A stretch of DNA of 64,000 bases from positions 62,001 through 126,000 of IMG/VR virus record IMGVR_UViG_3300018080_000098, one strand, 5' to 3'. The stretch's first letter is position 1. Every line of letters begins with the position of its first letter. Under the pieces are notes generated by a model that did no database searches, had not been told where the DNA came from, and saw only the letters and a program-made list of their open reading frames with translations. A program made the position numbers and the translations under genes. Of this stretch, positions 1 through 64,000 are shown piece after piece.

Positions 1-1086
1 GCCTTTTCTGTTCTCGTTCAGCGCGTGCGCTCGCAGCATTGTATCCTCGAGGGGGAGGTTCCACAATGGAATCCCAAACTCGTCCAGTGTAGCTGCGCAC
101 TCGAACTTGAGGTTGTGCGCTACCAAAGACCGAAAGGATACGTTGCGAGCAGTGAAGAACATGTGTAGTAGTTTCTTCACCTCGCGGAACTCTTTGCCAC
201 TCCATGGACTGTCGGGGTGTCGGTAAGGGATAACGAATCCCCGGTCGGGGCCGTAGGCAAACCCGACTGTCAATATCTTGTTGCCCACTCGCTGTAAGTT
301 GGCTGTTTCGTAGTCCAGCACAACCACTCGATCCTTATCCAGGTTGCTCACCATATGCTTGAGCAACTTGTACACCTTATCTACTTCCTGCACTACTACT
401 GTCGGCTTCCCTCGTTTACTGTAGTCTGGTACTACCCCTCGAGCTTTGTAGAACGCCCGAGAAATATCCTCCTCGAACATCCCTCCCATTCCTGGCGTTC
501 TGCTGACGAAGGCGAAATGAAAAGTGATGATAGCCGGGTACTCCTCCCCGTCCGGCGTCTTTACCACTACCTCTTTTCCCCGCAGCCCGAATACTTTGGC
601 AGCCGAGTCAATCTGCTCGCCTGTTTGCTTGTCCACCGCTAGCCCTACTGCTGCTGATTTACCAAGCAGCACAATATAGGCAGGCTTGACCTTCATGATG
701 TCGCGCAAAATATTGCGTCGACACGTCCGCACCTCAGCCGAAGTAGGCGGTCGGTCCTTGCGAGGGTCTTCCTCGCGCACAGGTCTGCACCGCACCACGT
801 TCCCGTAGGCCACCCCTTTTTGCGTTCCTCCGTTGACTTTGTGGACTAACTGCCGAAGGATCTGACCCGTTCCACCCACCATCGGTCGACCCACATCATT
901 CTCTACCCGTCCTGGGGCCTCCGCGATAAACATCACGTCGACACCCATCCCCTTCCTATTCTTTCCTCCTCGGTAAACTTCGGTGGGAACCTGCTTACGA
1001 ACGAAGCGGTTGCCTAACAGGGGGCACTCGTACTGTTTGCAGATGTTATCTGCGAGAGGAGAAAGGATGAACTGGTCGTCGGTCAT
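1..1086 (-). CDS. DNA polymerase (family A, SPO1-type) N-terminal part: family-4 uracil-DNA glycosylase domain fused to 3'-5' exonuclease; truncated by window edge
   Basis: Translated by hand (absent from the ORF track). ATG at 1086 follows AGGGAG. UDG part: CKQYECP...VMFIAEAPGRVE..GRPMVGGTG...GNVVRCRP...DRPPTSAEVRTC...IVLLG...ITFHFAF. Exonuclease part: VLDYETA (ExoI), AHNLKFE (ExoII), EDTMLRAHALNEN. The frame is open to base 1; the polymerase domain itself lies outside the window. Confidence 0.88.
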   Translation of the reverse strand, partial: MTDDQFILSPLADNICKQYECPLLGNRFVRKQVPTEVYRGGKNRKGMGVDVMFIAEAPGRVENDVGRPMVGGTGQILRQLVHKVNGGTQKGVAYGNVVRCRPVREEDPRKDRPPTSAEVRTCRRNILRDIMKVKPAYIVLLGKSAAVGLAVDKQTGEQIDSAAKVFGLRGKEVVVKTPDGEEYPAIITFHFAFVSRTPGMGGMFEEDISRAFYKARGVVPDYSKRGKPTVVVQEVDKVYKLLKHMVSNLDKDRVVVLDYETANLQRVGNKILTVGFAYGPDRGFVIPYRHPDSPWSGKEFREVKKLLHMFFTARNVSFRSLVAHNLKFECAATLDEFGIPLWNLPLEDTMLRAHALNENRKG

Positions 1087-1351
1087 TCGGTGAGCTCCCT
1101 GAACGTAGCACCGAATCGGTGATACGTAGTAGTTTTACCAGGGAGACACCCGTCGACGCCTTGTCCCGGAAAGGTCCAGGAGTTCGGTTCATCGCCGTGA
1201 GCACGCGGGAAAGGTTATTGGCGATTGTACGTGCGGTCGGTCCGTTGCATCCGTAGGTAGCAATAAAGTTTGCTACGTTCACGAAGTTTCCAGTCTCACC
1301 TCGGATGAACAAACCGTAGCCGCCTTGCACGTTCATCGCCCAGAATCGCAT
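1046..1351 (-). CDS. Hypothetical protein (~101 aa, MRFWAMNVQGG...)
   Basis: Part of ORF 1046..1501. The ATG at 1351 lies just downstream of the CTTGTAAAAT motif and avoids overlap with the upstream gene. Confidence 0.55.
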   Translation of the reverse strand: MRFWAMNVQGGYGLFIRGETGNFVNVANFIATYGCNGPTARTIANNLSRVLTAMNRTPGPFRDKASTGVSLVKLLRITDSVLRSGSSPNDRRPVHPFSSRR

Positions 1352-1373
1352 ACCGGCGCCACCCTGCTCTAGT

Positions 1374-1383
1374 ATTTTACAAG
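1374..1383 (-). promoter_or_regulatory. Putative promoter motif A (CTTGTAAAAT)
   Basis: Identical 10-mer in intergenic gaps at 1374, 9700 and 43830; contains -10-like TAAAAT. Confidence 0.55.
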
Positions 1384-1446
1384 GTGGCTGCCCGTTTTGA
1401 TGGGCGTTACTACTTCTCTGCCTACCTCTGCAGCATCCCATCGTTT

Positions 1447-1962
1447 TTACGCCTGTTCGCCTGCAAGAGACTTCTTTCCAAAAGAAGCCTCCTTCGGCCA
1501 ATCACTAACGCCGTCAAATACTACGATAATACTATTTATTGTGTGATGGTCGCCTTCACGATACTTGTACATCAACTTCCTGCGCATGGTCAAGCTGCAA
1601 ATCCAGTTCGGCCCCAGCTTCTCCGGGTACTCCAGTATCTTCGGATGCAACAGGATAGTATTTCCACACCGCTCAGTAGTGTAGGTGCCAGGAATCATGT
1701 GGATGATATCGGGGTCCCCATTCGCATTCTTCGAAGGGACTTTCTCGATAGGACGCAACACAAACACACCTCGAGGACCACCAGCTCCCTTCTCCGCCAC
1801 AATCTCTACATACCAGAACTCTTCCGGTTGAGGAGCTTGCGACTGGTCCTCAATGTGCTCCCAAGAAAGAACTCCCGTCTTCCCCAACGTCTTGGAAATT
1901 ACCTTGTTGTTGGGAGGGGCGTCTTCCTGCCTGTTTTTCATGAATTTGACTAATGTGATCAA
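1447..1962 (-). CDS. Hypothetical protein (171 aa)
   Basis: Co-oriented ORF filling the gap between the virion genes and motif A; TTG start with upstream GGAG. Confidence 0.75.
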   Translation of the reverse strand: MITLVKFMKNRQEDAPPNNKVISKTLGKTGVLSWEHIEDQSQAPQPEEFWYVEIVAEKGAGGPRGVFVLRPIEKVPSKNANGDPDIIHMIPGTYTTERCGNTILLHPKILEYPEKLGPNWICSLTMRRKLMYKYREGDHHTINSIIVVFDGVSDWPKEASFGKKSLAGEQA

Positions 1963-1979
1963 CGTAATGACTCCGTGAG

Positions 1980-2897
1980 TTAGAGGTACTTCCAGAAATG
2001 CACTCTGAGTCTTCCTACACGGATATACTCACCCTTATACACATCGAAGGTGAGCCGCACTGTGTAGGGCTTTCCAGTATCGAAAGTTCCTGAAGTCTGG
2101 TCTACCGTGACCGTGTGGTCTGTCCATGCACCAGACCCGTTAATGGTTCCTCCTGTAACTGTGACAGGGGCTTGGTTGGTGTCGTAGAGCTCTACCGTCA
2201 ACTTCGTGTTGGGAGATGTAGCAAATTCTACGTAGGTATCGATGGATACCGGTCGTAGGTCCCCCTGTACGAAAAAGCTGAAATTCTGTACAAGCTGCTG
2301 TATGTTGGGTAGCGCGGTGGGGGAATTCTCTACCCGTTCGTTCACAACGAAACTTACTGCATCGAACTCGTTTTCCGTGAACGTGATATCTGTACCTACA
2401 GCCGAGTTGGCGTAGCGTTCGAAGGGAGGCACAAGCTCTACTGGCAAAGAGGTAGCCACGAGTTGTGTGTAGTCGTCTTCAGCCAACTTTGGAGCTTCAA
2501 TGATATATTCCTGCACTAGGGGGAGCCCACCACCAGGATGATTTATCCACCCAATTACTACTCCATCAAATATGTCCGAATTGGAAAGTTGCGCCTCTTC
2601 TAGCGCGTACTCTACTGGAACCCCTCCAAGCGAACGCCGGTTCTCGTGCGTGGCTACTAATGTGTACCAGGTCGCTGTTCCTGGAGCTGTAAAGCTAAAT
2701 GTGGTTTCCGTATCCTCTCGCCACATTACGCCGTTGTGCTGAAGGCCGTACCCTTCTCCCATTACCAGATTGTTGTCCGTATTCACAGACAAGTCGAATC
2801 CACGGTAAACACCTTTAGGATGCAATCCGTAATGAATCGTATTTTCGCTTAGGTCGTCTTGTGTTGCGCCGTAGTTGTAGTATCTCAGCTGTGCCAT
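1980..2897 (-). CDS. Putative virion structural protein (baseplate/fibre-anchor-like N-terminus, beta-rich C-terminus)
   Basis: The N-terminal GVYRGFDLSV..NLVMGEGYG pattern resembles the N-termini of 43849..49281 and 3834..5114; acidic and beta-rich. Confidence 0.7.
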   Translation of the reverse strand: MAQLRYYNYGATQDDLSENTIHYGLHPKGVYRGFDLSVNTDNNLVMGEGYGLQHNGVMWREDTETTFSFTAPGTATWYTLVATHENRRSLGGVPVEYALEEAQLSNSDIFDGVVIGWINHPGGGLPLVQEYIIEAPKLAEDDYTQLVATSLPVELVPPFERYANSAVGTDITFTENEFDAVSFVVNERVENSPTALPNIQQLVQNFSFFVQGDLRPVSIDTYVEFATSPNTKLTVELYDTNQAPVTVTGGTINGSGAWTDHTVTVDQTSGTFDTGKPYTVRLTFDVYKGEYIRVGRLRVHFWKYL

Positions 2898-2906
2898 CTC
2901 GAGCTC

Positions 2907-3764
2907 CTAGCCGAAAACGAGCATCCCAATATAGTCAACTGTGTTGACAGCAACCTTGATCATGTCTGGTGTACTTGGGAACGTAACCTCGTAAGTGTTT
3001 CTCATCCCTGGCACCGCGGTCGTTGTTAGAGAACCCCATACTCCAGATATGTACGCGTACACCAGTGGTGGGTTCTGATACTGGAAATAAATTTCCGAGC
3101 GTACCTCTTCCAACGGAACCATCACTACGCGCCAGGTAGCACCAGACCCCGATTTCACATCCAGCGCTCGAGTTTGGTACCACCCCTCGGAACCCACCCT
3201 CAGTTTGCTGATATTGTTCATCGGGAGCGCGTACGGCAGGGTATCGTATCGTTCGTTGTTGGGGACCATATCGTGCAAGCTGGGAGCTCGGAAGTCCTCC
3301 ATGTAGACAGTGGAGTTTCCGCCTGCCAACGTGTTGGCGATGTACATTAACGAATCATTTGCTGGAGCTTTCAGCAGGAAGTCTCGAACGGTTGTAGAGA
3401 TGATACGTTTGTCCCGTGTTTCTGCTAGACGGAGCCCATCCCACATCACTTCTGCGATGTGGCATCCATCCTTTAGTTTATCGTACGTGTCGTAGGGATT
3501 GTGGGAAGCCCACATCATGATAGCGGCACCGGGTCCTGCGTCGGTTGCTTCATCGATAACGATCTGGTCGAGGCTAGAGAACACTTGTGAACTGCTGTTA
3601 ACTGCTTGTGGTGTGATAGTATTTTTGGGTACCGGACCTGGGTCTACCCATGTTGAGTCGAACTCGAAGATGTGTTCAATTGAGTTTCCGTTTGCATCTT
3701 TGCCGTAGAGGTGGACCTTCACGACCATGGTGCCAGCACCGGAGGCATCTGCGAGGCCACACAT
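2907..3764 (-). CDS. Putative virion protein, C-terminal part (in frame with 3834..5114 across one TGA)
   Basis: Same frame as the upstream ORF; the 23 intervening codons are open; no Shine-Dalgarno before ATG 3764. Confidence 0.7.
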   Translation of the reverse strand: MCGLADASGAGTMVVKVHLYGKDANGNSIEHIFEFDSTWVDPGPVPKNTITPQAVNSSSQVFSSLDQIVIDEATDAGPGAAIMMWASHNPYDTYDKLKDGCHIAEVMWDGLRLAETRDKRIISTTVRDFLLKAPANDSLMYIANTLAGGNSTVYMEDFRAPSLHDMVPNNERYDTLPYALPMNNISKLRVGSEGWYQTRALDVKSGSGATWRVVMVPLEEVRSEIYFQYQNPPLVYAYISGVWGSLTTTAVPGMRNTYEVTFPSTPDMIKVAVNTVDYIGMLVFG

Positions 3765-3833
3765 GATACGAGCTGGTCCGTAGAGGTCGATGTCGAACGT
3801 GTCGGAAGTGGCTATAGGAGTGAGTAGTTTGTA

Positions 3834-5114
3834 TCAGTATATTACTTGGGGGGACTTGATTAAACTTCCGGTTCCGTCTACCAAGATCTCGTAGATCATG
3901 GGGAACTTCTGGGCATCCGCAAACGCTTCCTGAGTGTTGGTTAGCGCGGTAAACCCAGAGCCCCCCGCGATGATGAGCTCCTCTGCGCTGGGGTTCTTGG
4001 TAGAAAATAGAATTTCATTACTTCCTACTGGGGGCTCGCAGGCATCCACTTTAGTGTAGTACATATGGACCGCCCAATCGGTTGGAACGGTTTCCCATAT
4101 TACTACGCGGTTGGTGCCTACTACGATACTTCCAGCGTAGTCGGTTTCGGTGATTCCGTCTGTTACCCAGACTTTGCCTAATCGTACAGGATAGTTGGTA
4201 AGTTCGACGTATTGTGCGTTTGGGACAGATGTTTTTGACCCGGCGCCATCATCGGTTTTTATGGAAGCATAGGGGATTGCTACTTCACATCGGACACCGG
4301 GAATCTTGGCAATGGATCTATCGTCGGCCACAATCATCCCGTGATCTAGTTGTAGCTGCAGCGGCGAGAAGTCGCCAACGGTTAGATCGTTTTGTGATAG
4401 CGCGTGGGGGTTGGTTGCGGTGGATACGCCGGTTCCGATTTGTCCTCGATGCTCTACGTCTACAGCAGAGAACCAGGGACGGTTCCAGCTGTAGTTTCCT
4501 CGTGTGTGGTCAATCGACATCTGTGTGGTAACTGTAGATGTCAAAGGGTCTTCCACGTTTTGCATAGTGGCGATAGCAATCGGCACTAAGCTGTTGCGCA
4601 CATCCTCGTCGTAGTTTTGATACGCGTCGAGTGTATCGATATCTACTTGTACATCTGCTTCTGACGCACTGTTAGGGGAACCTGGTCTCCAGGTTACTGG
4701 AATAACCGGATCGAGGTAATCATTCAGCTGTGAATCTCCGGGGTCGAGAACGTACCGGAGGTAGACAACGTTTGTGATGCCGACTTCTGGGTCGTCCAGC
4801 TCGATTTGGCGTACTGTGTCGGGGATGAGGATCCACATCCCGTCTTTTGTGACCGCCATACCTGGGCTAATATCAACAGATTCTGTGTTGTTATTATTTA
4901 CTGAGACTGTGAGGGGAACGGTAGTTGTACCTGAAACAGCTGTTTCAGGGTTCTGTTCGCTTACGATTCCGTATGCGGGTGTGGTGAAGTAGTCGGGATG
5001 CCCTATCATGAGCAGCAGTCGCTGCACGAATTCTTCATTGTAGGTGTTGGCTTGATACTGCAGTCTGTCGAGCGACTGTCGAATCGTGTACGTGAGTCCT
5101 GGAATGTTTGCCAT
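3834..5114 (-). CDS. Putative virion/baseplate protein, N-terminal part (probably 735 aa, 2907..5114, with an internal TGA)
   Basis: VSVNNNNTESVDISPGMAVTKDG anchor-type motif and EHRGQIGTGVSTATNPH motif; ends at TGA 3836-3834. Confidence 0.75.
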   Translation of the reverse strand: MANIPGLTYTIRQSLDRLQYQANTYNEEFVQRLLLMIGHPDYFTTPAYGIVSEQNPETAVSGTTTVPLTVSVNNNNTESVDISPGMAVTKDGMWILIPDTVRQIELDDPEVGITNVVYLRYVLDPGDSQLNDYLDPVIPVTWRPGSPNSASEADVQVDIDTLDAYQNYDEDVRNSLVPIAIATMQNVEDPLTSTVTTQMSIDHTRGNYSWNRPWFSAVDVEHRGQIGTGVSTATNPHALSQNDLTVGDFSPLQLQLDHGMIVADDRSIAKIPGVRCEVAIPYASIKTDDGAGSKTSVPNAQYVELTNYPVRLGKVWVTDGITETDYAGSIVVGTNRVVIWETVPTDWAVHMYYTKVDACEPPVGSNEILFSTKNPSAEELIIAGGSGFTALTNTQEAFADAQKFPMIYEILVDGTGSLIKSPQVIY

Positions 5115-5125
5115 GGCGCGTGTCC

Positions 5126-7249
5126 TTAGACGTGGAGGTAGCCGCCGTTGAGCTTACCGTAGAAGCCCAGTTTGGTTTCGAGATCTTTAAGAGAGGGGAA
5201 TAGTGGTTTGATAAAGAGGCCGTTCGCGGCGTAGGTGTGATCTCCCACCATTTGCGAAACGTACTCATGAGACACTGCGGCCACACGAGGAGTAGCGATA
5301 TTCCAATCACCCATCTGTACTTCGCCCGCAGCGGCACCCTTCATGAGAATGTCGATACGTTCTATTGGTTCATCAGTAGATGACAACGTCGCGTTGACTA
5401 GAGTGGGTACTCCTGCAGTGATATTCACGTTGGTCCAATCGTTGGGAAAGAACCTGATGCGCAGTAAAATATCTTGGTCCGAGTTTATCTCGAAGCTCCA
5501 TTGAGCTCCTCCAGTACCGCCAGCCATGCCAGTAATAAGGAAGTTGGGATCTGTGATGCTATACGTGATGGGGTTGTTACCATCTGTGCCTCTAAGCTCA
5601 CTGAAAATTTGGAACGAATTGAAGATGCCAGGGTATTCTGCTCGAGCCAGGAGGTTTGCGCGGTTGATGGCAGCGCTGGTAAGGATAGCCACCTCAACGT
5701 CGGTAGTGGCAGCGCTTATATCGATGGTTTCCAGGTCGTCTGTACCACCACTCATAGTGAATGGTGGTACTCCGGGGGATGCTACCCAGCCGATGCCGAT
5801 TAGGTTTGCTGTGAGCGTGATGAGCTGGTTGCCCTTGATGCTGATTTCATCGTGTGTCAGGTTTACGGTTGTGAGCATTCTGCTTGCGGTAATCTTCAGC
5901 GCAGCCACCGCATTGATTGCTGCCTCCGTTGCTACAGCAACATCAACCGCAAACACCGCGGATGAGATGTCTATTACTCGAGCTCCACTCGTAGCGACGA
6001 AGGTGGAATCGATTTTGTACTCAAACGTGATGCTGGTGCCAAACCCATCATCGAGAACAAAGTTGTCGTTGTTCAGTATTAGTCCAACAGCAGGGCTTAC
6101 AGTGATCCAGCCTGTGGAAGCAGATGTCGGTGTTGGGACGTAGGCGCTGTTCGTTTGGAACTCGAACAGCATAGCGTTTTCACCATCGTCAATGCGGAAC
6201 CAATCGTTGTTCACGATTCCTGCTGGGTCGACAGCAACCATTGAACCAGAAGCGTACGTGAACGGCACTTCTATAATGGGAGCGCAAGTATGCTTGAGCC
6301 ACCATTTTCCTTCATCGTTTAAAAGAGCGAGGAACTTTTCTATATCCGCGTCGTAGTTTATTTCCCCGTCTACTCTGTCCCAGAAAAGAAACTGATCTGC
6401 TTTAATAGGGGTCTCTAAAAATATAGTGTTCTTCTTGATTTCAATTGGTACACCTAAAGCAGATAGAGAAGAATCGTATTTTTGAACATACTGCGTTTCC
6501 TTCATAGTGAAACCGGTAATGAAGGGAGAGGAGCGCCAATCTAGAAGGAATGGTCCTTGTACTTGTTTTACAAAGCTGGCATTAACAGGTAAAGGGAGAA
6601 TTCTGGACTTGTATGCTAGATACGCACGGATTTGGATAATCTCTTCGTCGTCCAGGTCGCGGTGGATTCCGCGGTCCAAAGTAACTTGGTATTGGTAAAT
6701 TCCGTTGACCAAGCTAACGAACTTGTAATCCAGTATGGTGTACTCTTTAAAAGCTGTGGTTATTTCAGGGGTGGAAGATATTGCAATAACGTCTCCCCGC
6801 ACTACGTAGTCGGTGCTATCAATTACGATTATTTTTTTATCTGCTGAGTAGGCACCTTCTACTTTAATGGGGTTGGAGTAGTGGTAAACGGGTTCCCTTT
6901 CAGGGTGGTCTGCAAGAAGCCTACTTCCAAGAACAAGGACGTCATCGATGACGTCGGCCACTTCGTGGAGCTCACGTTCACCTATGGAGATGTATCCTCC
7001 AGCTTCTATCCAGGTTGGGACACGGTTGAGGGTAATGCGGTCTATAAGATATATAGCGTCTTCTTCGAGGCGGAATCTGTTATCGGGTGTGAAGAGGGGC
7101 ATCACAGCGGTGAGTTTTTTCCCGTAGCGCACGTCACCTTTTGCGAAGATGTCGAGGGGCATCGTGATCCCTCGGGGGACGATATGCATCGCCAACCCTT
7201 GGTACATCTGGCGTTGGACTGCGTCCTTTGTTAGCTTGATGATGCCCAT
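5126..7249 (-). CDS. Putative virion structural protein (707 aa) with duplicated internal domain
   Basis: Two copies of NNDxFx[IL]DDG....[LT]FE[FY] and two of ID-IS.A....DV.......AAIN. Confidence 0.75.
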   Translation of the reverse strand: MGIIKLTKDAVQRQMYQGLAMHIVPRGITMPLDIFAKGDVRYGKKLTAVMPLFTPDNRFRLEEDAIYLIDRITLNRVPTWIEAGGYISIGERELHEVADVIDDVLVLGSRLLADHPEREPVYHYSNPIKVEGAYSADKKIIVIDSTDYVVRGDVIAISSTPEITTAFKEYTILDYKFVSLVNGIYQYQVTLDRGIHRDLDDEEIIQIRAYLAYKSRILPLPVNASFVKQVQGPFLLDWRSSPFITGFTMKETQYVQKYDSSLSALGVPIEIKKNTIFLETPIKADQFLFWDRVDGEINYDADIEKFLALLNDEGKWWLKHTCAPIIEVPFTYASGSMVAVDPAGIVNNDWFRIDDGENAMLFEFQTNSAYVPTPTSASTGWITVSPAVGLILNNDNFVLDDGFGTSITFEYKIDSTFVATSGARVIDISSAVFAVDVAVATEAAINAVAALKITASRMLTTVNLTHDEISIKGNQLITLTANLIGIGWVASPGVPPFTMSGGTDDLETIDISAATTDVEVAILTSAAINRANLLARAEYPGIFNSFQIFSELRGTDGNNPITYSITDPNFLITGMAGGTGGAQWSFEINSDQDILLRIRFFPNDWTNVNITAGVPTLVNATLSSTDEPIERIDILMKGAAAGEVQMGDWNIATPRVAAVSHEYVSQMVGDHTYAANGLFIKPLFPSLKDLETKLGFYGKLNGGYLHV

Positions 7250-7259
7250 AAGTACAGCT

Positions 7260-7691
7260 CTAGTCCTGGTGGTGTTCGAGGTAGCCGATGAAGAGATCTA
7301 GTGTGTAAGTGCCTGTAGCGCCTACGGTTGCAGCTATCATCGAGCCAACCACCAGGTTTTTGAGGTCAACAGGACCCCAAAGAAAGTAACTATTACGCCA
7401 GCTTGGATTCCAGTAGGCGTGGAGGGTTAGCAGGAGGTGCGCAGCAGCGCCGGTCCAGATACCCATACAGAAGTAGCACTTCATGAATTTCTGGAAGAAC
7501 TGCTGCACGAAACTCAAGGGAAACTGTAGAAGCCAGCGTCGAAGAGGGAGGACCCCAGATTCTCGGATGTACTTTTCGTCGGTGGGGTCTTGGAGGAAGG
7601 CTTTGGTAGACACACCAAAGATGGTGGCGTCTGCAGCTAGGAAGGCCAATCCGTAGGAAAGGAAAACGAATAGCAGGAACGAGAGTGTCAT
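7260..7691 (-). CDS. DUF1360-like membrane protein
   Basis: N-terminal TM helix, CYFCMGIW motif (CxxCxG[IV]W) and further hydrophobic helices. Confidence 0.65.
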   Translation of the reverse strand: MTLSFLLFVFLSYGLAFLAADATIFGVSTKAFLQDPTDEKYIRESGVLPLRRWLLQFPLSFVQQFFQKFMKCYFCMGIWTGAAAHLLLTLHAYWNPSWRNSYFLWGPVDLKNLVVGSMIAATVGATGTYTLDLFIGYLEHHQD

Positions 7692-7876
7692 TGAGAAGGC
7701 GGTGCTGGGTTATCACGGATGTTGTTGACCACTTCTACGATCAGGTCGAAGTCTCTCCAAGTGAGAGCCACGGACCCTCCGTGGTCATCCTTGATGAGCA
7801 CCTCGTCCTCTGAAACGAACACTTCAGGGCAATTGCGTCCTCGACAGCATGCTGTCCACTGTTTGTTTTCCGGCAT
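7688..7876 (-). CDS. Small hypothetical protein (possibly DUF397-like fold)
   Basis: CCRGRNCPEV....VLIKDDHGGSVALT..DF pattern; ATGA overlap with the next gene. Confidence 0.7.
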   Translation of the reverse strand: MPENKQWTACCRGRNCPEVFVSEDEVLIKDDHGGSVALTWRDFDLIVEVVNNIRDNPAPPSQ

Positions 7877-7879
7877 CTT

Positions 7880-8461
7880 CTACCAGCGCATGATGTGAGC
7901 GTTCGAGCTCGTTTGCATCCCGTCACCCTTGGTGACCGCGTACAGCACCCCCACCACAAGCCCAATACCGATAGTTACCCCAACTGCAAGCCCCATCAAC
8001 CCCTTGTTGCGCTCCCACCACGTGTTCCGAGCTCGGACCTTCGCCTCGATGTGCTCGAGCGCGGACTTGTTGATGAGCTTCCGTATCTCCAGATTCTGCC
8101 GCGCCGCCTCGAGCTCCTTACGCCTCCGGTCCCTTTCTGCCTTGATGGCTACGTAATACCGGGCCTTGTCTGCGTCGATCACTATCCCCGCATGCGGGGC
8201 CAGATCCCCCTTCTTTACTACGCTGCTCTTGCCCTCCGAGTAGCCCTCTCGTTTCTCAATAGGACCACTTACCAATGAACCGCGAGCTCCTACTTCCTTC
8301 TTCGCTTGCTCGTACGTCATGACAGGAGGCACCTTCACTGTCGCGCACCCCGACGACCCCACCACACCCAACGTAGCAGCAAACGCGATAATTACTGCCC
8401 ACCAAGACAGAAACTGCCTACAGCAACTTGTTGAGCTCTTCCAGACGCTCTTGCTCATCAT
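7880..8461 (-). CDS. Putative spanin-like lipoprotein with additional C-terminal TM helix
   Basis: Hydrophobic signal ending GSSG-C (imperfect lipobox), a coiled-coil middle and C-terminal TM LMGLAVGVTIGIGLVVGVLYAV. AAGGAG SD; overlaps the 3' end of 8418..8825. Confidence 0.6.
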   Translation of the reverse strand: MMSKSVWKSSTSCCRQFLSWWAVIIAFAATLGVVGSSGCATVKVPPVMTYEQAKKEVGARGSLVSGPIEKREGYSEGKSSVVKKGDLAPHAGIVIDADKARYYVAIKAERDRRRKELEAARQNLEIRKLINKSALEHIEAKVRARNTWWERNKGLMGLAVGVTIGIGLVVGVLYAVTKGDGMQTSSNAHIMRW

Positions 8462-8825
8462 CTATCTCCTTGATCTCCTCCAGCTTCTTGACCACAGCCT
8501 CCTCCGCCTTCTTGGCCTCAGCTACTTTGATCTTCTCCTCGATGTCCGCCTTCGCCGTCTCATGCTTCGTCTTCGCAATAACGTCCTTCACGCCCTTCAC
8601 TGGACCCTTCCCCTTCAACAGATAAAGGATCCCGAAGACTCCTGCAACAGCAGCACCAATAGCAGTGATGATGCCCACCACCCACAGAAGAACTTTTTTG
8701 CCAGTAGACCCCGTAGCTTTCTTGAGGTCTTGCTTGAGCTCCTCGCTCACCTTGGGCGTATCAGCCTTCTTCTCTTCTGTTTTAGGGGTTTCTTCCGTCT
8801 TGGGAGGGGTTAATGTGTCAGGCAT
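8418..8825 (-). CDS. Putative i-spanin-like single-pass membrane protein
   Basis: One TM (VLLWVVGIITAIGAAVAGVFGILYLL) followed by an E/K-rich coiled coil; lies between the holin-like and lipoprotein genes. Confidence 0.55.
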   Translation of the reverse strand: MPDTLTPPKTEETPKTEEKKADTPKVSEELKQDLKKATGSTGKKVLLWVVGIITAIGAAVAGVFGILYLLKGKGPVKGVKDVIAKTKHETAKADIEEKIKVAEAKKAEEAVVKKLEEIKEIDDEQERLEELNKLL

Positions 8826-8873
8826 CGTAATATTCCCTTTGGTAAGGGGAGCTCGTAGTCCCCCAGAGAGCCG

Positions 8874-9677
8874 CTACTTATCGTTCTTGGGCTCGTCTTT
8901 TTTCTCCTCTGGTTTCTCTTCCGGCTTTTCCTCAGGCGCTGCGGTCGTCTTTGACTCACCGTTTCCTTCAGTCCGCTTGAGTCCCAGCGCAGACTCGATT
9001 ACATCACCCAAGTAGGCAGATCCCTTCTCCGCGAGCCCAGAGTCTACCAGGTACTTGTTGGCTGTCTTTATGGCCAGGTCGAGCTTCTCAGCGCTGTCCA
9101 TCGGGTTGTCTTTGAGCTTGTGAGCAGCTTCCTCGGCCTTCCCGATACCGAACATCGCCGCTTTCAAAACCATGTCGTCAACCATCTGCTTGCTCTGCAG
9201 ATTTGAAATCTTGAACTTCTTGTAGAGCCACGAAGTGAAGATGGGGATGAAGACGGTCAGGAAGGCACCTAGAAGGTAGAGAATCACCTGGAGGATCCAT
9301 CCTCCGATGACGCTACCCTTCGAGTCTTTCTTAGCCGCTGGAGCAGCCTTGGCAGGCTGAGCTGGCACCATTGCAGCAGGGGCAGCCATAGTCGGCACAG
9401 CGGCCATCGCGGGAGCCATAACTGCTGGTGCAGCCATCGCGGCAGCAGGCGCCATTACTGCAGTCATTACCGCTGGTTTCGGCGCTGTCTTCGGCTTCTT
9501 TACTGCTGGACGAGGGCGCGGTTTGGGAGCAGCTCGCATCGCAGGAGCTGCCATTGCTGGAGCCATCGGAGCAGCTCGCATTGCAGGCGCCGGAGCTCCC
9601 ATCGGCTGCGCGTCGACTGGAGCGCTCAGTACAGCTACCAATCCTAGGGTAGCAAACATCAATGTGATCTTCTTCAT
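8874..9677 (-). CDS. Holin-like protein (LL-H-type C-terminal domain) with signal peptide and Met/Ala/Pro low-complexity region
   Basis: Signal peptide ...APVDA-Q, then AMAAP repeats, one TM, and KAAMFGIGKAEEAA...SAEKLDLA...VIESALG resembling LL-H family holins. Confidence 0.6.
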   Translation of the reverse strand: MKKITLMFATLGLVAVLSAPVDAQPMGAPAPAMRAAPMAPAMAAPAMRAAPKPRPRPAVKKPKTAPKPAVMTAVMAPAAAMAAPAVMAPAMAAVPTMAAPAAMVPAQPAKAAPAAKKDSKGSVIGGWILQVILYLLGAFLTVFIPIFTSWLYKKFKISNLQSKQMVDDMVLKAAMFGIGKAEEAAHKLKDNPMDSAEKLDLAIKTANKYLVDSGLAEKGSAYLGDVIESALGLKRTEGNGESKTTAAPEEKPEEKPEEKKDEPKNDK

Positions 9678-9699
9678 GGGATTGTTCTCCTCTTCCCTG

Positions 9700-9709
9700 A
9701 TTTTACAAG
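9700..9709 (-). promoter_or_regulatory. Putative promoter motif A (CTTGTAAAAT)
   Basis: Identical to the 1374 and 43830 copies; same spacing to the downstream ATG as the 1374 copy. Confidence 0.55.
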
Positions 9710-9723
9710 ATGAGCTCTGGTTC

Positions 9724-10701
9724 CTACGCTGTAGGCTGCTCGGTAGCTGGAGCTCCAGGCGCTTGCCCGTTCTTGCCTCGTTGTCTATACTTAGTCAGTA
9801 CCGTCTGCCACATCAGACCGTTGTTGAACGCGAAGATGACTCCGCGTAGGGACAGCTTGTCTGCCTCCTTCTCGAGACCCTGCTGGATCGAGTAATACAC
9901 CATCGCGGCGATGATGAAGCTCATCACAATGAGATGCGGCTGAAATTTGACAGACAGCCCTTTACTCTTCTGGTCTGCGTAGTCCCAGTAGTACGTCCCC
10001 AGCACACCCAGAACCAACGCCAGGAAGTAGAACAGCGCAGCATACCTGTCCTTGAAAGGCTTCTTCTTTACCGTGGTCTTCGTGACCACCTTCTCATCAG
10101 ATCCAGGCTTCTCCTGAAGCCACCAGAAACTTTGCCGCATCACCTTTGGCCGCTTCTTGGGATGTACCCGCAGATGCTTGTGGTGGAACTTCCGTATGTG
10201 TGCGCGTACCTTCTGCTTAGCCTGGTACCGGATGAACTTCTCCATCGCCTGCTTTTCATGTACACGAACGTCGGCCATCCACGCTTTCACCGCAGGTGAT
10301 TCAAGCCCCGTACATTGCACAATCCCATTTTGGATAAGCGTGACCTCGTCGGACGCGCAACGATTGAGCGCTGCTACATCTGTTTCTTTGGAACCGTCGG
10401 AGATGACCAGCTTGAGGACAGGTTCTGGCTTTGGCGGCTCAGGTGCCGTGACCTTTGCAGGACTGTATACTACTTTTTGTTCGGTGACCTTTTCGTTCCC
10501 ATTGTCGACAGTACTCACTATCACAACCCCAACTATGAGGGGGATCACGATAGCCAGTGCTCCGATGACAACCGCATGCCGCTGCATCCACGTGGCAGAT
10601 GGATTTTCCTCTTCTTCCTTGTTTTTGAACTTGTCTGCGAGGTATACTCCCAGGACAAACAGTCCCATGAGAGCACCCCACAGTACGGTGGAGCTGCCCA
10701 T
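9724..10701 (-). CDS. Multi-pass membrane protein (~5 TM) of unknown function
   Basis: Two N-terminal TMs, a soluble region with two Cys and a basic/His-rich stretch, and three C-terminal hydrophobic helices ending FAFNNGLMWQTVL. Confidence 0.8.
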   Translation of the reverse strand: MGSSTVLWGALMGLFVLGVYLADKFKNKEEEENPSATWMQRHAVVIGALAIVIPLIVGVVIVSTVDNGNEKVTEQKVVYSPAKVTAPEPPKPEPVLKLVISDGSKETDVAALNRCASDEVTLIQNGIVQCTGLESPAVKAWMADVRVHEKQAMEKFIRYQAKQKVRAHIRKFHHKHLRVHPKKRPKVMRQSFWWLQEKPGSDEKVVTKTTVKKKPFKDRYAALFYFLALVLGVLGTYYWDYADQKSKGLSVKFQPHLIVMSFIIAAMVYYSIQQGLEKEADKLSLRGVIFAFNNGLMWQTVLTKYRQRGKNGQAPGAPATEQPTA

Positions 10702-10704
10702 CTG

Positions 10705-11595
10705 CTACTCCTCAGCTTCCAGTATCTGCTTTGCTACTTCAATGCCAATATCTCTACGTTTCCTTACTAGTTTAGGATCGAAGTCCAGCCCGCTTCCTAA
10801 TCCATGTGGTGGCATGAAGATGCGGATGTCTAGTTTTTTCTTTCCTTCAGCGTCGGGATGTCCAGCTTCGACAAGCTTGTTGCAGAGCAGTGCGTACTTC
10901 ACATCTCGTAGGAATATTTCAGAGCTCATGAGGTCAACGCAACGCATTCCAATGGTGGCGGCATTACGTTTAGTGCCTAACCAGTTGTCGTGAGGATCTT
11001 TCTTACCCGTTACGGGAGGGCCAGTGAGGATGACGTCTATGGCTTCACAGCCAGCATCAATAGCACTCTGAAGAGGAGTCACACAACGATAGCCACCATC
11101 CATCCAGAAATCGTCTTTAATCCATCTACCAAGTAGGTATGGTTCAAGGCCACTGGATGCGCAAACCCACTTCCACAGGTTTTTAGTATTTTGGTCGGCT
11201 TCATAGTAATGGCCACCGCCATACGCGCAACAGCCAATTCGTATCTCTCTACCCGAAGCCTGGGCCAGTTCATCTTTTACGCGTTCCTTGATTAGCTCTT
11301 GGAGAGCCTTGGAGTTGTAGAATGCGTCTTTAGCTATCAGACCAGCTAGCATTCCCCAGATCCAGCGTTTGTAGATGTCCTTATTTCCGGTGAGTCCGAG
11401 CCAGATGTCATCTAGTGCATTGACAGCGTCATCCAGCACCCCGATGGGGTACTGACTAATCATTGATGCCTGGAGAGCTCCTACGCTTACTCCGCTAACA
11501 AACTCGTACTCGTAGTTATTCCTTACCAGCTCGGTTAGTACTCCTTGGGTGAAAGCGCCTTTGCTTCCACCCCCACTCATAACAAGACCGCGCAT
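10705..11595 (-). CDS. Patatin-like phospholipase
   Basis: Oxyanion motif SGGGSKG, nucleophile elbow GVSVG (GxSxG) and catalytic DGG. Start is likely ATG 11595 (MRGLV) after GGGAGA. Confidence 0.93.
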   Translation of the reverse strand: MRGLVMSGGGSKGAFTQGVLTELVRNNYEYEFVSGVSVGALQASMISQYPIGVLDDAVNALDDIWLGLTGNKDIYKRWIWGMLAGLIAKDAFYNSKALQELIKERVKDELAQASGREIRIGCCAYGGGHYYEADQNTKNLWKWVCASSGLEPYLLGRWIKDDFWMDGGYRCVTPLQSAIDAGCEAIDVILTGPPVTGKKDPHDNWLGTKRNAATIGMRCVDLMSSEIFLRDVKYALLCNKLVEAGHPDAEGKKKLDIRIFMPPHGLGSGLDFDPKLVRKRRDIGIEVAKQILEAEE

Positions 11596-11608
11596 TATCT
11601 TTCTCCCG

Positions 11609-12589
11609 TTACTCCGATGTAGCATGCCATCGGAAGAGCATCATAAATCCGTTCATCTCACACGGTTCCGTTCCTGCGTAGTTTTTCTCTAGAACCATAC
11701 CTAGTTTCCAGTGACGGCTTATCCATTCTACTAAATATGCATCAATTTCAAACACGCCTCTAGGTGAACCTAGGCTAACGTTGCGACAGAGGTAAATGGG
11801 GGGTGGTTCTACAAGTAATATTTGGATTCTTTGATCGTACTTTCCGAGTTCTGCAGAGTCGGTGTAAATAGTTATCTCTTCAGTTCTTTCGTTTACCACC
11901 CACGGACCGGAGCTGTCTGGGATAGGAACCGCAGCAGAGAGGTCGACATCGTATTCTCCATCTCCTGCTGCTGGGATAACGATGTAATTGTACGGGGCAT
12001 CCATCAGGTTGCAGTTACCGGTGCCGCCCGGGTTGGGAGTAACAGAGCTGACTGCAAACTTTACGTAGACCGAAAAGAGATCTATTCCACTGAAGCCACT
12101 GACGGGCTTCCAATTTATCTCGCCATCGTGGAGGTAGACGCCTTCCGCAAATTGGAGTTCTATATTTTTTGCTCCAGTCTCTTCAGCAGCGTAGACGATG
12201 TGAGCAACAGTACCTTCACCACGTTTAACGGGTGGTCCCAGATCGTCTCCGCAAGAGGTATACCACGTGTAAGATCCTCCTGGAGCTGGTGTTGGGACAA
12301 TCACCTGTTTCCCATCGCTGTCGAAACGAGCGCCTTCAATTTTAACTTCTACTGCGTCGTCTTCCAGTGGCTCTCCACTATGATTAGCAACAACAGTGTC
12401 TAGTCTGTTCCTGTTTTCACCATCTAGTTCGTTCTTGAACCAGATATTGCAATCGTCGTCAACAATCTCAATGTAGTCTAAGGCAACAGTGATTTCGCTT
12501 TCCTCTATCTCCTCAGTTAAACGAGGAATGTCTACCTTGTGATTTGGAAAGTCGTTTTGGATTGAGTATGTGTATTTTGTTGCAGCCAT
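11609..12589 (-). CDS. Putative virion accessory protein (326 aa)
   Basis: N-terminal ~70 aa paralogous to 12594..13241 (YTYSI..DFP...V.I..L.EEI..S.I..AL......D.CNI.F..ELD). Confidence 0.75.
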   Translation of the reverse strand: MAATKYTYSIQNDFPNHKVDIPRLTEEIEESEITVALDYIEIVDDDCNIWFKNELDGENRNRLDTVVANHSGEPLEDDAVEVKIEGARFDSDGKQVIVPTPAPGGSYTWYTSCGDDLGPPVKRGEGTVAHIVYAAEETGAKNIELQFAEGVYLHDGEINWKPVSGFSGIDLFSVYVKFAVSSVTPNPGGTGNCNLMDAPYNYIVIPAAGDGEYDVDLSAAVPIPDSSGPWVVNERTEEITIYTDSAELGKYDQRIQILLVEPPPIYLCRNVSLGSPRGVFEIDAYLVEWISRHWKLGMVLEKNYAGTEPCEMNGFMMLFRWHATSE

Positions 12590-12593
12590 TTTA

Positions 12594-13241
12594 CTACACC
12601 TGCATCAGCTCAATACGAGCTGCGCTCAAGCTTGCTGTTTGCGATTTATGCGAGGAGGCAAACTGAATTGCTATACTGTGTGAACCTTCCGTAAGAGCTC
12701 GCTTAGTAAAAAAACTATGCTCAATTGAGGCCCCCTTCCAACCACCATCACCCATACTCAAAGCTGGACTTACTTCTTTTTCTAACAATACGGTAACCCC
12801 GTCCAAAACAATTCTGTATTTTACATCTTTGTTGTACTTGGCTGCGCTTAGATTGAAGCCCCAATGGATATAATAGCTTCCACTGGGAATGAGAGGAACG
12901 TTGAGCGTAAGTGTATCAACATATTCAGTTCTGTTTGTTTTGTACTCTTTTTCCGATTCCGCGAACCACAGTTCTTCTTCTGGTGTTGGGTTCCCATCAT
13001 GGCTACCAATAATACTAGAGCCGCTAGGAGGGGAGGTGTTACCGTCTAAAACAGTCTTGTCATCTGTGTCTAGCTCAGTAACAAATATTATGTTGCACAC
13101 ATCCCCTTTTGTACTGACACCTCGTAGGGCTGCTTTGATAGTGCTTACTCTTATTTCCTCTTCCAGCAGTGCTATGTTCACTTCTCCAAGAGGGAAATCT
13201 GAAGAGATGCTGTACGTGTATTCAAACCCAGGTCCCAACAT
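12594..13241 (-). CDS. Putative virion accessory protein (215 aa)
   Basis: Shares its N-terminal domain with 11609..12589; beta-sandwich-like C-terminus; TGATG coupling with the upstream fibre gene. Confidence 0.75.
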   Translation of the reverse strand: MLGPGFEYTYSISSDFPLGEVNIALLEEEIRVSTIKAALRGVSTKGDVCNIIFVTELDTDDKTVLDGNTSPPSGSSIIGSHDGNPTPEEELWFAESEKEYKTNRTEYVDTLTLNVPLIPSGSYYIHWGFNLSAAKYNKDVKYRIVLDGVTVLLEKEVSPALSMGDGGWKGASIEHSFFTKRALTEGSHSIAIQFASSHKSQTASLSAARIELMQV

Positions 13242-16200
13242 CAGCTCAACCTCATTACTGTCAATCTGGTTCCATAGACAATTGTTCTCAATATACTTGG
13301 GCCAGACAGGCGTTCAACTCCAATGGCTAAACTGTCTCCGTTGTTGAGATCTAAAACAACTGTGGCGCTACAAGAAGTGGCACCCTGCGAAGCGTTTCGA
13401 TGATACATCCGTGCACGTGTACCTGCCACTTCTATAAATCCTAATCCAGTGTCCAAAAACAAAGAAGCTTCGCTTTCTGTTCGCGTAGTACCACTATTTA
13501 TACCAATAGTTGTTTCGCACACAATTTTGTATCTGCCATCCGCATTAACAGTGATTGCATCTGATGCTAGTGTGTACAGGTTTCCAATCACTGTAGTAGC
13601 GTCTAAATTAATTTGAGTTAGTGTGGTAAATGCTTGGTTACCTAGTGAGTCGTAGGCGGTAACAGCATCGTTTGCACGTTCACCGCCAATTCTGTACAGG
13701 CCTTCAGCTGTGTTGTAGTCGGCGGTTCCGCTGGCAACCGGGTGTCTATTGTCTATACCGTACGAAGGAGAGGTTGTTCCTAACCCGATAGGGCCATCTT
13801 TATCGAGGTGCAGTAGTTGGGTTGTGGTACCAGAGCTATTCTCTATGTGTAGCGGGTACGTATTAGCATCGTTGGCTGTTTTAATATACAGTCCGCTCCT
13901 ATCCGTATCTCCACGGAGCGTGAGGCAGTAGTTAGATTCAGCTGCTCCTCCAATAGAAATTTCGTCGTTGGTGGGGTCAATTTTCAGTATGTTGGTAAAT
14001 GTAGATCCAGGCCACGTAGTAATATCATTGTCATCTACTACGATGCCTGTGTCCTGTAACAAGTCTCCTCCTGTTCCATTCCACCGAGTTAACGCGTGGT
14101 CGGTGCTGGGAGGAGAAGCTTTCACCTGAGCATCATTAGTGACGTTTCCCAATCCTACTTGGGCAGCAGTTACGCTGTGCGGGTTAGTAGTGACATCACC
14201 TAGGTGGTTGTCAATCTGCGCATGACTGTTGACCCCCCTATTTAGAATAGTGAGGTGATCAACGTCTCCCTCTACTGTGCTAAACTTTATTTTCTTTTTG
14301 CTGTAGCCGTCGCTGCTGTCTTCGATCAGGAAAAGATCGTCTGCACCAATGTCAGCACTCGAGGGAAAAGAATCAAAGTCTGCCGCTTCCCTGTCTAGGC
14401 CAGCATGTACGTGGTCTGAACGTGAAACAGTGGAAGCACTTCCTGGTGCGTTCGTTGCCCCAACAGCTACCGGCGTTCCAGTAGTAATACCATGCTGGTG
14501 GTCACTACGAGCAAAATTATTAGCAGTTCCTTCCGCTGGTGAAGCTCCTACTTGTACGGCTACTGGGGTACCAGTAGATAGTGAATCGGCAGCCCCTGGA
14601 ACATGCCTGGATGCATGAGATGATACGTCTACGCCATCTACCGTACCAACATTGGAGATGTTGTTGCTCCCCATGTTTAGGGAGCCACCCATTGCGCGGG
14701 CCCCACTGGTCAGAAGATACTGAGAGTGGTCATCCGACCCTAAACCAGCTAGATCTCCGTGCACAGTGATTGCAGTCCCACCCGACCCCGATGAAGCGCC
14801 AATAGGACGTTCATCTACAAACGAAACTATACCGTTTCCCTGTTCCACAATTAAACGCGAAAGATAAATACCACTCTCTTCTATGAATGTGGGTTTGTTC
14901 TCTAGCGAAGCAGCTTCAGCCAAAGTTTGGGTGGAGAACTCCTCAGTTCCATAAATAACTGATATACGGCCATCGGAAGTTAAGATCACTGTGTCAGACC
15001 GGAAATACCCAGCAGTCATCGCTGTAAGTGTCCCCGAATCGTCATAATTAGTTGTGTCTACGTCAATCTGGCTCGCTACTTCTGTCGCACCATTGGTCCC
15101 ATAAAAATAAGAGAACGTAGCATCACCACCGCTACCAGCATAAGTAATAATATCTACGGCACGGTAGTAACTGCCGCTGCCCAGCTCAAATCTAGTACCA
15201 GTAGTTCCTGCTGTAACAGCTAATCCCGACTTTAAAAGCAGCTTACGTGTGGTGTTTAAATAATTCTGAAGTTTCGCACCAAACCCGTGACTGATGCTTC
15301 TAGTTTGGTGAATGAATCTTACGCTGGTTGGTCCGGTTTCAACGATAGCGAGTAGCAACGTGGTAGAGCCAGGTTCCGACGTAGCAGCTGTGATAGCTTC
15401 TGAGACAGAATCGTAACCAATGTAATTAGAAGCGTCCGCAGTTAGGGAAAGCCCAGTAACAGCGTCCCAAAAAACATCGAAAGCATCATCGTTGGCCTGT
15501 CTAGAAATCCATCCATTTCCAGCAGAGACATCTACAGTTAGCCCACCACCATCGGTGACAAGGCCATCACTGTCTTCTGTTATTCCAGTGGAGGTTTGGT
15601 CGTGGAACCACTTCTCCAACGCCATAGACTTGAAAGTTGTGAACCAATAACTAAAATCTCCGGCGAGGAAAGTGCGGGCAAAGGAAGTAGATTGCACTAT
15701 ACCTGAAAGAATTGAGCCAGGAACAGCGGACCATTTAAACTCATCTGAGGAGGCACTGACTAAAAATACTCCTGTAGCGCTATCACACTGACCATTAATA
15801 GTATTTCCAAAGTAAGCGCAACTTTGGATAATAAAGGTTGTATCAGACCCAGTCGACCCGATGCGAGTTCCTCTGTAGCAATTGGATACTTCGCTAGCAA
15901 GAAGTGTGCATTTGGAACCATTATCGGCTAGGAGCGCGTCCGGTGTATTGTCTTTGTTAGCTATTCTAAATGTAGCCCCTACAATATATGCTTCCGCAGA
16001 ATCATCTACTATGATTCCGGTTTGTAAAGGGTTATTGGCGTACGCGGGAAGGACTGCAGATGGTACAGAGAAGAATCCTCCAACCATTCCTAGGTAGGAA
16101 TCACTACCACTAACGCTAATACCTGTGGTAACTGCAATACCAGCGGCATCAATATTGATCGAGAAATTAGTGGCAATTACCTTAGCACCATTTTCAACTG

Positions 16201-17665
16201 CTACTCCCGTAGCACAGCCCTTTAATCCTACTCCGTGTAAAACCACCAGTGAATTTGCAGTAGCAGCGCGAATAATCGCTTTTGTTGGGTCCGTAACTCC
16301 ATAACACTCCAATCCACAAATAGACCCACCAGTACACGTGAATAAATCTTCTGCTGAATTGTTGGCTTCTACGTAAACTGAATCCATCCTACTTGCAGAC
16401 GTAGTGGTTACCAGTACTCCTGGTTGAACCGTCATTGGATCTTCAGTGTACGTACCAGGGAAAACTGCAATCTCGTAGGGATTAGTAGCAGACGCGCCAG
16501 CAGCTATTGCTGCGTCTATCGCAGCTTTAATTGATGTGTAATCTCCACCAGTAGGAGAAACCCTAAAATATTTTTCAGGGTTCTTTAATCTGTCGTCCGA
16601 ATCAGTAACGTAAGGATTAGCGCCAGAAGGAGAACCACCTACCCCAGCAAGTGCGAATATTTGTGACGCTGTTACAGGGTTAAGGCCAGATACGTTGAAA
16701 GATATTTTTCCGTCTGTTACGTCCGACTTTAAAACGCTCCCAACGTTTTGTACCTCTCCCGTGAATGGGTCCTGATCTGGCGGAGGTCTCAGAAAATCAC
16801 CAGCGTCACCTAGCACAAGTTGGTCCGTTACCGCCCACGATGATGTATCCGACGTGATAACTCCCTGGACTAACATCTCCCCATTAGTATCATCATTGAC
16901 CGCCGAGACAATATAACCAATTGCTGGCCTTGCATTTGGATCGTCTTTGTCCGCCACTACGATTAACGGGAGATCTTCTGTGTCGTTCCACCCTCCTGAA
17001 GCTACTAGAGTGCCAGCTGGAATAACACTACCTGTTTCATTTCTGCACCCAACTATTATGCTGCCTTCACTCAGCTCGTCCAGCTTTGTTTTGTCTCCTG
17101 GGAGCATTAGCCCAGATTCGGTGGCAGTCACGTCGGGAATAATATCTGTGCCACCGTCAATATGACTAGAGGCGTGCGCGTTTGGGTCTCTGGGATCTCC
17201 CACATCATCTAGAGTAGCATCTGTAATAACCGCGTTTAGTTCGGCTAAAGAACCGCTACCAAGATTACCGACATCTGTTGCGTGAGGATTGTCTGTCTGC
17301 CCCCGATGAGTAGTATTCGCAGCTACGTCACTGTTCGCTGAAACTCTACCTTCCGTATAATAGAGATTAGACCCTTCTGTAACTTCATCGGTACTCAGTT
17401 GCCCATAATGTGCAGTGCCCCCAATCTCGTGTGGAGCAACAGCATCATCGTAAGCTTGGGCATAAGGGATTATCGATCCACCCTCACTATCAAGGCGAAC
17501 TAAATCTCCTGTGGACAGCCCAGTGTCCAAGTTCACACTGCGTCGTATGTCTTCGAAGTAGTATGCTGAGTGCAGATCAATTTCTTCCCCGGCTGGAAGG
17601 GACAGACCTAAGTCTTCTATCTCGTAGCCTGCGCCAGTAGTATTTCGAATCCAGAATTCAGCCAT
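13241..17665 (-). CDS. Large fibre/tailspike-like protein (1474 aa)
   Basis: His-containing shaft motifs (HASSH, DHSQYL, RSDHxH, NPHSVTAAQVGLGNVTND), a DUF2190-like module, a beta-helix-like start (GDYTSIKAAIDA...FPGTYTE) and a C1q/BclA-like C-terminus. Confidence 0.8.
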   Translation of the reverse strand: MAEFWIRNTTGAGYEIEDLGLSLPAGEEIDLHSAYYFEDIRRSVNLDTGLSTGDLVRLDSEGGSIIPYAQAYDDAVAPHEIGGTAHYGQLSTDEVTEGSNLYYTEGRVSANSDVAANTTHRGQTDNPHATDVGNLGSGSLAELNAVITDATLDDVGDPRDPNAHASSHIDGGTDIIPDVTATESGLMLPGDKTKLDELSEGSIIVGCRNETGSVIPAGTLVASGGWNDTEDLPLIVVADKDDPNARPAIGYIVSAVNDDTNGEMLVQGVITSDTSSWAVTDQLVLGDAGDFLRPPPDQDPFTGEVQNVGSVLKSDVTDGKISFNVSGLNPVTASQIFALAGVGGSPSGANPYVTDSDDRLKNPEKYFRVSPTGGDYTSIKAAIDAAIAAGASATNPYEIAVFPGTYTEDPMTVQPGVLVTTTSASRMDSVYVEANNSAEDLFTCTGGSICGLECYGVTDPTKAIIRAATANSLVVLHGVGLKGCATGVAVENGAKVIATNFSINIDAAGIAVTTGISVSGSDSYLGMVGGFFSVPSAVLPAYANNPLQTGIIVDDSAEAYIVGATFRIANKDNTPDALLADNGSKCTLLASEVSNCYRGTRIGSTGSDTTFIIQSCAYFGNTINGQCDSATGVFLVSASSDEFKWSAVPGSILSGIVQSTSFARTFLAGDFSYWFTTFKSMALEKWFHDQTSTGITEDSDGLVTDGGGLTVDVSAGNGWISRQANDDAFDVFWDAVTGLSLTADASNYIGYDSVSEAITAATSEPGSTTLLLAIVETGPTSVRFIHQTRSISHGFGAKLQNYLNTTRKLLLKSGLAVTAGTTGTRFELGSGSYYRAVDIITYAGSGGDATFSYFYGTNGATEVASQIDVDTTNYDDSGTLTAMTAGYFRSDTVILTSDGRISVIYGTEEFSTQTLAEAASLENKPTFIEESGIYLSRLIVEQGNGIVSFVDERPIGASSGSGGTAITVHGDLAGLGSDDHSQYLLTSGARAMGGSLNMGSNNISNVGTVDGVDVSSHASRHVPGAADSLSTGTPVAVQVGASPAEGTANNFARSDHQHGITTGTPVAVGATNAPGSASTVSRSDHVHAGLDREAADFDSFPSSADIGADDLFLIEDSSDGYSKKKIKFSTVEGDVDHLTILNRGVNSHAQIDNHLGDVTTNPHSVTAAQVGLGNVTNDAQVKASPPSTDHALTRWNGTGGDLLQDTGIVVDDNDITTWPGSTFTNILKIDPTNDEISIGGAAESNYCLTLRGDTDRSGLYIKTANDANTYPLHIENSSGTTTQLLHLDKDGPIGLGTTSPSYGIDNRHPVASGTADYNTAEGLYRIGGERANDAVTAYDSLGNQAFTTLTQINLDATTVIGNLYTLASDAITVNADGRYKIVCETTIGINSGTTRTESEASLFLDTGLGFIEVAGTRARMYHRNASQGATSCSATVVLDLNNGDSLAIGVERLSGPSILRTIVYGTRLTVMRLS

Positions 17666-17677
17666 GATGCCCTAGTC

Positions 17678-20611
17678 CTAGGTTCTCCACGAGGTCCAGA
17701 TAATTATAGCTACATCATTTGAAGCAGCTCCCGTGGCAGACGCCTCAACCCAAACGTAGTCATCTTCATTCAAGTCTGTATTGGCAGAGTTATTTTTGTA
17801 AGTTCCAGCAGCCAATGAAAAGCTTAATACGCTTGATCCATTTACCAGTAAATCGAATTGTTTGGTTGCGTTGCCTGCTCTTGTTCTAGCTGTAATCCGT
17901 TTCACCGTGCAGTCTCTAGGAATTAGAATGCCTGTACCACTACCAGCATTGATAATTCCGTGGCCCCTCAATTGGTTTCCATCTGCATTATCATGCCCCC
18001 AACTATAAACGCATTCAGTAATGGAAAGCCATTTGGTACGAGTAGCATCGTAGTACTGCCACGACTCGAATGTAGTATTATAGTACATATCCCCATCACT
18101 TGGTGGTGGGGTTGTAGGATTGGTCGCAGAGGGAGGGTATATGTCTACTCCGCCCGTTTGCGCGTGGGTATGAAGTGCATCGGCGTTTGACCCATCAAGT
18201 AGAGTGTCTACATTTGGTGCAGTCCAGTTACCTGTGGTTAGTGCAACCCCGCCAATACGAAAAGCAGTTCCAGAAGGAACGTCTAATGCTGTGACAGACG
18301 TCCTCAAATCCACCAGCGGAGCATCGCCCTGCACGAATGTAGACGCCCTAAGAACAAGACGTCCTGATTGAGCTTCTACAATTCCGTTGGTGGTGAAATC
18401 ATATTCGGTGCCATCAGTAGTGACATTTCCATTGGAGGCTAAATTCCAATTGTCAGCGGTGACCACAAGATCCCCTGTGGTGCCCCCAGCAGTAATATTT
18501 ACATCACCGGAACCGCCAGCAGTTAAATTAAGGTTTCCTCCAGAAGTTACTACTGTGCCAGCTCCGCCGCTGAACAAAAGCGAAGTTCCGGAGATGCCTA
18601 GGCTTCCTGCTAGCTGAGCCGCGCCATTTTGTGCCAACACTAAAGCTAGGAGGTACCCTGGTTCAGAAAGATCTCCTGGGTCCGTTGGATTCTGTTTGTA
18701 CTTGAAGTGCAGATCTTGAGCAGATGCGTCTGATACTATCTGCCAATTTTCTACATCCGACGCATCTGCAGAGGGTAAAGCTATCCCTGTATCTTCTGGT
18801 GTCCCAGCAGCAGCATCTTCATTTACTATCCAAACATTAGAATTGGTTCCGTCAGAATTAAAGTTTGTTGAATCTATGGTGGTGCAGTAGACGTCTCCCA
18901 ATCTATTTGCGGCAGTACCAAAGTCGTGGCCGGTTGCTAGTACATCCGTCTGCACATTTATAGTAGGACCAGCTGGATTCAAACTCAGGAATTGAGTATA
19001 CCCGGCCTCTGTTAAATCCGTTAGGTCGGTTGGGTTTGTTTTGTGCTCAAACCATAGAGCAGATGTTGGACCTAGTAAGCGGGTTCTCCAGGACTCAATA
19101 TTACCTGATCCGTCACCAGCTGCCACAACGTGCCCTGCTATTTCGGCGGTTCCCCCAGCAGCATCATAGTTGATAATGAAGGGCTCAGCAGACGTTTGGA
19201 GCACGTCTGCGTTGACTGTCAATTCGCTCGAGGAAAAATCTCCGTAAATTAGCGGGGTGCTAGTACTGCTATTGGAGATATATAGTTTGTCGTCTCCCGC
19301 TTCGTTTTGGCCAGCGCGGAAACCTATAAATACATTGTTGCTTCCAGAAGCTCCTACAGATCCTGCTCTGTACCCGACTACTGTATTTTCGGTTCCGCTC
19401 ACATTGTTTTGTAGTGCAGCCCTACCAATTGCGATGTTACCAGTACCGCCGGGGTTAAGCTGTAGAGCATCTGTCCCCAGTGCAATGCAATCTCTAGCGT
19501 TTGTGGCTGTGTAGAGGGCGTGGTACCCGAGAACAATGTTGTCGTGGCCTTGCGTGTTGGAATAGAGTGCTTCGTAACCAACAACAGTGTTTGCGTCACC
19601 ATTTGTAGTTTGTGCGGCTGCTCCGTAGCCAATTGCTACGCCATACTCTGCTGATGTGGCGGCGCCAAAGGCTTCACTACCAATAGCAATGATGCCATTT
19701 GCTGTGTTCAGAGCGTCGAGAGTGTTGAAACCAATAGCTATTGTATCGTTGGCTGTTTGTTGCGTACTGCCAGCGCCGGTACCAAGAGCAGTATTTCGTT
19801 GACCCGTTGTTGTGCTATTTAACGCGTAGTAACCAACAGCAGTGTTGAAACCGGCTGCTGTCATATTTTCTAGCGCGTAATTTCCTACAGCAACACAGCG
19901 GCTTGTTGGGCCTGTGACCGAATTAAACGTGTTGCTGCCTACTCCAAGAATGTCTCCAGCTGATGTGGTGAAGTTGCCGGAGTTTCGCCCCAAGAAAAGA
20001 TTATTGTTGTAGGCGTGTAGGAATCGGGTTCCACCGAGCTCCACTACACCGTTTCCTGCACCGGACGTTGCTGGAAGGGTTAGGTTACCAGCGAGGACGT
20101 CTATTCCGCTGCTCGCATCCAGATTACCATAAACAGTGGTTACGTTGGTTGGGCCGTCGTAACCGATAGCTGTAGTATAGCCGCCTTCTGAAAGGTCTTT
20201 GGGGTCTGTAGGGTTGGTCTTGTACTGAACGTGGAATTCTCGACCACTGGTTACGGTTAGCTGCCTCCAATTGTGGAGGGTAGTAACGCCATCGGTGGCC
20301 TCCCACATAACCCCCACATTTTCAGCAACCGCTGGAACCGCGTCCTGATTTACCGCCCAGACGTTGGCGTTTGTTCCGTCGGTATTGATAGGCCCGATAA
20401 TATTGTTGGCGTTTAGATTGTTGCAGTAGATATCTCCTAATCTGTTGACGGCGGTTCCAAAATCATAGTTTGTTGCGAGTACATCACTTCCTATAGTGAG
20501 GCTTCCTGTTGCAGGCGCGATGTTACCGACGAGTAGTGTATCAGTATCGGCAATTTCGGTGTCGATTCGGGGCAGGGTGGGATCAAATGCTATGGCACGG
20601 TAGTTAGCCAT
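17678..20611 (-). CDS. Fibre protein with ~14-aa NTAVGxxAL beta-roll repeats (977 aa)
   Basis: Many [NS][TI]A[VI]GxxAL repeats; three copies of a KTNPTDxxDL[ST]ExGY module. Confidence 0.8.
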   Translation of the reverse strand: MANYRAIAFDPTLPRIDTEIADTDTLLVGNIAPATGSLTIGSDVLATNYDFGTAVNRLGDIYCNNLNANNIIGPINTDGTNANVWAVNQDAVPAVAENVGVMWEATDGVTTLHNWRQLTVTSGREFHVQYKTNPTDPKDLSEGGYTTAIGYDGPTNVTTVYGNLDASSGIDVLAGNLTLPATSGAGNGVVELGGTRFLHAYNNNLFLGRNSGNFTTSAGDILGVGSNTFNSVTGPTSRCVAVGNYALENMTAAGFNTAVGYYALNSTTTGQRNTALGTGAGSTQQTANDTIAIGFNTLDALNTANGIIAIGSEAFGAATSAEYGVAIGYGAAAQTTNGDANTVVGYEALYSNTQGHDNIVLGYHALYTATNARDCIALGTDALQLNPGGTGNIAIGRAALQNNVSGTENTVVGYRAGSVGASGSNNVFIGFRAGQNEAGDDKLYISNSSTSTPLIYGDFSSSELTVNADVLQTSAEPFIINYDAAGGTAEIAGHVVAAGDGSGNIESWRTRLLGPTSALWFEHKTNPTDLTDLTEAGYTQFLSLNPAGPTINVQTDVLATGHDFGTAANRLGDVYCTTIDSTNFNSDGTNSNVWIVNEDAAAGTPEDTGIALPSADASDVENWQIVSDASAQDLHFKYKQNPTDPGDLSEPGYLLALVLAQNGAAQLAGSLGISGTSLLFSGGAGTVVTSGGNLNLTAGGSGDVNITAGGTTGDLVVTADNWNLASNGNVTTDGTEYDFTTNGIVEAQSGRLVLRASTFVQGDAPLVDLRTSVTALDVPSGTAFRIGGVALTTGNWTAPNVDTLLDGSNADALHTHAQTGGVDIYPPSATNPTTPPPSDGDMYYNTTFESWQYYDATRTKWLSITECVYSWGHDNADGNQLRGHGIINAGSGTGILIPRDCTVKRITARTRAGNATKQFDLLVNGSSVLSFSLAAGTYKNNSANTDLNEDDYVWVEASATGAASNDVAIIIWTSWRT

Positions 20612-20613
20612 TC

Positions 20614-21360
20614 CTAAGCCTTCTTCAGGGGTCTACTGAGCTCCACGACCAGAATAGAAGCAGTTTTCGCGTAGCCTACTTGCTGTATAACATTCCCGCT
20701 TGTGGATGGTGGAGTGATAGTGACAGCGCCCGCAGTAGTGGCTGAAACGTAGTAGTAGTTATCAGCAGTTAAAGTAAACCCGGTCATTTCTCCTGAACGC
20801 CCAACGATACACGTGGTTGGGTTGGGTTTAGCTCGCACTATTCCTACGCTTGGCATTGTAGCAGTTGTGTTTGCACGAGCTTTGTCTACACTATCTGGTC
20901 CCGTTTGATAAACTACATCCCGAATTGCCACTGTAGCTGGGCATGCCCATTCTGTTTCTAGCAGTTCAATTTGTGGGATGGGGTCGGCTCCATCGAAGAC
21001 GTGCGTGCTGCCGTGTGCAGGAACTATTCCACCTGGTCCAATTATTACACCGTCCAGGTCATGTGTGGGTTCTCCAAACTTCTGCCTCAGTGCTCCTGTA
21101 GCATCTACCCAATAAGTGTACCCACCTAGGCGTAGTTTTGGCTCCTGGTCCCACTCCGACACGTAATCGATCACCTCATCCAGGTTAACAATTCTGATGA
21201 TGTTTTTGGTAAGGAGATCGCGTATCCTGTAGTCGTTGGTGAGCTTGTCGTATTCTACATACTGGTAGTCCTTTGTTTGGCGCGGACCAAGATTATCGTC
21301 GACTGGATTAGGTAACCCAACCGGGCTCGTCATCAACAAATTTGTGATCCGCACACCCAA
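20614..21360 (-). CDS. Putative capsid decoration/fibre protein with C-terminal DUF2190-like domain
   Basis: TTG start with AGGAG; N-terminus paralogous to 21828..23354; C-terminal DVVY...KARA....PSVGIV...GEMTG...YYVS...G.VT.TPP...IQQVG. Confidence 0.7.
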   Translation of the reverse strand: MGVRITNLLMTSPVGLPNPVDDNLGPRQTKDYQYVEYDKLTNDYRIRDLLTKNIIRIVNLDEVIDYVSEWDQEPKLRLGGYTYWVDATGALRQKFGEPTHDLDGVIIGPGGIVPAHGSTHVFDGADPIPQIELLETEWACPATVAIRDVVYQTGPDSVDKARANTTATMPSVGIVRAKPNPTTCIVGRSGEMTGFTLTADNYYYVSATTAGAVTITPPSTSGNVIQQVGYAKTASILVVELSRPLKKA

Positions 21361-21388
21361 TTAAAAACTCCTGTGCAAGCGAAAAGAT

Positions 21389-21667
21389 TTATGCGGGCTC
21401 AGTGTACTGTACAAGAATCCCTACTGAAAGGGTGAGCTCAGCACCATCTGCTGGTACCGTAGCGATCTCCGTCCATTCAGCAGGCAACGGGTCTGGCAGC
21501 TCTATACTTCCAATCTCTGCTACAACCTCCTTCAGCATCTCCAATACAGTTTTTTCGCCATCAGCCGTGACCTCTACATCGAGACTCCCGTCACTCTGCA
21601 GACGTAGCGTAGCTGTGTGCTTCGTGTTTACACTGAACCCTCCAACATCTGCGCTCACTGGGGGCAT
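21389..21667 (-). CDS. Small acidic hypothetical protein (92 aa, MPPVSADV...)
   Basis: ATG 21667 with AAGGAG SD, inside ORF 21389..21703. Confidence 0.75.
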   Translation of the reverse strand: MPPVSADVGGFSVNTKHTATLRLQSDGSLDVEVTADGEKTVLEMLKEVVAEIGSIELPDPLPAEWTEIATVPADGAELTLSVGILVQYTEPA

Positions 21668-21731
21668 CGTTAGTCTCCTTGTGTGCCGCTTGCTGATAAG
21701 CACCCAACAGAATGTTCGATGCGCATTAGCA

Positions 21732-21817
21732 AGCAGCCCCTACTACCAGGGCTGCTCATTATGCCGCCCCTACTACCAGGGCAGCGCGTTAAACCATCCC
21801 TACTACCAGGACGGCTC
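21732..21817 (-). repeat. Three tandem hairpins, 30-nt period, invariant core CCTGGTAGTAGGG (minus strand)
   Basis: Plus-strand CCCTACTACCAGG at 21738, 21768 and 21798; the flanking arms differ between copies but each pairs. Confidence 0.9.
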
Positions 21818-21827
21818 CTCGCTAAAT

Positions 21828-23354
21828 TTAATGCGCGCACCGTGCAGGGAGCAATCGGTACGTCGCATGCGGTACCCTCCTTCTTATAGAATAAAGTGGA
21901 TACCAGGCAGATCTCATGCCCGTAAGCTTGTTTCTCCTAGCTACGTACACTTTGTCCGGGTAACTGTTGCTATCAGGATTGTACCCTACGCAACCTGGCT
22001 GTCGCTGTGCGAGTACCGAGCTGAGCTTTAACGGGCTCGGGGTTACAACGGTCCAGTGGGACCACATGTAGTGCTCGTCGTCCGTTCCAACAGTGTACCA
22101 TGGATCGGCCACCACAACATACTTTGGGCGCGACGTGTTCCTGTAAACCAGCTTGAGTGTGAGCTCATAGGTGCCCAAGTCAAAAGATTCAGTGGCAAAC
22201 GAATCGTAGTTGTATGGGTACATCAAGTAAGCACGCCAACGGCCGGACAGATCTACTGGAAATATGATTGCAGATACAGCACTCGTGGCAGCAAGCCCCC
22301 AATCACGTGGGCCAGACGGTATCACAACCTGTAGAATCCTTTTCCTGCCATACTCTTGTAGAATGAATGGGTTTCCTACAACGTAACTTCCTGCAGGCGC
22401 CGGAACTACCCAACTTACTGCTGCTGTATCCCATACAGCACCACGTGCGTTTGGAGGCACGTTTACAATAGACCCAACCTTTGGGAGCCCGTGTTTGCTG
22501 CGCACCCGAATGGTGTGCCAAATAGCGTTGTCCTCATTGACTATAGGGAGCACTCCTGTGTCGGCTTGTACAATCCGTTGAGCGAGCTCACCGTAATAGT
22601 TGGTGTAGTATTGAGGAGCGTTAAACGCACTAGAAACTCCATATGGTTGCGTGCGCCGGTTGTATTTGTATTTTCCAAGAACAGAAGCTACCAATGAATT
22701 TCTATGCACCACCTTGTGCGGGAACGAGTCACTCACATCAACTCGTTCTTCTGTACGGAAATTCATGACACTGGCAGTGTAGACACCTCCAGCAGACGGG
22801 ATTACTGTTTCCATCCAGCTGAAGAGATCGTTGATTGCGTCAAATCTTCGGTACTCCGTCCAAGTGCTTCCCGGATATTTCAAGCTCCAGTAGCAATACT
22901 TATACAGGGTGTCCCAGGTTCCCATGACGCGGTTTTCGAACCAGCTGAAAAACGCTGACCGCACCTGGGCGAACGGACGTCCTGAAACCGGTATCGTGTC
23001 TGAGTAAATCGAGACAGCTTTGTCTGCCGCACCCAACGGGTCTCCGTCTGTGTCCGACGTTGGTGTTCCATCTACCACCCGTGTAGTACCTGTAGCGTCA
23101 ATCCAGTACTCGTGGGTTCCTATTGTCAGGTGCGGAGTTTCGTTCCAACTCCCAGAAAACTGGATGTCCATATCATCCAGATTTTTTATTTTCAGTACTC
23201 CCTTACGAAGGAGGTACTGCACGTTACCATTGTTAATCAGAGAGTCGTACTCAACGTCTTGGTAAACGCGTGCTTCCCCAATATTGAATGCTTGCCCACC
23301 AACACCAGGCACTACAAGTTTGAACGAGCCTTTGTTCCAGATTTTGACTGCCAT
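21828..23354 (-). CDS. Putative virion protein (508 aa)
   Basis: N-terminal ~105 aa paralogous to 20614..21360, including YWIDATG..R...G.PTSDTDG; aromatic-rich remainder. Confidence 0.75.
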   Translation of the reverse strand: MAVKIWNKGSFKLVVPGVGGQAFNIGEARVYQDVEYDSLINNGNVQYLLRKGVLKIKNLDDMDIQFSGSWNETPHLTIGTHEYWIDATGTTRVVDGTPTSDTDGDPLGAADKAVSIYSDTIPVSGRPFAQVRSAFFSWFENRVMGTWDTLYKYCYWSLKYPGSTWTEYRRFDAINDLFSWMETVIPSAGGVYTASVMNFRTEERVDVSDSFPHKVVHRNSLVASVLGKYKYNRRTQPYGVSSAFNAPQYYTNYYGELAQRIVQADTGVLPIVNEDNAIWHTIRVRSKHGLPKVGSIVNVPPNARGAVWDTAAVSWVVPAPAGSYVVGNPFILQEYGRKRILQVVIPSGPRDWGLAATSAVSAIIFPVDLSGRWRAYLMYPYNYDSFATESFDLGTYELTLKLVYRNTSRPKYVVVADPWYTVGTDDEHYMWSHWTVVTPSPLKLSSVLAQRQPGCVGYNPDSNSYPDKVYVARRNKLTGMRSAWYPLYSIRRRVPHATYRLLPARCAH

Positions 23355-23357
23355 CGT

Positions 23358-23807
23358 TTACCCTTCGTAATACGCGTCTTTGTTTATCTTTGGAAGCATC
23401 ACTTTGCCCTGTAGCCAAGAATTGATAATATACGCAGGTTTGTCGTAGTAAAATATTTCCACTTCTTGGTTGGGGTAATTAGCAAACTCGTCGTACTCGT
23501 TCTTCGAAAGTGCGCCTGCGTTGATAGCGGAGACGAGGGTTGCCGGAGCTTCAGTAATCAGGCCTCCATCTACAAGGCCCGCGATCTCATCGTCCGACCA
23601 TCCAAGGTCAGCCAGTTTTTGCCAGGTAGCAGGCATGATTGTGGGGCGTATGATACTCTCCAGGAAACGATGGAAGCTCCCGTTCGCTAGGGAGTCGTAA
23701 GCGTTCGCCTGGTCGATAGCTCCCAGGAAATCGTCAGGGTCGAGCACCTCGAAAGCGCGAGCGATGCCAGCAGCACGGATAGCTTTTTTCAGCAGGTCCT
23801 TGGCCAT
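23358..23807 (-). CDS. Hypothetical protein (149 aa)
   Basis: Co-oriented; TAATG coupling with the upstream gene. Confidence 0.8.
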   Translation of the reverse strand: MAKDLLKKAIRAAGIARAFEVLDPDDFLGAIDQANAYDSLANGSFHRFLESIIRPTIMPATWQKLADLGWSDDEIAGLVDGGLITEAPATLVSAINAGALSKNEYDEFANYPNQEVEIFYYDKPAYIINSWLQGKVMLPKINKDAYYEG

Positions 23808-24190
23808 TAGTCGTTCTGCTTCCTATACTGGAGCTCCTTGAAGACGTTCTTCACGAGGCTCCAATCGATGCCCATGCAGCGTCTGCATTTATCCTCGAGC
23901 TCCTTGTAGCTTACTGAGCGCAGATAGCGTTGCTCTTTTTTGAACTTTTCAGGGTCGTCTTTCGCGAGATACCTCGCCACTTCATTTTCTGATGGCATTC
24001 CTGGAACGAGGACCCATTTGTGCTTTTCGTCGTGCCAGAAGACGCGACCGACCTTCGGGTTGTCTTTGGAGCCCCATTGTTGAAGCACACGCATGAGGGG
24101 TCCGACTTCGTTGCTGGCGAACCACTGGATACCGTACAAATCGGTGGCTACGCGAATGTACCTTTTTCCTCTATAGGTGATTCGTTGCAT
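23807..24190 (-). CDS. Hypothetical basic protein (127 aa)
   Basis: Co-oriented and coupled to both neighbours; begins MQRITYRGKRYIRVA. Confidence 0.75.
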   Translation of the reverse strand: MQRITYRGKRYIRVATDLYGIQWFASNEVGPLMRVLQQWGSKDNPKVGRVFWHDEKHKWVLVPGMPSENEVARYLAKDDPEKFKKEQRYLRSVSYKELEDKCRRCMGIDWSLVKNVFKELQYRKQND

Positions 24191-24192
24191 TG

Positions 24193-24807
24193 TTATAAAA
24201 TCGCTATAAACTGCGGATGAATTACCAAAGTGTTGCTGTCTTTAGCGACTCCCATTATTTGAATGGTGTCTCCTGCACCATGTCCAGAAACGTTATTCGT
24301 GATCTGCCCTGCAGTAGTATCAAGGTAGTAGGTGTCGCCAGCTACGAGGGTGCCGCTGAATACGGCAGCTTCTCCAGCGTACTGGACCGTGGCTGTAGCA
24401 ACGTCGGGTTTTGCGATACAGATTCCGACGGTGAAGTTGGCTCCTGTTGGCGACGATGCGTCTGCCTGCGAAACGGTGTTTGCTGCGGACACGTACACGG
24501 CATCAGCCACGTTCACGGTGGGCCCTGTGTAGGTACCAACGACGGCGCCAGTACTACCTCCGGCAGCGATATTTATCCACGTGTTTGGGGTGGTGGTCTT
24601 CCACCAAAGAGTGGCATTGCTTTGCTTATAGAACTGTCCGATGGGCAGGTTGTACAGCCACTGTTCACCTGGAGTCCCGAGAGGATTTACTGCGTTGGGG
24701 TCGCCGTCGTAGCCGAGAGGAGTAACCTTGTCGTTCAGCGTGGTCAACGGGGACCACGTGATGACCCGTCGCTCAATCTCAAACTGATTAAGGACCGGGT
24801 CTGCCAT
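24193..24807 (-). CDS. Putative capsid decoration protein with DUF2190-like domain
   Basis: DAVYVSAANTVSQADA....TVGICIAK....VQYAGE...LVAGDTYYLD...G..IQIMGVAK. Confidence 0.7.
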   Translation of the reverse strand: MADPVLNQFEIERRVITWSPLTTLNDKVTPLGYDGDPNAVNPLGTPGEQWLYNLPIGQFYKQSNATLWWKTTTPNTWINIAAGGSTGAVVGTYTGPTVNVADAVYVSAANTVSQADASSPTGANFTVGICIAKPDVATATVQYAGEAAVFSGTLVAGDTYYLDTTAGQITNNVSGHGAGDTIQIMGVAKDSNTLVIHPQFIAIL

Positions 24808-27116
24808 TATACAGTCTCCTCCACGGTCACATCTGTATCGTCTGAGCTCGAGCTGGTTGCTGCTGTATCGAGGATCCGCGCCGTAGTTGGGCTGCTACCA
24901 ATCGTGCCTGCGAAGCACCAGCTGTTGGGGTCTGGTGTCGTCGTGGTGTTGAACGCTCTTTTGTTGGGCAAGTCTTTGAACGCCCACTCCAGCGTGCATT
25001 TAGCGTAGTCGGCCACTGCTGCATTGAACGTCGTTTCGTTGTTGAACGCGGGCAGCGTGATCGTTCTTGATACGAATCCTCCTATAATGTAGTTGCTATC
25101 TCCTGTGTAGGTGGTGGTCACCCTGTTTGCCAGATTGGTGGCTGCTAGGGTACCATAGGCGTACGTGCCCACAGTGTCATTGTCGTGGCACTGGAGGTCT
25201 CTGGTCCACACTTCGGGTCCGCCGGTCCAGCCAGCTCCCTGCCAGGTTCCTCCGCCAGCAGGTGGGGCGGCAATAGTGGGGGCGGTGATAAGGCGCTGGT
25301 TGGCGGTTAGCGTGATTGTGTGGTTTTGCGTGCTCGTGCCATCGTTGCCGCCAGTGCGCAATCTGGTGGCGGGTTCTGTCATCTGGATTTGGGCGAAGTC
25401 GTGTGCGATGTAGACTACGACATTCTCGGTTGTAGTTGCATCGTTGGCTGCTCGGTTTGCGGAGATCTGGTAGTTCGGGCTGGTGATGTTGTAGCCACCA
25501 GCGCTGCGTGCGACTCCAGCTTTGTTTGCAGCGTATGTGTTGGGGCTGGGAATCGAGAGTTGTCCTAGTGGCGAAAAGTAAGTGATTGTGTCGAAGTTGA
25601 GGCAGATCGAGTGCACGGTGACTGTTTCGGCGTCTTTTATTGCCTCTTGTGTTGCCGGGTACGTAATATCCGACTGGTCCATCGCCCCTACTGTTGGGTA
25701 GAGGTTGTTGAGGAAGACGAGGTCCTTGCCGTCTACAGTTCCGCCGCCTGCGTTGGTATACACCCAATCCGACCAGGTTCCCGTGGAGCGTTGTACTCTC
25801 ACACGTGCTGGGAGTGCTTGGGTGGTGGTACCTCGGTCTGCGATATCGGAGGCGAAGGTATGGTTGGTTGTGGGTGCTACGCTGAAGCTCATTGCTTCGC
25901 AGGCGCCGCTGTTTTCCACTTCGACGTTGACAAACTGCAGGTCGGTTTGGATATTGATGTCGAAGGTGTCTGTAGCCTTGAGCTCGGTTTGCGTCCCAGG
26001 GTAGCCGCCCGTGAATTCGAGGGTGGTTATTTGTGGCTTTGCGTCTTCGGTCACGATGATGGTGTACGAGTTTCCATCTTGGTGTGTGGCTGTGATTGTG
26101 TACGGGAGTGTGAATCCTGTTAGGTCGGCTGTTCCGTGGTACGCTGTTGGGTCCTGGTTTGGAGAGGTACTCCAGACGACGGGTTCTCCATTCACGTCGA
26201 CGTCTGGACGGACTTGTACGTGTCCGGTGTAGGCGAAGACGTGAACCGTGATCACGGTCACGTCCGGGCTAGCAGCTGCGCTGGCTACGCGGGTTCCATT
26301 CTCCGTGAGGGTGACGTCGATGTTGCCGATGTTGGGCGTGAGGTTGGAGATGAAGATCACGCCGTCGTAGTCGGGCCCTCCCCCGCCGCCTAATGGGTAA
26401 TCGGTGGCACCGTCCCAAACGTGTACCAGGTTGTCACCAGAGTTCCAGTACATCAGACGGTCGAGCGGGTCGGTGCTGGGAGTAGTTGCTTGCTGCGGGT
26501 CGAAGTAGTAGGTGGGGCTCTTCGCAGAGGTGCCGAAGTAGCCATCTCGTGCGGTCCAGCTATCTCTACCGATGTAGACGTCTCGAGGTCTACGTAGTTG
26601 CACTCCGTCGTCTAGGGAGCCGATGTCGTAGACGGTGTCAGTGGTAAATTCTACGTGGCCACCGATGCGCAGTTGACCTTCTTGGTTGACTTCGAGGAAG
26701 TATGTGGAGCCGTCTCGAACGCGTAGGTAATCCACGGTGCCTTGAGTGGCCCAGATGTCTACGGGTCCGAGGTTGGGGTCGAGGTCGATGTAGGGGCCAT
26801 CGCGGTACGATTCCCGCAGCGGCATAAATACGGTATTGTGGTCGTGCGTGTGTGCAGTGACAGGTGTAGGGACCTGTTCCAGCGTTAGCAGAACAATGTA
26901 GAACTGGATGTCCCCTATGTACCCTTCTTGGAGTAGGCGGCTTCCCAGGAAGACTGTATTCTCAGGCAGGCCAGCGAGCGAAGTTATTCTCGCTTTTTCC
27001 TCATCCTGCAGAACGTACTGTTCTGGGTCTACGATAGGGTCGAGGGATTTCAGCGTAACGCGAACTGCGTAGACGCGTGTTGCTGACGTCACCTGGGTGG
27101 TGATTTCTACAGCCAT
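24807..27116 (-). CDS. Putative virion fibre/decoration protein with Ig-like beta-sandwich repeats (769 aa)
   Basis: Thr-rich beta-strand composition; YDIGS....RPRDVY fibre motif; N-terminus similar to 27138..27431. Confidence 0.7.
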   Translation of the reverse strand: MAVEITTQVTSATRVYAVRVTLKSLDPIVDPEQYVLQDEEKARITSLAGLPENTVFLGSRLLQEGYIGDIQFYIVLLTLEQVPTPVTAHTHDHNTVFMPLRESYRDGPYIDLDPNLGPVDIWATQGTVDYLRVRDGSTYFLEVNQEGQLRIGGHVEFTTDTVYDIGSLDDGVQLRRPRDVYIGRDSWTARDGYFGTSAKSPTYYFDPQQATTPSTDPLDRLMYWNSGDNLVHVWDGATDYPLGGGGGPDYDGVIFISNLTPNIGNIDVTLTENGTRVASAAASPDVTVITVHVFAYTGHVQVRPDVDVNGEPVVWSTSPNQDPTAYHGTADLTGFTLPYTITATHQDGNSYTIIVTEDAKPQITTLEFTGGYPGTQTELKATDTFDINIQTDLQFVNVEVENSGACEAMSFSVAPTTNHTFASDIADRGTTTQALPARVRVQRSTGTWSDWVYTNAGGGTVDGKDLVFLNNLYPTVGAMDQSDITYPATQEAIKDAETVTVHSICLNFDTITYFSPLGQLSIPSPNTYAANKAGVARSAGGYNITSPNYQISANRAANDATTTENVVVYIAHDFAQIQMTEPATRLRTGGNDGTSTQNHTITLTANQRLITAPTIAAPPAGGGTWQGAGWTGGPEVWTRDLQCHDNDTVGTYAYGTLAATNLANRVTTTYTGDSNYIIGGFVSRTITLPAFNNETTFNAAVADYAKCTLEWAFKDLPNKRAFNTTTTPDPNSWCFAGTIGSSPTTARILDTAATSSSSDDTDVTVEETV

Positions 27117-27137
27117 CGTGCAGCTAATTGCCTTTGG

Positions 27138-27431
27138 TTAGCTGTTCGCTGCGTCCAACTGCATCTTGTAGATGTGGTTGCCATTGGATGCAGTCGTGTG
27201 GGACTCTTCGGTAATAGTTGTGAACTCTACGTCCTCCTCGAGCCCAGCGCGGCTGACTATTTCAGGCAGCATGTTTTGCGCTGTGATGTAGTCTGTCGAT
27301 GTTGGCAGAAGTTCCTCACGTGCAACTAGTGTCACCTTCACTGTAGCAGGTGAGCTATTTATCACCGAGGTGGTGATGGATAGAACAACCAGCCCGCTGG
27401 AGATTGGTTGCTTTTCGATTTGGGTAACCAT
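27138..27431 (-). CDS. Hypothetical protein (97 aa), paralogous to the N-terminal domain of 24807..27116
   Basis: ITTSV....VKVTL.......DY........I.S.AGL.E...F aligns by eye with ITTQV....VRVTL.......QY........I.SLAGL.E...F. Confidence 0.7.
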   Translation of the reverse strand: MVTQIEKQPISSGLVVLSITTSVINSSPATVKVTLVAREELLPTSTDYITAQNMLPEIVSRAGLEEDVEFTTITEESHTTASNGNHIYKMQLDAANS

Positions 27432-27442
27432 AGCGCTTTCCT

Positions 27443-28963
27443 TTAGGCTTGCTTACCGTGTATGATGAGCTCCCTGATGTACCAATCTCGTACAAACTTG
27501 TGCGGGTCTAGCTGTACGGACACGCGGAATTGCACGGTGGAGGTGGAGGGGATACTTGCCGACGCGCAGTTGAGCTCTCTAAATTGTTCAGTCTCTGCGA
27601 AGCGATAGTAGACACGTAGCATGTCTGTTGGGATATCTCCTGCTACAGTCCAGCCTTCAATGGAAACAGGGACGTCGAATTGCAGCAGCCCGAAGTTGGC
27701 GAAGTTGTCTGTTGTGTACGCGTTGAGGTTGAACCGGTGCAACCGCTTATTGAGCGGGTCTGCACAGATCATGACATCCGTTTCCTCGTCGTCTAGCATT
27801 ACGCGGTCTGCTACAACTCCTTGCGCGAAGCCCACAGCACCGTACACTTCTGTGGACATCCTGTTGTAGCTATTGAGCTCGTCTTCGAGCGCACGATAGC
27901 CGTAGGTTTTCTGATGAGACAGGGTCAGGTAGTCGAACTGCTCGATGAAGCCTGCGGCTCCGTTAGCTACGAAAACTTGTTTGAAACCTCCTAGCAAGTC
28001 GTGCACGTACACTTGGGCTGGTGAGTAGAGGGAGTACCCGGCTCCGGATGCTTCGATATACTTCAAGCATTTGGGGGACGTTCCGGAGAGATCAATAGCA
28101 CCGACTTCACTGTTGCCGTTGGACACCCAAAGCAGCCCACCGTGGAAGAAGATATCGGTAGCGGTGGTGACCTCAGCGCTCAGGAGGCTACCAGTGGTCA
28201 CGTAGAACATTTCGTGTGCGATGTACACAGGAGCTGTGGGTACGGTGATGTCGAAAGAGATTACGTACCCACGGTTTAGGGTGGCTCCAGCTGGCTGTCC
28301 TTCTGCGCACAGAATGTAGAGGATGCTATTCGTTTCGTCGCAGGCTACGCCTACCGGGTTGTTCAGCAGTGTAGAAGTATCTCCTGGGGTATCGATAGTT
28401 CCAATTCTCGCCTGGAAGGTGCCATCGAGAGAGTACTCATAGATGTTGCAGATGTGGTGGCTGCGCATAGTGATCGCCACGTATTCAGTGGTTCCCACTG
28501 TGAATGTACAGCAATCACTTGCATCGTCGTACTCGTCGGCTACCAGGTTGGCTCCGAAGTGCGGGAAGCGGTGTAGCACTTCGACTTCCTCGTTGAGTAT
28601 AAGTACGCCACCTACCCGGTCTGCAAGGAGGTAGCGTTCATGATCTCCTACTGCTGTCGTTCGTTTCCAGAACTTACGGGGGTCGCTGATAAGCCCTTCA
28701 CGAAATGCGGACAAGGTGGTAGTGAAACCTCTGGTATCGAACTTGATTGCGGTGTTAGTCGTATCCTGCTCGATCATCCCAAGCACCGAAATCACGTCCC
28801 CGAACCCTTGTGCTACAGAAATGTCGGGCGTGAGCGCGTCGATCCGATCCATTTGCGCCTGTAGAAATGTATCGTCTTGGTACAGCAAGTTGTTCCTACG
28901 AAAATCTTCAGAGGATACAGCCTGCTTGAGTGTAGCCTTGAACTGGTCAAACATCGTTCCCAT
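27443..28963 (-). CDS. NHL-repeat-like beta-propeller protein (506 aa)
   Basis: Blade motifs LLNNPVGVACD, LYSPAQVYV, FAQGVVAD and ADPLNKRLHRF. Confidence 0.65.
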   Translation of the reverse strand: MGTMFDQFKATLKQAVSSEDFRRNNLLYQDDTFLQAQMDRIDALTPDISVAQGFGDVISVLGMIEQDTTNTAIKFDTRGFTTTLSAFREGLISDPRKFWKRTTAVGDHERYLLADRVGGVLILNEEVEVLHRFPHFGANLVADEYDDASDCCTFTVGTTEYVAITMRSHHICNIYEYSLDGTFQARIGTIDTPGDTSTLLNNPVGVACDETNSILYILCAEGQPAGATLNRGYVISFDITVPTAPVYIAHEMFYVTTGSLLSAEVTTATDIFFHGGLLWVSNGNSEVGAIDLSGTSPKCLKYIEASGAGYSLYSPAQVYVHDLLGGFKQVFVANGAAGFIEQFDYLTLSHQKTYGYRALEDELNSYNRMSTEVYGAVGFAQGVVADRVMLDDEETDVMICADPLNKRLHRFNLNAYTTDNFANFGLLQFDVPVSIEGWTVAGDIPTDMLRVYYRFAETEQFRELNCASASIPSTSTVQFRVSVQLDPHKFVRDWYIRELIIHGKQA

Positions 28964-29007
28964 GAGTTATATCCTCAATCCGTGCTGGAATTCGCTGAAT
29001 TGGACCT

Positions 29008-29022
29008 GTTATAAGGTAACCT
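29008..29022 (-). promoter_or_regulatory. Putative promoter/operator motif B (AGGTTACCTTATAAC)
   Basis: Similar 15-mers in intergenic gaps at 38038 and 55324. Confidence 0.45.
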
Positions 29023-29030
29023 GCTTGCCT

Positions 29031-29348
29031 CTAGTTCTCACTGGTCTGCGCCTTCAACTGCTTTTCCAGATTTTCTACTCGAGCTTGCACATCCTTTATT
29101 TGCTTATTAGATTCTGCAGCCACCTTTCGAACAGCTCTCATCTCTTCCCGGCAGTACGAAAGTCCACTGTTCACCCTACTCGACTTCGCCACAGATTCCT
29201 CTAGCTGCAGTGCAATATTATTTACTTCGGTGAACAAATCGTTTACGGTTGAGGTCAATTCAGCAACTCGTCCTACAAGAGCACGCACTTCCACTTGTAG
29301 AAGGTCTCTATAGATTTCTATCGTGCGCTTACTTTTTTTACCCTCCAT
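29031..29348 (-). CDS. Coiled-coil hypothetical protein (105 aa)
   Basis: Heptad pattern along most of its length. Confidence 0.75.
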   Translation of the reverse strand: MEGKKSKRTIEIYRDLLQVEVRALVGRVAELTSTVNDLFTEVNNIALQLEESVAKSSRVNSGLSYCREEMRAVRKVAAESNKQIKDVQARVENLEKQLKAQTSEN

Positions 29349-29365
29349 AATATTATTTTCCTATG

Positions 29366-29881
29366 CTAATGCGGGTTTCGGTCACAAATAGAAACACCGC
29401 TGCTGCAATTGTCACACGTTAGTTCACTGCCACTAACCTGTGTAAGCGTTTTGAAAGTGTCGCCGTTGTTGACCCTATCCGCGTCCCAAATATTGTCGTC
29501 TGCATCAAGGTATACTAAAAACGATGTAGAGCAGTTGGTACACGTTGCTATGTAAGGACGAAGGTGGGACTCGAAAGTATTGATAAGTAAATATTCGTCT
29601 GGAGACGCTGCACTGTCCATCGCTTTTTTGCTAGTAAACTTCTTGTTGACGGCAACCAAAGGTTTTAGATCTTCGTCCAGCAACCCTAATAACTCTTCTA
29701 TGTTTTCTGCTTCAGTGGTAAACAAAAATGAAGCTGCAGTTATGGGTCCCCCCTCACTAAGCGTAGCTTCACGTGTGCTCGTATCAAATACAGTGACATT
29801 CTTGACCGGTTTACCATTGGCTTCCAACACCGAAAGAGATTCTACTAAAAGAGCGTCGGAAGTTGCTTTATTGATGATCAT
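29366..29881 (-). CDS. Hypothetical protein with C-terminal CxxC...CxxC (zinc-ribbon-like)
   Basis: CTNC and CDNC motifs; immediately downstream of the 1574-aa fibre gene. Confidence 0.7.
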   Translation of the reverse strand: MIINKATSDALLVESLSVLEANGKPVKNVTVFDTSTREATLSEGGPITAASFLFTTEAENIEELLGLLDEDLKPLVAVNKKFTSKKAMDSAASPDEYLLINTFESHLRPYIATCTNCSTSFLVYLDADDNIWDADRVNNGDTFKTLTQVSGSELTCDNCSSGVSICDRNPH

Positions 29882-29891
29882 TTTGTGCTCC

Positions 29892-32800
29892 TTACCAGCC
29901 GCAACCAGCAGAGAAGTCTGTGATGTCGTACTCTACTCTCACAATGTAAACATAGCTAGCACTACTGGAAGCTGTAACGCCGTTTAAAAATTGTACATAA
30001 TACGAATATTGCGTATTGTCTACGGTAGAACTTAGCCCAGATAGGGTAATCGTTTGTACACCGGAAGATAACGCTCCAGTAGTAGTTCCCAGCGAGGTAC
30101 TAATACTAGGAGATCCCGCATTGACTGGATGGCGATAAAGAGTAACCTTAGCTCCACTAGTAGGAACATTTTGGTGATAGCAAACCACCTCAATTTCTTT
30201 AATTGTAGAAGCATGTGGTATATAAAGAGGAGCACAAATTGTTCTAGCAGCTGTCCCTAACGTATACCACCGTTGTGCTGAAGTAGTGCATTGGTATTGC
30301 CAATACGACGTTGTCGTGTTGGTCATATTTTCTTGGAATGAACTGGTGGGTGCCTGTCTTACGTTTGTCTTGGTAGCATTAAATACAATTGCCCGCCTGG
30401 TATCTTCAGTATTACCGCCAGCATAAGCATGATTTAATTCTAAACACTTACCGCTACTAGTTGTGTTAAGACTACCAACGAACAGCGCAGGGGAGGTGTT
30501 ACTGCTATTACTATTACTGATATTGACAACCGCCGCCCCTAGTGCAGTCCACTCACCACTTCCCCGTTGGAACAGATTTGACCCCGCACTGGAGTACACC
30601 CCATAAGTACAGTTATTGCCCGCGTTAAATGCGCACATGTCTAGATCGGTCGATGCGCTGTCTGCTTGAGCATAAAAAGAATTCAAAGCCCCAGCGGTAT
30701 CGGAGGCGTGACGTGTGTGGTAGTAACTGTAGCCGTAGTAGGTTCCGCTCGCAACAGCGGAACTGGAAAGTGACTCTACATGGATCGTGCCTTCACCGGG
30801 AGCTTGCTGTTTACTAAGGTCATTTCCTACATAAAGACCATAGTGCCAATTGTCGTTGGCATGAAATGCGAACGATCCAACCGAATCGTTGGCGTTTGCG
30901 TTCTGCATGTTTGCACGGACGCCATACCAACTACTGCCGTCTGATTGGCTAGCATCTGGGGAAATGTCTAAATTAATACACCTGCCTTCAATGGAGCTAT
31001 TTAGACGACCACTTAAATTGAGGTCAACATAATTAATATCGCTTGTAACGGTACCAAAATCCTCTGTACCCGACCACAAACCGGAGGAAATCCAAAATGC
31101 GTAGTGGTCTGCGGGCCAAGTAGAATCAAAATAAATACCTCGTTTTGATGCGGATCCATTATCAGTAGTCGTTACATACAAACCGTAATAAAATGCCCCA
31201 CCATCATTATTATCATCGGTGATAGATGCTTTGTAACAAGCTACTTTATCATTTGATGCCAATCCAGCGGCATCAGTAGCAATAATACTCTCTACTGTCC
31301 ACCATGCAGCGCTACCGCCACCATTTGCGGGCTCAGATTTAAAATAATTTCTGGAAGAGCTAACAAATGCGCCCCAGTCCCAATTATCATCTGTATAGAA
31401 ACCTGTCTTTACAGAACTACCAGTAGCACTTCCTTCAGCATAAACTCCGTAGTATCCTGAAGAAGCATTATCGGCAGCATTGGCAGTAATATTTGCGTTT
31501 AAAACTCGAACAGCATCTCCCAAACCAAGAGCAGCACTTGCAGCACTATAACGGTTATCGCTAACAGATACAGTTCCGCCAGGAGCACTACCCGGAGTTA
31601 CCCCCACAAAACTAAGTGCAGTTGTGTATAGTCCATAATCCCAATTGGAATCGGTAAAGAAAGCAATTTTATTAGCTGAACCTGTAGTAGACCCGGCAGC
31701 ATAAAACCCCATGTAATAAGCGTTGGAATTATCAGCAGCATTGGGAGTAATGGTAGCGTGGTAAACTAAAACAGAACTGGTGGCTCCTAACGCAGCACCA
31801 CTAGCATCATAACCGCCCCCATAAACACTATAGAGGCCAGCAGTAGCAGTGCTAGGTGTGGGCTCTACAAAAACTGGAGAAGCACTGTTTAATCCATAGT
31901 CCCAATCACCGTCAACCAACACACCAATAGTATCGTTGCTAGCGCTAGCATCCGGAGTAAGGGATAAATTTACACCTCTTATTTTACTGGCGTCGGTAGC
32001 GCTTTCAGTTACATCAAAATTAAAACCGACTAAATCAGGTGCACCCAAGCCAGAAGTGGTTACTACAGCGTCATAAACATTTACACCGGAACTAATACTA
32101 CTTAAGGTGGCGTAGATTTTTGCGCCAGAATAAAGACCGTAATCCCAAGCTGTATCTGCGTAAAATCCATATTTTACAGCTGATCCAGTGGCAGTCCCAT
32201 TTGCATAAAATCCACGAATAGAAGCAGTACCAGGATCACTAGCATGCCCATTAATTTGAGACTCTATACCATTTAAAACAACACCCGCCCCAAGAGTGGT
32301 AGAAGATGAAACCACTTGGAGGCAACTATCAGCTGTAGTAAATGAATCTGTGATATATGCTTTAGCTAATCCGTAAAAACTCTCTTCCCAATTTTGATCT
32401 GCATAAAAAGCTCGCTTGGTAGCGCTTCCCGTAGCAGTACCTTCAGCCAAATAACCATAATATGACCCACCAGCATTATCACCTGCATCTCCAGTAGGTT
32501 TGGCACGATAATGATAAATTATTGCACCGCTAGCTAATCCTGGAGAGGTATACTGACTATCTACAACATGTGTGGAACCAGCAGAAGAACTGGCAGGAGC
32601 TAACACAACAGCAGCTAAAGATTCACTGTACAATCCATAATCGAAATTAGCGTCTGCATAAAATCCATACTGGTTTGTCCAACTACCAACAGTAGTACCC
32701 GCTGCACTAAAAGCTCTAAATGTACCACCACTGTCAGCAGCATCAGCGCTTAGAGTGCCGTAGTAAGCGTGAACATCGGCATTAGTCACACCTGTAGTAG

Positions 32801-34616
32801 AAGAAAATTCTGATTTAGAAATGGTAATGGTGCCTAAATTACCGCCAACTGCGTCTTCATAAACAGAAGCAAAAGAAGGCTGGTCGTCTACAGACCCAAC
32901 CGGAGAATTTTTAGCTTGGAGAATGGGAGAGTTGGTGCTAGCAGAACCTAATCCACGATAAACGTGCAGTCCATACCCAGTGGTAGAGGTTTGCTCGAAT
33001 ACGAGAGGAGCGCCATCAATATCCAGGTGTTTATCGTTGGCGTAGATCATATCCCAGGTAATGAATCCACCACTATTAAGTTCATTAATAGCACCAACAA
33101 TATTTTTTGTTGTGGTGTCTAACGTGACATCAGCGGTAGAGTTAAATGGGATATCTCCAGACCCGTGAGCTTCAAACAGAATGTCGCTGCTGGCGTGATT
33201 AGGAACACTTAGAGTTAAATCATAAGCAGCAGTATCAACATGCATGTTGAGCGTGCGGCCTGAACTAATAGTGGTATTGCCGCCACTTTGGATAACTAAT
33301 TGAGCGGAGCTGCCTGTATCAGCAGAAATATAAATAGCGCCGCCGTTGGTGGTTTGGATATAGCTAACTCCAGTACCTTCATTTTTAATATCAAATCCGT
33401 AACCGCCGTTATCAGTACCAGCGGTAATGTTCACCTGTCGATCTACAGAGGCAACAAAATTTAATCCGGGGTTAAAATTGACACTTCCATTAGCGTTGGT
33501 AAAGTTAATATTTCCTGTACTACAACTAACATTCCAATTACCACTACTTTGTGTCCAAGTAGAGCTACTACCAGCATTGTGAGAAATACCATTGGTGGAC
33601 GTTATGGCAACTGTACTGTTTGTACCATCTGCAGTTAAATAAAGGTGCCCGTTAATAGCAGCTGTGCCCAGATTGAGGACACCTGTTGCAGCTTCTGCAT
33701 CGAAGTACGTGTTGCCATTTGTATCGTCGATAGTAAAGTTGTACGGGGAAGATAGCCGCCAGGTCAGATTCCTGGCGTCCATCGTTACTAATCCTGCGGA
33801 TACGCCGAAGGCGTCGTAGGCCTGATCTAGATCGTTTCCGTCCCCAGTATTGATTTTCACCCACGTGGTGCCATCGTGGGCGAGCTCCCACTCGCTCGTG
33901 CTGCTGTTGTAGCGGATGCCAGGATCGTTGGAGCCTGTTTGGAGAGCAGTGATAGTTTTCGTATTGGCTGCTGTGGGGCCGAGCTCGAGGTTCTGTGCTT
34001 TGATGACGGTGCCTCCACCGTCTACCTGGGTAACCGCGTAGATATAGTCGGGGCTGTTACCTCCCGACCATCCGATGTTGCCGCCACCCGTAGTGTCCCA
34101 CAGCAGGTCTGCTCCACTGCTACCCACCAGGTAGAAGTCTCCGCTCTGCTTGAAGCGGAAGAGTTCTTGGTAAGCTAAGGCGGCATTGGTGTAGCCCATC
34201 GAGAACAGGTCTGCTTCCTGGGGTGGGCTGTTGGTCTGAATGTCGTGGGTGATACGGAACGCGATGTCGTCGTCGGTAGGGCTACCGGAATCGCGGACCT
34301 TGAAGTCGGTTATCCAACCGGTGCCGCTGGTGAGCTTTCGAACGGTAAGCAGGTGATCGGAGTTGTGCGCGTCGTTTAGGGTGAGCGCGTCTTGCGCTTC
34401 GTATGCATCTACTGTGAGGGCGGACTCGGAAAACGAGGAGAGGCTTTTGAGCTTGGTCTCACCACCGTTCAGAACTTGGAGGACCTCGTTCCCAGTGCCT
34501 CCCCTTTCAAGCGTGATAACGTTTCCGGTAGCCTCGGTGTAATTGTGGTGGATGGTGTCGTCACCACTGTACACCCCAAAACCAGCGTCGAACCAAACTG
34601 GTGTTTTGTTCGCCAT
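29892..34616 (-). CDS. Long fibre / receptor-binding-like protein (1574 aa)
   Basis: Repeated YGFYADxNWDYGLYS-like units and a TTTKNIVGAINEL motif; modules shared with 34733..37447 and 41885..43135. Confidence 0.82.
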   Translation of the reverse strand: MANKTPVWFDAGFGVYSGDDTIHHNYTEATGNVITLERGGTGNEVLQVLNGGETKLKSLSSFSESALTVDAYEAQDALTLNDAHNSDHLLTVRKLTSGTGWITDFKVRDSGSPTDDDIAFRITHDIQTNSPPQEADLFSMGYTNAALAYQELFRFKQSGDFYLVGSSGADLLWDTTGGGNIGWSGGNSPDYIYAVTQVDGGGTVIKAQNLELGPTAANTKTITALQTGSNDPGIRYNSSTSEWELAHDGTTWVKINTGDGNDLDQAYDAFGVSAGLVTMDARNLTWRLSSPYNFTIDDTNGNTYFDAEAATGVLNLGTAAINGHLYLTADGTNSTVAITSTNGISHNAGSSSTWTQSSGNWNVSCSTGNINFTNANGSVNFNPGLNFVASVDRQVNITAGTDNGGYGFDIKNEGTGVSYIQTTNGGAIYISADTGSSAQLVIQSGGNTTISSGRTLNMHVDTAAYDLTLSVPNHASSDILFEAHGSGDIPFNSTADVTLDTTTKNIVGAINELNSGGFITWDMIYANDKHLDIDGAPLVFEQTSTTGYGLHVYRGLGSASTNSPILQAKNSPVGSVDDQPSFASVYEDAVGGNLGTITISKSEFSSTTGVTNADVHAYYGTLSADAADSGGTFRAFSAAGTTVGSWTNQYGFYADANFDYGLYSESLAAVVLAPASSSAGSTHVVDSQYTSPGLASGAIIYHYRAKPTGDAGDNAGGSYYGYLAEGTATGSATKRAFYADQNWEESFYGLAKAYITDSFTTADSCLQVVSSSTTLGAGVVLNGIESQINGHASDPGTASIRGFYANGTATGSAVKYGFYADTAWDYGLYSGAKIYATLSSISSGVNVYDAVVTTSGLGAPDLVGFNFDVTESATDASKIRGVNLSLTPDASASNDTIGVLVDGDWDYGLNSASPVFVEPTPSTATAGLYSVYGGGYDASGAALGATSSVLVYHATITPNAADNSNAYYMGFYAAGSTTGSANKIAFFTDSNWDYGLYTTALSFVGVTPGSAPGGTVSVSDNRYSAASAALGLGDAVRVLNANITANAADNASSGYYGVYAEGSATGSSVKTGFYTDDNWDWGAFVSSSRNYFKSEPANGGGSAAWWTVESIIATDAAGLASNDKVACYKASITDDNNDGGAFYYGLYVTTTDNGSASKRGIYFDSTWPADHYAFWISSGLWSGTEDFGTVTSDINYVDLNLSGRLNSSIEGRCINLDISPDASQSDGSSWYGVRANMQNANANDSVGSFAFHANDNWHYGLYVGNDLSKQQAPGEGTIHVESLSSSAVASGTYYGYSYYHTRHASDTAGALNSFYAQADSASTDLDMCAFNAGNNCTYGVYSSAGSNLFQRGSGEWTALGAAVVNISNSNSSNTSPALFVGSLNTTSSGKCLELNHAYAGGNTEDTRRAIVFNATKTNVRQAPTSSFQENMTNTTTSYWQYQCTTSAQRWYTLGTAARTICAPLYIPHASTIKEIEVVCYHQNVPTSGAKVTLYRHPVNAGSPSISTSLGTTTGALSSGVQTITLSGLSSTVDNTQYSYYVQFLNGVTASSSASYVYIVRVEYDITDFSAGCGW

Positions 34617-34676
34617 AATAGAGCCTCAGGCGTGAGTAGTTGGAAGGTGGGCTACTGCAGCTCGCAGCCCCAATCA

Positions 34677-34714
34677 AACGCGGGAGAGGGAGGTTTGTTT
34701 CCCTCTCCCGCGTT
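34677..34714 (-). terminator. Strong intergenic hairpin (15-bp perfect stem); terminator, attenuator or processing site
   Basis: AACGCGGGAGAGGGA-N8-TCCCTCTCCCGCGTT, 18 nt after the stop of 34733..37447; only a short U tract. Confidence 0.6.
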
Positions 34715-34732
34715 CTCAGAGACTACGAACTA

Positions 34733-37447
34733 CTACAGGCTGACGCGTGTGCCAATCTGGATGACGAACTTGTTGGCAGCGGTGATGACTCCGACTTTCT
34801 GCACAACAGAGGCACCAGGAGTAGTAGAAACTGCTCCGTCCGCATTCATGTACACGTACTCGCCAGTGTCAGCAGCGGCCAATGCACTACTAGATGTCAC
34901 CTCTCCAGCGAGTGCGATTTCGATGTCTACACCGATCGCGCCACCGTTCAGCGCTACACCAATAGCGCGGCTGGCTGCTGCCACCCCCTGGTCTGCCTGG
35001 TACACCGTATTAGCTGCACCGTTATCCAAGGCTACGAGGTCACCTGTGGTGATGGCTTCTGCAGCTGGGTAAGTGATGGTGGTGTCGCCAACACCAGCAA
35101 CAGCTGTATCCAACGCGAGCAGCGCACTCACTATGGATGTTTCCGCTCCGATGTAGGTACCACCAGTGATGTCCTGGTTGACCGCGTCGTTGTAGGTGAG
35201 AGAGTTTCCTGCGGACCCACGTGCCTCGAACGTGATGTCCCCAGTTGCCCCAGCGACGAGGTCTACGTCGGTAGTTCCGTCGTTCACACCAATCGTGATA
35301 GTGCGGTCGCCATCGGTTCCGATGTTGATACCAAAGTCATCATCATCGTTACCGATGTTTATGGCACCCCCATCGGAATTTAGCGATAACGTAGTACCAG
35401 CATCCAGGTCCATCGTAGTTGTGGCATCTAGACCGATTGAGGTGGTAGCTGTTACTGTGGTGCTAGTTGTGGAGTCAATAGCCACAGCGCCATCCGAATC
35501 GATGTCGATGTCGTCGGCTACCAAGTAGACTTCCGTAGCATCGTTGCTACCTACTTGGATGGTCCGTGCGCCACCAGTACCAACGTTGATATTCTGCGCT
35601 ACAGCATCATCACCAACGTTAATGACTCCTCCAGACGAGTTTATGGAGAGTATGCCACCAGCATCTAGATCCATTGTCGTTGTGGAGGTTGCTGCAACTG
35701 CCCCGTCCGAATCGATGTCGATGTCGTCGGCTACCAAGTAGACTTCCGTAGCATCGTTGCTACCTACTTGGATGGTCCGTGCGCCACCAGTACCAACGTT
35801 GATGTTTTGAGCTACTGCATCGTTACCAACGTTAATTACGTCGCCAGAGGAATTGATGGACACTGCACCGGTTCCATCGATATCCACTGTTGTACCAGCT
35901 ACTCCTACTGGGATGGCCCCGCCAGCACCAACGTTGAAGGCTGTGCCATCGAAGTCCATATCGCCGCCGTCCACATCTAGTGTGGTAGCGTTGAGATCGA
36001 CTGTTTGCCCAGTACCATCAAGTGTTAGTGTGCCTCCAGTAGAGGTGACTGTCACACCACCACCACCTGTGAGGCTGAGCAGGTTCGCACCTGTAGTCGA
36101 CACCGTCATGGTGTTCGCGTTGGTCAGCGTGCGCCCAGCCGTACCGTCGAACGTGATGTTGGTGCCTACGAGGCCAGCGAAATTTACTTCGCGCTCGTTC
36201 ACGCCGCCAGTGGACCCAAGGATCAACGCATCATTGGTCTCGTCGACCCGCAGGAAATCGTCACCATTGTCATCTGTCCAGATAATGTCCCAGTCGGAAC
36301 CAGCTGTAACTTCCCAAGTAAGGTCCCCTGTGGCATCGAGGGTAACTGTTGCCGGTCCACCACCGAAGGCATCGTAGGCTTGCTGCAAGTCGTTACCGAG
36401 GGAACTACCGACAGCTGTCCAGTTCATTCCATCAGCATCACAGAAGTAGATTTTACCACCAGCAGCGGTGCTCATGCATATGTCACCAGTGGTACCAGTG
36501 ACGTTTCCATCCGGGTCTCCGTTGTACACGAAGATGGATCCGTTGATCGAACCTTCTTCGTCAGCGAGTGTTAGGATCGCCTGTTCGGTCGCGCCACGTG
36601 TAATTGTTGCGCCACCATTTTTATTCATTGTCAGGCGCGCGTCTGCGTACCCGTTGTACACCTCGAATAGGTTGTCGTCTGTATTCAGCGCGTAGTTGAC
36701 GGGTCCTACGTTTGCTGTGAACGCAGCGTTGACTTCGAGTGAGGTGTCATTAGTAATCGAGTCGACTCTTCTAATGTCTATTGTTGTACCGTTATCGAGG
36801 TCAACTTCGATGGCATCGCCCACCTGTAGCTCTGTGGTGAACGACGAGTTGGTAGCGGTTAGTGTTGTCCCGTTTGTGGTGTAGTTGTCGCGCGTGAGCG
36901 CTACACCCAAACCACCTTGCGCGATTGTGGTTCCTTCGGGAACAATCTTCAGATCGCCACTCGTGGTAGTGAAGTGGGATGTAACTGCAGCCGCGAAGTT
37001 AATCGCCTGATCTACACTAGCTGTGATGGTCAGTGTATCAGTAGAGGCGTCACCGATATCGGTGTCGCCATTGAAGGTTGCAGAGCCTGTTACTGTCTCC
37101 GCACCGTCCACATCGAGGTCACCCTTGATAGTAACTGTTTGCCCCACGCGTCCGATGTTGATATCGGTGGCGTTCGTTCCGCCGATATTAAACGCTTGCA
37201 CAGCATCCGTATCGATGCCTACACCGAACTGCACCACCGTTGCGTTCGTTCCACCGATGACCAGCGCTTCCGCTGCGTCTTTATCGATGTTTGCACCGAA
37301 CTCGACAGCAGTCGCGTTCGTTCCACCTACTGTCAGAACGCCACCACCGGAACCAAAGTCAACTGATGCTGCCAGAAGACCATCGTTGTCGGAGTCCAGT
37401 TGTGTGACTGATCCAGCGTTAATCCAAAGTGCTTCTCTGTCTGCCAT
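34733..37447 (-). CDS. Acidic Gly/Thr/Asp-rich fibre with C-terminal DUF2190-like domain (possible head fibre; 904 aa)
   Basis: IGGTNAT and INVGTGGARTI repeats; C-terminal AAEAITTGDLVAL...RAIGVAL...GEYVYM...VQKVG. Confidence 0.8.
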   Translation of the reverse strand: MADREALWINAGSVTQLDSDNDGLLAASVDFGSGGGVLTVGGTNATAVEFGANIDKDAAEALVIGGTNATVVQFGVGIDTDAVQAFNIGGTNATDINIGRVGQTVTIKGDLDVDGAETVTGSATFNGDTDIGDASTDTLTITASVDQAINFAAAVTSHFTTTSGDLKIVPEGTTIAQGGLGVALTRDNYTTNGTTLTATNSSFTTELQVGDAIEVDLDNGTTIDIRRVDSITNDTSLEVNAAFTANVGPVNYALNTDDNLFEVYNGYADARLTMNKNGGATITRGATEQAILTLADEEGSINGSIFVYNGDPDGNVTGTTGDICMSTAAGGKIYFCDADGMNWTAVGSSLGNDLQQAYDAFGGGPATVTLDATGDLTWEVTAGSDWDIIWTDDNGDDFLRVDETNDALILGSTGGVNEREVNFAGLVGTNITFDGTAGRTLTNANTMTVSTTGANLLSLTGGGGVTVTSTGGTLTLDGTGQTVDLNATTLDVDGGDMDFDGTAFNVGAGGAIPVGVAGTTVDIDGTGAVSINSSGDVINVGNDAVAQNINVGTGGARTIQVGSNDATEVYLVADDIDIDSDGAVAATSTTTMDLDAGGILSINSSGGVINVGDDAVAQNINVGTGGARTIQVGSNDATEVYLVADDIDIDSDGAVAIDSTTSTTVTATTSIGLDATTTMDLDAGTTLSLNSDGGAINIGNDDDDFGINIGTDGDRTITIGVNDGTTDVDLVAGATGDITFEARGSAGNSLTYNDAVNQDITGGTYIGAETSIVSALLALDTAVAGVGDTTITYPAAEAITTGDLVALDNGAANTVYQADQGVAAASRAIGVALNGGAIGVDIEIALAGEVTSSSALAAADTGEYVYMNADGAVSTTPGASVVQKVGVITAANKFVIQIGTRVSL
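35493..35803. repeat. 98-bp perfect direct repeat (35493-35590 and 35706-35803), 213-bp period, inside the fibre gene
   Basis: Base-for-base identity including wobble positions; encodes INVGTGGARTIQVGSNDATEVYLVADDIDIDSD twice. Confidence 0.92.
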
Positions 37448-37465
37448 GGGTTGCCCCTTTCCTTT

Positions 37466-37936
37466 TTAGAGTCCACGATTCGCGAAGTAAGCGCTGGCCT
37501 TTTCAACCCACGGCTGGAGGGTTGCCTTGTCTCTGCCAGCTGGTTCCGGTCCGTTGCCCGACATGTTCACGTATCGGACAACGAGATTTTTTTCTTTTCT
37601 CGTAATCTGTTCCACCCCACTAACAGCGGGGTCTATGGTTGGATCTCCAGTCGCCGCCTCGAACAGCTTTTCTGTACTTGGGTTGCCGATAATCCAAGTA
37701 CCATTCACTTTCACGGCAGGAGGAGGCATCGTTTCAATTGCATCCATCATCCGTTGGTTGGTGGTCTCAATAATGTCTGTGGACGCATTGAAGGTAAGCT
37801 TGTACACTTTACTCTTAGTAACGTCTTCGACATCCCCACGCCACGCAAAGAACACTTCGATGTTTCCAGAGCCATCGATAAACCCCGCTTCAGTAAGCGC
37901 GGTAATCAGCGTGGTTTTGACTTTGTATTTCGCCAT
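37466..37936 (-). CDS. Hypothetical protein (156 aa, MAKYKVKTT...), possibly an abundant virion protein
   Basis: ATG 37936 with strong GGGAGG SD; preceded by motif B and a ~100-nt leader. Confidence 0.8.
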   Translation of the reverse strand: MAKYKVKTTLITALTEAGFIDGSGNIEVFFAWRGDVEDVTKSKVYKLTFNASTDIIETTNQRMMDAIETMPPPAVKVNGTWIIGNPSTEKLFEAATGDPTIDPAVSGVEQITRKEKNLVVRYVNMSGNGPEPAGRDKATLQPWVEKASAYFANRGL

Positions 37937-38037
37937 GCGGCTGCCTCCCTGAACTGTTTCCGTTTGTAAACGGTTGGTTTTACTGCCGTGAAATCCTGAA
38001 GCAGGTGCAAAAGAACACACCCAGCCTTCACTGTTTC

Positions 38038-38052
38038 GCTATACAATAACTT
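38038..38052 (-). promoter_or_regulatory. Putative promoter/operator motif B (AAGTTATTGTATAGC)
   Basis: Matches the 55324 copy at 13 of 15 positions; intergenic. Confidence 0.5.
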
Positions 38053-38100
38053 GGTTTTTTGTGGGATAGAGAGGAGGGAAAGGAAGGGATTTCTGGCAGG

Positions 38101-38565
38101 CTACGTTTCCGACTCGCGTTCCACCGCGACCTGGTCGAAGGAAGCATCGTCTACCCTGTCCAGAGCCTCGTTTACCGCAGGTGCCGACATGTGCCACACG
38201 TGCCCTTCCCACCCCGAATCGTACTCCTCACCCTCCACCTCCTGAGTACTCCTAACGAACTCGTGGTTGTGCTCGAGGTACCAAGCCCGCAGAAGGTCGT
38301 CAGCACGATTCAGAATCGAGTTCCGGGTCTCGTGGCCCAGTTGCGAAATCATGAGCGCCGCTTTGGGGCGGTCTCCACTTCGGTGATCTACCATCACCCC
38401 GACGTACACCGGGTCGTCGTCATCGAGGTCCATTTGGCCACCACCAGAAACTACCACCACATTGCTCAGGAAATCCACGAGGTCGTCCACCTCGGGGTCC
38501 TTCCGAATGTAGTCAGCACGTTTCCGCTGTTTTTTCCAGCCCTTCAGTTTCTGTGGAGTCGACAT
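38101..38565 (-). CDS. Hypothetical protein (154 aa, MSTPQKL...)
   Basis: ATG 38565 with GAGGAG SD just after the stop of the upstream gene. Confidence 0.75.
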   Translation of the reverse strand: MSTPQKLKGWKKQRKRADYIRKDPEVDDLVDFLSNVVVVSGGGQMDLDDDDPVYVGVMVDHRSGDRPKAALMISQLGHETRNSILNRADDLLRAWYLEHNHEFVRSTQEVEGEEYDSGWEGHVWHMSAPAVNEALDRVDDASFDQVAVERESET

Positions 38566-38576
38566 TCTCACGCTCC

Positions 38577-41369
38577 TCACGGATACTCGATGGTCACCTG
38601 GTAGAAGTGGACCGCTTTGTTGTGCCTGCACTGGCAAGGCATGTGCAAGATGGCGAACAGGAAGCTCGTACCAATTTCTGCTGGGATGGGTGACCAAATA
38701 ATTTCTGCGAACAGCCCGAGCTCGCCTATGGGCGCGGTTACTACTTCCTTTGGAACTCTACACCAATAGGTAACTTCCCACGGGTCCATTGGGTAGTTGG
38801 TGGTATCGTACGTAATTTGTGTTATGCGGCTTCGATATATCTCGTTGATCAATGCGGTGTCTGCAGTGTTCACCGGAACAACTGTAGTGGGGGCCGTGGG
38901 CACAAATCCGCCGGTTCCCACCGCGAATTCGGTGATCGCGTAGATGGTGCCGTCTACTGCCGATCGGGCGATGTACCCGGCTGGGAAGGGATCGTCCGCC
39001 AGGTCGGTAAGCTGCAGATCACTCGCTCCCGGAGTGCCCGATAGAATAGGTGCTGTTTGCAGCTGTACTCGAACCTGGGTAAGGAACGCCTCTCCCTCGA
39101 GGACCACCATCCCGTATTCGGCTCCATCAATTTCTGCGATGGTCCAGGGAGCTCCGCTGAAGGGAGAGGTGAAGTACTCTTCCCGGAGCTCGAACCAGCT
39201 CCCACCAGTGTTCCCGATGGAGAAGGTCTTCCCCACGTACGTTTCGCCGCCATAGCGAATGAGCGGCGCCACGACCGCAGTTGTGGTAGCTCCGCCCAGC
39301 CTCACGATGCAACGTACCTGCACAGCGTACGCTTGCTCTCCTGGAGGGAAAGCTCCTACTGGTGGGCCTACGGTGAACGTGCCGTACTGGGTGGTCCCTA
39401 CTGCAGTAGCGTCCGCTCCCAGGTAGCTCGTGTTGTAATCGGGAGGAGTTTCGTCCACGTTCTGCCAACGAGAGCCTGGAACTTGTGGGGGCACCTGTAC
39501 CGGGTAGTCTTGGTGGTAGCCATCAGCGGTGGGTAGCATATCGAAGGTGTTCAGGGGCGTGTGTTTCTGGAACACCTCGGCAGCTACCGTGGTGACGCGC
39601 AAGTCGCCGTCCAGGTTCTTCACCCCTACCTCGAGCAGGTCCACCTGCGCAGAGTTCCAAGACGTGTACCCCGGGGACCCAGATGGCCATCCAGTAGAAG
39701 GGTCGTTGATGAACTCCTCCTCAATCAGATGCCACTTGCCATCTGCTGGGATTTCCCAACCTTCATCACTGTGAGCTCCCAGATAGTTCGTTCCTGCTGA
39801 GCGACTTACCACAGCACAGCGCGCAACGTTCTCTCCCATGTTTTTGACCAGACAGCTGGCCTGCACCCGGTCGATATTGGGAGGGTAGGTAGGCGTCGTA
39901 AAATTTGAGAGCGTAAAAATGGATATGGGGAGCCAACCGTTCTCCTGGTACGCCAAGGATAACCCGTCGTCGCCCACCACAAAGATGTTGGTTGCCAGGC
40001 TTCCCCAGATACCGTAGAGGTGCTCCGTACGGAAGGAGGGCTTCTCCTGCCACAGCGCGCCATCCCAGCGAAGGGTCAAGCCGTTCTCCCCCACAACGAG
40101 CACGTCGGTGCTACTGCCACCCCACACACCTTGTAGGGATTCCACTGTACCGGATGCCATCGGTGCCCAGACTGCACCGTTCCAGTGTAGGATTGTTCCA
40201 GCGAACCCGACTGCGAAAACATCCGACGCGGCGGTACCCCACACACCGAACAGGTCTCGGATGGTTCCACTAACAAGAGGAGCCCAGACGGCTCCGTTGT
40301 AGTAGATGATTTCGCCCGTGTCACCCACGACGAAGATGTTGTTCGCATCAGCACCCCAGATGGCGTAGAGGTCTTGCGCAGACCCCGATGCCATAGGAAC
40401 CCAGGTAACACCATCCCAGTTGGTGACGAGCCCGTTTCTGCCCACTGCGAAGACGTTGTTGGTTGCGGTGCCCCAGACTCCTCGCAGCTGCTCGAGGGTG
40501 TTCGAGGTCAAATCTGTCCAGGAGGTACCATCGTAGTGGAGGATAGTGCCTAGGTTTCCTACGGCGAACATGTCGTTGTTCGCGGTGCCCCACACTCCGT
40601 ACAGGTCTTTTTCGGTACCCGAATCTTGCTCATCCCACGTCGAGCCATCCCAGTAGAGGATGGTTCCGCCATCGCCCACAGCGAACACATCGTTGCTGGC
40701 GAAGCCGTACACGTCCCGGAGTGTCTCGGTAACTTCGGTGTCCAGCACCTGCCAAGCGGTAGTAGAGTAGATGTAGCTGCCGTCTCCGTCGAATTTGCCG
40801 ACGGACATGTGGGCGCTGGCAGTACCTGGGTAGTTGTGCCACTCCTGGAAGGAAGGGTTGATGCCGTTGGCTGCCATGGTTTGGTGCGAATAGAGCTCGG
40901 TGTGGACCTGAATTTCGAGCTTCGTACAGCGAAGTTCTGATCCTTCTACATAGACAAGTCCTGCTTCAACACCGTTGAGGCTGGTGGAGTTCCAGGCGGT
41001 TCCGTTGGGGCCTTGAAAGTAGGTGGCTGGTATTTCGATGTAGGTGTTGGAGGAGATAGTGATCTCTTCGCTATCGTAGTCTACACCTAGTTGCCGGACA
41101 CGAAGCTTAAATTTTGTGGGAAGAGCGCCGTTGACACGCACTGTTGCAATGAGAGTTGCGCTGCCCACTCGAGTAGGTCGTACGTACGATCCGGAAGAAG
41201 TATCGCTAAAGCAGACCGTAAAAGCGCCAGGCTCAGTTGTGTAGACGTAAGCAGTATCTCCATCAGAGTCCGCTTCATTGAGATTAGCCCAGAATGGATT
41301 TGCATTGTTGCTCGTCCAGTAGGTTGCGTACCGTCCTACGTTGTCTGGTCTGAGGATTTGGAGCGCCAT
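38577..41369 (-). CDS. Tail/baseplate appendage protein: three repeated beta-domains, inserted 7-blade propeller, C-terminal tail-collar-like (DUF3751-like) domain
   Basis: Seven 39-aa LxGVWG....DVFAVG..GTIL.WDG..W repeats; C-terminal ITEFAVGTGG...DTALINEIYR...IGELGLFA. Confidence 0.82.
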   Translation of the reverse strand: MALQILRPDNVGRYATYWTSNNANPFWANLNEADSDGDTAYVYTTEPGAFTVCFSDTSSGSYVRPTRVGSATLIATVRVNGALPTKFKLRVRQLGVDYDSEEITISSNTYIEIPATYFQGPNGTAWNSTSLNGVEAGLVYVEGSELRCTKLEIQVHTELYSHQTMAANGINPSFQEWHNYPGTASAHMSVGKFDGDGSYIYSTTAWQVLDTEVTETLRDVYGFASNDVFAVGDGGTILYWDGSTWDEQDSGTEKDLYGVWGTANNDMFAVGNLGTILHYDGTSWTDLTSNTLEQLRGVWGTATNNVFAVGRNGLVTNWDGVTWVPMASGSAQDLYAIWGADANNIFVVGDTGEIIYYNGAVWAPLVSGTIRDLFGVWGTAASDVFAVGFAGTILHWNGAVWAPMASGTVESLQGVWGGSSTDVLVVGENGLTLRWDGALWQEKPSFRTEHLYGIWGSLATNIFVVGDDGLSLAYQENGWLPISIFTLSNFTTPTYPPNIDRVQASCLVKNMGENVARCAVVSRSAGTNYLGAHSDEGWEIPADGKWHLIEEEFINDPSTGWPSGSPGYTSWNSAQVDLLEVGVKNLDGDLRVTTVAAEVFQKHTPLNTFDMLPTADGYHQDYPVQVPPQVPGSRWQNVDETPPDYNTSYLGADATAVGTTQYGTFTVGPPVGAFPPGEQAYAVQVRCIVRLGGATTTAVVAPLIRYGGETYVGKTFSIGNTGGSWFELREEYFTSPFSGAPWTIAEIDGAEYGMVVLEGEAFLTQVRVQLQTAPILSGTPGASDLQLTDLADDPFPAGYIARSAVDGTIYAITEFAVGTGGFVPTAPTTVVPVNTADTALINEIYRSRITQITYDTTNYPMDPWEVTYWCRVPKEVVTAPIGELGLFAEIIWSPIPAEIGTSFLFAILHMPCQCRHNKAVHFYQVTIEYP

Positions 41370-41380
41370 GAGGGACTACC

Positions 41381-41881
41381 TTAGAACTGCACGTTGACGC
41401 GAAAGGCGTACTTCATGGAGCTGTTTTTGCAGATGAGTGGGAAGTGCGCGATGGCTGCAAGGAAGACGGTGCCCACTTCGGATGTGATGGGGGAGCATTT
41501 GATTTCGGCCCAGATGCCTACTTCACTGAGGCGTTCGTTGGCTTCGGTAGTATCGAGTAAGCAGTACACGCAGGCTGCGTTGTCGTTGGGGTGCTCGTAC
41601 TCTGTGATGGCTTTAGTGGGACTACCTCCGATGTTGATGGGGAGCTCGAGCTGCACAGCATCGGGGTTGACGGGAGTGGATACGAGGTAGTCGAAGGGAT
41701 CAAGTCCTCCTTGGCCGACGGAGAACTCTATGGTCTCGAAACCCGTTCCATCTACCTTTCCACGAGCGAGCAGAGCTCGAGCTCGGGAGGTTACTTCGGC
41801 GTCTGTTTCCAGTAGCAGGAAGGTGCTCGGGTCTCCTCCGAAGACTGCGGAACCGAATTCTGAAGTGCCGAAGATGCCCAT
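41381..41881 (-). CDS. Tail-collar-fibre-like (DUF3751-like) protein
   Basis: VT..ARALLA...FSVGQGG..P...L.....LSEVGIWA....FLAAIAHFP; paralogous to 49318..49749. Confidence 0.7.
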   Translation of the reverse strand: MGIFGTSEFGSAVFGGDPSTFLLLETDAEVTSRARALLARGKVDGTGFETIEFSVGQGGLDPFDYLVSTPVNPDAVQLELPINIGGSPTKAITEYEHPNDNAACVYCLLDTTEANERLSEVGIWAEIKCSPITSEVGTVFLAAIAHFPLICKNSSMKYAFRVNVQF

Positions 41882-41884
41882 ATG

Positions 41885-43135
41885 TTAGCCGTTGGTACCG
41901 ATGGCTGCTCCAAGGTCGTCCATTTCGTAGTTCATAAGAGCAGCATATAAAAAAGGAACTCCTGTAGTGTTGGCTGTAGCTGTACGGAACCTCAGAGAGT
42001 AGGAGTGGCCGGTTCTGTCGATGTTGAACGATCCGGAGAGTGTGATAGTATTCACTCCCATGTCGGAAGCATAGGCAGTGGACAACACAGTAACGCTACT
42101 TCCTACTCCAGTATCTTTTTCTAGAAGCTCCAAACGGGGGCGCTGGCCTATAACGCCTGGCAATACTCCACCTCCCCAGTAGCCCCACACTTGCACTGAT
42201 TTCAGGACAGCCCGATTGGGAAGTGGGAGCGGGATAGCCAAGCGTTTGTCGTAGGAGTTGGAGCCAGTTTCGGTGCACTGCCAATAAATAGAAACTGGTG
42301 CAGAGTCGTCTGTGATATTGTAGAAGAAGTCTGGTTCGTACGTGCCTGCATCGAGGGTGTGCTGAGTGACGTAGGTAGCCGGGTCGAGGTACATCCGTAC
42401 CGGCCGTACAGAGCTCAGCATTAAGGTGTAGCGGTTGCCTTCAGTGAGAGATGAGTTGAAGGTGGTTATGTAAAGAGCGCTCCCCGAGCTTGAGTTGCAG
42501 TCACTAGTTACTTTCACTCCATGACCAGAGCTGTTGTTCTGGAGCACCTCCAACGCAGGGCCAGATGCTGCGCAGGTTACCAACGCAGCCCCTTCTGTAT
42601 CCGATGCGTTCTTGTTTTCGACGTGCAGTATAGGGGAGTCTGCTACCGCTTGGTCGCGGTCTACAACGAACCCGTAGTCGGTCGTAGCAGTCTGCGTGTA
42701 CGTCAACGGAGATGCGTTGATATCGAGCGCCTGGTCCAGTGCGTAGAGACCGTCCCAACTGTTGATGCCGGTGGCTGCCAGGTCGGTAAACGTTCCTACC
42801 GGATCGCCCGCTTTGTGGTAAGAAACGTTCCCAGTGCCGCTATCGATGAATATCCCACCTTCCGCCTGCAACCCTGGCCACACTGCGTGGCTTCCTGCCA
42901 TGCGGACGCCCTGGTTGGGTACACCACTCACCGTGAGCAGCCCCCAATCTACAGAGGTGACAGCGGGGTCGTCTAGCTTCCCCACACGCGTTTGCACAGC
43001 TACCAGTGCATCATCTGTGTTGTTACGGTACTCCGCAGCAATGTTGCGCGCAGGGTCGGCGGGAGGAATCACATCGACTTTCGTAGGGCCTAAAGTCGTT
43101 GCGTCGTCGAAGTCAGTAGGATATTTTGTGCTCAT
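41885..43135 (-). CDS. Short fibre / receptor-binding-like protein (416 aa)
   Basis: MSTKYPTDFD...DALVAVQTRVG anchor; middle and C-terminal modules shared with 29892..34616. Confidence 0.75.
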   Translation of the reverse strand: MSTKYPTDFDDATTLGPTKVDVIPPADPARNIAAEYRNNTDDALVAVQTRVGKLDDPAVTSVDWGLLTVSGVPNQGVRMAGSHAVWPGLQAEGGIFIDSGTGNVSYHKAGDPVGTFTDLAATGINSWDGLYALDQALDINASPLTYTQTATTDYGFVVDRDQAVADSPILHVENKNASDTEGAALVTCAASGPALEVLQNNSSGHGVKVTSDCNSSSGSALYITTFNSSLTEGNRYTLMLSSVRPVRMYLDPATYVTQHTLDAGTYEPDFFYNITDDSAPVSIYWQCTETGSNSYDKRLAIPLPLPNRAVLKSVQVWGYWGGGVLPGVIGQRPRLELLEKDTGVGSSVTVLSTAYASDMGVNTITLSGSFNIDRTGHSYSLRFRTATANTTGVPFLYAALMNYEMDDLGAAIGTNG

Positions 43136-43166
43136 GAGCGAGCGCCTTCACGGTGGGGGCAGGGAA

Positions 43167-43481
43167 CTATTGCTGTTGCTGCTGAGGCGGCGCGTCTACC
43201 GTGTCGCCCGTCTCGAGGTTCAGCTCCTTCCCTTCCGGTACCTCCAACACCTTTTTGAGTTTGTCGTATCGGGGTTTGTAGATAGCGCGAAGCTCTTCGT
43301 GGTCTCTACTAACCAACAGTTTGTTGGTTTCTAGCAGCTGCGCTTCCGTGCTGAGCCTCGCTTGCCGCTCCTCGAAAACACCCACCTGTTTGGCGAGTGC
43401 TGCCATCTTCAGTTGTAGCACGAACAGCTCCTGCTGCTCTTGCTTCGGATCGTATTCAGTTTCAGCGTTTTTCTCGTCCAT
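43167..43481 (-). CDS. Small coiled-coil protein (possible fibre assembly chaperone)
   Basis: Helical, ends ELNLETG; similar layout to 43485..43781. Confidence 0.7.
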   Translation of the reverse strand: MDEKNAETEYDPKQEQQELFVLQLKMAALAKQVGVFEERQARLSTEAQLLETNKLLVSRDHEELRAIYKPRYDKLKKVLEVPEGKELNLETGDTVDAPPQQQQQ

Positions 43482-43484
43482 TCT

Positions 43485-43781
43485 TTAACCTCTAGTGATG
43501 ATGCCTGTTTGTACGTCCACTTTGTCTTTACCCGGAGTCAGGTTGTACTTCTCGTTCAGCTGAGACATGAGGCGGCTCAGTTGGGCTTCGGCAGCTTCCT
43601 TCTCGCGCTCCCTTTCTCCCACTCTTGCCTGTGCGAGCTGCATTTGCAGGTCGGCGTTGTCACGGGCGCCGATCGCTACTTGGATAACGAGTCGGTCCGC
43701 TACCTCTACCGTCTCTTGAGGAGAGGATTCTTTTTTCTTGGCTGCAGATTTCTTCTTAGGTGCTTTCTTCTTTGTTGGCAT
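43485..43781 (-). CDS. Small coiled-coil protein (possible fibre assembly chaperone)
   Basis: Lys-rich N-terminus, coiled coil, ends KYNL....VDVQTG.I. Confidence 0.7.
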   Translation of the reverse strand: MPTKKKAPKKKSAAKKKESSPQETVEVADRLVIQVAIGARDNADLQMQLAQARVGEREREKEAAEAQLSRLMSQLNEKYNLTPGKDKVDVQTGIITRG

Positions 43782-43829
43782 TTCAAATACCTCTTGTGCT
43801 GTTGTCGGTTGGTCTACCGGTCTGTACCT

Positions 43830-43839
43830 ATTTTACAAG
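43830..43839 (-). promoter_or_regulatory. Putative promoter motif A (CTTGTAAAAT)
   Basis: Third identical copy; shares CATCTTGTAAAAT with the 9700 copy. Confidence 0.55.
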
Positions 43840-43848
43840 ATGGTGTGG

Positions 43849-46800
43849 CTACTTTTTCGATTTCAGAAGGGGGCGCCCCTTGGGCCAGAAGGCGTCGATG
43901 GCGGTGCCGTCGAGATCGTCCTGTGTGTAGGCCCCCGAAGCAGCCCCCACCCCTCCAGTAGGCCCACCGGACATTTGGATCACCAATTGATTTTTGTATG
44001 TATCTGCGGTTGGGTTGACCAATAGCCCGAAGCAAACATATGCCATCGGGCCTCCGTGGTCGCTGCTGTAGTAGACTCGACCGCTGTCTGAGAACAACGG
44101 CTCTCCCGGCATGTAGGGATACGCTCCCGGCGTCAGGTCGTTATTGTCCAGCAGAAGGTGTGCATCCTTGCACACGTCGGCCAACGGGGTGCCTGTCCCG
44201 GGTACCAGTACCGGCATATTGTAGCGATACGAAATGCTGGCACCGCCAACTCCGCTGAGGTAGATTCCTCGGCCCGCGTTTCTGCTGTCGGAGGTTGCGG
44301 TTAACAGACCTTCCAACGTTGCAATCGTTGCAGGAGACCATGCGGGATACTCGATTTGGAGGCCCTTCAGCGAAGTAACACCGATGGATTGGGAGTCCTC
44401 AAGCGTTGCTGGTTCGGGGAAAAAAACGGCTCCGGTAGCCCATGTAAGTAGTCTTCGGTGGGCCGACGAGCCAAATGGTATAGTGACAATATCGGTTACT
44501 CTCCCTACATGGAACTCTGCTTCTGTACCTGTATTTTTGTTATACACCTCTTCCGTATCTATAGCTGCATAGCTGCCATAGATGTACCCATCATTGGCAG
44601 CAGGTTGCACGTACGAAACAAGCGTTGCGGTATTTACTCGATTTGCATTGTCACTGTTAGCTAGGTACCACTCGATTATACTACCAGGATTAACAGTGTA
44701 GTACACATCTCGCCGAGCTCCTGCTAGCGTTAAATCTTGCAAGGACGTCCACTTAGGGTCTGCTGAACCTACGGGGGTCAGATATTTGGATGGTAATGTG
44801 GACCCTCCGGATATAGGGAGCTGCTTTCCATTGTTTTCCCACAAGGTAGTAAACCACAATGTAAGAAATTCATCTATGTCGGCGTACACCGCTAACCGTT
44901 TGACTACCTGCGATCCTTTAACACGGGGATCGATATACAAGTCTAGCTGCTGTGCTGCTCCAGAAGTTTCCCACCTACTTGTAGTGAGCTCACCTGTTGT
45001 GTACGGCCCTGCAGTGTACATAAAAGGTGTTATAACAGCGCCCTCTTCTTGCTGTGCGGGTGCTCCTACTGTGCATAGGGGTGTGAGGCTGTTCACAAAT
45101 TGGTCTATACGAGGGACAGGTACGGATGGCGGCGCTACCGGTTCGTAACCGGGAGCGTAGCAACGGTACCCAGAAGCTACTCCTGCTCTAGCAGGGTCGA
45201 AGTCGAAATTCATTGCGCCTGTGTGGTAAGCGCTTGCGAACATACTAGTGTTAATGGGGAACGGCATACGCAACATAGAAGCTGCGTTACACGTATGGTT
45301 GGCTAGTACTCTCGAAGTGAGATCTGTAGTTCCTCCTCCTTGTATTCCTTTCACAACGATCGTTTCGTTGTACATTTCGAAGCGCGCACTTCCGAGTAGT
45401 GCGGAAGCTGCTCCGAGTCCAACGTGGTTCGCTGGGATACCTGTCCAGGAGTCAACTCCAGAAAAGTACGAGCACGCCCCTGATTGGGACACATAGAAAT
45501 CGCTGTTCGCTTCCACCTTGCCATGCAGCAGTTCTTTGCACTTGGGCAGCGCTGTACCGATGGTGGCTTGCTGCTCTCCATCAGAGCTCAGTCCCTGGTA
45601 AGGTGTATACGTGTAATGTATTACACACCTATCGGATGCTGCTGTACTCAACGCCTTGTGCGCCGGTACGATAACCAAGGCGTACTGGGAGAAGTCATCC
45701 GATTTGTAGGACACCAGGTTGCTGTGCTCATGCCCAGCTTCGGTTGTCTCTGGAAGAACTCCGATGGGAACGTTTCGTACGAGGTTCCAGTCTGCACCAA
45801 GAGCAGCCCGTGTCCAACAAATAGGCATCGCCTCGCTGGTGGTGTTTCCGCCTACGCTGACGTTTCTCCAGGTAGCTCCCCCGATGCTGTACGAGAAGTC
45901 ACCACTAGGAGCGGGTACTGTGTGGTCGATGTCAAGCTCTTCCCACTCGAAGTATGCCTGAACCGATTTGCCTCCTCTGCCTACTTCCACCCACTTGTTC
46001 ATATCACTCGTCGAGAAGAAAACTGGCATGTCGACTGAGCCAGTGAAAACCCCTGCGCCAAAGTCTACGACGATGGTGTCACGCGCGTCGTTCATGGTGA
46101 CAGTAGCCGGGCCTAAAAGCACAGTTGGGTCTTCGGCAACAGCCGACAGTCGGTCTACGCCCATAAGAGTGACAGTTCCGGATATTCCGGACGCTGCAGT
46201 CACATCGGCGTCTGTGATAGTAATCGAAGTACCCACGATCGGCTTCCGCACGGTTGTATACATCGGCCCAACATGAAGCTCCTCATCGGTGCCACCTGGG
46301 TCCTTGACCACCTTGTGTACAGTATCCGGAATCCCAGATAGCCCGTAGTTGGCCGAATAGTTGCTGCCGGTGAAGCTCCTATCGAAGTGCACCCACCACG
46401 TTAGGACTGCCGTTCCACTTGTGATGCCGGTGGTGTCGATCTCCCCCGTCATCTCGATAGCACGCCCCTTTGCATCAGTGACGGTTACATCGAACCCCTG
46501 ACCACCAGTATAGGGCCGCGTGATGTCGGGGTAGTAGTAAAAAGATATCTCGTCTTCGGTCCCCGCAGGAACCGGTGGTACCACTACCGGAGGGGTTCCG
46601 GAAGAGTCAATCCATTTTGCTGCTGCAGGTGATGGGTGAACAGGGTTTCCCGTGGTGAGGAGCCTCTCCTGCTGGGTAGTCCAGCAGGGGGGACCATAAA
46701 ATTTGAGGTAAGCGATTGAGCCTTCATCCGCCCCAGTGTATAGCATCGCAGGGGTGTGCCGCACGATTTGTGCGTACGCAGTAGGAAAACCAGGAGCCCT

Positions 46801-49281
46801 GATTTGCAGTGTTCCCTGCGTGCCTGCGTGGTTGTAATTGTAGAGGTCACCGGAAGAGCTCGCTAGGATGTCAAACTCAATAGATACCGGGTAGAACTCT
46901 CGAGCGTCACTCCAGATCTTCCGCACCCCATCCGGAGCAGACAGCTGCGCGGCCCCACCCACCGCGCCCAAAGCGTCTGCCTGCAGAATTCTCGCTCCCG
47001 CCACTTCACCCGTGGTGCCCCCTGCACCTAAGTGCTTGTTGGCCAGTCGTGTGCGCAGCTGCCCTTTCATCATCCGATCGATGTCCCGCTTGAGACGCTC
47101 CTCGAGCTCGTGCTCCTCGATGCCCACTTCGTGCCGCAGGTCTACCAGATCGTCGGGATACACACGATCCGGATCGGTAAGACCATCCGGGCGTCCAGCA
47201 CCACTTCCGTTGGGGTTGGTATCAAACGCCCACGGTTGTGTGTTTTTACGATGGATGACAGCAATGGGAATGGCCCACTCTGCCAGGAAGGGGTGGATGC
47301 GATCGTCCGCGTCGATGGCGATAGACTTGGACCAGATACCACCGTCCTCGTACTGCGCGCCAGACCCAGCCATCGTGACATCACCGCGGGTCCAGCCTGC
47401 AGCCACCATTGCATCCGCTTCGTCTAGATAATCATTATTACCCAGATCTTCCGCTACCAATTGCCACTGTACGTAGCCACGCTTCCACCCTTGCCCTCTA
47501 ATCGTCCCGCTGCTGTTGGAGGGTATATAAGGTCGGTGGCGTCTACTTACCAGGTATTCCGAGTTAGCCGTACCATCTGCGTTGTCGTACAGTGTGATAT
47601 TCATTTTCAAGTAGACGAGATTCCTCGCCCACCCATTAACAGCAGTGGGAGCGCTGGGCATCGTCAACTGAGGTCCACACGGAAACTCCAGCCAGTCTTC
47701 GATGCCGCGTACGCGTACTTTAACCTGCTCGTCGTACACCACCAAGTTGGTGGGAAAGGCCCCCGTCTGCATCACGTGGTCCATCCCAGTTAAGAACCCG
47801 CTAGGTTCGTCGTAGGGATAGTGATTGACGCCGAAGGGGGTTTCCTCTTTCAGGTAAACGGAATCGATAGCCTTCCGAGCGGAGTGGGAAACGTCGGCTA
47901 CAGGGTAGACGGGAAAAACGAACCGAACACCGTCCCTGAAAACCTGGATAGCGTTGGGGATGACTTCGAGGCTCGTGCGCTTTACAACGAAGAGCGGAAT
48001 AGCCCAGCTGTAGCCGTCGACAGACGAGACAGCTGCGGGAGCTACCCAAATGCGGTCGTCTGCTGTACTACCAGCAGGCTGTCCGGTAAATGGGTTGCCA
48101 TCGATGTTTGTGCAATCACTGGCGACGTTGGCGTGTCCTGGGTTGTAGAGTGCCAGGGTAGTGGCTGTAAGATTTGACGCAGTTCCGAGTCGGTACCGAA
48201 GAACGTTCCAGCCGTGATCATCGGCATCGATGGGATTGAGGTTGAAGTTGTCTGCGGGTGGTGCTGTTGGGATGCCCTGCTGCCACTCGAGCTTCTGAAG
48301 TTTCTCATCTACTTCGGAGATGGTGTACTTCAGAGTTCCGTCGGGGTTCCTGTCGTACCGGATATCTTCGGGAACAGCCGCCGATGGGTCGATGTATTCT
48401 CGCCATACTTCGAGGAAGATGATGTCGTAGCGTTCCCCGATGCCGGGTTTGGGGTCCATGGTGACGTACTGGCCATGGAGCTCGACGCGGTGTCCATTGA
48501 CATCTGCGGTGAAGGAGTCGAAGCCTATCTGGTCGGCTACGGTTGGGGTTTCAACGATCAGAATTTCGGTATCACTGGCATAGTTTCCAGCGCTGTTGGG
48601 TCGTGGTCCTGCGACCACACCGGAGCCTTCGACGTTCCTCTCGTGCTGGCTTTCTACCAGCATGTGATTCATGAGGGTGGTTTCGGTGTTGTAGGAGCCG
48701 GTGTTGAGGGGGCTCCAGGCGGTACCGGTCCAGAAGTGGAACGTGCGATCGGACAGGACGAAGTAGAAATCTCCCACACGGTTGATGTGCGGTGGCGGTA
48801 CGGGGAGAGCTGCTGGAGTGGCTGCGGTGCCGCGGTACCAATCGCGACCGAGAGGGTTGATTTCATCTCGGTAGTCGAAGTAGAGGTCGTTCGGGGTGAC
48901 GCTTACAGCTGCGGGCGGGATATCCGCGACGCAGTAGACGATGAGGTAGTCTTTTTGCGCATGTACGAGGTAGTCTGCTTCCTTGTAGGAGTGCCACTCG
49001 AGGGTTGGGGTAGCTGGGCTTCCTCCAGCGTTGTACTTCGCCCATAGAACGATGTAGTTCTTTTCGTTGGCGAGGACAGGCAGCGTTTGTGGGGCATCCT
49101 CTACTACTGTCATACCATCGAAGCTGATGGCGACGGAGGGGTCCACTACGACGTTGAGGCCAATGCCTGGTACGACGTTGCCGCCGAAGATAACGCCTCG
49201 GTTGACGACTCGTTCCAGTCGTTCGTTGAGGTTGCTGGTGGAATCCGGGTTCTTCCAGATGAAGGAAGCTCTGAGAGTCAT
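43849..49281 (-). CDS. Very large baseplate wedge/arm-like structural protein (1810 aa)
   Basis: Anchor-type N-terminus, DIIFLEVWRE, AIPLFVVKR / AIPIAVIHRKN...RPDG...DDLVDLRH motifs; lies directly after the wedge genes. Confidence 0.75.
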   Translation of the reverse strand: MTLRASFIWKNPDSTSNLNERLERVVNRGVIFGGNVVPGIGLNVVVDPSVAISFDGMTVVEDAPQTLPVLANEKNYIVLWAKYNAGGSPATPTLEWHSYKEADYLVHAQKDYLIVYCVADIPPAAVSVTPNDLYFDYRDEINPLGRDWYRGTAATPAALPVPPPHINRVGDFYFVLSDRTFHFWTGTAWSPLNTGSYNTETTLMNHMLVESQHERNVEGSGVVAGPRPNSAGNYASDTEILIVETPTVADQIGFDSFTADVNGHRVELHGQYVTMDPKPGIGERYDIIFLEVWREYIDPSAAVPEDIRYDRNPDGTLKYTISEVDEKLQKLEWQQGIPTAPPADNFNLNPIDADDHGWNVLRYRLGTASNLTATTLALYNPGHANVASDCTNIDGNPFTGQPAGSTADDRIWVAPAAVSSVDGYSWAIPLFVVKRTSLEVIPNAIQVFRDGVRFVFPVYPVADVSHSARKAIDSVYLKEETPFGVNHYPYDEPSGFLTGMDHVMQTGAFPTNLVVYDEQVKVRVRGIEDWLEFPCGPQLTMPSAPTAVNGWARNLVYLKMNITLYDNADGTANSEYLVSRRHRPYIPSNSSGTIRGQGWKRGYVQWQLVAEDLGNNDYLDEADAMVAAGWTRGDVTMAGSGAQYEDGGIWSKSIAIDADDRIHPFLAEWAIPIAVIHRKNTQPWAFDTNPNGSGAGRPDGLTDPDRVYPDDLVDLRHEVGIEEHELEERLKRDIDRMMKGQLRTRLANKHLGAGGTTGEVAGARILQADALGAVGGAAQLSAPDGVRKIWSDAREFYPVSIEFDILASSSGDLYNYNHAGTQGTLQIRAPGFPTAYAQIVRHTPAMLYTGADEGSIAYLKFYGPPCWTTQQERLLTTGNPVHPSPAAAKWIDSSGTPPVVVPPVPAGTEDEISFYYYPDITRPYTGGQGFDVTVTDAKGRAIEMTGEIDTTGITSGTAVLTWWVHFDRSFTGSNYSANYGLSGIPDTVHKVVKDPGGTDEELHVGPMYTTVRKPIVGTSITITDADVTAASGISGTVTLMGVDRLSAVAEDPTVLLGPATVTMNDARDTIVVDFGAGVFTGSVDMPVFFSTSDMNKWVEVGRGGKSVQAYFEWEELDIDHTVPAPSGDFSYSIGGATWRNVSVGGNTTSEAMPICWTRAALGADWNLVRNVPIGVLPETTEAGHEHSNLVSYKSDDFSQYALVIVPAHKALSTAASDRCVIHYTYTPYQGLSSDGEQQATIGTALPKCKELLHGKVEANSDFYVSQSGACSYFSGVDSWTGIPANHVGLGAASALLGSARFEMYNETIVVKGIQGGGTTDLTSRVLANHTCNAASMLRMPFPINTSMFASAYHTGAMNFDFDPARAGVASGYRCYAPGYEPVAPPSVPVPRIDQFVNSLTPLCTVGAPAQQEEGAVITPFMYTAGPYTTGELTTSRWETSGAAQQLDLYIDPRVKGSQVVKRLAVYADIDEFLTLWFTTLWENNGKQLPISGGSTLPSKYLTPVGSADPKWTSLQDLTLAGARRDVYYTVNPGSIIEWYLANSDNANRVNTATLVSYVQPAANDGYIYGSYAAIDTEEVYNKNTGTEAEFHVGRVTDIVTIPFGSSAHRRLLTWATGAVFFPEPATLEDSQSIGVTSLKGLQIEYPAWSPATIATLEGLLTATSDSRNAGRGIYLSGVGGASISYRYNMPVLVPGTGTPLADVCKDAHLLLDNNDLTPGAYPYMPGEPLFSDSGRVYYSSDHGGPMAYVCFGLLVNPTADTYKNQLVIQMSGGPTGGVGAASGAYTQDDLDGTAIDAFWPKGRPLLKSKK

Positions 49282-49317
49282 GCGATGCTCCTAAAAATAG
49301 GTGCCAGCGTCGGTGTG

Positions 49318-49749
49318 CTACAAGAACACGCTGACGCGAAATTCTGCTGTATCGGAACCAGTGAACACGACCAGAGGTCGGTGGTGGATGGCGAACAGGA
49401 ATATGGTGCCTTCTGGTTCCGGGTCCCCTGATGGAACACAAGTCGTTTCAGCCCATAACCCCAAGGCGCTCACGGGACCTGTGACCTCGTGTTTCCGCAC
49501 GTTGCAGACGAATACTGGGCAGAAGTCGTTTACCCATTCGTACGCATCGATGGGTTCCAGTCCAAAGACGGAAGCTCCAATATCTGTTGCGGAGGGGTCA
49601 ATGGCGAGTGACACTGTGGGATCGAGGAAATCGTGTCCTGTAGCTGCGAGCGAGAAGTACTTGACTATGAAGGACTTTCCGTTGGTCCACCCTACAGCTT
49701 CGCGTCGTTTGGCTTCGTTGGTGAGAAGTGCGATGGAGTCGTACGCCAT
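49318..49749 (-). CDS. Tail-collar-fibre-like (DUF3751-like) protein
   Basis: LLTNEAK....FSL...G.D..DP......VSALGLWA....FLFAIHHRP; paralog of 41381..41881. Confidence 0.65.
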   Translation of the reverse strand: MAYDSIALLTNEAKRREAVGWTNGKSFIVKYFSLAATGHDFLDPTVSLAIDPSATDIGASVFGLEPIDAYEWVNDFCPVFVCNVRKHEVTGPVSALGLWAETTCVPSGDPEPEGTIFLFAIHHRPLVVFTGSDTAEFRVSVFL

Positions 49750-49834
49750 GGGTAATTAATCCTGTTTCGTTTGGTTTTTCCTGGTGTGCACCAGGGCAGA
49801 CTCCACCTTTTGCGCCGAAATTGTGTTCACGGGC

Positions 49835-51466
49835 TTATTGCTCCTCTAAATGTACCTTGTAAATCAGGATCTTGTAGGCGGGAAAGCCTGCAGTTTTTCT
49901 ACCTATCGTCACAATCAGAACGTCATCTGTCACGCTGGTTAAGCTGATACTTGACATGGCAGCTAGCGTGGTTCGTGTTATCTGGTTGGGTAGTGTTACT
50001 GATTGGAAGGTGGAGGACCAGGTGGTTCCTATTTCATCCCAGTACCACAGGTCGGAAGACCGTTGCAGGATGAGCTCTCCCTCTGTGAACGCGATATCCA
50101 TTTTGTAGTCGATACTCAGGTCGTAGAGGGTGGGGTTGGGGTCTGGTAGTCCTTCCACCTGTGAGATGGCGCATGGTTCTGGTGGGTCTGTTACGTCCAG
50201 AACGCAGGCGTGATGGCTTTGACCTGCGGTTACACCGGGGGGATCGATGAACACTTTACGCACTATTTCTGAGTCTGTGAAGTCCACCCCTATCTGGTTG
50301 GAAGAGAAATCCCAGTTGTCCCAATTTTTGAAGATGCCTCCATCTCGTTTGAAGTGTCTCCAAGATAGGTAATCGATGTCGGCTCGTCCGATGTCGTAGG
50401 GGAGTCCTGGCGAAGTTCCGAAGGCGAGATACGAGAAGAACGGCAGGTAGTGCGGGAAGTCTTGCCAGAACCCAGCTTGGAGCAGGGGAGTTTCTGCATA
50501 ATCAATAAATACTTCAACCTGTCCATAATCGCCGGGGACTTGATTTCGGTCGATTCTCAGTCGCACATGGAGGTCTTTGTTGACGTAGTCAAACGGGACG
50601 AGTGCAGCGTAGTTGTTGGGGTCAAGCGGGTTTACCGAGTCTTCAATGAGTCCCAAGTGGAGGACTCCTCCCAACTTTACAGCTGCTAACGAAATGCCTG
50701 TGGTGTCGAACATATCGAACAGCAGCCAGGTGTAGCCATCCGGAGCTGCTGTTGGGTTGGTGATAATTAAACGTGTTTCCGCTTCGGTAACGTAGTCGTT
50801 TCGGAACTCGTCTGGGGTATACGGCAGCAAAATTGGACCGATGTACGCGAAGCTGTTCAGTGGGTCTACGTCGTCCACGCGGAGGTAGTTGTTGCCAGTG
50901 ATGGCGCCTGGTACACCTCCTCCAGCGGTGATCCAATTTAGGGGTCCAACGATGGCATCAGGCGTTACTCCATCGAAGGGGTCGTAGAAGGTGGGACCGT
51001 ACACGTATTCAATTTCGAGCCATAGTTGGCTGATGTCTATTCGTCCTGCTGCTGCTACAGTGGTCACGCCAGCTCCGAGAGAGCTCGTGTCTGCGAGGGT
51101 GAATCTGGTCAGTGTGGTCCAGTCTTCGCGGACGCGGATGAGGCCGTTTTGCCAACCTAGGTTGACGTTCACGGTGGCTCCTACGGTGTGCGGGGCGCCT
51201 CCTTGAGTAATTTGGAAGTCGACCTGGTTGGTTCCGGCAACGTTTGCTCGTATGCGGTAGTGGAGTGTCACTGCCATGATGCGGCCCATAGTGGGGGCCC
51301 ATCCGGCGCCACAGTGGAAGTTGGAGGTTTCTGCTACGGTATCAGAGTAGACGTAGCTGCTGTCATCGGATGTGTTGAGCACAGCTTCCCAACCAGAGGG
51401 GGCGTTGGAGACGCTCCAATCTGCTGCTGTTCCGGGAGCGCTTGTAGGTACGATGATGCGTGGCAT
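49835..51466 (-). CDS. Putative baseplate-associated multi-domain protein (543 aa)
   Basis: N-terminal domain (WEAV..SDDSSYVYS) similar to the repeated domain of 38577..41369. Confidence 0.7.
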   Translation of the reverse strand: MPRIIVPTSAPGTAADWSVSNAPSGWEAVLNTSDDSSYVYSDTVAETSNFHCGAGWAPTMGRIMAVTLHYRIRANVAGTNQVDFQITQGGAPHTVGATVNVNLGWQNGLIRVREDWTTLTRFTLADTSSLGAGVTTVAAAGRIDISQLWLEIEYVYGPTFYDPFDGVTPDAIVGPLNWITAGGGVPGAITGNNYLRVDDVDPLNSFAYIGPILLPYTPDEFRNDYVTEAETRLIITNPTAAPDGYTWLLFDMFDTTGISLAAVKLGGVLHLGLIEDSVNPLDPNNYAALVPFDYVNKDLHVRLRIDRNQVPGDYGQVEVFIDYAETPLLQAGFWQDFPHYLPFFSYLAFGTSPGLPYDIGRADIDYLSWRHFKRDGGIFKNWDNWDFSSNQIGVDFTDSEIVRKVFIDPPGVTAGQSHHACVLDVTDPPEPCAISQVEGLPDPNPTLYDLSIDYKMDIAFTEGELILQRSSDLWYWDEIGTTWSSTFQSVTLPNQITRTTLAAMSSISLTSVTDDVLIVTIGRKTAGFPAYKILIYKVHLEEQ

Positions 51467-51469
51467 GGG

Positions 51470-52792
51470 TTAGACCAGTTCGTCGAAGTAGGGGTTATCG
51501 AGCAGTCCGGGTGTATCTCCTCCGAAGATGGGGTTGTTGGGCGTGTGTACAGCGGTAGCTGTATCTGCGCACGCCATCGTAGTAAATTTTACAGTGTCGG
51601 GCCCGTTCATGCAGCAGTTGGCGTCCTCGTCGTGCACTCCGTGGAGTGGGTACGTGTCGAGGCATCTGCTGAAGTCGAACATCTTCTTGGTGGATGTACC
51701 CACCCAGAAGTCTGTCAGGAGGTCGATATCATAGATAGAATCGAATGGTGGCGTAGGTGGAAGAGGAACAGGTTCTGTATCCAGAGTGTCTCCGCTGTCA
51801 AAGAAGTGACTACTACCGATGCCGGGATGCTCGACGGTCTGGTCGAAGGGCGTAGCGTAGGCGCAGATGGGGATATCTGCTTTGAAGAGCATGGCGCCGA
51901 CAACGTAGACGCTGTCCATACAGCCCATGTACTCGATGAGAGCTTGTGCAGAGCAGACGTCATCGAGGGTGTCGAACTGGTGTGCGGAGAATTCGGTGGT
52001 ATCTGCTGGCGCTACCGTGATTACGTCTTCTCCGTAGGTGGCGAAGTCGTAGTAGTCTGCTACGTTATTGACGAGCTTGCTGAAAGCGACCCAGCGGGCT
52101 ACGCAGAGGTTGGGCAGCCAGACGTGTCCTTCGAACCCGAAGACATCGTCTGCGGAGGTCACGGGTTGGTAGAGGTCGGGTTGCCAGAGCTCGGGGTTGC
52201 GCGTTTCTTTGAACACGGGTGTGGACGAGACGAATCCGGATACGTAATCGGTAACTCCGCCTTCGGTGCCTCCTTCTGCGAACAGGCTGATGGCCATCGC
52301 TTTGACGGCGAGGATGCGAAGGGATCTGATGGAGGGCAGGTATTTACGCCATGGGAGCTGGTACTCTGCGATGAAGGAGGCCCATTTGGAATTCAGGAGG
52401 TTGAAGTATTTCTCTACTTGGCGTCCGGAGTATTCGTAGAGCTGTCTACTACCCATCTCCAGGATGGAGGTCATGTAGGTGGCAGCGATAGCCAGGTGTA
52501 CGGGCTCGTCCACACCGTTGTAGGCTGTAAGAAAGTTTATAGCTGGTGGTTCGAACAGATTGATGTAAACGGGCTGCGAGTTCGATTTTGGGATAATCGT
52601 TCCCATTGGCTCGTCGTTTATCGTAATATGAACTGGGTCTTCTCTATCTGTGGTCAGAATAAATTCGGTTGGTTTTGAAGACCTGGGCACTCGGATATCC
52701 GCGAACAGGTAGAAGGAGCCTGGAGGGACCTGTGCGGTCATATCATCTGTGGAGAATGTCCACGGGTAGATTCTTGGGTAGAAGTTCAACAT
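51470..52792 (-). CDS. Putative baseplate wedge protein (gpI/gp7-like position)
   Basis: Directly follows the baseplate J-like gene; R.LAV.A....F.EGGTEGGV...V pattern. Confidence 0.6.
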   Translation of the reverse strand: MLNFYPRIYPWTFSTDDMTAQVPPGSFYLFADIRVPRSSKPTEFILTTDREDPVHITINDEPMGTIIPKSNSQPVYINLFEPPAINFLTAYNGVDEPVHLAIAATYMTSILEMGSRQLYEYSGRQVEKYFNLLNSKWASFIAEYQLPWRKYLPSIRSLRILAVKAMAISLFAEGGTEGGVTDYVSGFVSSTPVFKETRNPELWQPDLYQPVTSADDVFGFEGHVWLPNLCVARWVAFSKLVNNVADYYDFATYGEDVITVAPADTTEFSAHQFDTLDDVCSAQALIEYMGCMDSVYVVGAMLFKADIPICAYATPFDQTVEHPGIGSSHFFDSGDTLDTEPVPLPPTPPFDSIYDIDLLTDFWVGTSTKKMFDFSRCLDTYPLHGVHDEDANCCMNGPDTVKFTTMACADTATAVHTPNNPIFGGDTPGLLDNPYFDELV

Positions 52793-52798
52793 GATGGT

Positions 52799-54229
52799 TT
52801 ACTGTGCGGAGAAGATGGACCCTGGTGATAGCACTGGGTACTCTGTTCTTCCATCGAATTCGATGGGCGACACATCTTGGACACCTTCGTCTAGCCGGGC
52901 GAAAACGAGGACGGTAAACGTGCTCAATCCGGGCACAGCAGCTAGGACGGTGTCTTGGTAATCGCGTGGGTCGAGTGTGGCTCCAAATCGTTTTCTGGTA
53001 GCAGATGGAGAAATGGGGTCGTTGAAGTAGAACTCCGTGTATTCCTGAATAGCGACGTTTACAGCGTCCTGGTCTTCTGCAGACGTTGCTACAGCTCGAG
53101 CTTGTACAAAAACTGGGACAGCGTATCCTAGTCGTACGAGGACGTCGTTTCCGAAAGGTTTTCCCCTACCTTGCAGAGCGGTGTTCGCGTCCACAATACC
53201 CTCGTAGTTGAAATATTTGATTTCAACTGTTTGCCCAGGTTGTAGCGCGGTTGACAACGTAACTCGATCGTTGGCCCTTGGCGAATTACGAAACGCTTGT
53301 GCTGAGTCTGGCGTGAAGGTGAACGTAGCCCGTTCTCCATCAACCATGACATACTGAACTGACTGTACTGGGGGCTTATCGAGCGGGATAGACAGCTCTC
53401 CTCCTAACGCGGTGAACGTTTGGAGCTCATTCCCAAGGGTGTCTGTAATCACGTAGACGTCGTAGGCTGTGCGGCCATTAACGTAAGCTTGTCGTTCGAA
53501 GAGCTCGAACTCACTGGACGAAACGAGGGCTACATCGGTAGCTGCTACATCGTAGTCGAGGATGGTGGTTACCAGCCTACCAGTGAGGTCTGTATCCAGG
53601 GCCTGCAGGTTATTCCAGATGAGGTTTCTGAAGCTGGTTCTATCGAGTGGGTCGAATCCTCCGAGGGCCGCTTCGAAGTTGGTTACTCCATCGAAGTCGT
53701 TGACTCCGCTGATGATCGAGGTGATAGTTTCGGGTGGCAGGTTGAAGTCGTCGCCTATGGAAACGGCTTCGACTTCTCCGCGAACCTCGTACCGTCTTTC
53801 TGTTGGATTGTAGTAGATGTCCGGGTTATTTCCATCCATCACAATATCGTCAGTGGTGATGAATGTGTACCTTTGGTCTTCGGTACCGACGAGGGCGCCT
53901 TGTGGGATGACGTATACCTCTCCTGCTATTGGTCTGGATTCTCTGTAGAACGTTACTACAGCGTCTGCGAGCTCTCCGACATTGGGGTCTAGTGAGTAGT
54001 TATTCCCCAACGCTTCTATATCGTCATCGTCGATGTCTTCTGTGTTTTCTAGCTGGTACACCGTAGTTAGGTAAGCTGCTTGCGTTTCAGTAGCAGAGAG
54101 TTCAGTTGCTGTGGCGTAGATGAGCACACCGAGGGGGCCTTTGGCCACATCGATAGTGGGGTCGATATCCTCGAAGGTTTCTCCCATCGATTCGATAATT
54201 TCGTCTACATTTCTTGGAGCGGTAGCCAT
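52799..54229 (-). CDS. Baseplate J-like wedge protein
   Basis: A.AVVTFYR...VIPQGALV....TF.TT...VEAVSIGDDFNL...I.....GVTN..A.LGGFD, typical of baseplate J/gp47 proteins. Confidence 0.88.
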   Translation of the reverse strand: MATAPRNVDEIIESMGETFEDIDPTIDVAKGPLGVLIYATATELSATETQAAYLTTVYQLENTEDIDDDDIEALGNNYSLDPNVGELADAVVTFYRESRPIAGEVYVIPQGALVGTEDQRYTFITTDDIVMDGNNPDIYYNPTERRYEVRGEVEAVSIGDDFNLPPETITSIISGVNDFDGVTNFEAALGGFDPLDRTSFRNLIWNNLQALDTDLTGRLVTTILDYDVAATDVALVSSSEFELFERQAYVNGRTAYDVYVITDTLGNELQTFTALGGELSIPLDKPPVQSVQYVMVDGERATFTFTPDSAQAFRNSPRANDRVTLSTALQPGQTVEIKYFNYEGIVDANTALQGRGKPFGNDVLVRLGYAVPVFVQARAVATSAEDQDAVNVAIQEYTEFYFNDPISPSATRKRFGATLDPRDYQDTVLAAVPGLSTFTVLVFARLDEGVQDVSPIEFDGRTEYPVLSPGSIFSAQ

Positions 54230-54238
54230 GGTTTTTCC

Positions 54239-54736
54239 TTAGAGGTAGGTTACCGAGCTTTCTGGGGTGGTGATGAAGTTCAACAAATCTTGTGCTTCGA
54301 GAGAAGACGGAAGTTGTTGACTAAGGTTAATAGTGAAATTGAGGGGAACGTCGTCTTCGCTTTCAGTGATTACTCTCAGGAAAAATCCGTAGGAAGATTT
54401 TCCTAGGTTTCTCACCCAGAGCTCTCGTATTTCTTCGATAAGCTCGTCTGCTTCTGCGTAGGAGTCTTCATCTTGGAGATCGATAAGGCGATCTACAGAG
54501 CTTTCCACAGCGAACCGTATACGTTCTTCAGCGGAGATAGCGTCTAGGGAGACTGGGTCGGAGTCGATAAGGTAGAGCTCGCTGCCGTTGTAGTAGACAG
54601 ACGTTTCTGGGTCCCAGTTGTTCAGCAGAGACTCTGCTATATCCTGGGCGCATTTTTCAATGCCTGTAACTATCATGAAGCGGCCCCCGGTGCTTACCAT
54701 GAGGTCGCCGTCGTCGCATTTGAGTGTCAAGCTCAC
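54239..54736 (-). CDS. gp25-like / DUF2634-like baseplate wedge (sheath initiator) protein
   Basis: DGDLMV...GRF.IVTGIEK.AQDI...L........YNGSEL; immediately upstream of the J-like gene. Confidence 0.75.
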   Translation of the reverse strand: MSLTLKCDDGDLMVSTGGRFMIVTGIEKCAQDIAESLLNNWDPETSVYYNGSELYLIDSDPVSLDAISAEERIRFAVESSVDRLIDLQDEDSYAEADELIEEIRELWVRNLGKSSYGFFLRVITESEDDVPLNFTINLSQQLPSSLEAQDLLNFITTPESSVTYL

Positions 54737-54751
54737 GCTGTACTCCTTTAG

Positions 54752-55294
54752 TTATGGGTACGACACGAAGGCTCGTATCCATGACCGAAGTTCTTTTCTG
54801 ACATCGTTCTCTTCTTTTTGTTTGTACTGTGCTTCCATCACGCCATCAAACATGCGGTGGAAGTATTCATTTCGGTCTATGTCTACGAGACGTCCAAGCG
54901 ACCTGGTCATTGCTTGGAGGACAGGTTGCATACCTGTTTGGATAGATAATCCTCCGCTGTCTAGGGTTCCTGAGAAGCTATCGAGGAAGTCGTTGAACTT
55001 TCCTGTGATAGTCAGCAATTCTGCAGCTACGAGCTCGCTGTAGAGAACTTGTTGCTCGGTTACTTCTTTGAGCAGCGCGTTGTAATCTTTCGTACGTTGG
55101 CTTGATTCTCCTTTGGTCAGCTGCTTCAGGTAGGCGACAGCCTTCTTTTTAGTAGTAGAGGATAGGAGAATTAGGGCATCTTCTGTGGACGCCGGGATAG
55201 CTTGCGATACACCATTCACTGAATCGTAGTAGGAGGGTGTTACCTGCCGTCTGTTGGCTACTAGTTTTTTCAGTTGGTTATCGGAGAGTGCCAT
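54752..55294 (-). CDS. Hypothetical helical protein (180 aa) in the baseplate operon
   Basis: Co-oriented ORF downstream of motif B. Confidence 0.75.
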   Translation of the reverse strand: MALSDNQLKKLVANRRQVTPSYYDSVNGVSQAIPASTEDALILLSSTTKKKAVAYLKQLTKGESSQRTKDYNALLKEVTEQQVLYSELVAAELLTITGKFNDFLDSFSGTLDSGGLSIQTGMQPVLQAMTRSLGRLVDIDRNEYFHRMFDGVMEAQYKQKEENDVRKELRSWIRAFVSYP

Positions 55295-55323
55295 GTGTTT
55301 GCTTTCTTTGTGCCAAAAGCAGT

Positions 55324-55338
55324 GTTATAAAATAACTT
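55324..55338 (-). promoter_or_regulatory. Putative promoter/operator motif B (AAGTTATTTTATAAC)
   Basis: Intergenic; contains the inverted repeat GTTAT-N3-ATAAC and -10-like TATAAC. Confidence 0.5.
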
Positions 55339-55349
55339 CAAAGCCTTAA

Positions 55350-58007
55350 TTAGATAAATTGTGTTATTGCATCTGTGAGCGCGCCAACTGATACAGGGGC
55401 GCAGCTTTCTTGGGTTGTTACCGTAGTACCGATTTTCAGAGACAGTTCGGACGCATCTTCACCTAGCAGCTCTTTGATGGCTTTGTCGAACTCGTTGAGC
55501 ACGTCTACTTTGGACTCTACACTTTTGGTGATATCCTCCATAACTTCCTTGATGCCTCTAGATATTTCTTGGGAGGTGGTGGTAGCAGTTTTGAGGACGT
55601 CTCCAGTGAAGTCTTCTATTTCTTCGCTTATTTCAGTTGTCTCTGGTTCTGTGGGGAACAAGCTTGCTTGAGGTAGTGTATCGTACACAGCGGAGAGCTC
55701 TTCCGATTCGTTGATGGTGTGTTGGACCTCGTCTGGTGAACACTCGTTGTTGGGGTCTGTTCCTTCTTTGCAGGGGTTAGTCTCACCTTCGAGGTCGATG
55801 CCGAGGATGTCGTCCATGATGGCAGTGATCATGCAGAGGGGTTTCTCGATGATACTAATCATTTTCTCGAAAGCTGTAGTAATAGTCTCGTCGAGGACAG
55901 CGCTGAGCTCTTTAAGGGCATCTCCCAGCAGGGACATGGGGATTGGGATACCACCGATGCTAACGGAGCCTCCTCCGAGGGATGGCGTACTGATGCTTCC
56001 TGTAGCGGCGGAAGCAGCACCCAGCAGGCATTGGGTGAGGTTGTTGTTGACGAGGTTGTCTGCAAGTGACAAGATATTTTGCAGGGTATTCAGAACGGGC
56101 TTTACGAGGCTCATCATGCCATCAATGAGTCGGTCAAACACTCCAGTAGCTGTGGTCACAACGGAAGACAGCGCGCCGAAAGCCGCCTCCACTTTCTTGG
56201 CCACGTCTGGCAGCTCTGGGGAAGGTAGGTTGGCGAGGGCTTCCTGGGCCGTGTTCAGGTTTGAGCTCAGGTAGTCTGGGACCTGGGATATTGTTCCGGT
56301 GGCCAGATTGAGTACGTCTGAGACGGGGGACTCGAGACTGGTTCTCATATTTTTGAGTTGGCGGGCGCAGCCCCTACCTCGAGTGGCCATTTCTTTTGCC
56401 AGGTCTTTGTCTTCTCCTGTTTTGGACAGGTCGATGGCTTGTGCGGCTGCTAAAGATTTCTTGACTTTGGAGCGCATGCCATTCGGGAGTATTTCCTTGT
56501 TGTCTCTGACAATGGATGCTATCTTGCTCTGCTTGTTAGATGGGTCGTTTGCGTCTGGTACGGCAATACCATCTATGTCTTTTTCTAGCAGCTCTACTAT
56601 TTCAGCATCCGTGAACTGGAACTTCGTGAAGAGCTCTGGGTCGTCGATTACTTTGACAACAGGTATTTGAGCGTAGCCCGCGAAGTCTCCCTCATCCAGC
56701 ACAGGGGTTTCTCCTGCGAGGATGTCAGTGAGCATCAGATCTGGGTAGCCCCACACGTACAACTTGTTGTAACTGGAGATGGTGGTTTGTGTTTCTCCAA
56801 GCTCCCCAATCCAGAAGATGTAGCCGTTGAGCTGCGAGATGTCTCCGTTGGTGTAGAGGTCTGCGGTGCTTTGCAGAGATTGGTTGTAGGCACGATACTG
56901 TTCTTGGATGACTGGGGTTGCTACGATTTCTCCACAGACTTCTTCGTATGTATTGACTTCCACGTTTTGCGTGATGAACAGGTGCGGAAGATTGGGGGTC
57001 TCGTTCATTTTTGTGAGAAAGTCTTTAGTCTGCTGGAGGTCGTTTCCTAACAGGGTGTAGAGTTGCCTGATGCCAACGAGGTTGGTTCCTTCTACCAGGA
57101 AAAGCTTTTTGTTAATGATGACGATTTCGTCGTCGGTTGACTCGAGGTAGGCAGCGGCTTCCTCTGCCGACTCCACTACAGGAATATCGATAGCAGTCAT
57201 CAGCTGCTGGTAGGTGTTGTAGCCGAACTGCTTGGCAATGGTGTTAGAAGTATCCTCGGCGTCTTTAACGGGGGTGCCAGCGCCTCCTTCGAGGAAGGTG
57301 TACTCTACGATGTCTGGAGTGTCGACACCACTTCCGACGAGAGTTCCGCTGACCAGATCGGTGACATCTGTGTTGGCGAGCCATTTAGTTAACGTTGCTC
57401 CCATGTTGTACCGAGTAGACACTGCACCATCTACGTCCACCCCTAGCGAGAGTACGATGGTTGTTCCGTTGACACTCGAGGATGGTTCTCTCAAACGGGC
57501 GGTGATGACCCCATTTAAGCCAGCTTCGGTAATGCCGTCGTAGGTGTTGACCAGTATCAGATGAGTGTTGCTGTAGATACGCCATACTGTGTACGCTCTG
57601 AGGACGTTGCTGGAGTCTGTGATTTGAAGTTGGTCTCCTGCGTTTATCTCTGTAGTGAATAGCGTACCGGCCCCGTAGACGTTGGTGTCCCCGTTGGTTA
57701 CGCTAAGCGTTCCAGTGATGGCATCATTCGCGTAGATAGGCCCTTCATAGATGTAGCCGATTTGGATATCGTTTCCATCCCGACCAGGTTCTTTTGCTTT
57801 CCAGAGAACCTTGTTGTTGGCAGTAGAACCGATGGTCACCTCGGCGTAGGATTTCGTAGTAGCATTTATTTTTGTTAGCTCCGTACTCAGATCAGCCAGT
57901 GTGGTTTCACCTTCTGCTTCGATGTCTCGAAGGGATTGGTTGACCTCTTTGAGGGCTTCCGCAATATCGTCTTCGATTGCACAGCCTAGGTAAATGGATG
58001 GAGACAT
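55350..58007 (-). CDS. Baseplate-associated protein (885 aa): sheath-like beta domain plus long acidic helical region
   Basis: WKAKEPGRDGNDIQI...FLEGG motif, an inserted GTLFTTEINAGD domain and an amphipathic helical C-terminal half. Confidence 0.7.
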   Translation of the reverse strand: MSPSIYLGCAIEDDIAEALKEVNQSLRDIEAEGETTLADLSTELTKINATTKSYAEVTIGSTANNKVLWKAKEPGRDGNDIQIGYIYEGPIYANDAITGTLSVTNGDTNVYGAGTLFTTEINAGDQLQITDSSNVLRAYTVWRIYSNTHLILVNTYDGITEAGLNGVITARLREPSSSVNGTTIVLSLGVDVDGAVSTRYNMGATLTKWLANTDVTDLVSGTLVGSGVDTPDIVEYTFLEGGAGTPVKDAEDTSNTIAKQFGYNTYQQLMTAIDIPVVESAEEAAAYLESTDDEIVIINKKLFLVEGTNLVGIRQLYTLLGNDLQQTKDFLTKMNETPNLPHLFITQNVEVNTYEEVCGEIVATPVIQEQYRAYNQSLQSTADLYTNGDISQLNGYIFWIGELGETQTTISSYNKLYVWGYPDLMLTDILAGETPVLDEGDFAGYAQIPVVKVIDDPELFTKFQFTDAEIVELLEKDIDGIAVPDANDPSNKQSKIASIVRDNKEILPNGMRSKVKKSLAAAQAIDLSKTGEDKDLAKEMATRGRGCARQLKNMRTSLESPVSDVLNLATGTISQVPDYLSSNLNTAQEALANLPSPELPDVAKKVEAAFGALSSVVTTATGVFDRLIDGMMSLVKPVLNTLQNILSLADNLVNNNLTQCLLGAASAATGSISTPSLGGGSVSIGGIPIPMSLLGDALKELSAVLDETITTAFEKMISIIEKPLCMITAIMDDILGIDLEGETNPCKEGTDPNNECSPDEVQHTINESEELSAVYDTLPQASLFPTEPETTEISEEIEDFTGDVLKTATTTSQEISRGIKEVMEDITKSVESKVDVLNEFDKAIKELLGEDASELSLKIGTTVTTQESCAPVSVGALTDAITQFI

Positions 58008-58012
58008 TGGTA

Positions 58013-59269
58013 TTATCCGCTGGCAAAAACTTGCTTGCTTGGTATTTGGTTAGCTGTAGAGAGGGCACCAGCCAACGCTGTTGCTAGCGCTGCTGCAGCC
58101 ACGCCAATAGGGTTTGGTGCAGGAAAGGTTGCGGTAAGCGCGCTGGTGAGTCCTTGCATGGCACCGAAGGCGGTATTAAACGCAGTAGTTGTGGGCGCTG
58201 CTAGGGCAATAGGTAGCAGCGGTGCTTTACCAAAGTGGGTAATGGGTGCTTTTAGGTGCACTTTAGCGGATTCAACTGTGAACAGTGTAGACGCGTTGAA
58301 CTTGGTAGTTGGTGCGGTAGTGGTGAGAGATGTTCCGTATATGTAGGAGCCTCCTTTAACAAACTTGGTTTTGATATCTTGGGCAGTCAACCGAAGAACG
58401 TTTTTAGCTCCAAGGTCTACTTTGGTTTCTATCGAGGTTGATGTGTTGCTTAATAGGATGTTCAGATTCTGGTCTACCTGATGAAGCAGGTAGCCTGCGG
58501 CTTTGTGGTAAATTTTTTTGTGGTAGCGCAGGTCGAAGTTGGTACTGCTTTGTTTGGTAAACAGCCCGAGCCCGTCTACGATATCGCCTTCCTGGTGTTC
58601 GATGATGGGGACACCCAGTCTGTTGTTGAGCCAGCGACTGTACTCTACGGCGAACTCGGTGGTAGGCAGCTTGATATACTGCTGCATGGAGTTTTTGAAG
58701 ATGGTGTCGGGTCTTTTCACAACACCGAAGCGCTCCTCGTTCGCGACGGTGTAGGGAGGGCTGGTGTGGAGCTTTCGTGCGTAGGTTGGTGCGATGCTGC
58801 GGAGCTCGAGTCTACTTTGGGAGAGCTCCTGGCGGATGGTGCCGCCTCGAGTTTCTACGTCTCCTCCTTTTCCGAGGAAGAGGTAGGCTCTACCGTTGGA
58901 CATCATTTCCATCTCGCCGGGATTGAGAGGACGGTAGAGCTGTTGGTCGGCTTCGAAGCTTGCCACGTTGCTGTCGGGGTCTGATGAGAAATAGCCGACG
59001 ATTGTATTGAGAGGGGTGTCACCTCTTTGGAGGGTGAGCACTTCGGTGCTGGCTTCGGGCATCACACGCATCCAGCTGTTAGGTCCTACATAAGGATGTC
59101 GCACTCCTAGTCTGGTGAAGCCGGTCTCTAGACCCATATCGACTTCGATAGCTTCGAAATCGGGAAGTACCTGCTTGACGACGCCACGGATAGGCAAGCG
59201 TAGGCGTTGCTCTACCTCTTTGTGGCGTCGTGCTTCTGTATGTGCAAGTGTGCTCGCTGGCATTGCCAA
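58013..59269 (-). CDS. Putative baseplate central spike (gpV/gp5-like)
   Basis: OB-fold-like N-terminus (GVVKQV...IEV...WMRVMPE..TEVL...IVGY), beta-repeat middle, ends SKQVF; downstream of the hub gene. Confidence 0.7.
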   Translation of the reverse strand: MAMPASTLAHTEARRHKEVEQRLRLPIRGVVKQVLPDFEAIEVDMGLETGFTRLGVRHPYVGPNSWMRVMPEASTEVLTLQRGDTPLNTIVGYFSSDPDSNVASFEADQQLYRPLNPGEMEMMSNGRAYLFLGKGGDVETRGGTIRQELSQSRLELRSIAPTYARKLHTSPPYTVANEERFGVVKRPDTIFKNSMQQYIKLPTTEFAVEYSRWLNNRLGVPIIEHQEGDIVDGLGLFTKQSSTNFDLRYHKKIYHKAAGYLLHQVDQNLNILLSNTSTSIETKVDLGAKNVLRLTAQDIKTKFVKGGSYIYGTSLTTTAPTTKFNASTLFTVESAKVHLKAPITHFGKAPLLPIALAAPTTTAFNTAFGAMQGLTSALTATFPAPNPIGVAAAALATALAGALSTANQIPSKQVFASG

Positions 59270-59271
59270 TC

Positions 59272-62200
59272 CTATCGGATGGGTAGAACTTTATCTCCAC
59301 TGGCGAGCCCCTTCATTGAGCTTCTTCCGCGCTTTGCCTGGTTTCTGAGATATTTCTTCGTTTGTTCGCCAACAAATTTGTTGCTCATCAGCATCTGCAG
59401 CCCCTTTTTAAACTTTTTGCCTCTTCGTGAATATAAAAATCCCTTTCCTTCGTACAAGGCAGCAAGCTCCTTAGCAGGTTTTGCAGCACATTTTTTGAGC
59501 TTTTCTTTATTGTACACGTACCCAGTACTGATTTTGAGGTACTGTCCAGTGAACATGTCGCGCGCTCGCGCTTTCAGTTTACACTTTTTAATCTGTACTT
59601 CTAGCTGGTTTATTCGTTTTTGGCTGAAGCGTTGACAAAATGTAGCCGCCGCATTGTTATATGCAGCGTCTAACCTGGCAAAATTCGCCTGCTCACTCAT
59701 AACCCTGTGGTACTTCTGTACTTTACCGTTAGGTTTTGGTATAAGTAGCTGCGATGGCAAAAAGAAAAATGCCCCGTTCACCCAAACCCATAGCTGCCCC
59801 CTACCTATTCCTTCAGGTGGGACGACAAACTTTTTGTACGTATTCCTTTTTTTATAGTACGCTATAACATCTTTCACTGTAATCTTCTTTTTGCCTTTAA
59901 CCCAACGCCTGATTCCCCGCCTGCGCCAGTATGAATTCCAATAACCTCTAGCTTCTTTGTTCATTGTATTAGGTATTTTGTTTGGGCCTTTCCGTGGATC
60001 TGACCCGGTGTACCCAGTATAAAAAGTGGCCCTGGCCCGTATCTGCGCATCTATGTACTGCTTGTTCGCTGCCAACGTGACTCGTAAAGACTCATCGTCT
60101 GCAGCATTTCCTGTACTTCTATTTCTTACCTGCATACCAAAATGCAAGTGCTCATTCGAAGTCCCACTGTTCCCAGACCAGCAAATCTGTTCACCAGCTC
60201 GCATCAAAGGTTTGTCTGGGCTGCCACGTTTCCAGTTTTTATGCCCACCTAAAGTTTGATCTTTATTCGGTCCCATCCTTCGGATATCGGATAGATGAAT
60301 GTAAGCAAGTTTGACCCAAAGCTTTCCACCATTGTTGAGGGAAATTTGAGTGCTCCCCTCTTTATGCTTTGGCAGTGATGCCCAACCTTCAATATCCAAG
60401 CGTAGCCCACCACTTTGATGTTTACGTTCCAATTTAATACCACTGCGCCACCCACCAAGATTTTTCCATATTACGTAAGGCTCAAAATATATTTTCATAT
60501 AGCCTTTCTTTACTTCTTCCTTGATCCTACCCAGCGCAAACTGTTTAAGCGCTCTTCTACTACTACTCCCCCGACCAATCTTCACCCACGCAATGCGACT
60601 GATTCCCGACTCTCCCCACCTTCCTACTTTCATAGAAGCATGCGCTTTGATCACATCAATAGGAGTAAGACATGGAGTTCCTACACCTGCGGGTAAATCC
60701 CACCCATAATGAGCAGCGTCTCTCCCTCCACGCCCCTTCTTAAATTTTTTCCTGGTTAAGTAAGGGTCCTCATACGCTTCGTAACCGCACCTCTGAAACC
60801 TACGCAAAAATCCAAAGGCTGAATACTCAACCTGCCTACCGGGAGAAGGAATATACTTCCAAGCGTCCCGCATGTACAGAATCGGGTCCCCGGTAGCCCT
60901 CCCAACCTCGACATTCGTTAAGTCGGGTGGGCTTGTTGGATTTGTTTTGACAGGAGACTTAGACCGAATACCCGCTGTAACCGTCTCCACCGCCATCCCG
61001 CGAGGCATCGACATACGACGCATATTGACCGGAGTTGCGTACGCAGCCCCCCATTGCGTCGCTACCGCTGCAGAAAAAGCACTAGCCGTCCGCGCCGCCG
61101 TGGCCAAGTCACCAGAACACCCCGCACCAGTAGTGCTCGCCTTCGTCGCCTTCCCACCACCCTTCGGACCCTCTTTAGGTGTTAGCACCTTGTTCCCATC
61201 CCGCGAAAATAGCCCCGTAAAAAAGTTCGTGTAATTAATCGGCTGCCTAGGCCCACCCGCAATAAACCTAAAAGTTCCATCACGGAACAGCCATCGCGTG
61301 TACGCCAGGTTGGTATCCGTATTACAAGTTCCCAAAGGAGGATTCATCGTATGCGTAACAGATTTCACCAACCCTATCCGCTGCCTTGGTACCAACCAAA
61401 TAGGACGGTTCGGAACAACGTAAGGACGGAACGGCATCGACACCTGCATGCTGTGCGCTTGCCCCAACTGCCGCTGAATGTGGAACAGCGCATATATCTT
61501 CAGCTGGTCAGCCGCCTGCTGCAGCTCAGTCTTAGTGAACTGAACCTTCCCATCTTTCCCCTTTTTCTTTGATACATCACCTGCACCACCCAATCCAGGG
61601 ATCTTGAGATTGATGTTCTCTACCCGCACGCCCAAACGCCGCGCCAAAGTAGTCGCTATGAATACACGCGTCCGAAAAAAGTTCTCATTAAGCGTTCCCT
61701 TCGTTTGGTTCTCGAGCTGCTTGTCTATATGAATACCCTTGACTACCCAAGCTGTAGGTATCTCCTGCGCCTCCTCCGCTATCGTAGCGTCAGACCAATC
61801 ACGACTTAACGTATACGCCTGATGTACGATGTTCCCGAAATCCCGTGGGAACGCATTATAATGAGGGAACTCGAAAACAAAGTCTCCCCACCCATTTATC
61901 CAATACTGGTAATCGATCACCGAGCATATATCATCCAACAACTTCTTCCGTGTCTCGTACACCACATTAAGTGAATTGTGCGTAACCTTCGAAGTGTTCT
62001 TTTGTACAATTGTAGAAGCGCCTGTGCCACCCGCAGGCATCAATAAATGGTAAAAAGCATTCAAAGGAGAAAACGCGCTACCCATATCCGATGTGGTCCC
62101 CTGACCCGCCTCCGTAACCTCTGGGTAGGTTAACGGTCTCCCCATTATACCGAACAAGACTATCCGATTCCACTTGTCCAACAAATGCCTTCCAGGAATA

Positions 62201-64000
62201 TTTTTATATGCTTGCGCTGTATTTCGTTTGTCTGTGTAAGACGCTAGCTTTGTAATGAATCCTCTAAATATAGGTGTCTGCTCACAACACAGATACTCTA
62301 TCGCTTGCTCGAATGACTTCCCCATTAAAGGATGCGGTTGGTCACCCATTTTACTCAAAAGGTCTGCAAAAATCCCAGCGTGCTTCTTCTCGAAGTGAGC
62401 AAACTTCAGCAGTGCGTCCGCTGTGGTGTGTACGCGCTTCGTTTCTTCTTTGCCCTTCTCCGTTGTACGTCGTAGGTGCTGTAGAAAACGTCCTATGCGA
62501 TCTAATCCGACGATTGTCGCAGACCCCTTCACCATGTTCCGCAGCTGCTCCCGCTTCCAGTTCACCCACCGTAGCGCTTCGCTTATATTCACTCCGCGTT
62601 GTTGACCAGTGAATGTGGAGATGTACGCTTGGTAGCTGCCATTAATGTTCTTTTTACTTGGAGTCAGCTGATTGAATATCTGACCCTTTATTTCCTTTGC
62701 TACCCCGTCCGCTTTGTTACTAGCAATAAGGTATGACTGTTCCCACTCGTTCATCCTCGGACCCAGCGCAGCCTCAATCTCGTTCCACTTAGCGACACCC
62801 AAGTTAGGGGATGTTACTGCTTCCACTTGTGTTGCCGGAACCGACCGCTCCCCACGAAAAACTACCCACCAGTCTACCCTAATTTCAGCAAATCCCAACC
62901 GCTTGCGCCAAGAATTTTTCGTGCTAGCACTCGCTGGATTATCCCGCTGCTCCCTCAACTGCTTCTGCCTGTCCTCTGCTCCCTTGATTCGCTCTGCATA
63001 CCACTGCTTCTGAGCAGCGCTAGTAGCCGCCGCCTTTGCAGCGTTCAAATCTGCTATATGTTTTTTCAGAAAAGCCAGGTTTTTTTGTATAATTTCGTAG
63101 TTCTTCGTCTGAATGGGTTTCACGTCTTTGCTGAGCAGACGGTTTCCCATGCTGTATAAATTGTCATTTACATATTTGACGTACGCAGTTAGCCTCTTTC
63201 CATATTCTTTGGTTATCTCTAATGGACCCGATTGCTTTAAATCCGTTGCTTCGGCTGCTGTTATTTTTCCGCTACTACGTGCAGAATCCACCCACTTTTC
63301 CCAACCACTCGTTTTAGTAGATGACGCAAACCGTGCCAATTCACTAGTATTACTACCATAAGCTTTATACTTCATAACTGCCGCATTTAAGTACGCCGCA
63401 GCTACATAATAAATAGATGCGTCTTTGACGAAAACCTGTTTAACTGTCTTCCCGTCTTTGAATGCGTTTTTTGTAAGAGCCTCGTACGCTTTGCGCGCCA
63501 AGTACTTGACCGATGATTTCTCCGCCTTATCCGCAGTAGCTTTAGGAACATTAGCAACGGGAGCTAGCTCTACTTCTAACACCCTTCTAGTTTTCTGAAT
63601 AGACGGCCTTATCTTGCTTGCTTTACCCCTAACCAAATAGGGCTCCCCTACCAGATCGTAGATAGCCATTATATCCTGAAGAACGTACCCAAGTGAATCA
63701 GTAATGTCCTCCGCAATCTTGGACATAGAAACGTCCACTTTGGCTAACACTTGCTTTGCACAAGCATCATTGTAGTCTTCCCCAGCTTTTGAATATTCCC
63801 CTCTACTAATATCGAGCTTACCCTTGCGACCTAAACACGCTTTTGTTTTCCCACCACCGCTCATTTCTTTCGCAGTCCACAAACGATGAAGGTCGATATA
63901 AGTATCTTCTAAATAGAAACCATCACGTCCATAAATATATGGATTACTATTTTTAGCGTAGAGTGCTTGGGTAGAGGAGATAGCGTAGACTTCTTTGAGC
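59272..64000 (-). CDS. Baseplate hub-like protein fused to M23 metallopeptidase (virion peptidoglycan hydrolase); 5' end outside window
   Basis: The frame stays open from 63882 to the window edge (checked by hand). Hub-like DYQYWINGWGDFVFEFPHYN and PFRP...PNRPI...VKSVTH; M23 motifs HYGWD, YIHLS and GNSGTSNEHLHF. Confidence 0.82.
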   Translation of the reverse strand, partial: LKEVYAISSTQALYAKNSNPYIYGRDGFYLEDTYIDLHRLWTAKEMSGGGKTKACLGRKGKLDISRGEYSKAGEDYNDACAKQVLAKVDVSMSKIAEDITDSLGYVLQDIMAIYDLVGEPYLVRGKASKIRPSIQKTRRVLEVELAPVANVPKATADKAEKSSVKYLARKAYEALTKNAFKDGKTVKQVFVKDASIYYVAAAYLNAAVMKYKAYGSNTSELARFASSTKTSGWEKWVDSARSSGKITAAEATDLKQSGPLEITKEYGKRLTAYVKYVNDNLYSMGNRLLSKDVKPIQTKNYEIIQKNLAFLKKHIADLNAAKAAATSAAQKQWYAERIKGAEDRQKQLREQRDNPASASTKNSWRKRLGFAEIRVDWWVVFRGERSVPATQVEAVTSPNLGVAKWNEIEAALGPRMNEWEQSYLIASNKADGVAKEIKGQIFNQLTPSKKNINGSYQAYISTFTGQQRGVNISEALRWVNWKREQLRNMVKGSATIVGLDRIGRFLQHLRRTTEKGKEETKRVHTTADALLKFAHFEKKHAGIFADLLSKMGDQPHPLMGKSFEQAIEYLCCEQTPIFRGFITKLASYTDKRNTAQAYKNIPGRHLLDKWNRIVLFGIMGRPLTYPEVTEAGQGTTSDMGSAFSPLNAFYHLLMPAGGTGASTIVQKNTSKVTHNSLNVVYETRKKLLDDICSVIDYQYWINGWGDFVFEFPHYNAFPRDFGNIVHQAYTLSRDWSDATIAEEAQEIPTAWVVKGIHIDKQLENQTKGTLNENFFRTRVFIATTLARRLGVRVENINLKIPGLGGAGDVSKKKGKDGKVQFTKTELQQAADQLKIYALFHIQRQLGQAHSMQVSMPFRPYVVPNRPIWLVPRQRIGLVKSVTHTMNPPLGTCNTDTNLAYTRWLFRDGTFRFIAGGPRQPINYTNFFTGLFSRDGNKVLTPKEGPKGGGKATKASTTGAGCSGDLATAARTASAFSAAVATQWGAAYATPVNMRRMSMPRGMAVETVTAGIRSKSPVKTNPTSPPDLTNVEVGRATGDPILYMRDAWKYIPSPGRQVEYSAFGFLRRFQRCGYEAYEDPYLTRKKFKKGRGGRDAAHYGWDLPAGVGTPCLTPIDVIKAHASMKVGRWGESGISRIAWVKIGRGSSSRRALKQFALGRIKEEVKKGYMKIYFEPYVIWKNLGGWRSGIKLERKHQSGGLRLDIEGWASLPKHKEGSTQISLNNGGKLWVKLAYIHLSDIRRMGPNKDQTLGGHKNWKRGSPDKPLMRAGEQICWSGNSGTSNEHLHFGMQVRNRSTGNAADDESLRVTLAANKQYIDAQIRARATFYTGYTGSDPRKGPNKIPNTMNKEARGYWNSYWRRRGIRRWVKGKKKITVKDVIAYYKKRNTYKKFVVPPEGIGRGQLWVWVNGAFFFLPSQLLIPKPNGKVQKYHRVMSEQANFARLDAAYNNAAATFCQRFSQKRINQLEVQIKKCKLKARARDMFTGQYLKISTGYVYNKEKLKKCAAKPAKELAALYEGKGFLYSRRGKKFKKGLQMLMSNKFVGEQTKKYLRNQAKRGRSSMKGLASGDKVLPIR

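What the first reader, a model, noticed from the sequence alone, without database searches (positions are those of the whole stretch)
21732..21817. Triple tandem hairpin array with invariant loop and covarying stems: candidate undescribed cis-acting RNA/ssDNA element
Seen: between two structural genes, the 13-mer CCTGGTAGTAGGG (minus strand) recurs three times at an exact 30-nt period. The arms differ in sequence, yet each copy pairs: GCCGUCC/GGAUGGU, GCUGCCC/GGGCGGC and AGCAGCCC/GGGCUGCU around UGGUAGUAG. Every non-Watson-Crick position is a G-U wobble on the transcribed (minus) strand but a C-A mismatch on the plus strand. This suggests selection on structure in the mRNA-sense strand rather than simple duplication. 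There is no long U tract, and the period is too short for CRISPR. Inference: a multivalent binding site for an RNA-binding protein (antitermination of this very long late transcript, analogous to nut/put or ANTAR dual hairpins), a processing/stability element, or a small-RNA decoy. I do not recognise it as a known family.
Basis: partly seen in the sequence, partly recalled or inferred. Interest (0 to 1): 0.85.

Follow-up and report, generated by a model that had tools for sequence, protein, structure and literature searches.

The report
Conserved triple-hairpin RNA in giant phages
Between two tail-module genes of an uncultured phiKZ-like giant phage lies a previously undescribed RNA element: three evenly spaced hairpins with identical UAGUAG loops plus a fourth long hairpin, kept in every relative found, most likely a docking platform for an unidentified factor that controls the operon downstream.

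Summary
Three exact CCTGGTAGTAGGG cores lie at a 30-nt period on the minus (mRNA-sense) strand at 21732-21816, between a 508-aa and a 92-aa gene.

The element is under strong selection. Twelve further distinct relatives, whose upstream protein falls to about 39% identity or matches only in part, all carry three hairpins at this position. Spacing is 30/30 nt in twelve loci and 30/31 in the most distant. All 39 loops keep U-A-G-(U/A)-A-G. Stems covary: 19 of 21 pairs show double changes, 95% of cells pair, and 0 of 500 shuffles reach this. G-U wobbles outnumber A-C mismatches 17 to 4, which points to the sense strand.

A fourth long hairpin, P4, is also supported by covariation. Its basal extension uses the 3' arm of hairpin 3, so the two structures exclude each other.

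Nothing matches in Rfam or in 50,697 GenBank phages. The 64-kb window holds no other copy.

My best reading, which is inferred, is a multivalent platform for an oligomeric RNA-binding factor, coupled to an H3/P4 switch that sets termination, processing or expression downstream. The partner and the output are unknown. It is a new RNA motif of a known general kind.

The parts
21792..21816 (-). Hairpin H1: 5' arm 21816-21810, 11-nt loop 21809-21799 (C-U-G-G-U-A-G-U-A-G-G), 3' arm 21798-21792.
   Evidence: Covariation: helix 1 has 7 of 7 pairs with double changes and 97.8% of cells paired. Model R1 scores it 39.1 bits.
21762..21786 (-). Hairpin H2: 5' arm 21786-21780, loop 21779-21769, 3' arm 21768-21762.
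   Evidence: Helix 2 has 6 of 7 pairs with double changes and 90.1% of cells paired. R1 scores it 37.6 bits.
21732..21756 (-). Hairpin H3: 5' arm 21756-21750, loop 21749-21739, 3' arm 21738-21732. The 3' arm is shared with the extended form of P4.
   Evidence: Helix 3 has 6 of 7 pairs with double changes and 97.8% of cells paired. R1 scores it 39.9 bits.
21690..21732 (-). Long hairpin P4: 5' strand 21732-21718, 3' strand 21704-21690.
   Evidence: RNAalifold consensus. 14 pairs, 90.4% of cells paired, 9 pairs with double changes; for P4 and its 5-bp extension counted together, slid controls reach at most 46%. In L044 an intrinsic-terminator-like hairpin with a U tract takes its place.
21685..21689 (-). 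Anti-H3 segment. It pairs with 21737-21733 (the 3' arm of H3) and extends P4 to about 19-24 bp. This pairing and H3 exclude each other.
   Evidence: 82% of cells paired and 2 pairs with double changes. The two conformers lie within about 5 kcal/mol of each other in the loci that have the extension. The segment is retained in L178, where P4 is lost, and it is the SD itself in L257. Summed over loci, p is about 0.001 against shuffles.
21665..21680 (-). Shine-Dalgarno (GGAG at 21678-21675) and ATG (21667-21665) of the 92-aa gene.
   Evidence: An SD is found 8-13 nt before the ATG in all relatives.
21828..23354 (-). Upstream gene, 508 aa. Putative tail-fibre or baseplate-module protein. Its N-terminal ~120 aa are shared with the 248-aa ORF (20614-21360). 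Its C-terminus is conserved and basic. Function unknown.
   Evidence: (PF26986 Cap_depo, precomputed). No PDB match by sequence or by fold.
21389..21667 (-). Downstream gene, 92 aa. It follows the element in every relative. Function unknown.
   Evidence: AF2 model at pLDDT 82.6 with no fold match.

Best explanation
The element is a cis-encoded structured RNA in the late mRNA of a tail-module operon. It lies between a ~500-aa fibre/baseplate-like gene and a ~95-aa gene.

Shown: three phased hairpins each display the same 11-nt loop, C-N-N-N-U-A-G-(U/A)-A-G-K, which can be read as two adjacent NAG triplets.

Inferred: these loops form a multivalent docking platform for one oligomeric RNA-binding factor. 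The factor is possibly three-fold symmetric and probably phage-encoded.

Shown by covariation and energy: the 3' arm of H3 can pair instead with a segment just after the long hairpin P4. The RNA therefore has two mutually exclusive states, H3 with a short P4, or an open H3 with P4 extended to about 19-24 bp.

Inferred: occupancy of the loops locks H3 and keeps P4 short. An empty platform lets P4 extend. The extended helix then acts as a terminator or pause site, or as an RNase III-type processing site. Either way it uncouples the amount or stability of RNA for the upstream gene from that of the small downstream gene.
For: 1. Deep conservation. All 13 distinct loci found have three hairpins at this position. 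They were reached through homologues of the 508-aa protein, at 68-39% identity among those and more distant for the extra ones, or through pattern scans. Spacing is 30/30 nt in 12 loci and 30/31 in one. By contrast, the distance from the stop codon to the first loop varies by 17 nt among the nine loci, and the gap by 135-194 nt over all 13.
2. Covariation. 19 of 21 stem pairs carry double changes, 95.2% of cells pair, 0/500 shuffles reach this, and slid registers give at most 50%.
3. Strand. There are 17 G-U/U-G cells against 4 A-C/C-A cells. The sense strand folds at -47.5 kcal/mol (z -3.5), the antisense strand at -27.5 (z -1.3).
4. Loops. U-A-G-W-A-G is invariant in all 39 loops. Loops are 97% identical within a genome and 83% between genomes. 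Lineage-specific changes appear in all three loops together: UAGAAG x3 in L254, GAUAG x3 in L044 and L255, CACC x3 in L178.
5. P4 and its extension are supported by covariation. The conformers are near-isoenergetic. The anti-H3 segment persists without P4 in L178. P4 is replaced by a U-tract terminator in L044.
6. One dedicated copy. Model R1 finds only these three hairpins in 64 kb; the next best hit scores 11 bits.
Against: No partner was identified. The two flanking proteins and 29 small ORFs of the window carry no recognisable RNA-binding domain, and the two structure models have no informative fold match.

P4 has no U tract in 11 of the 12 loci that have it, so intrinsic termination by a bacterial-type mechanism is not indicated.

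Predicted SD and AUG accessibility does not change consistently between the two conformers.

Stems are also somewhat more alike within a genome (65%) than between orthologous positions (54%). Short-tract gene conversion could therefore explain the concerted loop changes as well as co-evolution with a partner does.

The support for the 5-bp extension is moderate: 82% paired, and per-locus p values are mostly above 0.1.

There are no transcript data, because no cultured relative exists in the phage collection.
Confidence: 0.45

Rival explanations
1. A trans-acting decoy or sponge. The three-hairpin block, perhaps with P4, is cut out of the abundant late mRNA and titrates a host or phage RNA-binding protein in the manner of CsrB/RsmZ. 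Its position in the operon would then reflect only vertical inheritance.
For: It has identical loops on different stems, which is the architecture of protein-sequestering sRNAs. It lies in a presumably highly expressed structural operon. P4 could be the processing site.
Against: The anti-H3 segment, always placed just upstream of the SD, and the unbroken adjacency to the same two genes in all 13 loci argue for a local cis role. There are only three sites, in a single copy per 64 kb. The loops contain no GGA.
Confidence: 0.2
2. A factor-independent RNA. Either it acts directly on the phage multisubunit RNA polymerase or the ribosome (put-like), or it binds a small ligand (riboswitch-like tandem hairpins).
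For: It shows strong structural conservation and exact phasing, with two alternative conformers, and no binding protein was found.
Against: Three identical simple hairpins offer no obvious ligand pocket. The loops are not self-complementary in all lineages: CYGG could kiss, but CUGA, CAGA and CACC cannot. There is no Rfam riboswitch match.
Confidence: 0.1
3. A passive element: a cluster of stabilising 3' hairpins, exonuclease barriers or weak terminators, with no specific recognition.
For: It sits directly after the stop codon of a long structural gene. One lineage has a bona fide terminator straight after the array (L044). Only two gaps in the window are this structured.
Against: A passive barrier does not need an invariant 11-nt loop, which destabilises the hairpin, in 39 of 39 copies. 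It does not need exactly three copies or an exact 30-nt period either. The conserved terminator motif of phiKZ and 201phi2-1 is different (PMC10914365, PMC11512511).
Confidence: 0.15
4. A DNA-level element: single-stranded or extruded hairpins serving replication, recombination, packaging or a hairpin promoter.
For: The sense-strand DNA also folds into the three hairpins (-18.5 kcal/mol, z -2.05). G-T wobbles are tolerated in ssDNA.
Against: A cruciform needs both strands, and the antisense strand carries A-C mismatches. The element lies inside a co-directional operon, 60-150 nt before an SD. P4 and the anti-H3 pairing make sense as mRNA. No recombinase or replication gene is adjacent.
Confidence: 0.05
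5. Coding or recoding. The repeat encodes a PGSRG-type peptide repeat (ORF 21670-21840), or marks readthrough or frameshifting of the 508-aa gene.
For: A 56-aa ORF spans the array in the window.
Against: The frame of the TAG triplets relative to both flanking ORFs takes all three values among relatives. The ORF is interrupted in L035. The compensatory stem changes are not synonymous.
Confidence: 0.01

Closest known systems
Protein-dependent antiterminator RNAs whose hairpin overlaps the 5' strand of a downstream terminator (RAT with BglG/SacY/LicT; ANTAR dual hairpins) [from my own knowledge]
   Same: Sequence-specific loops sit on variable stems. The last binding hairpin shares about 5-6 nt with the base of the next, larger hairpin, so the two exclude each other.
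   Different: There are three hairpins rather than one or two. The loops are 11 nt, not ANTAR hexaloops. P4 has no U tract except in one lineage. The element lies mid-operon after a stop codon, not in a 5' leader. The polymerase is presumably the phage's own.
Lambda nutL, RNase III hairpin and N ribosome-binding site arrangement; T7 intergenic RNase III sites [from my own knowledge]
   Same: The order of parts is the same: protein-binding hairpin(s), then a long helix of about 20 bp with small defects, then the SD of the next gene. P4 in its extended form is 19-24 bp, the length class of RNase III substrates.
   Different: There is no boxA or boxB (a GNRA-like pentaloop). Cleavage has not been tested. 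P4 length varies, and in some relatives it is already 19 bp without the extension.
NAG-triplet recognition by ring-shaped attenuation proteins (TRAP with 9-11 G/UAG; HutP with 2 x 3 UAG) [from my own knowledge]
   Same: The invariant core is UAG-(U/A)AG. The only change seen (UAG to AAG in L254) keeps the AG. There are six triplets in three groups, which would suit a three-fold or hexameric protein.
   Different: The triplets are contiguous and presented in hairpin loops 30 nt apart. TRAP and HutP sites are single-stranded with 2-4-nt spacers. No TRAP or HutP homologue was detected in the window.
CsrB/RsmZ-type sponge RNAs
   Same: Repeated hairpins carry one loop motif on different stems.
   Different: The motif is not GGA. 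There are only three copies, with exact phasing, embedded in an mRNA.
Conserved 5'UTR-derived sRNA upstream of the tail gene gp182 in phiKZ, 201phi2-1, EL and PA3 (PMC11512511)
   Same: It is a conserved structured RNA in a tail-gene region of giant phages, of unknown function.
   Different: It lies at a different locus, and no sequence relation was seen: the intergenic region has no blastn match in GenBank phages. That RNA arises by premature termination in a 5' UTR.

Membership tests
Any Rfam 15 family | A covariance-model match at the gathering score, or at least a weak match. | tested here: not met
   There were 0 matches in the whole window at the gathering score, and 0 matches at E<=10 on 21600-21900.
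ANTAR target RNA | Two hairpins, each with a hexaloop carrying A at position 1 and G at position 4. | tested here: not met
   There are three hairpins. The loops are 11 nt (at most 9 or 7 if extra closing pairs form) with the consensus C-N-N-N-U-A-G-W-A-G-K.
ANTAR / RAT antiterminators | The binding hairpin overlaps the 5' strand of an intrinsic terminator (hairpin plus U tract). | tested here: inconclusive
   The overlap with the base of P4 is present. A U tract follows only in L044, and there the terminator does not overlap H3.
Lambdoid nut site | A boxB hairpin with a 5-nt GNRA-like loop, plus a boxA sequence. | tested here: not met
   The loop length and sequence differ. The boxA-like stretch in the H1-H2 linker of the window is not conserved in relatives.
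TRAP / HutP binding sites | Single-stranded (G/U)AG or UAG triplets separated by 2-4 nt, with 9-11 triplets (TRAP) or 2 x 3 triplets (HutP). | tested here: not met
   The triplets are adjacent (0-nt spacer), sit in loops, and the groups are 30 nt apart. The AG-centred conservation is similar to these sites but only as a resemblance.
CsrA/RsmA sponge or target | A GGA motif in hairpin loops. | tested here: not met
   No loop contains GGA.
CRISPR array | Repeats of 23-50 nt alternate with unique spacers of similar length; cas genes or a leader are present. | tested here: not met
   The 30-nt unit has a conserved 13-nt core and variable arms that pair with each other. There are no spacers. There are three units in every lineage.
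REP/BIME elements | Many genomic copies of an imperfect palindrome with GTAG at its 5' side. | tested here: not met
   There is a single locus in 64 kb. GTAG lies in the loop, and the stems differ between copies.
Intrinsic terminator, including the phiKZ-type motif | A GC-rich hairpin with a short loop followed by a U tract. In phiKZ the motif is CCYCCCC-loop-GGGRRGG-TTAT (PMC10914365). | tested here: not met
   H1-H3 have 11-nt loops and no U tract. P4 has no U tract except in L044.
RNase III processing site | A double-stranded helix of about two turns (around 20 bp) that is cleaved by RNase III. | not testable with these tools
   The predicted extended P4 is 19-24 bp. Cleavage cannot be tested here.
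Guanidine-II (mini-ykkC) type tandem-hairpin riboswitch | Two hairpins with ACGR tetraloops that kiss. | tested here: not met
   The loop sequence and length differ, and there was no Rfam match.

The most novel reading that the evidence does not exclude
The three hairpins are an RNA scaffold for assembly in cis. The conserved basic C-terminus of the fibre-like 508-aa protein, or the small protein encoded next, would bind the loops immediately 3' of the stop codon. Three freshly made subunits would then be held on their own mRNA for trimerisation, while the H3/P4 switch times synthesis of the downstream partner. This would make it an RNA-templated step in tail-fibre assembly of a giant phage.
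Probability: 0.07. Interest if true: 0.9.

Novelty: new variant of a known kind. Interest (0 to 1): 0.64.

Why it matters
RNA-level regulation in giant (phiKZ-like) phages is almost unexplored. These phages transcribe with their own polymerases, and any antitermination or processing factors remain hypothetical (PMC11512511).

This element is a clean, strongly covarying and sharply defined handle. It has three identical loops at an invariant 30-nt phase, coupled to an alternative pairing. That makes it suitable for fishing out an unknown RNA-binding factor and for testing how a structural operon is subdivided after transcription.

It would also add a new motif to RNA family databases, and it might serve as a compact orthogonal RNA-protein module.

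Tried and rejected
- Coding or recoding: rejected. The TAG frame relative to both neighbouring ORFs takes all values, and the 56-aa ORF is not conserved.
- Loop pairing with a nearby RNA site: rejected. The complement of each genome's own loop core was searched for in the flanks. The only recurrent hit, about 1.09 kb upstream, is the codons for Y-C-Y-W of the 508-aa gene and needs several G-U pairs. It is a coding coincidence and is absent in 7 of 13 loci.
- SD occlusion switch: not supported. SD and AUG unpaired probabilities do not differ consistently between H3-on and H3-off ensembles. L257, L178 and L254 alone show the expected direction.
- Partner among neighbours: none found. PHROGs, Pfam and NCBIfam searches of neighbours and of 29 small ORFs find no RNA-binding domain. 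The AF2 models of the 92-aa and 508-aa proteins give no significant PDB fold match. The Atlas search was uninformative.
- Wider distribution: not found. Triple-loop pattern scans of IMG/VR, JGI metagenomes and GTDB genomes returned mostly simple tandem repeats. Only this phage clade has the hairpin form. Single 15-mer hits in other viral contigs are at chance level.
- Literature: searches for the loop sequence found only let-7 microRNA papers, because GGUAGUAGG is part of let-7, a coincidence. Nothing on such an element in jumbo phages turned up.
- Other recalled resemblances: anticodon-loop mimicry, K-turn, T-loop, Smaug CNGG, the Dcm site CCWGG and kissing CYGG loops were all considered. Each fails in some lineages or does not fit the register fixed by covariation.

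Full report
**Observation.** The minus strand of the window carries three exact copies of CCTGGTAGTAGGG, at 21798-21810, 21768-21780 and 21738-21750. Tandem Repeats Finder reports the same array with period 30. Each core is flanked by arms that differ between copies but pair within a copy. The non-Watson-Crick positions are G-U on the minus strand: two in H1, one in H2, none in H3. Folded as RNA, the 94-nt minus-strand segment gives exactly three hairpins (-47.5 kcal/mol, z -3.5, 0 of 200 shuffles as stable). The plus strand is far weaker (-27.5 kcal/mol, z -1.3). DNA parameters give the same picture more weakly.

**Setting.** All long ORFs of the window lie on the minus strand. The array occupies the 160-nt gap between a 508-aa ORF (21828-23354) and a 92-aa ORF (21389-21667), which has its own GGAG and ATG.
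- The window is part of IMG/VR contig 3300018080_000098, 349,793 bp.
- A 769-aa neighbour is 42% identical to PhiPA3 gp165, so this is a distant, uncultured phiKZ-like giant phage. That protein is labelled tail sheath but is annotated as similar to phiKZ gp145/146, so the region is a tail or baseplate-fibre module.
- The 508-aa protein has no match in 50,697 GenBank phage records, none in the PDB by sequence, and none by fold (pLDDT 69).
- Its first ~120 residues recur in ~250-aa proteins such as the 248-aa ORF two genes downstream. Its C-terminus is conserved and basic.
- The 92-aa protein models as a beta-hairpin plus a helix plus an extended tail (pLDDT 82.6) and has no fold match.
- Of eleven minus-strand gaps of at least 50 nt, only this one and 34617-34732 are strongly structured.

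**Relatives.** I fetched the contigs that encode homologues of the 508-aa protein: those at 68-39% identity, and more distant ones found by a profile search, one of which matches only residues 111-508. One more locus came from a metagenome pattern scan.
- All 13 distinct loci have a 135-194-nt gap after this gene.
- In every gap there are three hairpins with the loop C-N-N-N-U-A-G-(U/A)-A-G-K.
- In 12 of the 13 gaps a further hairpin follows the array.
- Every gap ends with the SD and ATG of a 87-101-aa homologue of the 92-aa protein.
- The spacing between loops is exactly 30/30 nt in twelve loci and 30/31 in the most distant one. By contrast, the distance from the stop codon to the first loop varies by 17 nt among the nine loci measured, and the total gap by about 60 nt.
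- The frame of the TAG triplets relative to either ORF takes all three values. The element is therefore not coding and not a recoding signal.

**Covariation and strand.** The 13 arrays align with a single 1-nt gap.
- Of 21 stem pairs, 19 show changes on both sides that keep pairing.
- 95.2% of 273 cells form standard pairs, against 67% in shuffles.
- 0 of 500 shuffles reach any of the five measures, and registers slid by 1-3 nt give at most 50% pairing (the 10-locus version is).
- The closing C-G pair is invariant in 12 loci but flips to G-C in the most distant one.
- In the stems there are 17 G-U/U-G cells and only 4 A-C/C-A cells. Selection therefore acts on the sense strand, as expected for RNA.
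- All 39 loops keep U-A-G-W-A-G.
- Loops are 97% identical within a genome and 83% between genomes (permutation p < 2e-4). Lineage-specific variants occur in all three loops at once: UAGAAG in L254, GAUAG in L044 and L255, CACC in L178.
- Stems are 65% identical within a genome and 54% identical at the same position in different genomes.

The loops thus evolve in concert. Either all three must fit one co-evolving partner, or short gene conversion homogenises them.

**Fourth hairpin and alternative pairing.** RNAalifold on the 3' part predicts a long hairpin, P4 (window 21732-21718 with 21704-21690).
- P4 has 14 pairs, 90% paired, 9 with double changes.
- It has a 5-bp basal extension (21737-21733 with 21689-21685), which is 82% paired with 2 pairs changed on both sides.
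- The extension uses the 3' arm of H3, so H3 and extended P4 cannot coexist.
- With the loops held open, the two conformers differ by less than about 5 kcal/mol in the loci that have the extension. Extended P4 is 19-24 bp.
- The anti-H3 segment survives in L178, where P4 itself is lost. In L257 it is the SD itself. Summed over loci, its complementarity exceeds shuffled controls (p about 0.001), although single-locus values are weak.
- In L044, P4 is replaced by a classical terminator-like hairpin with a U tract that does not overlap H3.
- Predicted SD and AUG accessibility does not change consistently between conformers. A simple SD-masking switch is therefore not supported.

**Uniqueness and known families.**
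- A covariance model of the single hairpin finds only the three copies in the 64-kb window (37.6-39.9 bits; next best 11 bits). It finds only the arrays themselves in the relatives' flanks.
- Rfam 15 has no match at gathering scores, or at E<=10 on the region.
- The intergenic region has no blastn match in GenBank phages.
- Pattern scans of IMG/VR, JGI metagenomes and GTDB genomes returned simple tandem repeats apart from this clade.
- The conserved terminator motif of phiKZ and 201phi2-1 (a CCYCCCC/GGGRRGG hairpin followed by TTAT) is different (PMC10914365, PMC11512511).

**Mechanism.**

Shown:
- a sense-strand RNA structure under strong purifying selection;
- three identical loops at a fixed phase;
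- a covarying long hairpin;
- an alternative pairing that competes with H3.

Inferred:
- The loops are read by one oligomeric factor. An 11-nt invariant loop, exact phasing and concerted loop changes are hard to explain otherwise.
- Binding stabilises H3 and so prevents the basal extension of P4.
- Extended P4 is the active form of a terminator or pause site, or of an RNase III-type site. This would let the phage set the ratio or stability of RNA for the fibre-like gene relative to the small downstream gene.

The overlap logic is that of RAT and ANTAR antiterminators, and the order of parts is that of lambda nutL, the RNase III hairpin and the N RBS. The AG-centred triplets recall TRAP and HutP sites. 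All three are resemblances recalled from knowledge, and the element fails the defining features of each family (see the membership table). I put about 0.9 on "functional structured RNA", about 0.55 on "binding platform for a specific factor", and 0.45 on the combined statement with the H3/P4 switch.

**Rivals.**
- Processed decoy RNA: 0.2.
- Passive stabiliser or terminator cluster: 0.15.
- Factor-independent RNA acting on polymerase, ribosome or a ligand: 0.1.
- DNA-level hairpins: 0.05.
- Coding or recoding: 0.01.

**Limits.** There are no transcript data and no cultured relative. No partner was found among the flanking proteins or the 29 small ORFs of the window. Only 18% of the source genome was visible.

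Noticed in passing
window 34617-34732 (-): This is the second strongly structured intergenic gap. It holds a nested hairpin with a 16-bp GC-rich inner stem and a 15-bp outer stem (MFE -68.8 kcal/mol, z -7.1), between the 904-aa and 1574-aa genes. The upstream gene ends in tandem UAG UAG. It is probably a strong terminator or processing hairpin, and it differs in kind from the triple array.
   Followed up: partly
window 24807-27116 (-): The 769-aa protein hits PHROG 'tail sheath' and PhiPA3 gp165. That PhiPA3 gene is annotated as similar to phiKZ gp145/146, which are tail proteins of a paralogue family. The sheath label is doubtful.
   Followed up: partly
window 21828-23354 (-) and 20614-21360 (-): The first ~120 residues of the 508-aa protein recur at the N-terminus of ~250-aa proteins. 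A ~45-residue piece (residues ~65-110) recurs at the C-terminus of hundreds of otherwise unrelated proteins in the 1.8-billion-protein library. This suggests a modular anchor or adaptor domain.
   Followed up: no
window 10705-11625 (-); L044 2107-2997; L255 1596-2489: A patatin-like phospholipase gene (Pfam E 1.8e-19) lies in the structural module. In two relatives it sits directly upstream of the ~505-aa gene.
   Followed up: no
window 8475-9591: Several short tandem repeats (periods 9-27) lie inside minus-strand ORFs. They are probably coding repeats in structural proteins.
   Followed up: no
window 21670-21840 (-): A mechanical 56-aa ORF runs through the array and would encode three PGSR(G/D) repeats. 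It is not conserved in relatives and is an artefact of the repeat.
   Followed up: yes
window 21739-21809 (-), loops: The loop core GGUAGUAGG is identical to part of the let-7 microRNA. This explains why literature searches for UAGUAG return microRNA papers. It is a coincidence.
   Followed up: yes
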